Of a stretch of 64,000 nucleotides of DNA, positions 1 through 64,000 are shown piece after piece. The DNA lies in the NCBI RefSeq assembly GCF_009834535.1, contig NC_045696.1, positions 13,518,001 through 13,582,000 of the forward strand, written 5' to 3'. The notes under the pieces were generated by a model that was not told where the DNA came from, did not search any database, and saw nothing but the letters and a program-made list of their open reading frames with translations. Position numbers and translations under genes: made by a program. The stretch is from Camelus ferus. Taxonomy: Eukaryota. The number at the start of each line of letters is the position of its first letter. Within the stretch, counting starts at the first letter, position 1.

Positions 1-904
1 TAGCAGGCTGAACATCTGTCCAAAAAGACCTCAAAGAAACATGATGGCCTTTGACAGACCTTTTTAATAAAAGATGACTTTCCAAATGCACTGCTTAAAG
101 AGACTTAGGAATTCTTGAGAGTTAAAATAACCTTTGATGATATATAACAACCTTAGTTTCCCCCCTTTAGATTTGCCTAAATGTGTGGGCGTCCTTTCTA
201 CCTAGTCTCCTCACTTACATCTAGGGAAGTCAATCTCCCTAAAGAGAGAATATCTTAAACTGATCGTTGTAATTTTGGGAGGTCTGAGGCACAGAAATTA
301 TGAATGTGCAAATTTCCTTAAACTGAGAGAGAGAGAGATGACTGACACTCCTTCTTTATCAAACAAAATCATGGTAGATTTCTCCTTGACCTTGTAATAC
401 TGTATAACACAGAAAATTGAAGTGAGATTATAGGAAGTTGATTTCTAAATATCTAGAGGAAACAAACATTTAATACTGCAAAATATTCAATTAAGTGGGA
501 ATTAACTTTTTTTGGGGGGGATGTAAATCCCTGGTAGGTAGTAGGCCCTTTGCAACTAATTATTACAAGACGTTGTATTATGTCTTATCCTTATTTTCAC
601 AAGCGGCTTTTTACCTAGGTATTGAAATGTTTTGTAGCTCTAATTATCCTGACAGTGTGTGGCTATAATCTGACATAGAATACTGTTTTTCTCTTGCCCA
701 CTGAGAAGCATGGACAGAGGAGGCCAATTTTGTTTTTACAAAAGTAATTTTATTGGTTGGCAGTAGATTTTATCAGAAATCTTTATTGGCAGAACACCAG
801 AAACATCACATACCAAATATGGAAGGCTTTTATAGAATTTCAGTTATCATTCAGAAACTCTATATGGAGTGAGTACTAAGTAATAAAATAATAATAACAA
901 CAAC

Positions 905-1158
905 AATAATAAACATATATTGAGTATTCTATGTGTCAAATTTTGTTCTAAGTGCTTGAAATACCCTAACTCTATTGACTCCTTCCAATAATTCTATGTG
1001 GAAATTACTAAGATTATTACTGCTATATTTTATGTATAAGGAAACCTAAAGCAGAGAGAGATCGAATAACTCACCCGAGTACATACAGCTAGGAAGTGGC
1101 AAAGCCGATATTCAAACCAGGCAACTAGATTTCAGAATCTCTGTCATCAACTGCTATG
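905..1158 (-). mobile_element. MIR SINE
   Basis: Reverse-complement MIR core (aaggaaacctaaagcagagagag...gctaggaagtggcaaagccgatattcaaaccaggc). Confidence 0.8.
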
Positions 1159-1229
1159 TATTTGTAAATATAGAGTCAAAGTGTTTATTATGTATAAACG
1201 GAAGAATAGTCTACAAAGTAGTTGATATG

Positions 1230-1660
1230 TATTATTTGAAACTGTTACTATGATAAATGATAAGGAAGGTTGAGGGAATGTTTCAGATTTAAAACTAAGA
1301 GACTTGGTGACCCTCTGTGGTGAGGAGTCCTCAGGGAGGTCCTGTACCAGGGAAAAATCATTATAAAAGTTATTACTGGGATAATTAGGGCAATTTGAGT
1401 AATGTCTATAAATTGGATAATGTGATTAAGTCAAAGTTAAAATATCTGATATTTTTATAATTGTACTATGATTACTTAGGTGAATATCCCTGATCTTTAA
1501 TAAATAATGCTAAGTCTTTAGGATTAAAGGAACATGATGTCTTTATACACACACACAGAGGGATAGTAAATGACAAAGTAAATGTGGTAAAATGTTGACT
1601 ATTGGTGAATCAGAGTAAAAGGTATATGGCAGTTTGCAGCAACTTTTTCCTATAAATCAA
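1230..1660 (+). mobile_element. Ancient L1 (L1MC-like) 3' UTR fragment
   Basis: ataattgtactatgattac...aaatgtggtaaaatgttgactattggtgaatc...aaggtatatgg, typical of L1MC 3' ends. Confidence 0.65.
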
Positions 1661-2159
1661 GTTATATAGTGCTTATTGAAAAGCCCTGGATATGGAGAGG
1701 ATGAGAAAATGATTTATCCAGGATTTTAATACATTACAACACATTTTTACAGTATAGACTAACAGAGTGAAAGTGTGCTGTGGGTTGCAATCCAGCTGAA
1801 AAAAAACAGCAAGAGAGACCTTGATGACATACCATCTTTGAGAAAGGGTATAAATTAGAAGTCTTCCCCTAAAGTATTGTTTTAAGTATTAGCCACTAGT
1901 TTGTATACCTAAAATAGAGAATTTAAAATGTATCTTCTTGTTTAGGATACTCGATATAATTTCACTTAGCTTATGGCTCAAGTATCAAGAAATTGCATTC
2001 TTCATTTGCTTACAATTATAGGCTTATGTATTTAAGAAAATATTTTTATGCCAGAAAACCATCATATACGCAGATTACTTTATGAAAGAGATTTTCCTGT
2101 TCTTTCCACTTCAAATTCTGGCCCAAAGCACCCGTACTGCACTGGCTGCTTGGCATGAG

Positions 2160-2345
2160 CATCAGCCTGAGAGAAGGACTGGGTTCAAACCCTACCACTG
2201 TCACCAACTTGCTATGTGACTATGAAAACTGACTTCACTGAGTGAGTTTCTGTGAGCTCATCTATGAACTGAAAAAATGACAGCCTACTTTGCCGTGCAA
2301 TTGTGAAAATCAAAATGAGTAACTCTGTAAAGCATTTGGCACAGA
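2160..2345 (+). mobile_element. MIR SINE
   Basis: ctgggttcaaaccctaccact...gctatgtgact...ttgtgaaaatcaaaatgag...aaagcatttggcacag. Confidence 0.75.
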
Positions 2346-2939
2346 CAAAAGCATATCTTTCAGTTTAAAAGACTGTATTTATATTTTTTAGTGGCAGTTA
2401 GAAGGAAGGGCTTTGACAGAGAAGAGTATAGAGTGGACAAAACATGCATGATTCCATAGTTTTGCAAGAACTAACCCTTCTGTTTAACAACCCTTAATAA
2501 TATTAAAATTAAAGTACGTTCTTCGCGCTTAAACATGACACAAGACTTTTTTTTGACATTGGAATAAGACTTTTTTTTGAAATTGGAATAAGAAAATTGT
2601 GTTGTTGTAAGAATTAAGTGAGATTTTAAGTGCCTTTGTGACAACCTAGAGAAGGTGAACTATGTAGAATGCAAACTGTCATAAGAAAACAGTAGATTTA
2701 AATAAATGCAACACTAAAACGCTTCTCTTTAGGCATTTGTAGACATGATTGTCCTGGCTTCCAACTAAGGAATCACTGCACACAGTTAAATCTTTTTGTA
2801 GTTTGAATACAATTTTCCCCATCATTTTATTCTTTACCTCTCTGTTTCCTTTTTCAAGTTACATAGAACTTCCAGGTGATGACAGCTGTCATTCAAATGG
2901 AAATAAATATTCAGTACTCATAAGTATTGACAGATACTA

Positions 2940-3958
2940 TTGATTGTGCCCCTAATTGTCATTTCTACTTTCTCTTTTGCTAAAAGAACTCAAATTTTGT
3001 TCTGGCACAGCATGTCCAGGCTCAGTGATGAATATTGCTAGATTTAAGGCAGAATTTCTCAACCTTGGAGATTGTCATTTTAGACCAGATAATTCTTTCT
3101 TGTGAAGAGTTGTTCTGTGTGTTATAGGACATTTAGCAAGATCCCTGACCTTTGCTCACTAGATGCCAATAGCACCCATCCACCAGTTGTGGCAACCAAA
3201 GCTGTCACATATTGCCAAATGTCCCATGGGGGGCATGAGGGTGGGTTATAAAATCATCCCCAGTGGAGAACCTCTGTTTAAGCGAATCCTGGCAGCTCCA
3301 TTCCCAGATGAGAGGATTGTTCTAGAGTGCACTATGTGACCAGGGCTGGCCAACAAGATGCAAGGAGATATCTGCTGGGATTTCTGGGAAAGCTTCCAAA
3401 GCAAGATTTATGAAGAGAAATTCCTTCTTCCTCCTTCTCCTTTTCCTTCCTGCTAGGTACATAGTCATGTGAGAACTTAAGGCTGGGGTGATGGAAGGCA
3501 TCTTGACGATCTGAAGGAAAGGTTAAGCTAACTTCATAAATGCAACTTCAAAGCCTGGACTTTGCTGATCTTCTGCTCCACCCCTGGACTACCAGCCAGA
3601 GCATTTGTTGACCTATTTCACAAATAGTCGAGGTTCCTTCCCTCTGGGGACAAGATAGTGTCATATTTCTCTGTCCCTAGCTCCCTGGAAGTTAGGTGTG
3701 CTCCTGTGACTTGCTTTGTCCAATGTGGACTACTTTGGGGCAGAAACCTTTGAGAGCCTTTCTCTTCCATGTTGAGATAGAGTCTACATCTGCTTCGGTC
3801 CTTAAGATTCACCGTGCTGCTCCCTGCTCGTAACAAGCATCCCTGCCAGTCTTTATGGAGTATGTTTCATGTGCAAAAATACACCTTTGTGGTTTTAAAC
3901 CCTGGTTTCTGGGGGTATTTATTTCAGCGGCATCACAAAACCTAATTCAACAGATACA
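2940..3958 (+). mobile_element. MLT1-family (ERVL-MaLR) LTR fragments, interrupted by MER20
   Basis: MLT1 motifs tgtgaccagggctggccaa, gggatttctgggaaagctt, ttaggtgtgctcctgtgacttgctttgtccaatg and a 3' end ctttgtggttttaaacc...cagcggcatcacaaaacctaa...gataca. Probably two LTR pieces. Confidence 0.6.
3050..3276 (-). mobile_element. MER20 (hAT-Charlie) DNA transposon
   Basis: cagaatttctcaacc...ctagatgccaatagcaccc...attgccaaatgtccc...gagaacctctg; flanked by a degenerate tttaag target duplication. Confidence 0.85.
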
Positions 3959-4769
3959 TCTGCCTTTAAATTACTTGCCAAGTAAATAAATATCTGTATT
4001 TATGGTACTTTTATTTATTAAAATATTTTTAGTATTCCAAGAGAATCCTAAATAATGCAGAATGTTTGTTGAATTGTTTTTTAATTTTCTAAAAAAAATA
4101 TAGGTGGTATGTTTGAGATGATATCGAAAGTTGACTGTCAATTAAATAACGAGGACTTTAGAACAATACAAAATTCTACATGCACATGGGCTTGTTTTTA
4201 ATCCATCTGTTCTGTAAACTCTTTTCCATGCTATATTCATGCATTCAGAAACACACACACACACACAGTGCAAACATACACCTCCCTCCCTGTTGGAAAG
4301 GTAGGACGGTCTGTTTCTCTCCAGTGCACAGTTGACAGAACACACTGGGACTGGATTTTTCACATATAACCAGAGTTCCCATATGTCTATTTAAATATTT
4401 AAGCATAAGTCATTTGCTTGTAAATAAGACTCACAATTATTGTAAATGTATATTCATCAATTATTTAGTGGTTAAATTTAAATTTGAATACAACTAAATT
4501 ATTTCTTCACTCATCCAATCATTCAATTGCTTATTGAATGCTTACTAGGTAATAGGCAAGTATGTTTTCATATATACTGTCCAGCTAGTCTTGGTTTAAA
4601 CTCCCTCACAGACAGAAAGTGAACATGTTCTCTGAAGAGTGAGATGCTAGTCCAGTTTCCAGTCCTATGATGGTGTTTGCTGCCAGAACACCTGCACCGT
4701 GTGGTATAACTTTTTACACCTTATGGTGCACAGTCAACAACAACAGCAATAAAAACAAATTCCACTACC

Positions 4770-4940
4770 ACAGGCTTTGACCCTAGACCTGCATGCATTT
4801 AAATCAAGGCTTTGTCCCTCGTAAGCAAGTTCACCTTTCTGAACTGCAAGAGCATCCTTTCTAGAGGGTCTGTGGCAACTAAGTAACGTGATGTATCTGA
4901 AGTGCGCAGTGCTGAAACCCGGCACAAAATGAAGACCTAA
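4770..4940 (+). mobile_element. MIR SINE (degenerate)
   Basis: caggctttgaccctagacctg...gcaagttcacctttctgaac...cccggcacaaaatg. Confidence 0.55.
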
Positions 4941-5334
4941 TGGAGGTGCCTTTCCTCTTTTTCTGTGGATCCTGAGAATCCGCTTCCATCTTTCTAGGAC
5001 CTCTTACTCTTTTCTCATAAAAAGAAAAACATTCATTAAAAGTTCGTGACAGACTCCAAACCTACACTTACATTCTGTAAAAGTGAAAAATAATTTTGAG
5101 AAAGTTAAAAACTGCTGTCACATCTGTAAAAGGCCTGGTGAACTACAAATTGAGTTAACGTAGGCTTTCTTACAGTTTATGTTTATCACTGCAATTTTCT
5201 TATAGTTTCTAGTTTCCTCTCTTTGACACATCAAAATGAGTGCAGTATGTAGGAAATTATACAGAAGTAGAAAAGTTGAAACGGACATTTTCACAAAAAA
5301 GTAACTGAGGATAGAAAAAATATGTTTCAGAGTA

Positions 5335-5435
5335 TTAATACCCATATTATTGTGTTGTTGTAAGAATTAAGTGAGATTATAATACAATGTGTTACAGCTC
5401 GGGGCACAGAATAGACTCTAATGGTAGCTTATTAT
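5335..5435 (+). mobile_element. MIR 3' fragment
   Basis: gttgttgtaagaattaagtgagat...ggcacagaatagactctaatggtagcttatta. Confidence 0.6.
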
Positions 5436-6688
5436 ATTTACCATTAAGTAAGAGCCAGTAAAAATATGTCTCTGAAAAAAAATATACAGATAGATACAGA
5501 TATATAGAGATAGATAAATCGGAAAATTTAATCATCCAAATTAGTGCATCAGATAACATGTGTAATAGTCTATTAATGTCCTCACACTTGTTTTAAAAAA
5601 ATAGAGGCTAAGATCCCCTTCTGTTCATACACATTGACAGAGGGGTGGGGGAAGTGAATCCATAAGAAAAGAGACTACTTAATAAAAGCCATGGAATAGA
5701 AGCAGCAAGTGTGTAGAAACGAAGGAACAAACTGTTATCTTAATAGTAATTCATCTTATTGTGACTAAATCACTTGTAAGGCTCCTGTTTGCACTTCACA
5801 ATAAGAAAGCCAAAGTCAATTAAGATTTCAAGCCTTACATATCACTGGGTTTAATACATGTAAACCCAATGTTCCTGGTCGGCAGCCTTGTAAAAAAAAC
5901 AGACATAATTGCAGGCAGTGGCATAATATGTGAAAATGCATATTCACAGATACTGGTTTACTGAGAACACAGATGTGTGTGTGTGTGTAAAAATTCTACA
6001 AAATAAGCTGCCGTTATACATCACAATATCAATTCTTTCCAGAAAAAAGGTAATGATGCTTGTGTGTTTGCCTCCAAACCGATATGCATCCGATGTTTTC
6101 TCATTATATTCAGCCTAATTAAGATTTTAGACTTTTCCTTTTTATTATACCATTTGGCATGTTTTTGTTTGCACACCTGAAGACTTCAAACATGAAGGCT
6201 GAATTTTATCTTAGGATGGGAAAGAATGCTCTGCTTGCTGCTTTTGCCATGTATTTTCCACAAAAACCAGACTGCCCCAAAGCAGATCAACATTAAAACA
6301 TGTTTTCGTCCCAGTGTGATGAGGTACTAGGTCCTGTGACTGAATTTGAGAGAAATGATTGATTAAACACGTCAATCTATTGGTTAAGTTTGCACGCTAC
6401 TGTTTACTCTTTCTGCTGCCATTTTATTATGGTGTTCAGGAGAACAAGATGTCGATCGCTGCTCTACTGACATTTTAACAATAATGGTGATCCAGGCTGT
6501 GCTTTTATTCTTACTCAGGTGTTAGAAGAGCAAGCTTGGGAAACAACACAATGCAACCACAAAGATTTTCTGTAATCCTACTGTGTACAAAGCATTTACA
6601 CATAAGCATTCTCTTCTTCCACCTAAAACTCTTCACCTGCTTCTGAATAAACTGAGAGTAAAATCCATGTCTATGCCTTTACCTAGGA

Positions 6689-6897
6689 CAGTGGTCTTCA
6701 AATATTTTATCTAACTTACCTCTAAAATAATTTAGAGCAACTAGGACCTACTCCCTACATATTGTAAGCTGGTATTTAAAATGTTCAGTGTAAGTCTAAA
6801 TGGTGTCAAAATATGTAATTTCTGATGTATTGTATCTTGTATATATTTTCATTAGATCATTGGAACTGAAGACTTATTATTTTCACTTTGGGGAACA
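6689..6897. mobile_element. hAT-Charlie-like DNA transposon fragment
   Basis: Starts cagtggtcttcaaa and ends cactttggggaaca, resembling Charlie-type termini. Subfamily not determined. Confidence 0.45.
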
Positions 6898-6990
6898 TAT
6901 CTGTGATATCACTAATTTTTAACATTAGTCATCCTTGTCAAACCAATCAGCCAAAACAGAACTAATTTCTTAAAAAGGTAAGATTTATTT

Positions 6991-6993
<3 letters not shown>

Positions 6994-7028
<35 letters not shown>
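6994..7028. repeat. (CA)n microsatellite
   Basis: About 17 perfect AC units. Confidence 0.95.
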
Positions 7029-7029
<1 letters not shown>

Positions 7030-7132
7030 CTTACTATATCTCTAAACTAAGAGACTGTTTCTAAATTCTAACTCTAAAATAGAGACAGATGGAATAATAA
7101 ATAGATAGATGGGTGGATACAAGATAGAGGAT

Positions 7133-7308
7133 AGAGAATAGATGGATAGATGATGGATGGATGGATGGATAGACAGAGAATAGATGGATAGATGATGGAT
7201 GGATGGATGGATGGATAGACAGAGAATAGATGGATAGATGATGGATGGATGGATGGATGGATAGACAGAGAATAGATGGATAGATGATGGATGGATGGAT
7301 GGATAGAC
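7133..7308. repeat. Compound minisatellite, 4 units of 42/46/46/42 bp with nested (ATGG)4-5
   Basis: Unit agagaatagatggatagatg(atgg)4-5atagac starts at 7133, 7175, 7221 and 7267. Confidence 0.95.
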
Positions 7309-7759
7309 AGACAGATGAGAGAGAGAGAATATTTAGGTTATGAATATTTCACTGGATAAAAGGAAACAAAAGTTTGTTTGGTCTTTCTTGCTTGCTCCTC
7401 CAGCACTTGTCCTCAGGAGCACTGCCCTGACTTACGCCCTGGGACACTGCACCAAGGTGTGATTCAAGATAGGTGCTAGGTGTGCTTTGTTTCTGAAAAT
7501 GGGAAAAGGACAATTACGGAAAAGGTGGGAAAGGAGAAGTAGCAGAGCTCAGGTGCACTCTCAGTGGGGTCAATTTTAGGACAGAGTAAATGGAGATCTG
7601 GAAACGGATGCCCTTCCAATCTATTGGTGCAATCTGGAAAGTCTTCCTGGACCTGCAGAGGCACACAGACGGTCGGAGGACCACTGGCTGAGGAGGTGGG
7701 TCTAGCATGAGCTGGTCCTTGATGACCTCTGGCCTCTACCCTACCACCTGGCTCTTCTC

Positions 7760-8125
7760 CAGGTGTCAAAACATTCCAACAGCTTTTCTCTGCACCGGGG
7801 CCTGTGCACAGCCTATTCCCTTATGCAGAAGGTTCTTTCCTTTGCCTTTCACATCTGGCTCATTGTCTCCCATAGGGTGTCAGTTTAAATGGCACCTCCT
7901 TGGCTGTGTAATATCTATATCCATCCCTCTGCCCTAATACCTCACTTGTCCAGTCTCTATGAATTTCATTTGTTTCTTTCATAACATTTAACTGTCCCTA
8001 TTTATGCTTTCTGTGTACTTATATGTGTTTTCATCCACCAGTGTCCTTGCAGGTGGGAATTATATCCACCATCCTATCAGGGTAGCCTCAGGGCTGGGCT
8101 CAGTGTCTGTAAATAGATCAATGAA
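7760..8125 (+). mobile_element. L2 LINE 3' fragment
   Basis: tgtgcacagcctattccc...tcagtttaaatggcacctcc...ccttgcaggtgggaattatatc...agggctgggctcag. Confidence 0.6.
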
Positions 8126-9839
8126 AAGCCCTCAAAGCATAAGAAAATGTAAAAACCAGAGGAATTAACCCTTCATTGGTTGAGAGCATAAAACGACTCT
8201 AGTCCTGCAACAGTTTCATTGTACAAGATAATTAAATTTTTACTGTCTACTGGGTTTGAAATACAGCTTGGAATTCTCTCAAGTAAATTTAAATATATAA
8301 CAAAACTTCATAAGGTTGTACACAAAATCAGTCTTAAACTGCTATGCATACGTATTCAGATTTCATCTATTCAAAATACTGAGAGTGGTGCAGTATTGCA
8401 AGTGTTGTAAGTATTCGATTACCAGACAATAAAACGTAGAAGTAAAAGCAGAAAGGACTGGACTGAGATGATGAGATAAGATAAAACAAAACCAAATGAT
8501 AAAACCTTGGCTGAAGGCAACTGAAAATCACAAGAAGATGTTTAAGATCTACATATAGAAATATTAAAAATATTTTTGTCATTTTAATATTTTAAGTAGA
8601 AATCTGAATAGTACACAACCCAACTAATATGATTTCCAGAAATAGGACATTAGGGAAAAAAAGAGGCAGACTTAGGAATAATGAATTTGCTGACACAATT
8701 TTAAAGAAACTCTCACCAATATGATGGATGAGAATACTGAAGTACTTTCATTTACAAATTATTGAAATTAGAAACTGACTGACAATGGGAAAATCTTTAT
8801 ATAAACTTATTTAGTATGTCAATTTTAACAACCTTATGGTATAGAGATTTTTATTTTTTATGAATATGGGAAGTGAGACAAAGTGACTATTTGAATTCAG
8901 GTCTTTATTTCAGATTTCTCATGTTGATTCAAATAAAACATTTTTTTAATTTATAAAAATACGATGGCTTGTTCTGTTCATATAGCACTGTGGGATAATC
9001 AGGGAACTTCCTGGCTAAGTCGACATCCCTTCTGATAACCTAGAGCAGCTTGCGCCTGCCACAGAACAGAAGCACAACATGTGTTTCCTGAACATATGAG
9101 TGATGCAAGGAGTGAAAAAGGAAAATAATTCGCGTCTCACAAGCTTCCTGGCTGATTATATAAGCAGCATCTATCCGTTGGACGAGGCTTATTATCCTAA
9201 CGCACCATGTCAGTAGAACTTCTGAGTAACTAGGATTAGACCTTCTTATTCAGAGTTACTTTATTTTCAAATGGCTTCACAACTTTCTTCCCTAAATTAG
9301 GTTTTGTGAAAATGAAACACCTTCTAAAATGGAATTCGCATTTCTGGGCTGTGGAGAGCCTCTTTCTTTAGGTTATGGAAAACAGAAAGAAGGAACTTAC
9401 AGTAAATAACAAATAGAATCACTCTGACATGAATTTAATACCTATTTCAAATGAACCGTATCTTTCCTGATGTACATTCCCCTTTTGGGCATAATTTTAT
9501 TGGGGATAGTAAGGATTTTCTGTAAATTTGTTGCCACAAGATTGATTTAATGGAGCCAAAGCAATATGTGTGTGTGTGTGTGTTTCTGAGCACCAGAAAT
9601 TCAGACTTTAACCCCTTAAATGAATAACTTTCTGATTATTTACAGCATCTATAACATTTATTTTGTGACTTTTTTGAGGAATGTAATCTATTAGTGGATA
9701 AAAAACTGCCAAAAATGTTGGCAATCTTACAATAAGGATGTGAAACTTGGTATATCAATTACTCTCCCTCATCTTAAAGTTTTCTCATCTCAAAAACAGG
9801 CATTATGGTTGATGGTAGCTAACACCTAGAGTCACCAAG

Positions 9840-10190
9840 TGTGGACAGAATGTTTGTGACCTTCCAAATTTCATATGTTAAAGCCCTTACCCCAAAGGTG
9901 GGGGTTTTGGAGGTGGAGCCTTCAGGAATTGATTGGATTTAGCTGAGATCCTGAGGGTAGAGCCACCATGATGAGGTTAAGGGCTTCATAGAAAAAGGAA
10001 GAGAGTAGAGTGCTCTCTCTACCCAATGTGAGGATGCAGAAAAAGGACCATCATCCAAAAACGAGGAAGTAAGCTCTCACCAAACACCGACTTTCCTGGC
10101 ACTTTGATTTTGGACCTCCTAGCCTACAAATTGAGTAATAAATGTTTGCTGTTTAAGCCACCCAGTCTACAGTATTTTGAATTGACTACA
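9840..10190 (+). mobile_element. MLT1A-type solo LTR (ERVL-MaLR)
   Basis: gaatgtttgtgacc...ttcatatgttaaagccctt...ggaggtggagccttc...ctggcactttgattttggacctcctagcct...aataaatgtttgctgtttaagccacccagtcta. Confidence 0.85.
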
Positions 10191-10254
10191 AATTTTTTTA
10201 GGAACCACAGATGCCTATGTGCAAATGAAGTGATAATAATAATAATGATAGTTA

Positions 10255-10445
10255 CAATAACTTTTTTAAAGCATTAACCTTGTCCTTGACACTGTGCTAA
10301 TCACTTTCCACATATGAACTCAGCTAATCTCAAAAGCCCAGTGAAGTAGACATAATCAATTCCATTTTACAAAGAAAATTGAAGCAAAGAGAAGCCATGC
10401 AACATGCCCAACTTCCCACACATACTGAGATGTGGAGCTGAGATT
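10255..10445 (-). mobile_element. MIR SINE
   Basis: gacactgtgctaatcactttc...ccattttacaaagaaaattgaagcaaagaga...gtggagctgagattt. Confidence 0.75.
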
Positions 10446-10850
10446 TAGATGTATAAAATATTAATAATCAGCCACTTCTATAATTTTATATTTACCAATA
10501 TATGTTATATCGCTTCTATTTAGGCTGAAAGCCTTTGAAGGCAAAAACTAAGGCACATCTTTCTGACATCCGTCATAGCACATGACCGTGCAGGGGAGTG
10601 ATGTTAATATGTATTTATCAAACATATTCATTACATTGCACTTGTCCTTGTAACTGACTGAAAATAAGCACTAAAGGTCAAGAAACAATGCATATATCAT
10701 ATTATTAAAATGACATTTTAAGGAAAACCTAGCTGGAATGATTGTGTATAAACAAAAAAATGTCTGATATACATATTAAATGGTACATTTATTTTATCTT
10801 TATGGCTTCATTGTCCTATCAAGGGATGTTTCAGCCCAAATGCATTAAGC

Positions 10851-11354
10851 TGTCTAGGTCAGTGTCCTGGCAGAAAGTAGATGGCACTTTTATAGGAGGT
10901 GACAGAATGAAGGTGATGATAAAGGTAATGAAGGTGCTCTTTATAAACATGTGGCAGGTTAGGAGAAAGGTAAGGGATAGTAAGGTAGCTTCTGGGTTTA
11001 TCAAAAGCTATAGGTCATGACCAGCCTACCAACTGTTAAGACTGAAGGGGCAGGGGTATGGAACACTGAGACACTTAGAACTTAAGGAGAGAGACACGCA
11101 AAATGAGCTAAGACCTGTGGAGGAGGAACTCACACACTGACAACTCATAGAGAACCAGTGGGGAAGGAGTCAAGGAGACAAATAATTAAGCCACATTCTG
11201 TTCCTGCCTTGCCATCTGATGGGATTTTCTATTGGCCAAAAGCAATACTAAGCCAGAAGGCAAGAGAACCTTTTGATACAACTCCTAAAAGTCAACAGAG
11301 ATTAGAGATGGTAGAGAGTGGATCTGGATGGACAAACAGAGACTATCCATCATA
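10851..11354 (-). mobile_element. LTR33-type ERVL solo LTR
   Basis: tgtctaggtcagtgtcctggcagaaagtagatggcac ... attggccaaa...agccagaaggcaagagaacc...gagagtggatctggatggacaaacagagactatcc matches LTR33 termini in reverse. Confidence 0.7.
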
Positions 11355-12384
11355 GCCACTGGAGAAGACAGTCTCCTATTGGAGGAACCGTGGCTCCATC
11401 GATCTTGGGAGGTTAGTGTGTATGCACACAGAGGCTCTGTTCCAGGCTGTCTTCAAGAAGTATTACAGCAATCTGTAAAGTAAGGGTAAATCACTTTCAG
11501 GACATGTTACGCCTTCTTGAACTTGGGAATATGCGATATTTATATCTGGGCCCTCTTTGTCTCAATTCTTCACTGAGAAAAGGCAGCTGTCTCTGAGCAA
11601 CTTATAGGAGAATCAAGACTTTGCCAGAACACAGTGCTTGCTGTCTACCTAACTTCACTGAGATTAAATTCAACTCCTACTTGACTCAATTCTTAAACCA
11701 TATTCTCAAATGGCTTCTGTACTCTTATACAACATAAGGTTGGGTAAACCTATATAGTGTTTTGAAAAGGCTCAGTGTGCTAAAAATCGTCACCTTTCAG
11801 CAGGACCAACATGCTTCAGGGCAGTACTTATTTTGACAATAGATATTAATTTGTGAGGATCTTTCTGTGCCTCAGTTTGCCTAATTTGAAAAAAAAAAGT
11901 AAAAATTTAAATCCTTCTTGGATCTGACATTCTTTGATTCCTTGTGTTCTTTGACCAAGGGTGGAGGTGGAGAATGGGGGAAAAATATAACAGAGATGAG
12001 AGGACTTTCCCAGAGGCAGAATAAGATGAGAGTTAACAAAGATTTAGGCAAAGAGAAGTATATTTCTTTAATTTTTTGTGGGGGTAGTAATTCCCAACTC
12101 TGATTCTTTGTTCGTAGTCCCTCCGGGGATGATCAGAACATTCTATTTCATGTCCCTATGTTATCAAAGAGAAGATTTAAGTTTTATCTTTGGGGGAGAT
12201 AGCTATTGGTTACATAACTGGTTATGCATTCAATTTTAACCTGAGAAAAAGCTTTATTTTTCTCATTACCTAGAAAGAGTTACTAGAGAAGGATTATTGC
12301 ACACACACACACACACACACACAGCCAAACAAAAAGTACTTGTAGAAAAGCTACGTTGTCTGTGAAGACACACTGCTTCCCAAC

Positions 12385-12945
12385 TTTGGACGCTCACATA
12401 TGCTGTCCCTCTGCTTGGAATGCTCTTCCTTTTTTCTATTCAATTCTCTTACAATTCACTTTTCCTATTCAATTCTTCTCTTACAGATTTAAACTCAATA
12501 ATATTTTTACTCTGGGAAAAGCTTTCTGAACCTTCTTAAACTTTGCCCATTTCTCTCATTAAATGAGCTCAAAACACCATAACCCTCTTATTCATAAATT
12601 TTTTTTCAGTTTAAAATTACATATGTAGAGCTCAAGTGGTAGAGCACATGCTTAGCATTCACGAGGTCCTGGGTTCAATCCCCAGTATCTCCTCTAAAAA
12701 TAAAAAAGTAAGCAAATAAACAAATAAATAAACCTAATTACCCCCCACCAAAAAAATTTTTTTTAAAACTTTAAACAAGTAAATTAAATAGATAAAATTA
12801 AATATGTATTTGTGTGATTATTTAACTCATGTTAATTTATGTTCATATGCCTTTCCTACACTGGAAGCTATATGAAGACTGACTGTCTACTGTGGTCATT
12901 AATGTCTACGCCCAGTGGCCTGCCTTGGAGAGTCATTGAGTGAGG
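12385..12945 (+). mobile_element. L2 LINE 3' fragment interrupted by a vic-1 SINE
   Basis: atgctgtccctctgcttggaatgctcttcc...gggaaaagctttctga...actggaagctatatgaag. Confidence 0.65.
12628..12792 (+). mobile_element. vic-1-type camelid tRNA-derived SINE (5' slightly truncated)
   Basis: agctcaagtggtagagcacatgcttagc...ggtcctgggttcaatccccagta (Pol III A and B boxes), A-rich tail, TSD taaaattacatatgta (12612-12627) / taaaattaaatatgta (12793-12808). Confidence 0.88.
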
Positions 12946-13229
12946 TACGTTCTTACGCACAATTTGATAACTTACTACAGTGACTGCTTATGTTTCAGAT
13001 AAACATGTTCTTAGAAGAGGTACTATTGGTTCTGGGCAAGGGAAGGAAGTGTTACCTAAAGCTACGTCCCTGATTCACACCAAGACATTACCATGGTATG
13101 TTGCTTCTGTCCATCGCATCTGAGAAAATGTGATTAACTGTTTTATTTTATTTATTTTTTTTTCTGGAATAAGATTTCCAAAGCATCTACTCTAAGCCTA
13201 TACGAGATATATGTTTATAATCTCTATTT

Positions 13230-13450
13230 CAGACCTGTTCAATTTGAGTGTTGTTGATATTCTGGGCTGGTTAGTTTTTGTTGTGGGGAGCTATACTCTG
13301 CATTGCAGAATGTTTAGCAACATTTCTGACCTCTACCCACTAAATGCCAATAGCAGCTCCCCTACCTCCAACTTGAAACCAACAAAAATATCTTGAGACA
13401 TTGCCAGATGTCCCCTGGAGGACAAAAATCATACGCAGTTGAATATCACT
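13230..13450 (-). mobile_element. MER20 DNA transposon
   Basis: ttgttgtggggagct...gaatgtttagcaacatttctgacctctacccactaaatgccaatagc...gacattgccagatgtcccctgg. Confidence 0.85.
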
Positions 13451-15662
13451 GTTGTAGAGGAAAAACCTGACAGATTCAAAAGAATATATACACATAATGG
13501 AAAAGTGCTTTTGAAATACGAACACAAAATTTTTCCGTTATGCTTCACAGCAAAAAAGGAATGGTTGGCTTGTTAGTCTTCATCGCGTGGCCCACTAAGA
13601 GCACTATAAATTTAAATTGTTGCCATTCTTAATGGTTTTATTTTATAGTTTCAAAAAATCTTAACCTGTAATCACTCCCTAGAGGTTTGTAAGTAAAAGT
13701 TGCATCTTTATAAATCAAATAAATCAAGAAATAGTAGGCCAGTATAGGTCACTCTTCCAATATCTAAAATTTCACTCAGGTTCCCTATGCTTTTAATTAA
13801 GACTTTTGAATTTGGTTTGGTTTCTCAGCACATAAGCTCACTTAAATACAGCTATGCAAATTGATGTACGTGAAAAGCTTGAAAAATAGAATTAGGCAAA
13901 GTTCTAAAATAAATCTAGTTCTAGTAAATTGCAAATTTTTAATTAAGAGCTACTAATCACAACATGGTTCTTGTATTCCTTCAGATACAAGGTGCTTATT
14001 ACCCTAAGGTAGACTAGGATTGATTTTGAAAATAAGTGAATTTACCTTTCCTTCTGATGACACAATAAAGTAGTCCTGCTGGGTGATACGACTGTTCCAC
14101 ACACAAAAGCAGGTGAAAGAAAGGTGAGCAATTATACAAACACAGACTGTGCCGGCAATAGATTGGACAACGTATTTACAAACGTATTCTCCTTTGTTGA
14201 GTTAAATACCAGACAGTTCTCCATTGATTTGATTTTGTGCATGAAATCTGGCCTCAATTTCCATATTAACAAAATGGTTATATTAGGAATAACTTTCTAC
14301 TTTGAAGCAACAATAAAGATATGATACATAAACATATACATCATATATGTTTAATATATCATAAATGATCTGTGTCCAACAAATACTAGTTTAAATTTTA
14401 AGATGAATTGATAACACCCCTAACATTTTGAAATAAGTTTCCTACATATTTGTTTGTTTCTTCAACATATGCCAAACATGGAAAAAATAATTTCTGTGGT
14501 TGAATAAAACTGATTTCACAGTTATCTGACAAAGGCATACCTTTCTACCAATCTTCATAACCTTGAATAATTTAATATACACTTAGGTTTTCATTATACA
14601 GAAATGGTTATCTCTTTAACAAATTTGCATGGATCCTATGAATCTCAGAAAAAAAACAATCCTAGAGAAAACATTCACAATATGTATTAGTAGTAACCCA
14701 AATACACTTCTTTTCATTTTCTTTTCTTTTGAACTAATGTTCTCTATGCCTACATGTTAAAAATTACATTTACTTAAATTATCCTTCAAAAAATAGGTGG
14801 AAACAGCTCCCTGTTTAAAAAATCCTAAGGTGCAAATCCATTACCTTCGCTGTTGTATTCCTCTCTCCTTTTTTACTTAATTGCGATTATTGGGTCCTGC
14901 ATTTGCACACCCCTAAACAAATCACTTTCTTGAGCAGCTTTTGGGGAAAACACGTAGAGAGGATTGCAGATTTTTTTTTTCTAACAAGAGGGATCTTAAA
15001 TGTTAAGGTTTGGTACGTAAGACAAGATTGCAGGGCTTAAAATGGTTTTCCCAAATACACACTAGTAAGAAAGTGATCACTTTTTGATGGCTTAACTGGA
15101 CTGCTGTGTTCTTGATTCACATGATCTGTGCCATTTGAGTGTGTTTCTTGGTGTGTGTGAATGGGTCTTTCCACAAGTAATTTTGCAATTCTTTTTGACT
15201 ATGACTTAACACTGTCTACAGATTTATGAACTATAAGGCTGACTTGGATGGGCATAAATTAATTTACAATGTGACATTCTTCCTCTTTCAAAGGCCCTGA
15301 AGAGGTACCCCCTCCCCATCCTGCATATTATTTTTCAGTGGAAATGCCAATTTCTAGCTTTTCTCAGACAGCTGTAATAGAGAAATTCCACTTCCATGTA
15401 ATTTTGTATGTACTGCATTCACATTAATGTTTGATGGAGAGGAAACTAGATAATGGTTGTGGAGAATAAAACTTCTGCAATGATAAGCATGTGAAACAGA
15501 CGGAAGCTATTATTAACTCAATTTGTATCTCACCTGGTTATTTTACAGACGTGGCAGGAATCTTTCATTTTATCAAATTATTTTTCAGCTCAAAGTGTAG
15601 AGAAATGGGTTTGGAAATGAAATAGACTGTGAAGTTTTAATGAGTATTTCCTTTCTCCCAGA

Positions 15663-15663
<1 letters not shown>

Positions 15664-15713
<50 letters not shown>
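15664..15713. repeat. (AAC)n trinucleotide microsatellite
   Basis: About 16 perfect units. Confidence 0.95.
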
Positions 15714-18700
15714 AAGGTGAGAAATTCTACAGAATTTAAAGTTGTTCCTCAAGATCCACAAAGATCAAAGGCTGAAACCAAAACACAGACTGTTTCAGGT
15801 TTTGTTTGCTTGTTTTTAAATCTGAAAACCATTGTAGTACTGCTGAATATGGGAGTCTAAAGGAATTTGGATAAATCTGACTTTCAGGACACAGACTGAA
15901 AAGCAAAATCTAAAGTTGCTCTTTTTCACCCTTATGTAATCAATGGTCCTGTTCCACGTAACAGGCTTTTCTAAGAAAAGATGATTGGAATTACAGAGGA
16001 GTATTTGAAAGGTGCAGAGAGGAAAGGAAAGATGTAAGCTTTATTTTTGACCAGGATATGCCAAGCAGATTCTAATTAACAACAAAAACAACAAATAGCA
16101 CAGATAAGGAGATACAAAACACAAAATCTAAGAAAACAAGATAGCACAAAAATAGCAAAAATGTTTTTCTAAACAGTAGGTGTATATATAGTCATGAAGC
16201 ACTGACCTCATGAGACAATGAGTTTTATTCTACTTTTGCTGTAAGTAAAAAAGGGCTTAAGATCAAATGCTCTGAAACCCAAATAATCATGGTGGACAGA
16301 TTATGCTGAATATGTTATTGGTTTATAGATGACCTTATAGGAGGTCAGTGTGTGGACAGTTCCCAATCTATCCATATTAGAGTTTACCTGAAAGACACAT
16401 TGTTTAAATTTGATGTCTCAAAGAGATTTATTTTTTCCTCTTTATTCCTATTTTTTTTCTTTTAATGGCTCTGGTCAATATTTGATGACATTTGTAGACT
16501 TGTCCTCCAGTGCAGACAAATGCGTATCAGCCATTATGCTATTTAACGTGATACTCTCAGAAGGGTTTTCTGAACAAAATTTTGGCACTGCTTTCAGGTG
16601 CTTCATCCACCAGAAGTGAAGTGGTCTTCTATCCAAGGAGGTATCTTGTTTAGGTTTCTTAATTCCACAGAATGGCCTCAACCTTCCTTCTGATGTTTAT
16701 GGTCCAGCTTTCACTAGAAATGCATACTTCATCTCCAACCTCTACCCCTTTAACCTTTTGTTGCTCAACTTCCAATAAAGCTCAGATCCAAGGATCAACA
16801 ACGATGACAAATTTGAACTGGTAGGCAGTCCATCCATTCCCCTAGACATCATAAATTTTAGTGTTGGATCAAACCAAGCTGCTTTGAGATTTCCATACCA
16901 GGATGTTTTGCAGAATTGTTTTCAGTTACTATTTGGTGTCTTGCCATGGAGTTATATTGAGCACTTCATAAGAAACAAATGAATGGAACACATTACTTAT
17001 TTCATCATAAGGATGGTATCTGTGATCACATTATTTCTCTTTATCGAGATCATGGGATACATTTCTTCCATAGTTGTTAATGTAAAACCCTATAATTTAT
17101 CCAAGCACCTACACTCTCTGAACTTTGTGCTTTGTTCTGTTTCCCTTCTCACTTCTGCTGCTAGAAAGCTCAGATAAACGTTCTGGTCTACTTTTGGAAT
17201 CTGCTTAGGGACATCACCCCTGTATTAATTTCACCTTTACCTCCATCTTCATTATTGTATTTGTATCAAGTTATAATATACGTAGTTCTGTAAGCCTTTG
17301 AAATGATTTTATAAGACAAGCTATAAATATAAGAATGAATAAGTGAGTAACCAAATGATAGATAGTATGGAAAAACATAAATTAAAATGTATCCTCTGAA
17401 GGGAAAAGAAAAGGTCAAATGTTACTCTCGGAAGCCAGAAGTCAATTTGAAAGATTACTTCATGTGAAACAAAAGGCAGTCTAGACTCCAGGAATCATAC
17501 AGCAAATTTATTTTGGTATTCTCTCCAAAAATTGTTTACTGATTCTTTTTTTTTATAAGCATCACATTAATTATTCATTCCACCTCACTATCCTACATCT
17601 AATATAGAGGTGGGAAGATGAATCTCAGAGTTCCACACTGTGGCCTGCCTTCCTGATTTTTGATGACATTCTCAAAAACTAAGTGATAGATATTACCCTT
17701 ACCACTCTTCCCTTGGATACCCATGTGTTCAACCTAACCAAAGGCTAACACTCACTTGAATTAAATTAAGATAATAAAAAATAATGTTAGTACCTAATGA
17801 TCATTCTAAATTGCTTTACCAAAGGCCACTTATTTGTAATTGCTCTTTCAGTTTTTTTTTTTTTTTCTGAGAGTCTTATCGGATATAAAGACATTTCTGT
17901 AACTCAAGGAACTGTAAGATAAGTTGACAAAAATGCCTTGGTAACACAAAGTTGAAAAAAAGTCTCAAGATATGTACCATTTAAAACCTTTCTGTTAAGA
18001 TTTCCATTGATATTTTTCCCAGAAATTTCTTTGGATTTTAATCTTTCAATAATTATCACCACCTGAACTTCATTTCTCACCTCTGTTTCCCAGGTCTGCC
18101 CTCTCCTTTGAGACACATTTCAAAATGTAACTTCTCTATGGAGCATCCAAATTTAAAGAACCCACACCGGGGAGTTCTGTGATCCTTGTATTCTGGAACT
18201 TCTATGTATTTTACTGGTTAATTACAATATCCCCTTCATTCAAATACAGATTTTTAACAAATGTCAAATGAGTCACATGAGAAAAACAAAGTTGCCAGGA
18301 AACAACATTGAGATGCAAGTTAAGAACTGTAGCTTGGCTGTCTAGTATCTACTTGGTTTCCCTTCTGGTGTCTCAGTTTTTTCATCTATCAAATAAGAAA
18401 GTTGGATGTTAAGATCTCCCAAGGCCCTACATTGCTCTTAAGCACTATTATTTTTAATTTATTCATATATTTATTTATATGATTTTTTATTTGCATACAT
18501 GTCACATGAAAAATATTTTTTGTATGTTTATATTTATATGCTTTCAGTATCTTGTCCAAAGGGATTTCTGGGTCAGATTTCTCTCTCTTTACCATTTGGC
18601 TATATAGAAATCCTAGAAGGGTACATGGCATATGTTAAACTGACAATAAATAATTATTTATAATATTTTGGGGTATTTTGTATTAAACAATTACTTTCCC

Positions 18701-21554
18701 TTAAGATATTTATTTTGTAGTTTAATACTGATTACTTTCTCACAAATGATCCACAGATGTAGCAAAAATATTTTCAGCCCTTTCATGTTGACTGGGCCCG
18801 AGGTGATGGCATGTGAACCTTGTTCAACCTGACCGATAAGAATATTCTCACTGGCCACAGAACAGACATCTCAAAAGTCCTTGTAGCCTGAAAACATTCT
18901 GTCCTGGTTTCTGTGATCCCAGTGTCCTCCTCTCCACCCTTCCTTCTCCTTCCACCACCGCCAGTCACAGACAGCGTGTCTATCTCTATCATCTGTTCCT
19001 GGTTATTTGAAATGCAATAAAGGCTTCATATGTGATTTTTTTTTTCCCCCAGGTAGAATAAATAAAGCACAAAAAAATCCAAAATTTAAATTTTAATATA
19101 TGTAGGTATTTATATATGAATATATATTATATAAGTAATATATACAGTTATATGTTTAAAGATACATGCAATAATGTGTATATGTGTATGTAATTCAAAT
19201 AATATGTACTAGTTATATAACTATGATATAATAGAGACCATATGATAATTATATATAGGGTGGGAAATCTTAAAAAAAAAAAAGACTTTCTGTTGCAAAA
19301 TCCAAAACTAAAATATAGAAAGTTTATATTTTCTGTTGCTTCTGTTGTTGTTGTCTTAATTTTTAAAACCTTGCTAAAAACTAAACATCAGAGTTCACAA
19401 AAATGTATGCTACTGTAGGAATCCAGCTCTGTTTCCCTGCCTTGGAGTTTGGAAACCTGGAGTTGAGATAGGAGGTCAGTAGACCCCCTGGGATTTGGGG
19501 CGGGCCTGTGCCCACGTACAGTTTGTGGTCTGAGAGTGGACAGCACACACTGTACACTTTGCTGCTCAAAGTTCATGAAGGTAATGAAGGTGGAGGCATC
19601 GTATGCTAGTAAGTTGATGCTGGCTGCTGCTGTGTGATGAGGTGCTGAGTTAAGAGCCCACATGAGAAACCACACAGACAATGTGCTGGGTCTCAAAGGG
19701 TGAGTGAATCAAGGTGGGTTCTCCAGTCAGGGATGTGGGCAGCAGATGTCATAGAGTTGGTCAACCTCAGTGATTGTCCTGAAGGAAGGACAACAAATGC
19801 CTCTCCCTGAAAGGCAGAGGTCTTTGATCTCTGTAGGGAGAAGGAAGAAGACAGATCCCTACACATTTACATTTTAAATGGAAGGCGAGGACCTTGATGT
19901 GGTCCTGGCAGAAATAGGGGTTTGTGTGACTCATTAAGTTTAATTTCAGGGAAATGAATAAAGTTCCATTTCCACACACAGGATGCTATTTCTATAAATG
20001 CTCAGTATAATGGTGTTGCACATCTTCGCACAGTTTCTCAGTTCAAACCAATCACGATTAAGCAGATCCAACTCTCTAGAGGGACTGCAGACCAGGAAGG
20101 CATTAGCTGTGGCATCCAGGCACCTGTTCACCACCAGCTCCCTCAGAAAGACAAGGGAATGGATTTATTTACTAAAAGGTCATACGACATGGCCAAACTA
20201 AGAATCACCAGAGCTGGTAGTATGCTCATTTCGTGCACTTTTCAGTCTGCCAAACTGCATACAAATGACTGCTAGAGTAACCTAGAAAGTACAGAATGGT
20301 AACTTTAACCAATCATTTTTAAATTGGGGAAAGAACAGTGCTAGGAATAAAAATGAAAGGAAAAAATCACCTGCAATTCCACCATCTCAACAAAACAAAT
20401 GGGCTTCCTCTTTCCACACTCATGTTTTTAGTTCTTATCTATGAGCAAGGATGAATTGTCTACATTCCAAATCCAAGGTACTGCAAAATCACGCACCACT
20501 CCTAGGCATTTTCCATTTTACTATGTACATTTCATCATAAGGCTATATTTAATAGATCCTTCTCTCTTGAGGCTACAGTATTCTTTTCTTAACCATTCCT
20601 TCCTGTTAAACATTTAGATGATTCACAATCATTTATGAGGGTTCTTGCCAATTCAGCAAGCATGTATAGAAACAGCCCTAGAGTTCAAATATATCCTGAG
20701 AACAAAAGAAACACTGCCCAGAATTCAAAAGGCAAATAAATATTGCCTTTTGACTTGAAAGATAGCTCTATCTAACTAATCCATTTTTAGGAGATGAAAC
20801 ACAATAACATCTTACACAATATAAACATAGACAAGTCACCAGAATACAACTTTTGTTTGCGGATTGCCAAAATATTCAATCCAACATTGCAGAAGCTTAA
20901 ATTAAAAAAGAAAAGAAAAGAAAACCCTTAAAAGTTGTAACTGAGTCCTCACAATGAAAAAAAAAAAACACTTGACTTACATCATGCTTTTCCCAATTTG
21001 AATTATAACGTACTCTATTGGCTCTGGGAATTAAGTATTGATTTTTTTAAAGGCATATTTAGACAATTTTGCTAAGAAAAGGAATCGTGCAATTAATTTG
21101 CTATGAGTATTCATTCAAAGACATCAGCACTTAATGTCTCTGGCAGAGGATGTTACAAGGCTTGAATCACTATTCAAAGTTGAATTATGTTTAATTAAGC
21201 ACAAAAGGCATGCAATAGTTGAGAACCTAGATGCTAATGGATAGAAACAGCTCATGTCTGCTTTTGTACAACCTCACTGCAGGATTCTAAAGAAGACATA
21301 CAACTATCACATTTATTAACAGCAATTTTTATATAAGGTTTACTTCTTTAATGATTTTTTCCAACATTATATGCTGTTGTCTTTATTTTAATGATACTCT
21401 AGAAAACTATGTAGCATATTATATGGAATTGACTGTAGTTTTTTCTGTTTTCCTTGACACAATTAGTTATAAACTTGTATGTACTACAGCGTAGGTAGGA
21501 ACAGTAACAGCAGAAGAGATCTTGATATGGGTTGAGGGGTTTTGTTTTTTTAAA

Positions 21555-22505
21555 GATAGACATTATTTGTTCATTTTTTAGAACAGTTTTAGATTTACAC
21601 CCAAGTTGAGAAGGTAGTACAGGGAGTTCTTGTATACTCCACATCCAGTTTTCCCTGTTATTAATATCTTTAAATGAGTATACACATTTGTTAAAATTAA
21701 TAAAACTATTGACGCACAATTATTAAGTAGTGTCCATATTTATTCGCATGTCCTTAGTTTTTACCTAATGTCCTTTTTTCCTTCCAGGATCCCACTCAGA
21801 ACATCACATTCTGCTTATTTGTCACTGTCTCCATAGGTCACTCTTGGCCGTGATGGTTTCTCAGACTTCGTTTTTCACGACATTGAGAGTGTTGGCAAGT
21901 ATTGGCCACGTATTTTGAAGAATGCCTCCCTATTGCTATTGGTCTGATGTTTTTCTCACGATTAGAGTGGGAATCTGGATTTGGGGTGGGGGGTTGGAAC
22001 CAGAAAGGCAAAGTGCCATTTGCATCCCATCATGTCAAAGGCAACTACTGTCAACATGATCTGCCCCTGGGGATGCTGGTCTTGATCACTTGGCTTTTCT
22101 GTTTGGGAGATATGTGTCTCTTTCCCCATTTACTTAGTTAATCATTTATTTATATCAGCATGAACTACATCAGTATTTATTTTCTATTTTGGCTTATAAT
22201 TCAGGTACTACTTTTAAATATTTTATTGCTCAAATTATTCCAGCTTTGGCCATTGGGAGCCCAGTACTTGGTGCCTGTGTGCCTTTAACATATTCCCGTC
22301 AGGGGCATGTTTTTTGACCATTTATTTTTCTGGCACTACAAAATGTCCCAGGATCATGGAAATTTCTTTTTCAGTCCCCATACTGTCCATTTCTCCAAGA
22401 ATGCCTGGATGTCAGTTGTGTTCAGTTGCTCTTGGGGTGTCATTGTTTCCTATAGGCCCTCTTAGCTGACAGAGCTAGGAAACATTCGTATGTGTATACT
22501 AACCC
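21555..22505 (-). mobile_element. L1MC-type LINE-1 3' end
   Basis: tttttagaacagttttagatttaca...gtagtacagggagttc...ttccaggatccc...gtttctcagactt...ggcaaagtgccattt...ttccagctttggccattgggagc. Confidence 0.8.
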
Positions 22506-22825
22506 ACTTATGGGTTATGTTTTAATCAATCAACTACAATACACATTTTACCTTAGTGTAGTCAATAACCTTGGACTTGCTCTGTGTAATAAATAACGGG
22601 ATTTTAATACATTCCTTTTTGCATTTTTAAAGAAAAACAGTAAGTTGTAATGAACTTCCAGCCTTTAAACTGGTAACTGATGACAAGGGGTAACAATTAA
22701 TCACTTGATTTCTATTAAATAAAAGCAAACATACAATTCTAGTATAAAAATATGCGTTGGCAAGCTCCTTGTTGGTAAGTTCCTTTTGAGACACTATTCA
22801 GTTGAAATTTTAGTATTGATAGACT

Positions 22826-22922
22826 TTTTTTGTTTGTATGTGGTAGGGGGGTAATTAGGTTTATTTATTTAATTGGAAGTACTGGGGATTGAACTCAGGA
22901 CCTCATACATGCTATACCTTCC
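22826..22922 (-). mobile_element. vic-1-type SINE with internal deletion
   Basis: ggggtaattaggtttatttattt...gtactggggattgaactcaggacctc...gctataccttcc; flanking tgataga duplication at 22817 and 22924. Confidence 0.8.
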
Positions 22923-24517
22923 ATGATAGATTCTTACATGTAGTTTTATTTTCTGTTGTGCTTTCCCCAGTCAGGACAACAGTAAACTAGTAACTCATCA
23001 AAAGATACAGGATGGGCTAGTCTTTCAAATGAATTTAGTCAATTAATGCTCTGAATAATATATCAAAAGAATTTAAAGAGTTAAAAGAAAGTGTTTTTAC
23101 TGTTGTATGGTAATTCTGTGAGATTGATTTGTGGTCAATAGGAGTTTATTCTTAATTTAGTCAATGTCAGTGTTTATTAAGTCCACTTTGTAATTAATCT
23201 TACCTTGTATTTAATAAATACATTAACACAGCATTATACAAAATTATAAGTTTAAAAAAAAACTAAATTTTGAATAAGAACAAAAAGAGTAAAATATTGT
23301 CCAAGTGATGTCGGAAAGTTATTCTAAATATTTTTAATTTTTCAGTAATTTATAAGTGGCATAAATAAAAAATAAAATATTTTTACCTCTTTACTTTTTT
23401 CCCCTCCAAAACCATTTTTCCAACTGACTTAAAATTACTAATATCAGCATTCTGATGTGTAAGAGTTTATGTTTTTTCAATTTAACATGACAAATTGATC
23501 TCAGTAGAAAATCAGGATGAGAAATTTATGAAGTTCATTTAGCTAGTATACATTCCTTTTAATTTAAATGTTTCCATTTCTCTATGAAAATTTAACATTG
23601 AAAAAATTAGATACACATTTTTTAAAAAAGTACTTTGAACTTTAAATATAGATAGACCTTTAACTTGCTACCAGTTCTGTTGCTGGAAAATATATTCTAA
23701 ATCTGATATAATTTTTTCTCCATTCAAAACAATGTTAGAAAGTAAGTTTAGTGAAAACAAAAATAGGAAAATGGTATATGTCACATTTTAAGCTAACAAA
23801 AATGGTGTTCCTTCAGAATAGATAATAGTGGTTTTAAAGATGTTTTCTCTATCATAAAGAACGACAGGTATCTAAACATTTAAAATCTACTCTTAAGGCC
23901 CTATGAAAAAGTTCCCAAGCAGAGAGTGGCAGAATTTGGATTACACTTAAGAAGCAGTACAATGCACGGCCATGTGAGTTTTGACATATATATTGACATT
24001 TCAATGGTTTTATTGTCCAGGGTTTCCTCAGATATGTTCTGGGCAGTATGAGTTCAGTGGGACATTAGTAGTTGTGATTCAAGTGAGAGTCCTCTGACAA
24101 TTAAAATGTGAGAGATACTGGATTAAACAACAACTGAAACAGGCTTCTTTGCAAAGAATTACAAAGAGCTTTCAATATACAAAACTCCCTCATGAATCTC
24201 TAAGGGGGAGCATTTCTCCACACTCACTTGACCAGACAAATTGTTCTAGGTACAAAACTCCTACCCTGTTTATTATTAGAAAGCAAGAACAGGAGGTGCC
24301 TTCATTAACCCTGACCTATGCCATGCATTCTACATATGACGTCACATTTCTTCTTTGCAATAAACCCATGAGTTTGTCTTTACTATTTCTCCTATAACTA
24401 ACAACATACACACACACACACATACATAATTATTAATCTTCCCCTGGTCAGTCAATTAGAAAAAGGCAGTTAGAGATGAGAATCCCCTTCTGCCTGGAGT
24501 TTTCCATCATTCTATCT

Positions 24518-24685
24518 TTAAAAATTTTTTTAAAAAAATTTTTAAGTGTCAGTTTCTTTTTATTTATTTATTACTAGGGTGGGGGGGTTGAGCTTATTTA
24601 TTTACTTATTTAAGGTACTGGAGATAAACCCAGGACCTTGTACATGCTAAGCATGTGCTCTACTACCGAGCTATACCCTCCCCCC
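24518..24685 (-). mobile_element. vic-1-type SINE, full length
   Basis: ggtactggagataaacccaggaccttgtacatgctaagcatgtgctctactaccgagctataccctcccc; TSD ccatcattctatct (24504-24517) / ccatcattctttct (24684-24697). Confidence 0.88.
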
Positions 24686-25784
24686 ATCATTCTTTCTCTG
24701 AAATGAAATAATTTCTAGAAAATTTTAAGACATAGATAATATTTTATATATTATATGGATAATTGTCTGTGAAACAACAAAAGAGGGTTGAGAGGCTATG
24801 GGAACTCACCACCACTACTATCTCCATCAATCTTCCTTCAAACCATTCCAATTAAGTGTGCAAGCTAATTAAAAACAGTGTGTTGGCTAGGTGGTAGGTA
24901 ACAAGGGTGATACTCCAACTAGATTATCTTCCTTAGCCCCTTCTTAAAGAGGAGTTCTGGAGAGTCCAATGATAATGCCAACTTTTCTCTTTGCTAATCA
25001 TCTAAAATATACTCAAATATAAATCACATTAATTTACTGTCATTACCCCAGAATAATGAAGAGTAACAGTTCATTTCTCTTATATCTGTTTTCAATCTTA
25101 AACAGTTATGTAACTACATACACAAGTGCACACACAATACGGCATAATTTAATGCAAGGAGCTTGAAACTTGAGATCAGAATAGATAGCTCCGCGCTCCA
25201 GCACTTCCACTAACTAGCACTTGAACTTAGGCAAAGCCACCAAGTCATGGTCTTCTCAATGAAAACTGGAGATTAGAAACCATATAAGAAAATTAGCTAC
25301 AGGTGAGGTCTATATAGTATAAATATTACGCCTATAAAATCAAGTATTAAAGGAAAAGGTGAATTATGCAGATAAATATAAGGCAGAAGATCTGCTCATT
25401 TGCAGAAATATGCTCACATTAGCCAGAGATTCCCTTTTCATCATCCATCAGAGAGCTTCTCCCCCAGGTTTTTCTCCTAGGGTCCAGTGGAGTTCTCAAG
25501 TTACTGTTGGGGCCAGCATGCTCTCTCAGGGTGAAATCTATCTCAGGACCAAACAGATCTTCCTGAACCGAGGCAGAGGTTTCTGCTCCAGGTTTGGCAG
25601 CCTGAATCCATTCTGCCTGTCCTCTGTGCATTTGAGGGCTTGAACCTATTCTGCACTGGCTATGTCATTGCTATAATAAAAATTGGACAGCAGAAGATGA
25701 ATGGAAAACTCTCTAAGAATAATATTTGGAATTAAAACATAGAAAGTGTGCACTGAAAACCTGCTGAAAAATGTCAGTGGTAAC

Positions 25785-25935
25785 ACAGACTGTAAACTAC
25801 CAGAATACAAGCATCAAGGAGGCAGCTACATTTGCCCATTTCGCTCACTGTTGCATGTCATGAATCTAGAAGTGTCTGGCTCATGGCAGGGAATGAGGCA
25901 CTTAATACATACTTGTCTGTTGAGTGAATAATGAA
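25785..25935 (+). mobile_element. L2 3' terminal fragment
   Basis: agactgtaaact...ctagaagtgtctggctcatggcagg...cacttaatacatacttgtctgttgagtgaat. Confidence 0.6.
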
Positions 25936-26219
25936 TATTGAAATGATGAAATAATTCAGTGATTAAAGAATAAAATTGTGAGTTTTGTACACTGAAAAAA
26001 ATGAACACTTATGTAATAAACATTACTTGGAACTTTGGGGGTCCTTAGGGTTAAATATTTAAAAAATGATGCTATAGCCTACTTGATGATGGATCTCTCT
26101 TAAGGAACTAAAATATTTGGACAATTATATTGCCATTTAAATTTCCATGCTATTCATAAAATTTTTTTACAGTATTTTTCTTTATATGCTATATTCAATT
26201 ACATAATAGTAATATATTA

Positions 26220-26690
26220 TATTTATTTAGTGGTTCATTGCAAATAATAAAAATGAGATTATTTGATCCTCCCTTGTGAAATAGGAAAGGCAGATGTCAT
26301 TACTGCTAATTCACAGATGGAGAGATTTGGGCTCAGAAATATTTAATGCCTTATGAAAATATACCACATTAACTTTTCAGTCCCTATTCAGGAAGAAAAC
26401 ATCAATAATAATAATTTGAAAAATAAAAACAAAACAACAAAACAATTATAATGTAACTTAAATCCCTTTAAGCAGTCTATGGATTCTTACCAAAGACATT
26501 ATGAGGTTGCAACTATTTCACCTGGATTTTTCAGATGCAAAACAAAAGCCTGGTGAGACTGAATACATTGAGACACATATCTAGGAAATCTCAGAGGTGG
26601 AACCCAAACCTGTGCTTTCTAACAAATCATATGGCAGAAAGCCTGGCTACCTATCACTTAACACTTAATCCTATGCTTTAACCACTACAT
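26220..26690 (-). mobile_element. Two MIR fragments
   Basis: ttcacagatggagagatttgggctcagaaat and tttcagatgcaaaacaaaagcctgg...gaggtggaacccaaacc...atgctttaaccactaca. Confidence 0.6.
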
Positions 26691-27696
26691 CTGTGATTGC
26701 GTATGTAGATGATGATGCATAACATATGTAAATTTATCTTTCTGTTACTATTATTATTAGAAATGAGATACATCTGTCCCAGAAATTGCACATGGAATTG
26801 TTTTTTTTCATTTTCCACTAATGGTGGTATGTTACTGTCTACTCAGGTCACCTAGATCCAGTTCTCACTATTGGTTATAGGTTGGCTGGTCATGTGAGAG
26901 AGATGTCTGTGACTGAAGTGTGTGTGTATGTGTGTGTGTGATTAATTGGTTGTTGACATACACTGGGGTATAAGCCAGAAAGACAGGAATGATCCCAGCA
27001 TCCCCTAGAGAATTCCCAGCAGCCGCCATATCTGTCTTCCATGCAGGCTGCTGGGAAATCTCTGGAATGTAGTAATAATGCTCAGGACACCACCATTCTG
27101 GAGGACCCCCTTCATGACTACAAGCTGTGATGTAAGGTTGTAAACTTTTCAACAGACACCCATAACGTGTGAGAACCATGCATAACTACACACTCAATAA
27201 CCTTTCTAATACTTAATGTGCATGAATTTTACCTTAAATTTTATACTTTTCATTTCTTTTTTCCCCCCAATGGCTGAAATTGAAACAGACACCCTTGCAA
27301 TAAAAGTAGATCAGTAATTAATTCATTCAAGCATTCAAGTGCCTTCTCTATGTAAGTACAGTGCAAAGTGCTGGACATTTATGATGTACTTTACTTTGAG
27401 GTATTTTAAGTTACTGTAATACTTATAGTATTAATGCAAGTTAATAATCAAGAGCCCCATTTTGTTGGTTGGTTGGTTGGTTGGATGGTTAGTGGTTTGT
27501 TGGAAAGAGAAAGGAGGGTGAAATGAAAAATAATGCATTTCAATTCTTCTCTTTTCTTCCTACAACACATACACACACACACACACACAAGCAGACACTT
27601 GCTCAGTCCCCCAACCCTTTGATATTTTGTATTCAATGCTGAACTTGACTGACATAAGAAACTCAGTGTAGAGAGGCAGGTTTCCTCTGAGCTAAA

Positions 27697-27717
27697 GCTG
27701 GTTTCCATGGTGCTGAA
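27697..27717 (-). promoter_or_regulatory. Candidate RE1/NRSE (REST site)
   Basis: Minus strand TTCAGCACCATGGAAACCAGC versus consensus TTCAGCACCACGGACAGCGCC: perfect left half-site, canonical spacing, degenerate right half. Confidence 0.45.
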
Positions 27718-29930
27718 ACGTCCATTTAAAAGTAAGCATGGTCCTTAGGTACATGCAGGGTGGTGTTCATGCCAAGCATAGGTCACTCAGAGCCAGGAGG
27801 AGTAAGACATTTGTACTGCATAGAAACAGCACCAGGCCATGCAATTTTACTTTATGCATTCTGGCTCCCATTTAGAAAGAGGAAATCTCATTATCCTGTG
27901 GCATATATTTTAAGGTCAGTGAATCAATGTTGGGTTGTTTTCACTTTGAAAACTACTTTTAAGTGGATGAATGTGATCGCTTGGAGCTTGGATAAATACT
28001 CAGATCTGTGCATAGATGTCTTAAAACATCCTTTTCCACCCCCTTCTGGAATTCCTTTACGTTTGAGTGATGTAGGGGAAAGAAAATGTTATCTTAAGTT
28101 TGTTGTAGAGGAAGCAGGGCTGTTGACTGGCATTGTTCCAGTTTGTCCAGATATGTCTCTTAAAATATATAGAAATAACCAAAATGCCAATAAAGTTAAT
28201 TAGCATTAAAATTGTAACATACACATTGTTTACTTTGTGTTTTTCAAAGGAATTTTGTTACCAGAGTGTGTAAAGCTGACTGCATCCCCCCCCCCCAAAA
28301 AAGTGAGGGGATATTATTAAGTCATGGTGTTATTTTTTGTAAAAGGAAGACTCTGGTACTTTTTAAACGAACAGTCTAAATTATCCAATAAAGTGCACAT
28401 TATCATTATCCTTAGTCTAGAAAAAGACTTCTGCAGTAAAAGTTAGTATTCTAGATCATTTCTTTCATTGAAAATCACATCCCATATACCTAAGGGAAAT
28501 GCATTTCAAAGTAGTCAACCTCTATTTTTTTTCTTTTAAATGAGCATGTTCAGTGACAAGACCTAGGTTCTGAATCTTTGAAAAGAAGTTTGCTAATTGC
28601 AAGTCAGGACTAGTAAAGTTATTGAGAATTTTTAGCCACTCAGGGGTGACATTCAAGAGTGCCCCACACTGTTCTTTGCACATTTTGTCAGTTTCTAGAA
28701 AGGGTATGAGTTAGACGCCCTCAGAGCTCAGGACTTCACTCTAGCTTCCTACAGGGAGAAACTGGAGAAGCTGGGAGCCCAGTCTGGTGTCATGATTTCA
28801 CCTGTGGCTCTTCTCTTTCACTGGGTCTTTAAGAAGCACAATTGGGGAAAAGGGATAAACTGAGATTAAGGGAATAGAAATTGGGTTTAGTTTGCAAGGG
28901 AGAACAATAAGGAAGGCAAAGAGGTATTTTTCAACCCAGAAAGCAGCCCAGGAATCGCTCAGTGCTCCACAGACCAAACTTTGGTGATGAGTGCCGGACG
29001 TTTAGGTACCTGAATCCAAACACTAACAAAGTTCCCTCCTTCCCCCATTTATTTTGCTTGCCTTTTGCTCCCTTTAGACATCCCCAGGATTCCTATATTC
29101 AGTCTTCTAGTATCTTTTTATACCCCTCCCCACCACCCGGGACGGAAATTCAGTCTTCCAGGGAGTTACCTTGACTGGGGACTGGATCAAGCTCAGTGGC
29201 AGGCAGGTGGGGCAGATTGGGGGACAAGGGAGAAACTTAGGTGCCTGCTTACGGCGCTGCCTTGACCGTCCTCCCTACTCCTTGAACCTTCAGCCAGAAG
29301 TCATATCCGGACTCTGCCCCTCTCTAGAGGAATCCTCCAGACTTTGGTGACTCCTCGGGGAAGAACCCAACTTAAGGATGAAAACTTGGAGGATCGGAGC
29401 TAGCAGGCTCTGGGGAGTCCCCGCGTCCCTAGTGGTCCCCACATTCTCCTCCTGAGATCTGGGCATGCCCGCAAGTACCCAAAGCACCGATTGCCAGGGA
29501 CCCCAGCTGCAGACCTAGACTGCACGACGCCCACCGAGGCGCCGGGGAGAGCGCATCTCCGCGCCCAAATCGACTGGCCGCAGCCACGCGCGACCCCACG
29601 CCAGAGCAAGGTGCCAGTCCGAGCGAGCCTGGGCCCCTTGCTCTCTTGCCCGCGTTCCTGGTGCCCAGATTAAAACAGAAAACAAAAACAAAAACAAACC
29701 GCCAACCGTACCCCGCGGGGAAGCCCCGGACTCGCCAGGAGGGAAGCAGTGACGCGGCTGCTGCTCCTTTCCCGGAGCCCCCGGAGCGCGCTGACCTCCA
29801 CTACCCCCAGCCCCTGCCCCCGCGCCAGCGCCCGCTGCCTCACCCGGGACCCGCTGCGCCCGCCCTGGCCGCGGGGAGCGACCACATCTCCCGAGCAGGC
29901 AGCCTGGAGCGCTCCCCGAGGTTCACTCAC

Positions 29931-30049
29931 CGATCCTGAGCACTTGCGGGGCGGTCTCGGGGAGGATGTAAGCAGAGGAAATAGAGGAGTGCCCAGCTGG
30001 TGTCCCTGGTCCAGAGCCTGGGCTGGGCGAGGAGTGTGCGGCGCTCCAT
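29931..30049 (-). CDS. GRIK1: GRIK1 coding exon 1 (glutamate receptor ionotropic kainate 1, GluK1/GluR5; signal peptide), with an apparent +1 frameshift at 29970/29971
   Basis: Translates MERRTLLAQPRLWTRDTSWALLYFLC [extra T] YILPETAPQVLRI-G|gtgagt, matching the human GluK1 N-terminus as I recall it (MEHGTLLAQPGLWTRDTSWALLYFLCYILPQTAPQVLRIG). Good Kozak context (AAAATGG) and canonical donor. Confidence 0.96.
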
Positions 30050-30600
30050 TTTCCCAGCTTCTTAATTCATGCCGAGACCCAGCCGCTGCCGCACGCCCCG
30101 GAGATACAGCCCGCTCGGGCCGGGTCCCCGCCTCATCCTCTCTGGGATGCTCCGCGTTTGCACCCTGCGCGCTCCCCCCGGAAAGAGATCGAGGGAACCG
30201 TCGTGGGAACGCGGAGCTGGCAGGCGACGCTGGCCTCACTCGGGGCTCCTCGCTTCTGCCGCTAGCCCATCACTGCTCCTCTTCCTCCTCCTCCATGGGC
30301 CGCAAACCGCGGAGAAGCAGCGCGCAACCGCTCCCGGAGCCGAGAGACCAGCTGAGGAAAGTTGCTGCCCCAATTTGCGGGAACGTCTCCCTCATTCGTC
30401 CTCTGGTCGGATGAGAAAGTGGTGGTGGAGAGGGTAGGTAGAGGGTGCCACGAGAGAAGGAGGCGTAAAGGAGAAAGAAGGCGAAGGAGAAGGGAGAGGG
30501 TACCGGGCGAGTTGGTGCAGGGGCTCTGAGCAAGCAGGATGAGCTCCAGCAGGTTAACTGGGATGGAACCACGCTCTTGCTTCTCTCAGTTCTTGCTTTC
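30050..30600 (-). other. GRIK1: GRIK1 5' UTR (TSS approximate)
   Basis: GC-rich leader upstream of the ATG within the CpG island. The 5' end is inferred only from a TATA-like element at 30625-30632. Confidence 0.55.
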
Positions 30601-30624
30601 CTCCTCCCCTCGACGGCCCCACCC

Positions 30625-30643
30625 TTTATTTACTGCCCGCCCC
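30625..30643 (-). promoter_or_regulatory. GC box (GGGGCGGGC) adjacent to TATA-like TAAATAAA
   Basis: Minus strand ...GGGGCGGGCAGTAAATAAAGGG..., oriented toward GRIK1. Confidence 0.4.
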
Positions 30644-31534
30644 GGCACGCTGATCCAGACACTCACACAGCCTCACGCGCACGCACACTCTCTCCCTCAA
30701 CTTTGCGCTGTGATGCTGGAAAGTCTATTGAGTAGGGCAGCCTGAGGACAGAAGATTTAACCTGCTGGTCAGAGCAGAGGCGGACTCAGCTGCGGGCTGC
30801 GAATGACAGAGGGGCCTCTTTGGTAATGTCCCTGTGCGCCTGTTAGGGGGTCATAGAGCTGGCCAACTAAGACTCTTCCCATCACTTGATGGAGAATCGC
30901 CATCTCGGACGCCAATATTTCAGAGAATAAAAGAACTCCTGTTTTAACTCTGGCAAAGATGAAGAAAAGGGGAAGGAGGAGGAGGAGGAGGAGGAAGACA
31001 AGGAGAGAAATGAGAAACCTTCAGTACTCTAAGATTAAAGTGGCTTCTTTTTCCTATTCAGACCCGAGATAATCTCTTGTAAATCGCTTCCATTTACACG
31101 CGCAGAACTGGGAAAGAGGCAGCTTCCAGCGCCGCTCCTTTTCTTGGTTTCTTTTGACTGTCACGTTTGAACGCTGGAAGATAGGCTATTTTAGCACTGT
31201 AGGTTTGGAGCCTTTCTCTGTAGAAGGACAAGGACACTTCCCTGGGGAAATCATCAGCTTTTGATCATTTTGGCTTAATTTCCTTTGAGCTTTGTGGGGA
31301 AACGTTCTATATAAATGTTTGTTAGCTCTGCATTAACATTCATAGAGATTTTTTTCCCCTCTAGGTATGGATTTTGGAGAACTGACCTAAACTGAGTTAA
31401 TCCATATGAAAAATATGCCCATAGGCATATAGACCTAGAATAGGAAAGGGTTGCAAAGGAAATAGAATAAAACTTCAGATGTATTCATTCATTCAACAGA
31501 TACTACAGAGCGACTTGTATGTGGTGCCAGACAT

Positions 31535-31536
31535 TA

Positions 31537-31567
<31 letters not shown>

Positions 31568-31571
31568 TTTT
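31535..31571. repeat. (TA)n followed by poly-T, inside an L2 remnant
   Basis: Direct inspection. Confidence 0.9.
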
Positions 31572-32224
31572 AACTGAAGACCCTATAGTGGAAAAATGCA
31601 CCATCCATCCTCCAAGGGAGGTTATAACTCCACTGCTGAAAGCTAGTCAGTTCATATCTCAAATGGTGTGCCTGGCTCCGGATACTTTTGTATGAGAGTT
31701 GACAAGACAGATCGTATCAACAGATAAGAAGATTTGATCTAGATTTAAGAATACATCTTATACATAGATTGATGAACCCAAGAAAAATTAGGGGCATATG
31801 CTGTTTATCTTCAGTAATTTGAAGAGCTCTTGTGTTATAAGAAAGGAGTCACAATATTAGGCAAGTGAGAAGAAATAAGAAAAATAAGAATATTGGATGG
31901 AAGTTGTAGAAGAGTAAATTTCACTTATCTGGGCAAGGGACATTTCTAAGTCTGGAAAGTGTCAAACAATGGTATGACCTGCTTCAGAAAAGAGTCAGAT
32001 TCTCCTTTCATTCATTCATTCATTCATTCATTGGTCTATTCAGTGCATATTTAAGTACTTACTTTGTGGGAGGCATTGTGTTCAGGCCCTGGAGACACAG
32101 TGGAAGTATGGTTGTTGTCATAATGAGATTTGTATTAGACATAGTCAGTTGCCTAATTTTTCCTGGTATGTCCAGGATTAAGAGAATAAATACTGCATGG
32201 CTAAATATTGAGAACCCAAATTCT

Positions 32225-32850
32225 AGAATTAGCTCAGCTTTTGAACAAACTGTATTTGAATTCTGGTTTTACCTAGTTCTAGATTTGTAGCCTTGGTTAA
32301 ATTATCTCCCTGTAGTTGACATTGCTGGTGCTTACCTATATCTATTTCTCATCTTCCCAGGCACATTAAAGCCTGTACCTTTTTAGTTAGGTGTAGTAAT
32401 CAGCCAATGACACGTGAGTAGAAGTAGTATGTGCCACTTCTGGGTGACCAAGAAAAGCAGTGAAAAGATCTCACATGTCCCTTCAGGCCTCTCTTCTCTG
32501 GCCGGAGTAGTTCTGAAATCCACAGGTTCTAGACATCAAGATGGAAGCAGCCTGGATCCCTGAGTCTTTTGAGAAAGAGTTGCTTGAATAGTTGTCAGAC
32601 CAGCAGCAAACTGGTGACAAATCAGAAAGAAACAATTTTAGATTGTAATCCATTAAGGTTTGGGGACCTGTTTGTTACTGCAGCATAACCTACTCTATAC
32701 TGATTGATATACTCTCTAAGACTTGATATCTTCATCTACAAGATGAGAATAATAATACAATAGAGCCATTGGAGGCTTATATGAGCTACTGCATAGAAAG
32801 TATTTTCCAAGGCTCTCCTTACTTAGTATATGTTAGTTCATTTGTGGTAA
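32225..32850 (+). mobile_element. MIR SINE split by an MLT1 LTR
   Basis: ctgtatttgaattctggttttacc...gccttggttaaattatctccc | LTR | ctctctaagacttg...tcttcatctacaagatgagaataataata. Confidence 0.7.
32311..32711 (+). mobile_element. MLT1I/J-type solo LTR
   Basis: tgtagttgacattgctggtgcttacc...gccaatgacacgtgagtagaagt...aagatggaagcagcctggatccctgagtc...tgtttgttactgcagcataaccta; 5-bp TSD ctccc/ctctc. Confidence 0.82.
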
Positions 32851-33749
32851 TTTACTTTTTTTAGTTAAATTAATCTATACACACATTTCTAGTTTAAATG
32901 TGCCTCAGATGGCAGAGACTAACATATTCTGTCTAGTAGGAATGAGTCAGTTTACAGTACAGTAATAGTAATTTGGCCCAGTACTATTTAAGGATTTTTT
33001 TTTTTACTTTTACCTGCATTACCTTTGGTCTCTAAGTTTGTTTTCAGTTGGTAGAGATACTAGGAAGATTGCTTTTCTTAAAGTAGGCTTCTTAAAGTAT
33101 AAATGCACACTTAAGTTACTTTTCTGTATCATCTGTAAAATCTGTAAAGCTTAAAACTGATATTTATTTTCTTGTTAAAATGCTCTCCTCCACTGCTCAT
33201 GTACAGAGCCTCATGGTGTTAAGTCACTCATGAGTGATCAGCAGCTGCTGTTAATTTGTTTTGTGTTTTTTAGAAGGACTGTATTTTGTGTATATATGCA
33301 TCTAGTTATTTTTTCGCCCAGAATGACTATGTTAATCACTCTTGACTCACATAGTGCCGTCTTAAGAATAAAAATACCCAATTGAATGCATTCTGTCTTT
33401 TTCCCACTCCCCAAATCGTAAGCTTAAATTGATGCACTGTGGTTAATAATGAATCAATATGGTAGTGTGCAGCATTGTGCTTCTTATGAGAACTAGTGAC
33501 ATTAAGTAGACAGTAATCCATTTAAGATTGCTTATTCTTAATATGACTAGAAAAAAAGAAAAAAAATAACTTAGAATAAACTAAGGAATCCAAATATTAT
33601 AAACGTGTTTTCAAAGTGGTGAGTATACTTGAGCACAGTTCTAATGTTACTCAGGGCACCAAAAGGGAAAGATCAAGCGATTTTAGGGCCTCCTAAGAAT
33701 GTGTAGCTGATTTAGGATCAAAATCTTCATTTCTTGGCTACTTCTTTAT

Positions 33750-34640
33750 CTATATATTTTTTCCCTAGGTGATGCCGTATGTCTTTAAGACACATTCAAT
33801 ATCTTTAAGTAATAAGGCCCTCCAAATGTTGTCTTTTGCCCAGATCTTGCCTCTGAACTCCAGACTTACTTAGCCAATCCTATTTCCTACTGACTAAACA
33901 TCACTTGATTCTGTGCCATATTATTGCTCCCTCCCAAGTTCTCTTCCAAACTTTCTTATTTCAGTATGTGTACCACCTTCCATCCAGTTAGGAAAACTGA
34001 AAACTCAACATGTCATCCTTGACTTCTCCCTTACTTTCCCTCCCACATCCATTTTTCATACACTATTGGTTTTACTCCTCAAACATTTCTCTGATCTGTT
34101 TCTCTTCAGTTCCACTGCTATCACACTGGCCTGGGCTTTCTCACCCTCAAAATGTTTGACATTTGAAGCCAGAAAATTATTTGTAGTGGAGGCTGTCCTG
34201 TGCCTTGTAGGATGTTTAGCAACTTCCCTGGACTCTAGCCACTAGATGTCAGTAGTACCCTCCTCCCAAGCTGTAACAACCAAAAAATGTCTGCAGACAT
34301 TGCCAAATGTCCTCTGAAGTACAAATCACCCCTGGTTGAGAACCACTACACTCGCTCAAATCACTATGCTCTTCCATCTGCTCTATTACAATAGTTTCCT
34401 AATTGTTCCTCTCTCCCATTGCCTCTTTTTATCCATTCTGTCTGTCTGATTGAAATTTGTTCCTCCCATTAATTTCCCTCACAATGCCCTGCTTAGTTCC
34501 CTCATGGTCATTATCAACTCTCTAATTGTTTGTTTACTTCGTTAAAAACTCAATAATGGTCGACTACTCTGTTTACCCGAAACCTAGCACTGTGCCTGGC
34601 ACTTAGGAGGAACTTGATAAATGCTTATTGAAAGAATGAA
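33750..34640 (+). mobile_element. L2 LINE fragment interrupted by MER20
   Basis: cccagatcttgcctctgaactccagact...gtcatccttgacttctccc...cctagcactgtgcctggcacttaggaggaacttgataaatgcttattgaaagaatgaa. Confidence 0.78.
34131..34348 (-). mobile_element. MER20 DNA transposon
   Basis: ggctgtcctgtgccttgtaggatgtttagcaac...cactagatgtcagtagtacc...gacattgccaaatgtcc...ggttgagaaccact. Confidence 0.88.
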
Positions 34641-35409
34641 GCCATATGATCTACAAGCTCATCAGTGCATATTTGTAAGATTGAACTGAATAAGGAGCCA
34701 AATTTCTCTTTTGACTTCATTCAGAGCTCCTTCATGAATCAGTTTATAGTCAGTGTCATACTCAGAACATTAATAATCCTGTGTCTAGCAAAACTGGAGG
34801 ATAATCCTACACGCGTATCTACAAATGTCAGCAAAATGCTATATGGAGTTGGGGTTTCTCTTAACATTTTGCTTTTCAGCACCATGTTTACCATTACACA
34901 CATCTTAACAATTTTACTGCCATTTTCATGCTAACACTGGTCCACTTGCTAAAGCACTGTGGAAAGTAACTGTAGTGAAATCTTTGAAAGAAAAAGAAGT
35001 CCTATTTATTGACATCTTTATAGCCTATTATAACAACCTGAGAGTGCAGAGAAATCCCATCATGTGAAAGGCCTGAAACAAGTTGGTAGGTAGCTACTTT
35101 CATGCGTAAGTGTGGCTCTTCTGAGATTAAAGAAGAAACGATGCAGGCTGGGTATTCAGGATGTCAGGAGACCTGAGTCCCAACCCTGGCCTGATCACTA
35201 ACCACAGCTCACTGCTCACAGTCAAGTTCCACAGCCTCCTGAGGCCTCAATTATAACACCAAGTAGGTTGGACTGATTTCTAAAAGCCAATGGGGATGAA
35301 TGTTCTCCATTTCTCCTTCCAGCTCTAAAAGCCATTTTTGTAAAGGAAGGGTGCACAATTCACCTCTGTTCTGCTTTGATTGTAAATAAGATAAGCTTGT
35401 CCTTAACAT

Positions 35410-35640
35410 AACAGGTATTTATTTTTTGCTTCTTGTATGTGCCAGGCACTCTTCTTAGTGTTGATACAGGTCTTCATGGACTCAGCACTGGTAGTGACCT
35501 TGGGAGGTAGGCACTACTCTTATGAAAATGTTCCTGATGAGGAGACTGAGACACAGAGAGGTGAAGCAACATGTCAGAAGTTACACAGCCAAGTGACAGA
35601 GCCAGAATTTAAACTTAGTCAGTCTGGTTCTAGAGCACTC
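35410..35640 (-). mobile_element. MIR SINE
   Basis: tatgtgccaggcact...gatgaggagactgagacacagagaggtgaagcaac...gagccagaatttaaacttagtcagtctggttctagagc. Confidence 0.85.
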
Positions 35641-35644
35641 ACTT

Positions 35645-37440
35645 TTATTTATTTTTTTATTAAATTGAAGTGAAATTTACAAAACATAATAAGAACCATT
35701 TTAAAAGGACTCATTCAATGGCATTTGGTACATTCATGATATTGTGCAACCATCAGCTCTATCTCATCCCAGTGTGGCTGGGACATCGTGAGTGAGACAG
35801 AATCAGCAAAGGTGACTCAGAGGGACAGTGAGTACTTCAATCAGCTAAGGACTTGTGGGCGGCTGGAAGGACTTTGACTTTGAACCTGGGTGAAAAGGGA
35901 AGTCACCGAAGGTTTTGAATAGAAGAGTGACATAATCAGGCTTGCGCTTTGTGTTGCTAGTTTTGTTTCAGGGACAATACTAGATATTAGAGACACAGTG
36001 AACAGATTTGACTCTTGCCCTCATGGAGCCTACAGTCAAGTAAATAGTTCTGCAAATAAATATAGAATGACAAATTGTGTTGATAATAGCTGAAGTTTTA
36101 AAGTACAAAATGTATAAATCCTAAGTTTTGGGCTGAAGCAGGAATTATCACAAAGTGAACACCATCATGTAATCAACCAGCCAGACAAGAAACAGAACAC
36201 CAATTAGAACCTTTCAGGTCCCTCTTGGCTATACCCACCCCGTCCCCAAATGTCACCACTATCTTGACTTTCAACGGCAGAGATTAGTTTTGCCTGTTTT
36301 GAGACTTAACATGAATACAATATATATTATTTTGTGCCTGGCTTCTATCAAATGATAGCTAATGTTACTGAGCCCTTACCATAGGCCAGTTTTGTGGTTC
36401 ATATTTAAGAGTCACCATGACCCTCTGACATGTCACTAATATTACTATGCTCATTTTGCAGAAGAGGACATTGAAGCACAGAGGCAGATTGCCATTTCCA
36501 TGAAGGAAAGCAGAAGGATGTGATAGATTTGAAAAGCAGAACTTGTGTTGGAGTAGGAGCTTAAGGAAGAGTGCTCTGAGGAAGTAGACTTTACACGTTG
36601 CCTTGAAGGGTAGTTGGGAGATACTGAAGAGGGAAGAAGAATAACATTCAAGGTAGGGGAAGGATCTGTTGTGAGAAGCTTGCAACCATATGAATGTTTG
36701 CTATAAGGCCTGAGTGGCTGATGTGAGCTGGAGAGAGGGTGGCACCAGATGAGATGCGGATGAGATGGGAAATGTGAACAGAGCCCAGACCCTCAGGATC
36801 CTTACCAGCCTTCCTGAAGATCTGAGAAATGATTCTAAAAACAATGTGAAACCTTTTGAGCCTGGCTCCATCTTTCCTATATAATCATTCACCCACCCAG
36901 CCATGTGCTTCATAAGGCAAAATCCTCACCACCTAGGCCATAAAGATATCAGCATCTTCTCCTTGTGTTTCCTTCTCGTGTTCCTCTTCATTCCAGCCAC
37001 ACAGAATGGAACTCTCCTGCTCTCTTGGATCTGGTCCCATCCATTCTCTTCTGGTTCTCAACCATGTCCAACACTTCCTGTGTTGTGACATTTCCCCAAG
37101 ATGCTCTCAGCCATCTTGAATATTCTTTTCCTCACACTTTTCCTAATGAAGTCTTATCCATGCCTCATATCTCGTTACTCAGAGAAACTTTCATTGGATC
37201 CACGCTGAAAATTATATCCACCCATTTTACTTTTCCATAGAACCCTGAACTTTTCTTTCTCAGCATTTATTACCAATTTTAACTATTTGTTTAGTGTTTA
37301 GTCTCCTTCAAGATTGCAAGCACCAGGAAGCCAGGGTCTTTTTATATGGTATCAGGGATCTGGGTATATTCAGAGTCTTTCCCAACTCCTGATTCATAGT
37401 TGGAACTCAATTTATAATTGCAGACTGATTGGATGTGAAT
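35645..37440. mobile_element. Cluster of L1, L2 and MIR fragments in mixed orientation
   Basis: L1 3' piece at 35645-35772 (-), L2 pieces at 35773-36080 and 36560-36855 (-), L1ME-like at 36100-36345 (-), MIR at 36360-36560 (-), L2 at 36900-37440 (+). Confidence 0.55.
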
Positions 37441-37899
37441 GCTTGGCATGTCAAGAAGTCTATAGGACAGAACCCAAGAAATCTCAGCTCAGAAACGGAG
37501 CTGTAAAATGGTCTATCTTGTACACATACCTGGTGTATTCAAAATTTGCTTAAGGTTTGCTTTTGCACATATTTTAATAATCATTATTTTCAGCAATCTC
37601 AGTGAGTTCAAATTATCTCAGTTTTGGAATGATTAAATAAGTGAGCAGAAACCTTAAAGAACCTGTGTTAGAAAGCTAATAATTGCCTTTAAAAAGCTAA
37701 AATTGAAGCTCACAACCGTTACAACACTCTAATTTTTATTCATCCCACCCTTCCTTACAGATTTCCAATTTCAGTCTCCTGACAACAAAATGCTAAGCTT
37801 CTTCATATTTAAATCATATAAAGTAATGGAAGTTTCTAATTATTACATCTTGGTTTAATTCCTTTCCTCATAATCTCTTCTTAGAAGTGTCCTGTATTT

Positions 37900-40130
37900 T
37901 TCAAACTATAATTTTTATTGATCAAAGAAATGCATGCATAAAATTTTAGAAGTCAGCTCTAAGTAAAAAAGTAGCATAGTACCACCACTGCTCTCCGTTC
38001 TCCCAGGGTTTCCTCTCCAACTCCTTCAGTTGCCTTGTCCAGCATTTACACATGCCACATTTTTACATAGTATAAATAAATATTTCTTGTTGGATTCCTG
38101 AGTTGGAGGTATTACCTATCATCCTGTCATGGTAAAGGACATTTTCACTCTTTAACACCTTCATTCCACTGGCTTCCCTTTCTCCTCTTCTTGCTATCAA
38201 GTTTTCAGGTTCAATCACTATTCAGGTTTTATATGCAACTCTGCTGGTACTGATGCACAGTTGAGCACAGTGCTGCCCTGTGATTACGTTTTCCTCTTAT
38301 TTGTTTTTCCTGAAGTTTTTTGTTTCTGTGTTTTGTGCTTTGGTTTTGTTTTTTCATTAGCTTGACTTCTTTTGATCTGCCACTTTCCATAAATTCCAAT
38401 AGCCTCTCTACTGATTTTCACAAATTTGCTTCCATTGCTTTGTTTTCCTCTGGTGATGTCCTCCGTGGACATCTTCATTTTCCTACTCCCTGTACTGAGC
38501 CCTCTTGGCCTTCAAAGCAGTGATTATTCTGGTTCTTTCTTTCCTTGTCTATCTAGGCTATTCCTGTCTTTGCCCTGGGAGGCATTTTCCTTGTATTCTG
38601 GGTCTCATGTGCCTAGAGTTAGCCAAATTGTCAGGTTTGAGGGCACAGTCCCCAAGACTTCCCTCAATTCTGACACCAACTGTGATTCCCAGACTCACCC
38701 TCAAGTTCAATTACTGTTACTAATAGCTATTATATGTATGGTTATAGTTTATTAAAAGGAAAAGATACAGATTAAAAGAAGCCAAAGGAGATACACATAG
38801 GACAGAGTCTGGGAGGGTTTCAGATGCAGAGCTTCTGTTTTTCTCTTCCCATGGAGCTAGGACATGTTACCCTCCTGGCACTGACATGTGACAATATGCA
38901 TGGACTATTGCCAACCAGGGAAGATCATCTGAGCTCAAATGTCCACAGACATTTTTGTGTGTGTTACATTACATGGACATGATTGATTTATCGATGATTG
39001 ATTGCTTAATTTCTATGTGGTTTAATTCACTGCCCAGGTCAAGTGATACTTGTGACCCAAATCCCACCATCCTCCCGGTCATATGGTTGGTCTTTCTGCC
39101 GTGGCCAGTTTCCACCCTAAGAATATCAGGTATGGCTAGTCCCTGCCTTGAATAAAGACATTCCTATCAGGTTTGACACAGACTACCTCGTCCAAACCCA
39201 AGGCAAAGGACAGATCTCTCTTTAGACAAAGGTCAAATTCTTTACTATGTACATATGGTCCTTGGTTAACCCCCTTGTTTTGGTAGAACAAGTACTCAAG
39301 AAGCTGTTCATATTTTAAAAAAAGAACAAGAGAGTATCAGAAATGTTGCTAGTCACAGGATTTTACACATTTATCCCTTGAATTAAGACTGCTTTAATCA
39401 GGACTGGTGGCTGTCTACAGGAAGGTCACAGTCCCCTTCCTGGAATACGACCTTTACCATCAACTTGAAGATTTTCTTCCTCTTCCCTATAGTTAATATT
39501 TGGTGCTTTTTAGTTTTGTTTTGGTTATGAATACAATCTCTTCTACTGTCTTCCTCTTCCTCCTTTTTATTCCTTTCTCTATGTCTCTCTGTCTCTGTAT
39601 CTCTGTCTAGCTCTCTCTTTGTTTCTCCCAACACACACGTAAGTAATTTTCTGGACAAAAGTACTTAAAAATTATCCTCCTCTAATTCAGTTTATTCAGA
39701 TTTTGTACCTGTTGCATTAGTGCCTCTCTTGGTCAACTTGTGTAATTTTGGGGGGTATTTCCTCAACTTCATTTTTCAATCCTTTTATGATTTTTCATTT
39801 CTGCTATTATGTTTTTGATTTTTATGAGTTTTTTCCCTCTAAATGTTAAATATTTTGTTTTTGTTTCATAGAGATAATATCTTTTTTTGACCCTCTGAAG
39901 ATATTATTGGGGGATTATTTTTCCCCTAAATACTTTCTGTTGCTTTCAAGATGTTTTTTTTCTGTGTTTTTTGGTCTCCAACTTTTATGGTTAGGACTTT
40001 CTTAAGTATCCTACAACCTTTTGTTATCTGTTCATGTTTAAGGAAGGATGGCTGAATGCCAATTTCAAGTTCAGAGTAAAATTAAGCAGGGCTTGTGGGT
40101 TCTAAACTTTGCTGCAGAACAATGTGAAAT
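37900..40130 (-). mobile_element. Old L1M remnants interrupted by MER21
   Basis: T-rich antisense-L1-like sequence (ttttatgattttcatttctgctattatgtttttga...tctgaagatattatt) on both sides of the LTR. Confidence 0.45.
38610..39253 (-). mobile_element. MER21-type LTR
   Basis: caggtttgagggcacagtccccaagact...ctgacaccaactg...gatacagattaaaa...attgccaaccagggaag...aaggcaaaggacagatctctcttt...ggtcaaattctttacta. Confidence 0.8.
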
Positions 40131-40167
40131 GACACCAGGTAACCTTTGATGTCAGTATTTTTAAAAG

Positions 40168-40470
40168 TATACTTAAAAATTTTCTACCACAAACTAGGAA
40201 ATATAACAAAAAAAGAAGCAGATTCATAGAATACAGAACAAACCAGTGGTTACCAGTGGGGAGAGGCAAGGGAGTAGGGGCAGAATGGCGGGGGGGAGTT
40301 AAGAGGTACAAACTATTAGGTCTAAAATAATCTAAGAGTATATACTGTACAACACAGAGAATATAGCCAATATTTTTAATAACTATAGAGTACATCCTTA
40401 AAAATTGTGAATGATTATATTGTATACCTATAACTTATGTAATATTGTACAACTATACTTCAGTAAAAGT
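40168..40470 (+). mobile_element. Artiodactyl-type L1 3' end
   Basis: gaacaaaccagtggttaccagtggggagagg...gaggtacaaactattagg...gtacaacacagagaatatagccaatattt...caactatacttca. Confidence 0.8.
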
Positions 40471-43400
40471 CAAAAAGATATAACCAAACCAAAACAAAAC
40501 CAAAAAATAAAAGAATACTGTATAGATAATATAAAATCATGGCAAAGAAATACACAGTGTTGGTTGCCTTTAGGAAGGCTGAATGGGAATTCAACTCTAT
40601 ATGTAATACTTATTTCCCTTTAGTAAATAAATTTTAAACAAATTTAAAAAAAAAAAACTTTTCTCTTGGTCTGATCACAGTCCCAAGAGAAGAGTTTTCT
40701 GGTGCCCTGCCTTAAGAGTCAAAGTCTAACTGTCTATGAACTGGGAAGCTAGTGAAAGAACAGAGCCACCAGCTTCAGCTTCTATTTGCATCTGTGTTTA
40801 CTTAATCCCCTAATTCAGACTGTTACTTATGTCTTTCATTCCATCTGGCATCCTCCTGTCCAGAGAGACCAGGTTTTATCCTCTCTAGAGAAATGCTCCA
40901 GTTTTATGTGAAGGTCATGAGGAGAGGAATTTATCCAGAGATACAGATGCAACTCCTTCTTAAAGAGCTGCCCGGTCATCCTTTTCACATTAGCTCTCCA
41001 TTTGCCCCAGGTCCCAGAGAAGCCCCAGGCTGCTAGCTCTGAGCCATGAGACTTTTCTACCCTGAAGAGTGGGTTGGTCCTGGCTGTTTAGCAGTGATAG
41101 TTTAATATTTAGGGTTCTCCAGTTGGCCAGGTAAGTTTCCACTCCTCAGTGGTTGTTATTTTCTCCCAGTCTCTGTATTGTAGTTTTGGTGAAGTGTCTG
41201 AAGGAAATGTGTTCAGTCCTTCACCTTTATCCAGAAGCACTTATTTTATAACTTTTAGTGTAAATCTCAGGAGCAGATGCTCTCAATGCCTCACCCATAT
41301 GCTCTCAGCAGTTACCTCGGCATGTGAACATGGCTTCCTGAGCACAGCTGAGATTCCTCCTGAGGATGTCTTGTTTCCTTTTTCTTTCTTTCTTTTGACA
41401 ACAAAAGTTTGGAAATTTGGTCTGTGTTCGGTATCTTGGGATCAGCCCCTCAACTGGAAGAAACCTGAAATGTGTTCTGTACTTTCTCCCAAAGTTCACC
41501 AAAGGGATTCTGGTCTAGTTGCCTGCACTGATAATTTGCCAAGTAATACATACTTTATCAGCTTCTTCTTCTCTTTTCCTGTCTCATACCTTCACTTTTT
41601 TACTGGTCTTTCCCAGAATTACCTCCCAAATTAACTTATAACAATTGAATTTTTGTCTCTGCCTGCTTCTGAGGGGAACTGGAAGTATATTTTCCTAGCT
41701 AATTCTCAATCTTTTTAATACGTTTTACCTACCCTGTAATTTTTTAGCTAGCTCATAATTATTAGATACTGATTACTTTTCAGAGTTGGGTTGTTAGTCT
41801 TATCTGTATTGCTCTGGCCACAGCAATGTAGACCACAGACACAAGAATCACATTTGGCAGTCAGTTTCTTTACGGCAAGTGATTTCCTACTTCGGGACGG
41901 TAATGTGTCTTCCTATATAGGAAGCAGGCATGTTGTGAGGCATCACTTGATTAAAGTGTCCTGAGATTGTCCATGGCCAGTCAGTTTTAAAAGCATACCC
42001 ACATCTGTGTACTAATTGCCCTTGAATCATCTGTAGCCTAGTAGCAAGGTGAGAGCAGGATGACCCCAGTCACAAAAAGCCACTAGATCCTAAATGAGTG
42101 AACACAGAAATGCATTACTCTGTGCAACTCAGATATTTGGGGCATATGAAGTGATCTCTAAAAGCTCACTACCTGATGAGAAAAGAACAGATAAAAGCCC
42201 AGATAGATGGATATTTATTTATCCCAGGGCAAGGTAAACAAATTTCTTCCCACCACACAGCACAAATTATTGAGCTGAAAATTCACACAGGAAACCATAC
42301 CAGTTTGTCAACTGATTTTGTTTATCTTTTAAAATCCTCAAAGAGAAGCTCCTTTGTAAAGTACTATTACAAAGACCTGCAGTCTATAAAATTACTTGGA
42401 TGAGCAGCTGACATTCTGAGAGTAATACTGACTTTTGTCAATGAATAGTTCTACAATGATCAATGAGAACATCTTTTCCCTCACAGCAGTAGACATTATC
42501 AATGTTTTAACTCTCTCTATGGTTTTCCCCGCGCTGGCAACCATAACACGCAATTTGTTTTCCAGTAGCCAATTCATTGCATTCCACAGTCCTTTTTTTT
42601 TATATTTTCAACAGAAAACAACTCTTTCTGTTGTGTCCTCTACACAACTGCCACAGACATTTGGAACCATATGTTCCTGTCTGGTGCACACCACGAACAA
42701 GTGGAGAATGTCAAAATGTGGCTTACAGAAAATCCTCTGTGATGTGTCGCCACACCCCAGACAGCCGTAGAGATGGAAATCTACCCAGGATGTTGGAGAA
42801 AGAGCACACCACAGCGTCACTTTTCTCTCTTGGAGTCACCTTGATGATGATACTTCCATCTCTGCCTGAGCCTGTGGATCCAGGGATGTTTCTCTTTACA
42901 GCCTTACATCACCACTTCAATGGTGAAGCCAAATGGTCGAAATGTGATGTAGAACCAGATACGTGTGGCTTCACCCTTCTGCTCAGCCCTACACAAGTGA
43001 TATACAATCTGTGTTTTACCACCACAACCCTTAACCATTACTTAAAATAATTTTTCAAGTGGATTATGTTCTTGCTAATTGGTATAAGAGGAAAGCAAGT
43101 CACTAAGCAGCTTCCATATTTTTGTTCCAAAGTGCAAAGATTTCCTCTGCTGGTGCATAACTTTACCAGCTACATCATGCTGCTCCTAAACACAGTTTTA
43201 TTCATGAATCCATTCATTTACCAATGTTTGTTCTATTCTGAACAAGATATGATGACTCTTCTGGGGAACTGAGAAGATGTAGGGGACTCAAAAATGAACC
43301 CAACATTTTAAGGTCATAAGCTACTTAGTTAAATAAGCGGCATACATTATTTCAAAGAAGCATCAAAAATAGAAATTAAGGTATTCTTTCTATGTGTTCA

Positions 43401-45420
43401 TGACAGTGCAACCTCAGTTTCCCTTTTCCCCCTCTGCCTCACTCGTGAAACCACATATGGCCCTATAAACACAGATGTTCCCGCCTGTCTCATTCATGTT
43501 TGATTTCCAAGTCATACGTATTCTACCCATGTAAATGATCATAGTTGGCTTTAGGAAAAATATCATGAAATTCCCTAAAAATTAAATTGCTGTTATTCTA
43601 TCACTATTATTCTCTCTGTTTTCCTCGTCAAAAGAAAAGAAAGAGAGAGACCCAAACATTCAATAGAAGACAAATATTATATATAACAATGTGTGAATTT
43701 AGGTCATAAAAATATAAACTAGAGGGTTTTTTTTTATTCAGTAGCAGCAATTTGTGAGCCCTGTAGTGTGGCAAAGATAAAACTGTCCAAAGACACAAAT
43801 ACAGTATATAGTTAGTCACGGGTGGTGTCATTTGGCTCAAAAGAGACTTTTATTTTGCCTTTCTTTCCCTTAACCACATTCAGAATTAGAACGAAGTGAT
43901 GAGAACCAGCAGGAAGACAGAACAAACAGCCAGCAGAACCATGTAACTGTTCAAACAGCCAGCTAAACTCATTGCACATCTCAACCACAGAAATATTTCA
44001 GGTGACTCTGTTTTTGACAAAACGTGGGAACCACAGGATCTACAACACTTACAAGCAAAACTCAACAACTCTAATAATAGTCACAGAAGTGAAAGCCAAT
44101 TTGGATAAAATAAGACATTGACTCAAATCCTCTGAGAGAAGATTTCTGAAAACAAAGTTTACAAAAATCTCATTTTGCCTTTTGGGAGTTACATTCCTCT
44201 CTGCAGGTTGACTCTTTCGCTGGGTTGGTTTCTTTATTACTGGGAGAATGTTCCTGCACCATTTCTTCTCCACCTGACATGAAATGCGATACCTTTTTTT
44301 TTTCCTCATTTTTTTTTTTTTTTATCTCACAGTGACTAAGAGGCTATTTCATGCTCTGGCTGTTGACTGAACATGTAGTTTGTAGCCCACCTTCTTCAAG
44401 AAGGATGTGGGTGACATTTGTGGTGGCACACCAGTGAAATCTGTGTCTCATGGGGTTTACTGTCTCAGTGCCTGTAAGTTTGCTAATAATATACCCAAAT
44501 GGAAGCAGATAAAAATACAACCTTAATTAGCATCAATCAGCTCATTCTCTAGGAAAGGGAAAGTTTGTATGGAATTAATATAAGCTCTTCTTTATTGATT
44601 CCTATTATATTATATTATGGGTAAAGTCCATCAACAGGTTCTTGTCCACATGTAATCAGAAACTTAGTAGATTGTTTTGTGTTGACATTATTTTCAGAAT
44701 ATATAAGATGGTTCTCCTCTGTGGGTTCCATCTGCCTGTTTACTGGACTTATATTTGAATCATGTCTATGCCTCTTGTTTTTCCCAAGCCAATCTTATAT
44801 ACACTTTGTTAATTTGAAAATAATAATAAAATAAGCAAACAATTTTTTTTCAAGAGTCCAATAAAAAGAGTGACAACTCAGTTCTAGACACCAAGGTATA
44901 TGAAGTACAGGGAAGAAAGCTGAGTATGGAATGAGAAACCTTTGTTCTCTGCCTATGTATCTGTTGGATACTGGACCTCAGATTCCTCCTGTTAAATGAA
45001 GGAGCTGGAATCAATGTTCTTTAAGATCATTCTGTTTCTATCCAGAGTCCTCCAGTTTTCTGTCCAGAGTCTCCAGATTCTTCCAACTTGTCCCTTTGCC
45101 CATTCTCCTCATCAGTATCTCCAAATCTGACATGATCAAATTTGTGTTTAAGTAAGGACACTATGGCTGCAATGTGGGGAAGAGCTTGGAGAGGAGTATG
45201 AGTTTTGGGGTGACACAGGGAGGAGGTGAATGTGGTGTGACTTGAGTAAACTGATGGGAGTCTGAGTTCATGGTGTGGGGGAAGAGGGGAATGAAGAAGA
45301 TATATCTGGTGTTAAGCCGTCTGGCAGTAGTTTTACTGATTTGGAGTTGGTGAATTGAGGAGAAAGAGGGGTTAAAACAATGCTCAGACAAAATCAGGCA
45401 CATTCAGGGTGGTATGTCTG

Positions 45421-46244
45421 TAGACAGACTCGTAGATGTAGTAAACAATTTTATGGTTATCAGGGGGAAGGAGGTGGGAAGGGATAAATTTGGGAGTTTG
45501 AGATTTGCAAAGGTTAACCACTATATATAAAAATAGATTAAGAAAAAAACCAAATTAAAGAAGATGTGGTATATTTATACAATGGAATACTACTCAGCCA
45601 TAAAAACTGACAACATAATGCCATTTGCAGCAATGTGGATGCTCCTGGAGAATGTCATTCTAAGTGAAGTAAGCCAGAAAGAGAAAGAAAAATACCATAT
45701 GAGATCGCTCATATGTGGAATCTAAAAAACAAAAACAAAAACAAAAAACAAACAAACAAAAACAAAGCTTAAACAAAGGACAGAAATGGACTCACAGACA
45801 GAGAATACAGACTTGTGGTTACCAGGGGGATGGAGGGTGGGAAGGGATAGACTGGGATTTCAAAATTGTAGAATAGACTACACTGTATAGCACAGGGAAA
45901 TATACACAAAATGTTATGATAACTCACAGAGAAAAAAATGTGACAATGAGTGTGTATATGTCCATGAATAACTAAAAAATTGTGCTGAACACTGGGATTT
46001 GACACACCATTGTAAAATGATTATAAATCAATAAAAAATGTTTAAAAAAAAAAGAAAAAACCAAATTGCTTCTGTATTACCACAAGGAACAATATTCAAT
46101 ATCTTGTAATAACCTTTAATGAAAAAGTATATGAAAATGAATAAATGTGTGTGTGTGTGTATATATATATATGCATAATTGGGACATTATGCTGCACACC
46201 AGAAATTGACACATTGTAACTGACTACACTTTAATAAAAAAAAA
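45421..46244 (+). mobile_element. L1 3' end (outer, older) split by a younger L1
   Basis: acagactcgtagatgtagtaaacaa...tatggttatcaggggg...gggagtttgagatttgca | inner L1 | caaggaacaatattcaatatcttgtaataacc...cattgtaactgactacactttaataaaa. Confidence 0.8.
45557..46051 (+). mobile_element. Young 5'-truncated L1 (ORF2 C-terminus plus 3' UTR)
   Basis: 45558-45725 reads KKMWYIYTMEYYSAIKTDNIMPFAAMWMLLENVILSEVSQKEKEKYHMRSLICGI* (L1 ORF2 C-terminus, uninterrupted); poly-A tail; TSD aagaaaaaa(a)ccaaatt at 45540-45556 and 46052-46067. Confidence 0.92.
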
Positions 46245-48914
46245 TGCTTCAGGTTTCTGGTTTCACTAATCTGTTTGGTATTCGCACCCTGAACTGAGAT
46301 GGAGAATGAAGCAACCAAGAACGTCAGCTTTGAGGAACAGAGGCAAAAGTTCGATTTTGGACATGGTGACGTGAAATCTCTCTGGGACATAGTCACCTGA
46401 CTGTTACTGTACACTTGAGGGCTAGGACCTTCACCCAACACTAGAGCTGAGTCCTGTCTCCACATGACATGGCTCCTGGAAAAAAAATTCAAATCCAAAA
46501 ATAATTTCAAAAAATGACTTAGATTTTTATGGGGGTTTCATTGGAAAGACTAGGGAATGCAGTTACATTGCTTATCACATGTTAACATTTTTTAAAAGTC
46601 ATCCATATATAGTTCTTTCTCCGAATCTCAGCTCCCCATAACAATTTCTAATCATGTTCCTTTCCTCTCTGGGGAAAAAAAACAAAAAAAACAACAACAA
46701 AAAAAGCCCTCTTTTCCTCTACTCAGTATCCTCCAAAATGTCAAAATATTGCATTCTTCATTCATTTAGACATGAAGCTGGGGAGCCAGCATGGTCTTGG
46801 TGAGTTTCAAGGCTTCCTGTCACACCCTCCTCTCAATTTTATGACTAAGCACATCATGTTCTTATTAATTATATATCAGTCTCCTCTCATCCTCTATTTG
46901 ATGTTGAGCCCCCGAAGAACATGGCTAATGGTTTTTGTTTTATTATGTAATGCCAGAACTTATGTTAGACTTACATTAGGTAGGACATACATATTTATTT
47001 AGTTAAAAAATTATATGTAGGCAGTAGCCAATTATTTTCAAACCATACTTTTTTTTTTCATGAAATATCCTTGGACATCCCAGGTTGACATATTTTCTCC
47101 CACACACTCTCCCAAAGGAAATGAATTTTACCTCTGGTTTTTGAGTTTCACTTACCATGTGCTATCCCATATTAAGGTAATTCCATACATATTGTATCTC
47201 TATTATGCTCATCAAAGTTTACTAGTCTTTATTTTACTAACACTCACACTGTGATTTAACTGTATCAGGTGTTCAAAAAAGTATTCAGTACACAAGAAGG
47301 AATAAGTTAACAAAGGCATTATCTGGGGTTTTGGTCTGTGTGTATCATCAATGATCTCTTGTTATTTTCGCTCTATGTATAAAACACACCTGATTCTGAC
47401 CATTCATCTTCTACTCTATTCACTCAGTTTTATTTTGCTTGAGAACAGAGACTATTTCTATTCCTAGTTTGTAGCCTTTCATTCCATTTCCTAGTTACAC
47501 ATTTTGTTAATGCTAATTGTTAAAAATACATCTATTGAATGAAGCCATGTAATCGCAGTCCTATGGGATATCCAATCTGCCATCACAGGACATCCTCCTC
47601 AAATATGAAGAACAAGCCTCCGTAAGGAACTGAACAAAGTTTGTGGTATCTTAATGAGGAAGAAGGGACAAAAGCTATTGAGAAGGGCACTGATAGTGTC
47701 TAGCCCCATAAGATGTTGCATATTCTCAAGAACATGTTTAAGACTTTGTATCTGTTCACAAGGGATTTTTTAACTATCAACACTTGGTTGCACTAGTCTG
47801 CATGTTTATTTTTTAGCAACACATACATCTGAGGGTTGTTTTATTTCCTATTGGATTAAGTGCTATAGCAAGTATACATGTCTTATCTTACATACCACCT
47901 GCAAGGAATTTTAAACATGTTATTAATCTTTCAGTTAAAAAATACAAAAAAAAACTTTACCGACTTTAAAATGCAAAACATCTCTGTTAGATTATATGGA
48001 AATGGTTTAACTGTACCAAAACAGGCCTTCTGCACTAAAAAGGAGAAATTTCCCTTTAATTAGAATGACAGCAGGAATTAAGGAAGGCAGAATTTAATAT
48101 AATTATAATTGGGAAATCATTATTTAACAAGAGTCATGCTGCATTTCTTGAAGAAAACACAATGAAGATCTTTTAATTTAAGATGAGTCAATAATTTTAT
48201 TTTTATATCTCTCCTGAGCCTGTTTTAATTAAAAGAGTATCTAAAATAAATTTGAATACACGTTCTACACTTTCCTAGTCTCAAATTGCACTCTTTTGCT
48301 TGGGAAGTCTATGCACAACATTAAGGTAAATTTCAAAAAGTAATACTTTAAAACATGTATGAATATGGGGAAACGAGAATACTGAACAAGCAACAGAAAG
48401 TTCAAGAATAAGGAATTCATTCTTTAAAGAATGAAACATACAGCTGCACCAACCTGTTTGATATTTATTGCTGCCCGTCTGCTTATTGACATATTTTTTA
48501 TTAAACAAACAAACAAAAAAAGTTTACCATGAGCATATCCTGAACTTACATGGTCTATTTAAATTTTAAGTTGCACATTGCTACCCTTTGTCAGGGTTTC
48601 CAGCTTTGATTCTCCTAGTCAAACATAATCTTAAGGGGCTCAGTTTATTAAGCAGAGAAAACACGCATAAAACAGTGGTTCTACTCTGTGTCAGAAAGGA
48701 AAACTATGCTGTAAAATAAACTGTACTGTATCACATATTAAATGAGAAAAAAAACACGCTTGAGGAGCACAGATTTGTCCGTGTACCAATGGAAAGAAGG
48801 GAGTTCTTAATTTGTTACAGAAATTACACCTTAGATATGGATTTAAATGGTCATTTCCACCACTACTGATGGTGTGTGATGCAGGTGCTTTGCTAATAAT
48901 AATAATAAAAATAA

Positions 48915-49130
48915 TAATAATGGAATTGAATATGTATTGAATTTAGTGTGCACTGGTTACTTTATATGTATTGTCCCTTTTAATCCTCTGAGATAGGTCC
49001 TATTGTATTATCATCACTCCCATTTTCCAGGTAAGAATTTGGAAGAAAGGTAAAGTTAAGCAAATTGTCCAAAATCACTTAGCCAATAGATGTGGAGCCA
49101 GGATTCCAGTCAGGAGCCCATGCTCTTCAG
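48915..49130 (-). mobile_element. MIR SINE
   Basis: tttaatcctctgagataggt...cccattttccagg...gtccaaaatcacttagccaatagatgtggagccaggattc. Confidence 0.75.
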
Positions 49131-49654
49131 AATGTAACCCTCTGGAGTCTAGATTTGTGCTTGTATACTACGTTGATGATCTCTATATTTTCTCTCTCTA
49201 TATATAAAACCCTTCTCTTCCTATGATCATTCATCTCATGCTAATCCAGTTTTCTTTTACTTGAGATCAAGGGTCATTCCTTTCCTTATTTTGTATCCCT
49301 TAATTACATTTCCTCCTTGCACATTTGCCTAATGCTAATGGATATGCTAATATATGCCAATAAGTAAGTAGAGACAAGGTTCAAACCAAGTAATCGAACT
49401 CACTTGGTCCTGTGCTCTTCACCACGAGGCTCCACCAGCCAAGAGAAACAATTTTTCTCTCTGCTTTGGCTTCCTCTTATACAAAGTAGAGTGCAAGGGG
49501 AGTTAGATGGTTTTTAAGGACTTTGTCATCTCGGTAGTTTGTCTATCATCCCATGTGATAGCTATGCTAGGCTAACACAGAGTTAAGGAAGACAGATGTC
49601 TGTATGGAAAGGATTAATAAACACTGATTAACCAGGATGCTCAATGGTTGGGGT

Positions 49655-50060
49655 TGGTCTTGGTTTCCATTCCTACAGAACCCTACACTCGGTCAAGGAG
49701 TAGAATGTAGGCAATTTGGGAGGTGATTTCAGGATGCAGCAGTAGGAGAGTGGACTGGTGACATGGTGTGTTAGGACGCAAGTAACTCAGTCTCTCAGGG
49801 GAACTCTGAGGAAGACAGAGAACTGAGCTAGGGGGCCCTTCTGCTGAGGCTGTTTCTGGGGACACTTATTAGTGAGTGCTGCCCAAGGGGCTTGTTTGGC
49901 ACTTACAGGGTCTGGTTTGGCTGTACCTGTAGGAAGTATGGGTTCAGGAGACCAGAGGAGATACCCAAGCAAAGAAGTGCAGTTGCTGGCATTGAAAGTC
50001 AGACCTGCCCGCACTGGAGGAGAAAGGGCAAGTGGACAGACCTGGAAACTGTCCACAACA
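49655..50060 (-). mobile_element. LTR16-type ERVL LTR
   Basis: cagaaccctacactcggtcaagga...atttgggaggtgatttcaggatgcagcagtagg...ggggaactctgag...tgtccacaaca. Confidence 0.6.
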
Positions 50061-51629
50061 GTATGCTGACAAACTAAACTTTAAGGCTAAGATTTACCCT
50101 GAGACATTTGTTTGTTTGGTCTTCCTGGTAGAGTTAATTTTACTTCCTGGAACAGTACAGTCTTCTTCCTCATTTTAGTAGAGTGTAAAGGACACAGTTG
50201 AATCTCTTTGATGATTGAGTTTCTTGTCATCAGTCTTTGCCATTACTATGACGAAAGTTTTAGTGTTTTCCCCCTACCTGAGTAAATGGTTTCACATAGC
50301 GTGATGTCTCAGAGAAATACTTCACTACAAGCACTCTGCAAATACAATGGGAGAATTTAGAAACCCAGATGATGGCTGTTATCTTTCTCCTGCCTGGGCT
50401 TGGAGGAATGCACTGATCATAATGGCAGTTTTAATCCTTTGAGAGCAATGATTTCCAACCTTATTTTTGTGATATCCCAGAGCACCCTTAGGAACATCAT
50501 CAATTTCTCAGGGGGAAAAACACACACATAAAAACAACAGCTAACAAAATCCTGAATCGATACGAATTTAATTTGATTTTCAAAATGTAGGTATAGCATG
50601 AAGCACTTTTTAGGAAGTAGTTCATGCAATGAAATAAAACCAAAATAACAGGTGCTATAATTTGCAAAGCTTGCTAGCAACTGCTTTTTTGAGCCAAGAG
50701 AGAATGAAAAACATGGACACTAGAAACTGAGGGAATATAAGTACTAATCATAAGTGGTAGTTTTTAAAACTGAAAAAGAAATTCACTGAGTGAAGGGAGG
50801 AGGAGAGAAGTTATCACACACAAGAACTGCACATTTTCATGACCTTCGAATCAATTTCTCTAGCAAACCAGCCAGGTGGTTGTACCTCTCCACTTCTTAA
50901 TAGATTTATTTTGTTATGTGAGAATCTCTCTCATTTGTCTCTTTTAACTGGTGTGGGGCAAGAAGACAGCTATTATTATAGAATTTTCTCCATCTTGCAA
51001 TCCTAAATATTTTCTGTAGATTTCAGAAGAGACATTCTGGGAAAATCCAGAGACTTTGCTTTGTATTTCCTGCATTGGTCCTTTCAACAAATTTATGAAA
51101 TGATATTTAATTCATTTGTCATATGGTTTTTCAGGATCATTTCAAAAGGAAACTAATTTGATCTCAAAGTTGGATACAAAATTTTGTCTCAAAAATACCG
51201 AAAGAGTACCAAATATATCCATAAGGGACAGAAAGACCTCTTTAATGCCAGTATTTTATAACTGAAAAATGTTTAAGTAACTTTGGAGGCTCCACATACA
51301 CTGTTAAGTCAATCCTGATAGTAAACAAATATTTCATTTTATATTGATAACGTCTCTTTGGAAGAGACTGCAACTGTTCGCTGAAATCTTTTCTCACCTT
51401 TCTTTGTAGAAAGTTAATAACTAGAAATACTCCTGCCCAGGGAAAGACTACTGCTTCCTAGTCCCTTTTGAAGCTAATTTAGTCACATGGGTCATATAAT
51501 TATGTTCTTGACAGTAGAACGTCAAAGAGACGTGATGAGTTTTAATTCTAGTTCCGAATGTTAAAAAAATTGGACCTATGTTCCTCTATATCCCTTCTAC
51601 CCCTTGTAAGAAACACAGCTTTGAATATT

Positions 51630-51833
51630 CAGATGAGGACGATGCACTAGGAGGTAGAAAATCAAAAATACGAAAAGACTCTGGGTTCTAAATGACTCCA
51701 TGGACCAGAGTCTTCTGCCAATCTACACCGTTTACTGTCAAAGTTATGTGAGTGAGAAATAGGCTTATTTTTCCTTTAAACTCTGTATTTTAGGGCTGCT
51801 TTGTTATAACAGCTTAGTCTTAAATTTCTCAAT
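51630..51833 (+). mobile_element. MLT1 LTR 3' fragment
   Basis: ctgggttctaaatgactccatgga...tatgtgagtgagaaata...tattttagggctgctttgttataacagctta. Confidence 0.6.
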
Positions 51834-52527
51834 AGGCAGGGATGTTTATCTCCTGGAACCACACCAGCGATCTTAGAAAGACCTTATTCTCATCAGGCAA
51901 AGGAGGTTAGCAAGCATAGAGCTGGTTGGACCAGCTCTTTACATTAAACTTTTGGTGGCAGACGTTAAAGAAAACAACATAAAGGTTTTTTGTTTTTTTT
52001 TTTTCCTACCAAATGGAAAAATTATTGATTTGAGGGTAATTTAAGATGAGCTTAAAATCTCAAAAGTGAAATAATATTTACACAATTTGCATGCTTATGG
52101 ACTCACTTACAAATACTCTGGTGGTAGGAGTGGGAAATTAACATCCTACTATCTGCTACTAATCTCACTTAATGTATGAGTTTGGAGTTATCAATCTAAC
52201 ATAGGTTGACAAAGATAAGACTCAGGGCTCCTGATGGTGAAGATGGTAATAATAATGGCAGATAAGGAAGAAAAGTGTCAAGAGAGATAAATGAAGAAAA
52301 AGGAGGAAAAGATGTGTATGATTAGCTCTAAAGTGAAAGGAAAACAAAGGGAGTAAGGATAGACAATTGCTTATTTGATAAATGAGGATCCTAACCACAA
52401 AATTGCTTGAGGATGGTGGAGGAGAAGACAGCTGGTGGCTATGTATTCTTTAGTTGTATGTCAGCTCCCCAAGGAATGTCTTCTTGAATGGCTGTGTTAA
52501 TAAAATGTGAACATTTGTCAGCGTCAC

Positions 52528-53365
52528 TGTATCAGTTTCCTAGGTCACTATAGCAAATGACCTCAAACTGGGTGGTTTAGCAGAGAACAGAAACAGACTC
52601 TCAGACATAGAAAAATTTACAGTTATCAAAGGGGAAAGGGCTGGGGGACAGATAAATAAGGAGTATGGGATTAACAGATACACACCACTGTGCATAAAAT
52701 AGATAAACAACAAGGACCTACTGTACAACACAGGAAACTATATTCAGTGTCTTGTAATAACCTTTAATGGAAAATAACCTGAAGAAGAAATATATGTATG
52801 TACATATATAACTGAGTCACTTTGCTGTGCACCTGAAACATTGTAAATCAAGTATACTTCAATAAAATAAAATAAAATTGGGAGAAAAAAAAAGCTAGGT
52901 GCCTTAAATAACAAATCTGTTGTCTCATAACTTTGGAGGCCAAAAGGCCAAAACCAAGGAGCCGGTAGGCATACTCACTCCAGAAATTCTAGGGGAGGAC
53001 ACTTCTTTGCCTCTTCCAGCTGCTGGTGGTTCCAAGCAAATCATAAGTCCTTAGATTACGGCAGTGTAACTCCAGTCTTTGACTCTGCCTTCACATGACC
53101 ATCTTCTCTTCGTGTCTGTGGGTCTGTATGTCTTCACGTGTGTTTCTCTCCTCCTCTTAGAAGGCCATCCTACTGTGTCTCCTTCCTCTTAAAAGGATGC
53201 CAGTCATACTGGATTAGCTCATTTTAAACTAACTAACCAGGTACATCTTGAATTAGCTAACTACACTTTCAGTGACCCTATGTCCAAGCAGGGTCACGTT
53301 CTGAAGTGCAGGGAGCTAGGATGTCCACATATCTCTTTATTGGAGACACAATTCAGCACGTAACA
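52528..53365 (-). mobile_element. MLT1C/D-type solo LTR interrupted by an L1 3' end
   Basis: tgtatcagtttcctagg...caaactgggtggttta | L1 | ...ctaggggaggacacttctttgcctcttccagc...ggagacacaattcagcacgtaaca. Confidence 0.82.
52580..52891 (+). mobile_element. Artiodactyl-type L1 3' end
   Basis: aacagactctcagacatagaaaa...gggattaacagatacacaccactg...aaggacctactgtacaacacaggaaactatattcag...tatacttcaataaaa; degenerate TSD aaactgggtggttta / aagctaggtgcctta. Confidence 0.85.
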
Positions 53366-56300
53366 CTCATTATAGGGACTTGAGTTCCCAAAAATGGAAA
53401 ATAATATTCCTACTAAGGCTCGTCTATTTTTAGTCCCTCTTTTTAATATATTCAAGAACTAAAAATCTGACTTCATAGCACATTGAAAATAATTATTAAA
53501 ATGTGTTGTTGAGAGTTAAGCTAGTCATTTTTAAGATAAAAGCAAAAATGTGTCAAAAGTTTTAAGACTGTTTTCATTGTCAATTCAATGAACTCTGTAT
53601 CTTCAAGATTTCTTCCTTTTCTGGAAGGGTATTGAAGACTGAATGGCCCCAAAGAAAAAGGACTTGAACACTCTACAGTCAAACTGCACTCAGCAAATAA
53701 AAGAACTTCAATATGCTTTTTAAAAATATTGTGTGTGTGGAATCCTATCCGTAACCTACAGACATTAAAGCTGCCAAGACCACACATAAAAATCCAACTA
53801 TAATAGGTTAAACTTCGTATTTCTTAATGACTCCTTAAATTGATTTCTAAATAAAGCAATCCAAAATATCTCATAAAAATCTTCCAACATTTATAAATAT
53901 CAGAGGCTAATAGCAGCAGATTATTTAATCATTTTGGTCTTCATGTATTCTATTTGACCATTATTTTTTCTTTTATATTGCTTTGTTTCTTTGCAGGTGC
54001 TTTGAAAGTAAAAAAACGTGTATCTTTCACCTATTCTCTGTTTCCCGAAACAGCCTTATTTATGTGGGAACCAGTGAGGATTTGGGCAAACCTTTCCTTT
54101 CATGAAACTGGTGAGAGTTTTGACAATCTGGCTGCTAGCCTGAATTTTGTGGCACATCTGTAGTTATAAATATAGAATTTCAATTATGTAAATCACCTTG
54201 GCAGTGTCTTTTTAAAAGTTAAAAAAGAACACAGTAGTTTATCCCCTGTACGTTTTAGTAATATTCTTATGATTTAAGTCTGTGCTACCAAAATTAAATT
54301 AAAAGCTACATTACACGCCAGTTTTTTTTTTTTAAGAAGGGAGCTTTCTAAAAGCTTTGAGTTTCTTCAAATGAAAAAATAGGCTACTTTATTGTGTTAA
54401 AGGTTTAGAAAACAAAGGGAAAAAAATCCTTATCTCTATCCTGCTCCCTTCTCTATTATAATCTAAGACCTGAACAATAGCATAAGCAATAAGACCAGCA
54501 GTTTTACTGTAGAATCACAATTTGACTATAAGCAGGCTTATTCCTTTTTTCTTATTTTTCTCTTTACAACTTATGTCAGCAGTTACCAGTGCATTATCTA
54601 CTTGAGAACAGGAATACAACTTCATTTCCTACCAATTCTCTTTGAAATTACCTATGCGGAGAGGTGTCCTTCAAATCTAAAACCCTGGCATAGATCCTGG
54701 CATACGTTAGACGCCCATAATGTTTGCCGGGTAAATTAGAAGCCAAGGAGAATAAAAGGGGGAAAAACAATGGCCAGTGAAGGAGTTTTTGTTGTAGTGA
54801 ACCAACTAGACACTAGCTTCCAGGTCAAGTTTCCTGGGGTTGCCTGCTGATCCTTGCTTCGTACCTGTGACTACGTGCAAGCTGCATCTGTCTCAGGGAA
54901 AACCTCTCTCCTTGCAGTGTCATAGATTTTTAACAAGTATTGAAGGCCATCCCAAAGGACACTCTTTGCATTTTCAAAATCGATTTAGAAATCATCAGGT
55001 TTTCTGTAAGGAAAGCAAATTACAGTACAGCGACCTTCTCTGGCAGGAGACCTTTGTAGGTCTTACTGTGGATGGTTCTGAATCCGTCAGTGTTAGTAAC
55101 ATCCTCTCATAACGTGGGTCATGGGCACAGGCCTCTAGTCCTTCCATTTTGTAACTGTTATTGTTTTTGTTTTTCCTTTTCCTTTGTATTTCTTGACTTC
55201 AGCCTAATTCACATTCTGCCTACTCTGTTCTGTTGCTGCATGAATGCCTTGCCTTCCACTGGCTGATGACTTTTCTGTTCCTTGACCCTGCAGAAACACT
55301 TTACTGCCTTTTTGCTACAAAGCAGGACAGGATAATATATCTCAGTCAAAATATCTCATTTCTCTCTGTGAGTGTATCTGAAAATTCATGTTTCCATCAA
55401 CAGTTGCTGAAACACTCACTTGGAGAAATGCTGAAAATGTCCTCACCAGGAACACACTGGTGGCTCCAACTGTGCCCTCCCTTTCAGATGTCTGGTTCGC
55501 CGTGGAGTGCTTCAAGGCCAAGAAGATGCCGGGTCCCCAAATGTTTCCTAATCAGGTCATCTTTGACACACCCTCCAAGAAACTCCTTGGATTGCCCCTG
55601 AATTGTGACAACAACTAAATCAATCATTTGCTACTGAGCAACTTACATAACTAATTTAGACACATAATGCAGTGTTGTTAATGATAATAAAATGCTTTTA
55701 AAGCTAAGAAATTAGATAATCAGCCTAGAAATAAATCATCTTTTGCATATACAATATATAGTTTTCTCCCAAACCCTGATATCAAGGATTCTTAATTCAT
55801 GTCATAAAACATAATTAAAATTAAAAGGAAACAGATTATTTTATCAGTTTTAACAAGTACATCATTTCCTTTAACTGTGCTTTATGGTTTTTTTTTTTTT
55901 GAAGTGGCAAATGTACTTTTGATCTTATGTCATCAAAAAACATCTTTAATTTTACATTTTAAAGAAATATGCCAGTGATTTTGCTAATTATTGTTCTTTT
56001 TCTCCTTCAGATTATAAAATTGTTTAAAGTTAATTAACTATTCTTCTTTACTTGAAGTGAAAAACTGTGATGCTTAGAACATTCTCAATTGTGTTTGAAA
56101 TGATTTCTTGGATCAAAATATAAAATTATGTTTTCATAAATTCCCTGAAGGAAAATATTAAGCACTACTCCAGTGTTTAAAAAACTTTTTGATCAAAATT
56201 CATTTATGTCTGTTTTTAGTTTAAAGTTATCTTTTTTATGAAATAAAGTTACTTTTTAATCATTTTAGTGATAGGCATTGGAAAATAAATAACACTATGA

Positions 56301-56799
56301 AATACTTCAGAAGAGTATGACTATTGATATGCTCCATCCAAGAATAATGAAATCTTGGTGCTAAACCAAAACCACTCAATATCCACTACATGATGTCTCT
56401 TAGTAGGTAATAGATTTCTTTCCAAGGTCTGCTAATGCCTAAAAAATCTTAGCTTCAAATGAACCTATGGAGATACAGTTCTATGTCAAATTATTTTAAT
56501 TGATAATATTTACATTTTGATCTTCAGTTCTATCCCTTTTGTATCTTCCAGAGAGATCAATAATTGAAAAATGAAATAGCTCTAATGTGTGAACTCACAC
56601 TCTACATTGGACTGTCTCTCTATGAAACAGGAAGGTTTTAGCCAAAATCATCCCAAGGTCTTTAAATGGGCATGCAGGCCAAAGATGACCAATTCTCTGC
56701 AGCTTGAACTGCCCACCACTGCCCAACATGACACGAACGCTCTGCCTCCGGCCTGCTTCAGTCCTTGAGGCTGACTGTGGCCTGAAAATGGATTAATAA

Positions 56800-57020
56800 T
56801 CAAGAAAGTTACATTTCATATAATAGTTATCAAGCAACAGACTCTGGGCTGAGCTCTTTCTGTAGATTATTTTTAATTCTCCCAATAATCGAAATGAAGT
56901 AGATAGACGTCATTCCGTTTTAGAAATGGAGAAACTCGGTTTTGGAAAACTAAAGTCCTGGCCCCAAATCATCCAGCTCTTAAGTGCACAAGCCATTATC
57001 TGATTCCAGAGTCTGCTCTT
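56800..57020 (-). mobile_element. MIR SINE
   Basis: taattctcccaataatc...cattccgttttagaaatggagaaactcgg...tctgattccagagtctgctcttaa. Confidence 0.7.
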
Positions 57021-57669
57021 AAAATAGCAAATGGGAGTCCTAGCTCCACTTTGGGGGAATCGCTGCTGTGGGCTCTCAACTGGATGGGAAATACATAGTT
57101 GTCTCAGCTCTGAGAAGTGCGAACCTGTCTTGTTCCTTCATCTTCTTCCAAGACCTTGTCTTGTGTTGTCCTGTCTTGACCTTCTGCACAGAGCCAAGTG
57201 GCCTCCAGAGAGATGTCCTGGATGTTCCCTCGCTGCCAGCCCCTCAGAACATCATGATGTCACGCACTTACAGTTCTCCATTTGCTTATCCCTGCGTATC
57301 AGCACAACATAGGAGCACAAGCTTTGCGGTACTATGTTTTCTGAGCCTGTATCACTTAAGTCCTGTTCCCTGATTGCCCAAATGGATTTACTTTTACTCT
57401 TGACTCAGTCTTCCTCACTCCAATCATCCTAATTGCCCAAACTATAAAGCTAAATATTACCATAACTTATGAGAACAACTCTAACTGACTGTTATAATTA
57501 ATTTTTGTGTGCAATCAAGTTGACTATGGAAAAAAGTAATAAAAATTTAGTAGTGATTATACAAAAGGATAATAACAATTACACCATTGTCCAGGTCCTC
57601 TTTATACATTGTGAGATGGAACTTACCACCTCTGTTATTTCCCTGATAACCGCCTTTTACTGATTTCAC

Positions 57670-58085
57670 AATTTAACAAATAGTTATTGAGCCTTTTCTT
57701 CTTGTCAGGAACTGTCTTAAATGCCAGAGGTATATAAGTGAACAACAGAACAAGACCCAGCCTTCAAGTATGTAACATTTCATTTGAGTATGGGGTGGGG
57801 ACTGAGGACTGGTGGCTGTACATAAGTAACAAACGAAAATATTGGATAATAATAAGTTCCATACAAAAGGTTAAAGTGGAGAGATGTTATAGAGAATGAC
57901 TATTTTAGTTTGGTGGTTTGAAAAAGCTCTTTCTGGAGAAGTCAGATTTAAGCTGATTTCCACGGGGAAGGTATAGCTCAAGTGGTAGAGTGCATGCTTT
58001 GCATGCACAAGGTCCTGGGTTCAATCCCCAGTACCTCCTCCAAATATAAATAAATAAATTCAATTACCTCCCCCTCATTAAAAAA

Positions 58086-58125
<40 letters not shown>

Positions 58126-58170
58126 TGGTTTCTGAATGACAAAAAGAAGCCAATTGTACAATCCAGGCAT
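57670..58170 (-). mobile_element. L2 3' fragment interrupted by a vic-1 SINE
   Basis: atttaacaaatagttattgagcc...gtcaggaactgtcttaaatgc...gtgaacaacagaacaagacccagccttcaag. Confidence 0.7.
57964..58115 (+). mobile_element. vic-1-type SINE, full length
   Basis: ggggaaggtatagctcaagtggtagagtgcatgc...ggtcctgggttcaatccccagtacctcc; poly-A then (AG)n tail; 17-bp TSD agatttaagctg(a/g)tttc at 57944-57960 and 58116-58132. Confidence 0.92.
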
Positions 58171-59279
58171 CTCAGTGCCATATGTGCAACTGGAGTTTTA
58201 TCAAGAATATTAGTGAGTCAGCAAAGAGTTCTGAACAGGCATCTTAAACTCTGCATAAAATACCTGTGAAAATAAAATTTCTTGTGGGAAATCCATGGAT
58301 GATGTCATCAAACCTATCTCCTTCCTGACTATGATGATTCAGAGTTGTTTTGCCAGACTCGGTGATGTTAAATTATAGATTATCTGTGTAGGACGCTGTA
58401 TGTAACTGTTAATGAAATAATGTAAGGAACAAATGCATTAAAAAAGAAAGTGTGTGCCTATTATGTGTTTTTTAAAACACATCAAACCACATCACTTAAG
58501 ACTGTGTTGGTAGACGTGACCATTATTTTTTATTTGACAGCAAGACCTACTTCCAGATTTAGGTTCCTCTCTCTCCTCTTAGTCCTGCTACATTTGGGTC
58601 ATACCTGCCTTATTCAGTGATATGATCCAGATCGTGAGTACTCAGGTATAGACAATAAGATCTTTTACAAAAATAAATTCTAATTATCTTAGACTTATAT
58701 AATTAAAATATTATTTGTGGCTTTTATTTGGAAAAGGTTCTTTTTCTTTTTAAGTTTGGTAATAATAATGTTTTACCATTTCTGTGTCAAAAAAATTACA
58801 AAGAAAGTTCACAACTTGCTGAATACTTTACAATTAAAGGATCACAACACTGGAAAACACTCTCTGTTTTTAGGTAAATGAGTATCTAGAGCATTTGATG
58901 TCTTTTCCTTGTTGAGAGTTTCAAAGGAAGCCAACTCCAGAGATTGGATGGAAGAGACTCTTACTATTTTCTCAGCTGAAAGATAAGAAATCGTCTTTTT
59001 GTCAAGCTTAAATCTCTTTTTATGTCCATCTGTTGGGGTCTTCTGGGAATTAACCACAAGTTGTCATCAAGTAATTTCTGAAAGCTCAGGAATAATTAAA
59101 AGTGATTGAAATAATTAAATTTTATTTCTCTGGGTCAAAAAATATGTTTTTCCATTTACTCAGAATTTTTTGTCTGAATTTATATAGAATGTATAGACTT
59201 GTGCTCCAAAAGGATATGACATGACATACACGATTAAACATAGTATAACTAAAGAAATGAAAATAAATAAGAAGACCAA

Positions 59280-60700
59280 TGACTTCTACTTCTGCCATGA
59301 CAGAGTGACTGGTAATTGACATGCCCTCCTGCTGAAAAACGACTACAAATTGGACAAAATGTATGAAACCACTATTTTCAGATACTCATCAATAAGCAAT
59401 GCAGGACTATGACCCTGAGAAGAGAGTAACAAGCCAGGTAAGCCCTACAAACACCCTGACTTTTTGCCTGGAAGCACGTTTCGGTTCACAGAGCAAGAAG
59501 GGGAACTCAAACAAAACACGGATTCTAGGGCAATAAGACAGAAATTACCGTGTGGGGGTCTGAAAGAGCTGGGATTTGTCCAGCAGAGTACAGAGGGAGC
59601 TACATGGAAATAACGCTCCAGACACCTGCATAAGGGTGTCTTTAAGTGTGCTGCTGAATATTAACCCACATGAGTAGAGGGAAACTCCATGAGATCACAC
59701 AGAAAACTACCAGAGACGGCAAGTGGGATCAGTCCTAGCGTTTATACAACACCAAGTGATGTGAGTTCTAATTAACTGGAGTGGAGTGACCGTGTTTGAT
59801 CACCAAGGTTATTTAGTCAAGGTCCCAGAAACATTTTGGTAGTAACAGCCTTGAAGTAGAGAATATTTTAGCTCTACCCTAACACAGCTTAAAAACAAGT
59901 TTTAAAATGATCAAGATGAACATCAAGTAATTTAACTGAGCCAAAATAAAATTCAACATTCTTTAAAGGAAGAAAGCAAAAACCAGACACTCATTTATTT
60001 AACATATATCATCTTGAGAGTTGAATAAAAATTGCCAGGGAAAAAAAAAAAAACAAAAATATAACTCACAGCCAGGAGAAAAATTAGTCAGTTGAAAGAT
60101 TCCTAGAAATGGCAGAGATGATGAGACTACTGAGTAAGAACAGGAAAACCGCCAAGAATTTAAAGGAAGACGTGAACACAATAAAGAGCAAAGTGTTGTT
60201 TAAAAAGGAAGAAGGATCAAATGAAATTTCTAAAGGAGAAAGTTACCATATCTAAAATGAAAGTTTGTCCTGGGTGAGATTAACAGCAGATTAGAGAGTG
60301 CAGAAAGAAAGATCAGTGAGCTTTTCAATCACAGAAAAACTAGCAAAACCAAGCACACGGAGGAAAAAAGACAGAAAAACAGTTTAGTAGAGCTTTAGTC
60401 ATGTAACCTGTGGGATAAAAAATAAGAGTCCCATAGAGTACAAATATTTAAAGAAATAATAGCCATATTTCCTTTTCTTTTCTTTCTTTCTTTTTTTTTT
60501 TTTTTTAAACAAATCTGGAAACTCACAGAACCAAGATCAATGAACCCAAGCAAAGACAAAGAAAATCATGCCAAGGCATATCACCAAATTTCTGAAAACC
60601 AGTAATAAAGAAAAATTATAAAAGAAAGCCAAAGGAAAAAACTCATTATCTATAGGGAAATACATTTAAGAATTACCACAAACATTTCATTTGAAAAAAA
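59280..60700 (+). mobile_element. Ancient L1M 5' UTR plus degraded ORF1
   Basis: gacttctacttctgccatgacagagt...ggacaaaatgtatgaaaccactattttcaga (L1M 5' end); ORF1 relics agcagattagag...agatcagtgagctt, aaatatttaaagaaataatagc, ccaaggcatatca...ctgaaaacca. Confidence 0.7.
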
Positions 60701-60704
60701 AAAT

Positions 60705-61025
60705 GAAAGCAGTATGGATGAAATTTAAAAATGTGATTCTAAGCAAAAGAACTCAGACACAAAGAAACATATGGTATATTTCCATGTACCTGACATTCGA
60801 GAATAGCAAAAGTAAATTCTGGTGACAGAAAACAGATTCATCTTTGCCCCTGAGGTAGGACAATAGAAAATAAAATACACAAATCAAATTTCTGCAGTCA
60901 CGTTGGTGTTCTGTATCTTGTCTGTAATCACATAGTTGTATATATTTGTCAGGAAAATATCAACATGTACACTTAAAATGGGTACATTTTATTGTACTAA
61001 AATTATTCCTTAACAAACTAATTTC
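60705..61025 (+). mobile_element. Ancient L1M 3' end
   Basis: atggatgaaatttaaaaatgtgattctaagcaaaagaactcagacacaaa...tgttctgtatcttg...tgtacacttaaaatgggtacattttattgta. Confidence 0.7.
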
Positions 61026-62730
61026 AGAAACAAAAGCAGAATAGAGGTCATCTTAAAAAGAACAGGGATAGATGTAAACATGTGCTTGACTTGAGCCGAT
61101 TAACACAACTGGTCATTAAATTTGGTTATAATTCTTTTGGAAGCCAAGGTAAGAGAGAACACATAGGCTTAAATTGTTTCCTTTGTCTGACAACAGAAAT
61201 CATGGAGATTAATTACTGAGACACAGGTTTGTTTGTTTGGTTGTTTCCTCAGTAAACCAACCAAAGGAAGGAAGATGGTGGAAATTTTTGGTAATATGAC
61301 TAATGTTTTCAATTCTGGTTTTAGCAAATATGCAAATACTGTTCAAATAAATAATGCATGAAGCAAACATCTTTATACAAGGTACAAAGCATTTTGCAGC
61401 ATTGGAGACAATGCTGCTCAAGAACATTTTGACTTCTATTTATCTTCTGTAATCATTAATGGGTTTCATAGGATCTAGGAGAATACATAGTTAATATGGC
61501 CATAGACAAACTTCTCAATATCTGATTTCAAGATGATAATTAATTACTAATTAAATGTTTTGAGAAGAGTTTTTAGAATAGATATTCTGAATTATTGGCT
61601 GAAGAGAAAACCGTACACTTTAAACACCACATATATGGGCAGCAAATTTGTATCCTATGTGAACTTTAAAAACTGAGCTTATATTTTCACAAAACCAGAA
61701 AGCTATCACCCTTAAACCAAATGTAGACATAGAAGTAATCAGTACTGATTCTTTTTTTTTTTTTTTCTGAAAAAGAAAAAAGAAGCTTTGGTTTGTCTCA
61801 ATGTTTTAAATCAAATTGGTTAATATCCCAGTGTTCTGTACCATGTGATTGGAACAGAAAATTATCTATTTTTTAAACTCTTGACATCTCTGTATGCTCC
61901 CAAAGACTTGAAATTTACTGTCCTTTTATAAAGAGATTGAGAAAAAATTTTAATTTAAAAAATAAAATGAGGTTTTAAGTGCTAGCCAAGGTGGAATAAT
62001 TCCACAAGAGCCTATCTCTTCCACAGATTACAGATAAAACTCAGGACATAAGACATGGAAGCAGGTTATCAAACCAAAAAAGGATCCCTTAATACTGGGC
62101 TCTTTGGATAATTTTTATAGGAAAGATTCTAGAATAGCCAAGCTTATTAACTTTATTTTCTGTCACACAGTTTTCCTTCTGAACCAATGGTCCATTGCAT
62201 CTCTGATGACACTCAGGCTTTTAGACTTCATCCTAATTCAAACTTAGTATGCATAGCATATACTAAAAAAATGCTAAATAAATTGATTTCAAAATTAGCA
62301 TTTTAAACATTCAAAACAGCTTGAAAGGCACTTTGCTGAAAAACAATTATCTAATTTATTTCACACCTAAGTATTAATTATTTTTATATTCTGCAATGTT
62401 AATATTGTCTAAATCTGTCAGTCTCCAGTGGAACATCAAGTTAAATTTTGACTTTTATTCATTTGTGATTGTCTTCTTTAAAAAAGAAATAGTTTCTTTG
62501 TCTCTTAGTAACTTATCAAAATGAGATTGTTGAATTGTCTCAGGACATTTCTTTAATCACTAGAGAAAAATGCCCAGAACTCATTTTATCACTTCCTACA
62601 TAATGTCTTAATATTTATTTCTAAGGCTAATACTATTTCTGACATGACCCTGTGATTAATCAAATGTTTAATAGAAATAGATCCTGTTTCTTTGAATTTC
62701 ATATTAGCCTCATGTTAATGTGACTTAATA

Positions 62731-63236
62731 CAGGCAGACCTCGGAAGTATTGTGGGTTAGGTTCCAGGACCCTGCGATAAAGATGTGACTCTTCCTTTCA
62801 CTTCAACACTTAGAGGCCCTTGTAGTCTTAATTGGCCTAATTTCAATATGGTTGTGTCTCAGGGAATAAGGAAGCACAAGGAGAGGGAGAGAGATGGGGG
62901 AACCATCAGTTGGAGGAGCAGTCAGAACACACACAACGTTTATTGATAAAGTCTGTCTTCTTATATAAGCATGGTTCATGGCACAGCCCCCCAAACAATT
63001 GCAGTAATAAAATTAAAGATCACTGACCACAGACCACCATGACAAATGTGATAATAATGATGAAGTTTAAAACATGGAGAGAATTACCAAAATGTGACAC
63101 AGAGACATGAAGTAAGCAAATGCTATTGGAAAAGTGGTACCGGTAGAATGGCTCTTGACACAGAGTCGCCACAAAACTTCAGCTGGTAAACAACACAATG
63201 CAATAAAGCAAAGCACAATAAAATGAGGTCTGCCTG
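62731..63236 (-). mobile_element. Internally deleted Tigger1 derivative (Tigger1a_Art-like non-autonomous TcMar element)
   Basis: Perfect 12-bp TIRs CAGGCAGACCTC / GAGGTCTGCCTG with TA...CA flanks. The body is the Tigger1 left end up to the start of the transposase (ASKC...ERKS), joined directly to the last ~50 bp. Confidence 0.88.
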
Positions 63237-64000
63237 CACGGAGTAGTAAAAGTCTGTAGTTGGCTTGTTTGTGGGAGGTGTCAAGTTTGAACAAAACTCC
63301 CTGGTCTGTTTTGTCAGATTATACCAGGAATGTCGAAGGGGGAGTCGTCATCTTCCTGTCCCATTTTAGTTGTTTCCTTCAGGCTCCAAAGGCCAGGAAT
63401 GTTTCACACTCACATCTTGAGAAACTCATCAAAAGAATTGATGACACTGTAATAAATAGGCTTCAAAACACCATCAGCAACAACAAAAAAAAGTGGTTCA
63501 TGAAAAGCCAACTGTTAGCTAGGCTTTGCACATGGCTCTAATAGCCTTTGCTTTTAATACAAGTAATGTGCATTAGTGTGACTGTCTTTACAGAGACTTG
63601 AAGCCAGTTCCTCTCCCAAAAAGAATGCATTCCAAGGCAAGCAGCTAATTAGTTTTCATACAGCAACCAAAGGAGCCAAGGAGACTGAGCAGTAACTTCA
63701 GTTTCTTTCTCTGGAAGGCTAACTTGATGAGAATTGGAGATGAGTGGAGACTTCGACTTTGTCAGCTAAAATTAATTCATACTGCAAGGGGAAAGTATTT
63801 GGATGGTATCTGGAATTGCTTGAAACAAATACAGGAACACTGAAACACTTAATGAGGAACTTTTGTCAGGAAGCAGTTAGCAATTTTATACTGATTCCTC
63901 TCTTTACTGTTTTTTGGTTTTGTTTTTTCTTTTAAGCCTCTAGAAATTTCTTGTATTTACTTGGCTTGGCAAGACTGTGTGGCTGAAGTAATCTGTATTT

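Follow-up and report, generated by a model that had tools for sequence, protein, structure and literature searches.

A single surplus base in GRIK1's first coding exon, GRIK1 being the gene for GluK1, raises the question of whether a conserved kainate receptor has been lost in a camelid, as the sequence taken at face value would suggest, or whether the deposited sequence is at fault. The base lies in a 64-kb stretch of DNA (C1:13518001-13582000), referred to below as the window. In tblastn searches with human and beluga GRIK1, the exon 1 match broke into two frames at the surplus base, with query residues 1-34 placed at 30049-29948 and residues 26-40 at 29973-29929; these searches detected no further GRIK1 exons within the window. 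The minus strand from 30049 reads ...TTC CTC TGC T TAC ATC CTC CCC GAG ACC GCC CCG CAA GTG CTC AGG ATC G|gtgagt. Literal translation of exon 1 gives MERRTLLAQPRLWTRDTSWALLYFLCLHPPRDRPASAQD, and the second frame reads A*IKKLGKWSAAHSS...AYILPETAPQVLRI. When TGCT after codon 25 is taken as one step, the read-through peptide is MERRTLLAQPRLWTRDTSWALLYFLCYILPETAPQVLRI.

With two intron codons added, the read-through peptide served as the query of a protein search, in which 41 of the 47 candidates scored E<=0.01. Thirty-nine of these are named GRIK1 and the other two are unnamed contig ORFs; the best match was to beluga (93% identity, E=2.4e-16). Compared with two annotated camelid GRIK1 proteins (P0057 and P0056), the peptide was identical at 39/39 positions. 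Given the names of the matches, the best E value and the camelid identity, the resemblance of exon 1 to GRIK1 is, by sequence comparison, not due to chance. The window accordingly holds the promoter and first exon of a camelid GRIK1 gene, and with them its 5' end. The features of this region are collected in Table 1.

Table 1. Positions of the features at the 5' end of GRIK1 (numbered from the first letter of the window).
Feature	Position	Strand	Remarks
CpG-island-like GC-rich block with promoter, exon 1 and start of intron 1	29100..30900	.	Only such block in the window
GRIK1 (GluK1) exon 1, coding part	29931..30049	-	119 nt; signal peptide and start of the mature protein
Start codon ATG, context gaaaATGg	30047..30049	-	Matches Met1 in every GRIK1 orthologue retrieved
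TT where orthologous proteins need one base	29970..29971	-	Frame shifts after codon 26 (Cys); from translation, tblastn and camelid comparison
Cryptic GT, CAA|GTGCTC	29942..29943	-	106-nt exon 1, phase 1; restores the literal frame; poor match to the donor consensus
Canonical donor of intron 1, TCG|GTGAGT	29929..29930	-	GT at 29930-29929; strong, intact; from sequence reading
Post-shift frame: TGA (30069-30067), then CTG (30057-30055)	30055..30069	-	From translation of the second frame

The deposited sequence contains one base too many: the coding part of exon 1 measures 119 nt and not 118. The surplus base was originally predicted to be a T at 29970-29971, in the two-T form CTCTGCTTACATC. That there is one extra base was confirmed, and its placement turned out not to be unique. 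The order Cys-Tyr-Ile is regained by dropping T 29971, T 29970 or C 29972, the last being equally possible since TGT also codes for Cys. Both the two-frame tblastn result and the 39/39 camelid identity agree with the claim that codons 27-39 match GluK1 only past one skipped base.

As deposited, the sequence has no uninterrupted frame from the ATG through the signal peptide into exon 2. With the canonical donor and the literal frame, the product ends after 43 residues at a stop 11 nt into exon 2, so that exon 2 is indeed entered out of frame as had been proposed. Should the base be real, the transcript would be expected to undergo nonsense-mediated decay and the allele to be null, yielding no GluK1. 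Several other elements of the original prediction held when the sequence was read and translated anew, namely the exon coordinates, the length of 119 versus 118 nt, the literal peptide, and the intact Kozak context and donor. Translation of the second frame likewise bore out the TGA at 30069, the CTG at 30057 and the lack of an ATG upstream of the shift in the post-shift frame.

The remainder of the gene was located by searching the assembly itself (2.087 Gb in 2,043 sequences) with protein queries. The other GRIK1 exons were found on C1, on the same strand as exon 1, between 13,332,057 and 13,209,361, and exon 2 lies ~216 kb from exon 1. After alignment of all exons and solution of all junctions, exons 2-17 occupied C1:13332053-13209358 on the minus strand and totalled 2,639 nt. 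They form a frame of 878 codons plus stop with no internal stop, no frameshift and no gap. All 16 remaining coding exons and all splice sites are intact, the introns comprising 15 of the GT-AG and one of the GC-AG type. The GC-AG intron follows exon 7 (donor GAG|GCAAGT ... catag|GCT, the donor lying just below 13290354 on C1), the other 15 junctions being GT-AG. The translation of exons 2-17 was identical to human GluK1 at 867/878 positions and to residues 41-918 of camelid P0057 at 878/878. P0057, which equals this translation over exons 2-17, scored above all cut-offs for PF01094, PF10613, PF00497 and PF00060 (ANF_receptor, Lig_chan-Glu_bd, SBP_bac_3 and Lig_chan), the full iGluR architecture. 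The surplus base is thus the sole defect of an otherwise perfect gene.

This result answers the call in the original prediction for a check of the remaining exons, none of exons 2-17 bearing a lesion, and it upholds the view that the locus is not an old pseudogene, a reading ruled out by the intact exons 2-17, the intact splice sites and the 878/878 camelid identity. Exon 2 is preceded by an intact acceptor at C1:13332053. This acceptor reads cag|GAG and is of the NAGNAG tandem type, so that splice forms differing by 3 nt might arise where exon 1 joins exon 2; such an alternative would not mend the frameshift. The protein search returned one exon 1 match, with no second copy or haplotig in the assembly, and a DNA search of the assembly with the adjoining intron stretch matched only itself. 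Exon 1 is therefore single-copy in the assembly and has no second haplotype for comparison.

The original prediction had also proposed a comparison with other camelid assemblies, which was made at the protein level. From the cluster of the human representative (568 members, 40 of them looked at), camelid proteins were taken from among the 15 matches listed. Among these, P0057, with 918 aa, bears the names Camelus dromedarius X3/X5 and C. bactrianus X3, and P0056, with 903 aa, the name C. dromedarius X4, the latter in a UniRef cluster with Camelidae as the common taxon; the dromedary names come from several accessions. Both proteins start MERRTLLAQPRLWTRDTSWALLYFLCYILPETAPQVLRIGG and so have an intact N-terminus, and neither name carries a 'LOW QUALITY PROTEIN' tag, which indicates that other camelid assemblies read exon 1 in frame. 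Residues 1-39 of P0057 equal exon 1 with one base skipped and residues 41-918 equal exons 2-17, whereas the DNA of the window is one base longer after codon 26 and its literal product has 43 residues. The frameshift is thus not common to the annotated camelid GRIK1 proteins, at the protein level, from dromedary, Bactrian camel and the Camelidae-spanning cluster. With these proteins in frame, and with the rest of the gene undamaged, the lesion does not mark an old pseudogene and is not a trait of camelids at large. The intact frames, as seen in proteins, point towards a lesion private to this assembly, although these proteins may all come from camelids of a species other than that of the window.

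Public sequencing runs were compared with positions 28500-31500, and 20 of the 24 listed contain part of this stretch; three are on record as RNA. Fourteen DNA-type runs from several studies and two closely related organisms contained 0.91-0.95 of the sampled words, a share that is not site-specific. It indicates a locus nearly identical across the two organisms and is silent on the T.

The surplus base also lies in an error-prone setting, a GC-rich first exon within a CpG island. In 200-nt windows, GC content is 0.54-0.77 across the GC-rich block and 0.645-0.715 over the exon, with 0.65-0.77 quoted for the island around the site, against a background of 0.31-0.41 in the window. Two stop-free frames cross exon 1, one of 246 aa on the plus strand (29674-30414) and one of 199 aa on the minus strand (29670-30269); both resemble the frames poor in stops that are commonly seen in GC-rich islands, rather than genes.

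We then asked how a frame could be restored if the base were real. A CTG start had been put forward as the sole alternative, and its product (from 30057-30055) lacks the hydrophobic signal core. It is not the only route: a weak in-phase cryptic GT at 29943-29942 would also restore the frame. Use of this donor yields an open, in-frame 914-aa product, MERRT...FLCLHPPRDRPARGIFETVEN..., which equals P0057 from residue 41 on. The product, also given as MERRT...FLCLHPPRDRPARGIFE..., keeps the hydrophobic core WALLYFLCL. The consensus for a splice donor is MAG|GTRAGT. The cryptic site has no consensus G at -1 or +5 and lies 13 nt upstream of the strong TCG|GTGAGT; for these reasons its use is expected to be at most trace. 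It is the only in-phase alternative donor. Reading of the junctions found no compensating shift of a canonical splice site: relative to the donor, GT is absent from -1 and +2, and relative to the exon 2 acceptor, AG is absent from +1 and -2.

Residual consensus indels in GC-rich first exons are common in many assemblies, and for a gene with 98.7% identity between camelid and human, a frameshift allele is a priori a rarer event than such an indel. We consider the surplus base to be most probably a single-base insertion error in the assembly consensus of a GC-rich first exon (probability about 0.72). In that case the true sequence in the animal would be CTC TGC TAC ATC, its gene would specify a normal GluK1 precursor, and other camelid assemblies would read CTCTGCTACATC at the codon. 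This explanation is favoured by the flawless state of the gene's remainder within this assembly, by the complete identity of both exon 1 (39/39) and exons 2-17 (878/878) to P0057, by the in-frame annotations of other camelids and by the position of the site inside the only CpG island of the window. Against it, the change is from T to TT and involves no long homopolymer, and the assembly showed no frame break elsewhere, either across the 2,639 nt that make up GRIK1 exons 2-17 or as abutting split matches among 62 forkhead-domain matches. Twenty-eight of the 62 are complete or near-complete single-exon domains (~7 kb in total), and half-matches are separated by 200 nt or more, a spacing in keeping with introns. 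These ~9.8 kb without frame breaks indicate that the assembly is not ridden with indels and bound its coding indel error rate only below ~3 in 10,000 bases, which is too little sequence to separate an error from a real allele. If the assembly is built from high-accuracy long reads, the prior for an error drops to about that of a real variant. A published case also favours a consensus error: PMC9516821 describes how, in PCDH17, false insertions in a coding exon that is GC-rich and 5'-proximal gave frameshift errors, and names first exons and 5' UTRs as the gene parts hit hardest by assembly problems in vertebrate assemblies. The zebra finch PCDH17 case shares with the present one a small insertion, a GC-rich first coding exon and a conserved neuronal gene intact in its remainder; it differs in that the error was proven by read mapping to two assemblies of one individual, whereas GRIK1 was analysed here from assembly sequence alone.

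An extra T that is real would instead make this a recent loss-of-function allele of GRIK1, heterozygous or homozygous, private or polymorphic in the population. Such a very young null would make a large mammal a naturally occurring GluK1 knockout, in which trace receptor with a remodelled signal peptide might still arise through the cryptic donor. We regard this as unlikely, with roughly the odds of one chance in a handful. The base does stand in the deposited sequence, where no alternative haplotype contradicts the single copy of exon 1. An intact promoter, Kozak context, donor and set of 16 downstream exons is also the picture that a very young allele would present, and the ~9.8 kb of conserved coding DNA has no other frame break. 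Grik1 knockout mice are viable, so a null allele could be tolerated. Against this, the deposited sequence is the one observation of the allele. GRIK1 is under strong constraint, as its 867/878 identity to human attests, the other camelid annotations are intact, and GC-rich first exons are a known site of false indels (PMC9516821). The prior that any single chosen exon of 119 nt in a constrained gene carries a frameshift should moreover lie well below typical consensus error rates. Between an error and a young null allele, the balance leans towards error. Far less probable still is an insertion fixed in the species, which would make GRIK1 either a very young unitary pseudogene or a gene kept alive through the cryptic donor at 29943-29942 or the CTG at 30057. 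The open 914-aa product with its hydrophobic core would suit such survival, and the near identity of the locus in runs of two related organisms (word shares of 0.91-0.95, not site-specific) would suit fixation. The cryptic donor is nevertheless weak and lies only 13 nt from a strong one, and the CTG product has lost the signal core. Exons 2-17 show no relaxation, with every residue identical to the camelid protein, no lesion and every splice site intact; a rough estimate from neutral rates would place any loss no further back than the past few million years. Among the papers listed in the literature searched, judged by titles and opening lines of abstracts, none described the loss of GRIK1 or a frameshift in it for camelids. 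Young loss-of-function alleles and unitary pseudogenes resemble this locus in their early one-base frame-breaking insertion and the premature stop in exon 2; the present case differs from them in having no second lesion and no excess of amino-acid change, and in not being common to related annotated species.

A perfect gene with one extra base in a GC-rich first exon is the pattern behind false gene-loss calls and 'low quality protein' models, and flagging the surplus base keeps the gene from being annotated wrongly as a pseudogene. A real base would mean that a natural GluK1 null allele is present in this animal or its population, which would be of moderate value for kainate-receptor physiology and camelid breeding and would represent no new kind of biology. 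The finding is an ordinary one unless the base proves real.

Three further observations were made alongside this analysis. An apparently unplaced contig, C753, carries a full exon set of a GRIK paralogue (for example at 1462-342655), 56-92% identical to GRIK1 per exon; a large conserved gene may therefore sit outside the chromosome-scale sequences. Of the sampled words from 28500-31500, a mostly non-exonic stretch with promoter, exon 1 and intron, shares of 0.56 and 0.49 were present in two RNA-seq runs labelled 'reproductive system metagenome' (X15 and X16), which suggests that host genomic DNA was carried over or that the CpG island is transcribed across. In the gene desert upstream of GRIK1, a tRNA-Ala with anticodon TGC was called at 57967-58042 on the plus strand by both Rfam (47.3 bits, cut-off 29) and ARAGORN, and may represent either a true tRNA gene or a repeat derived from a tRNA.
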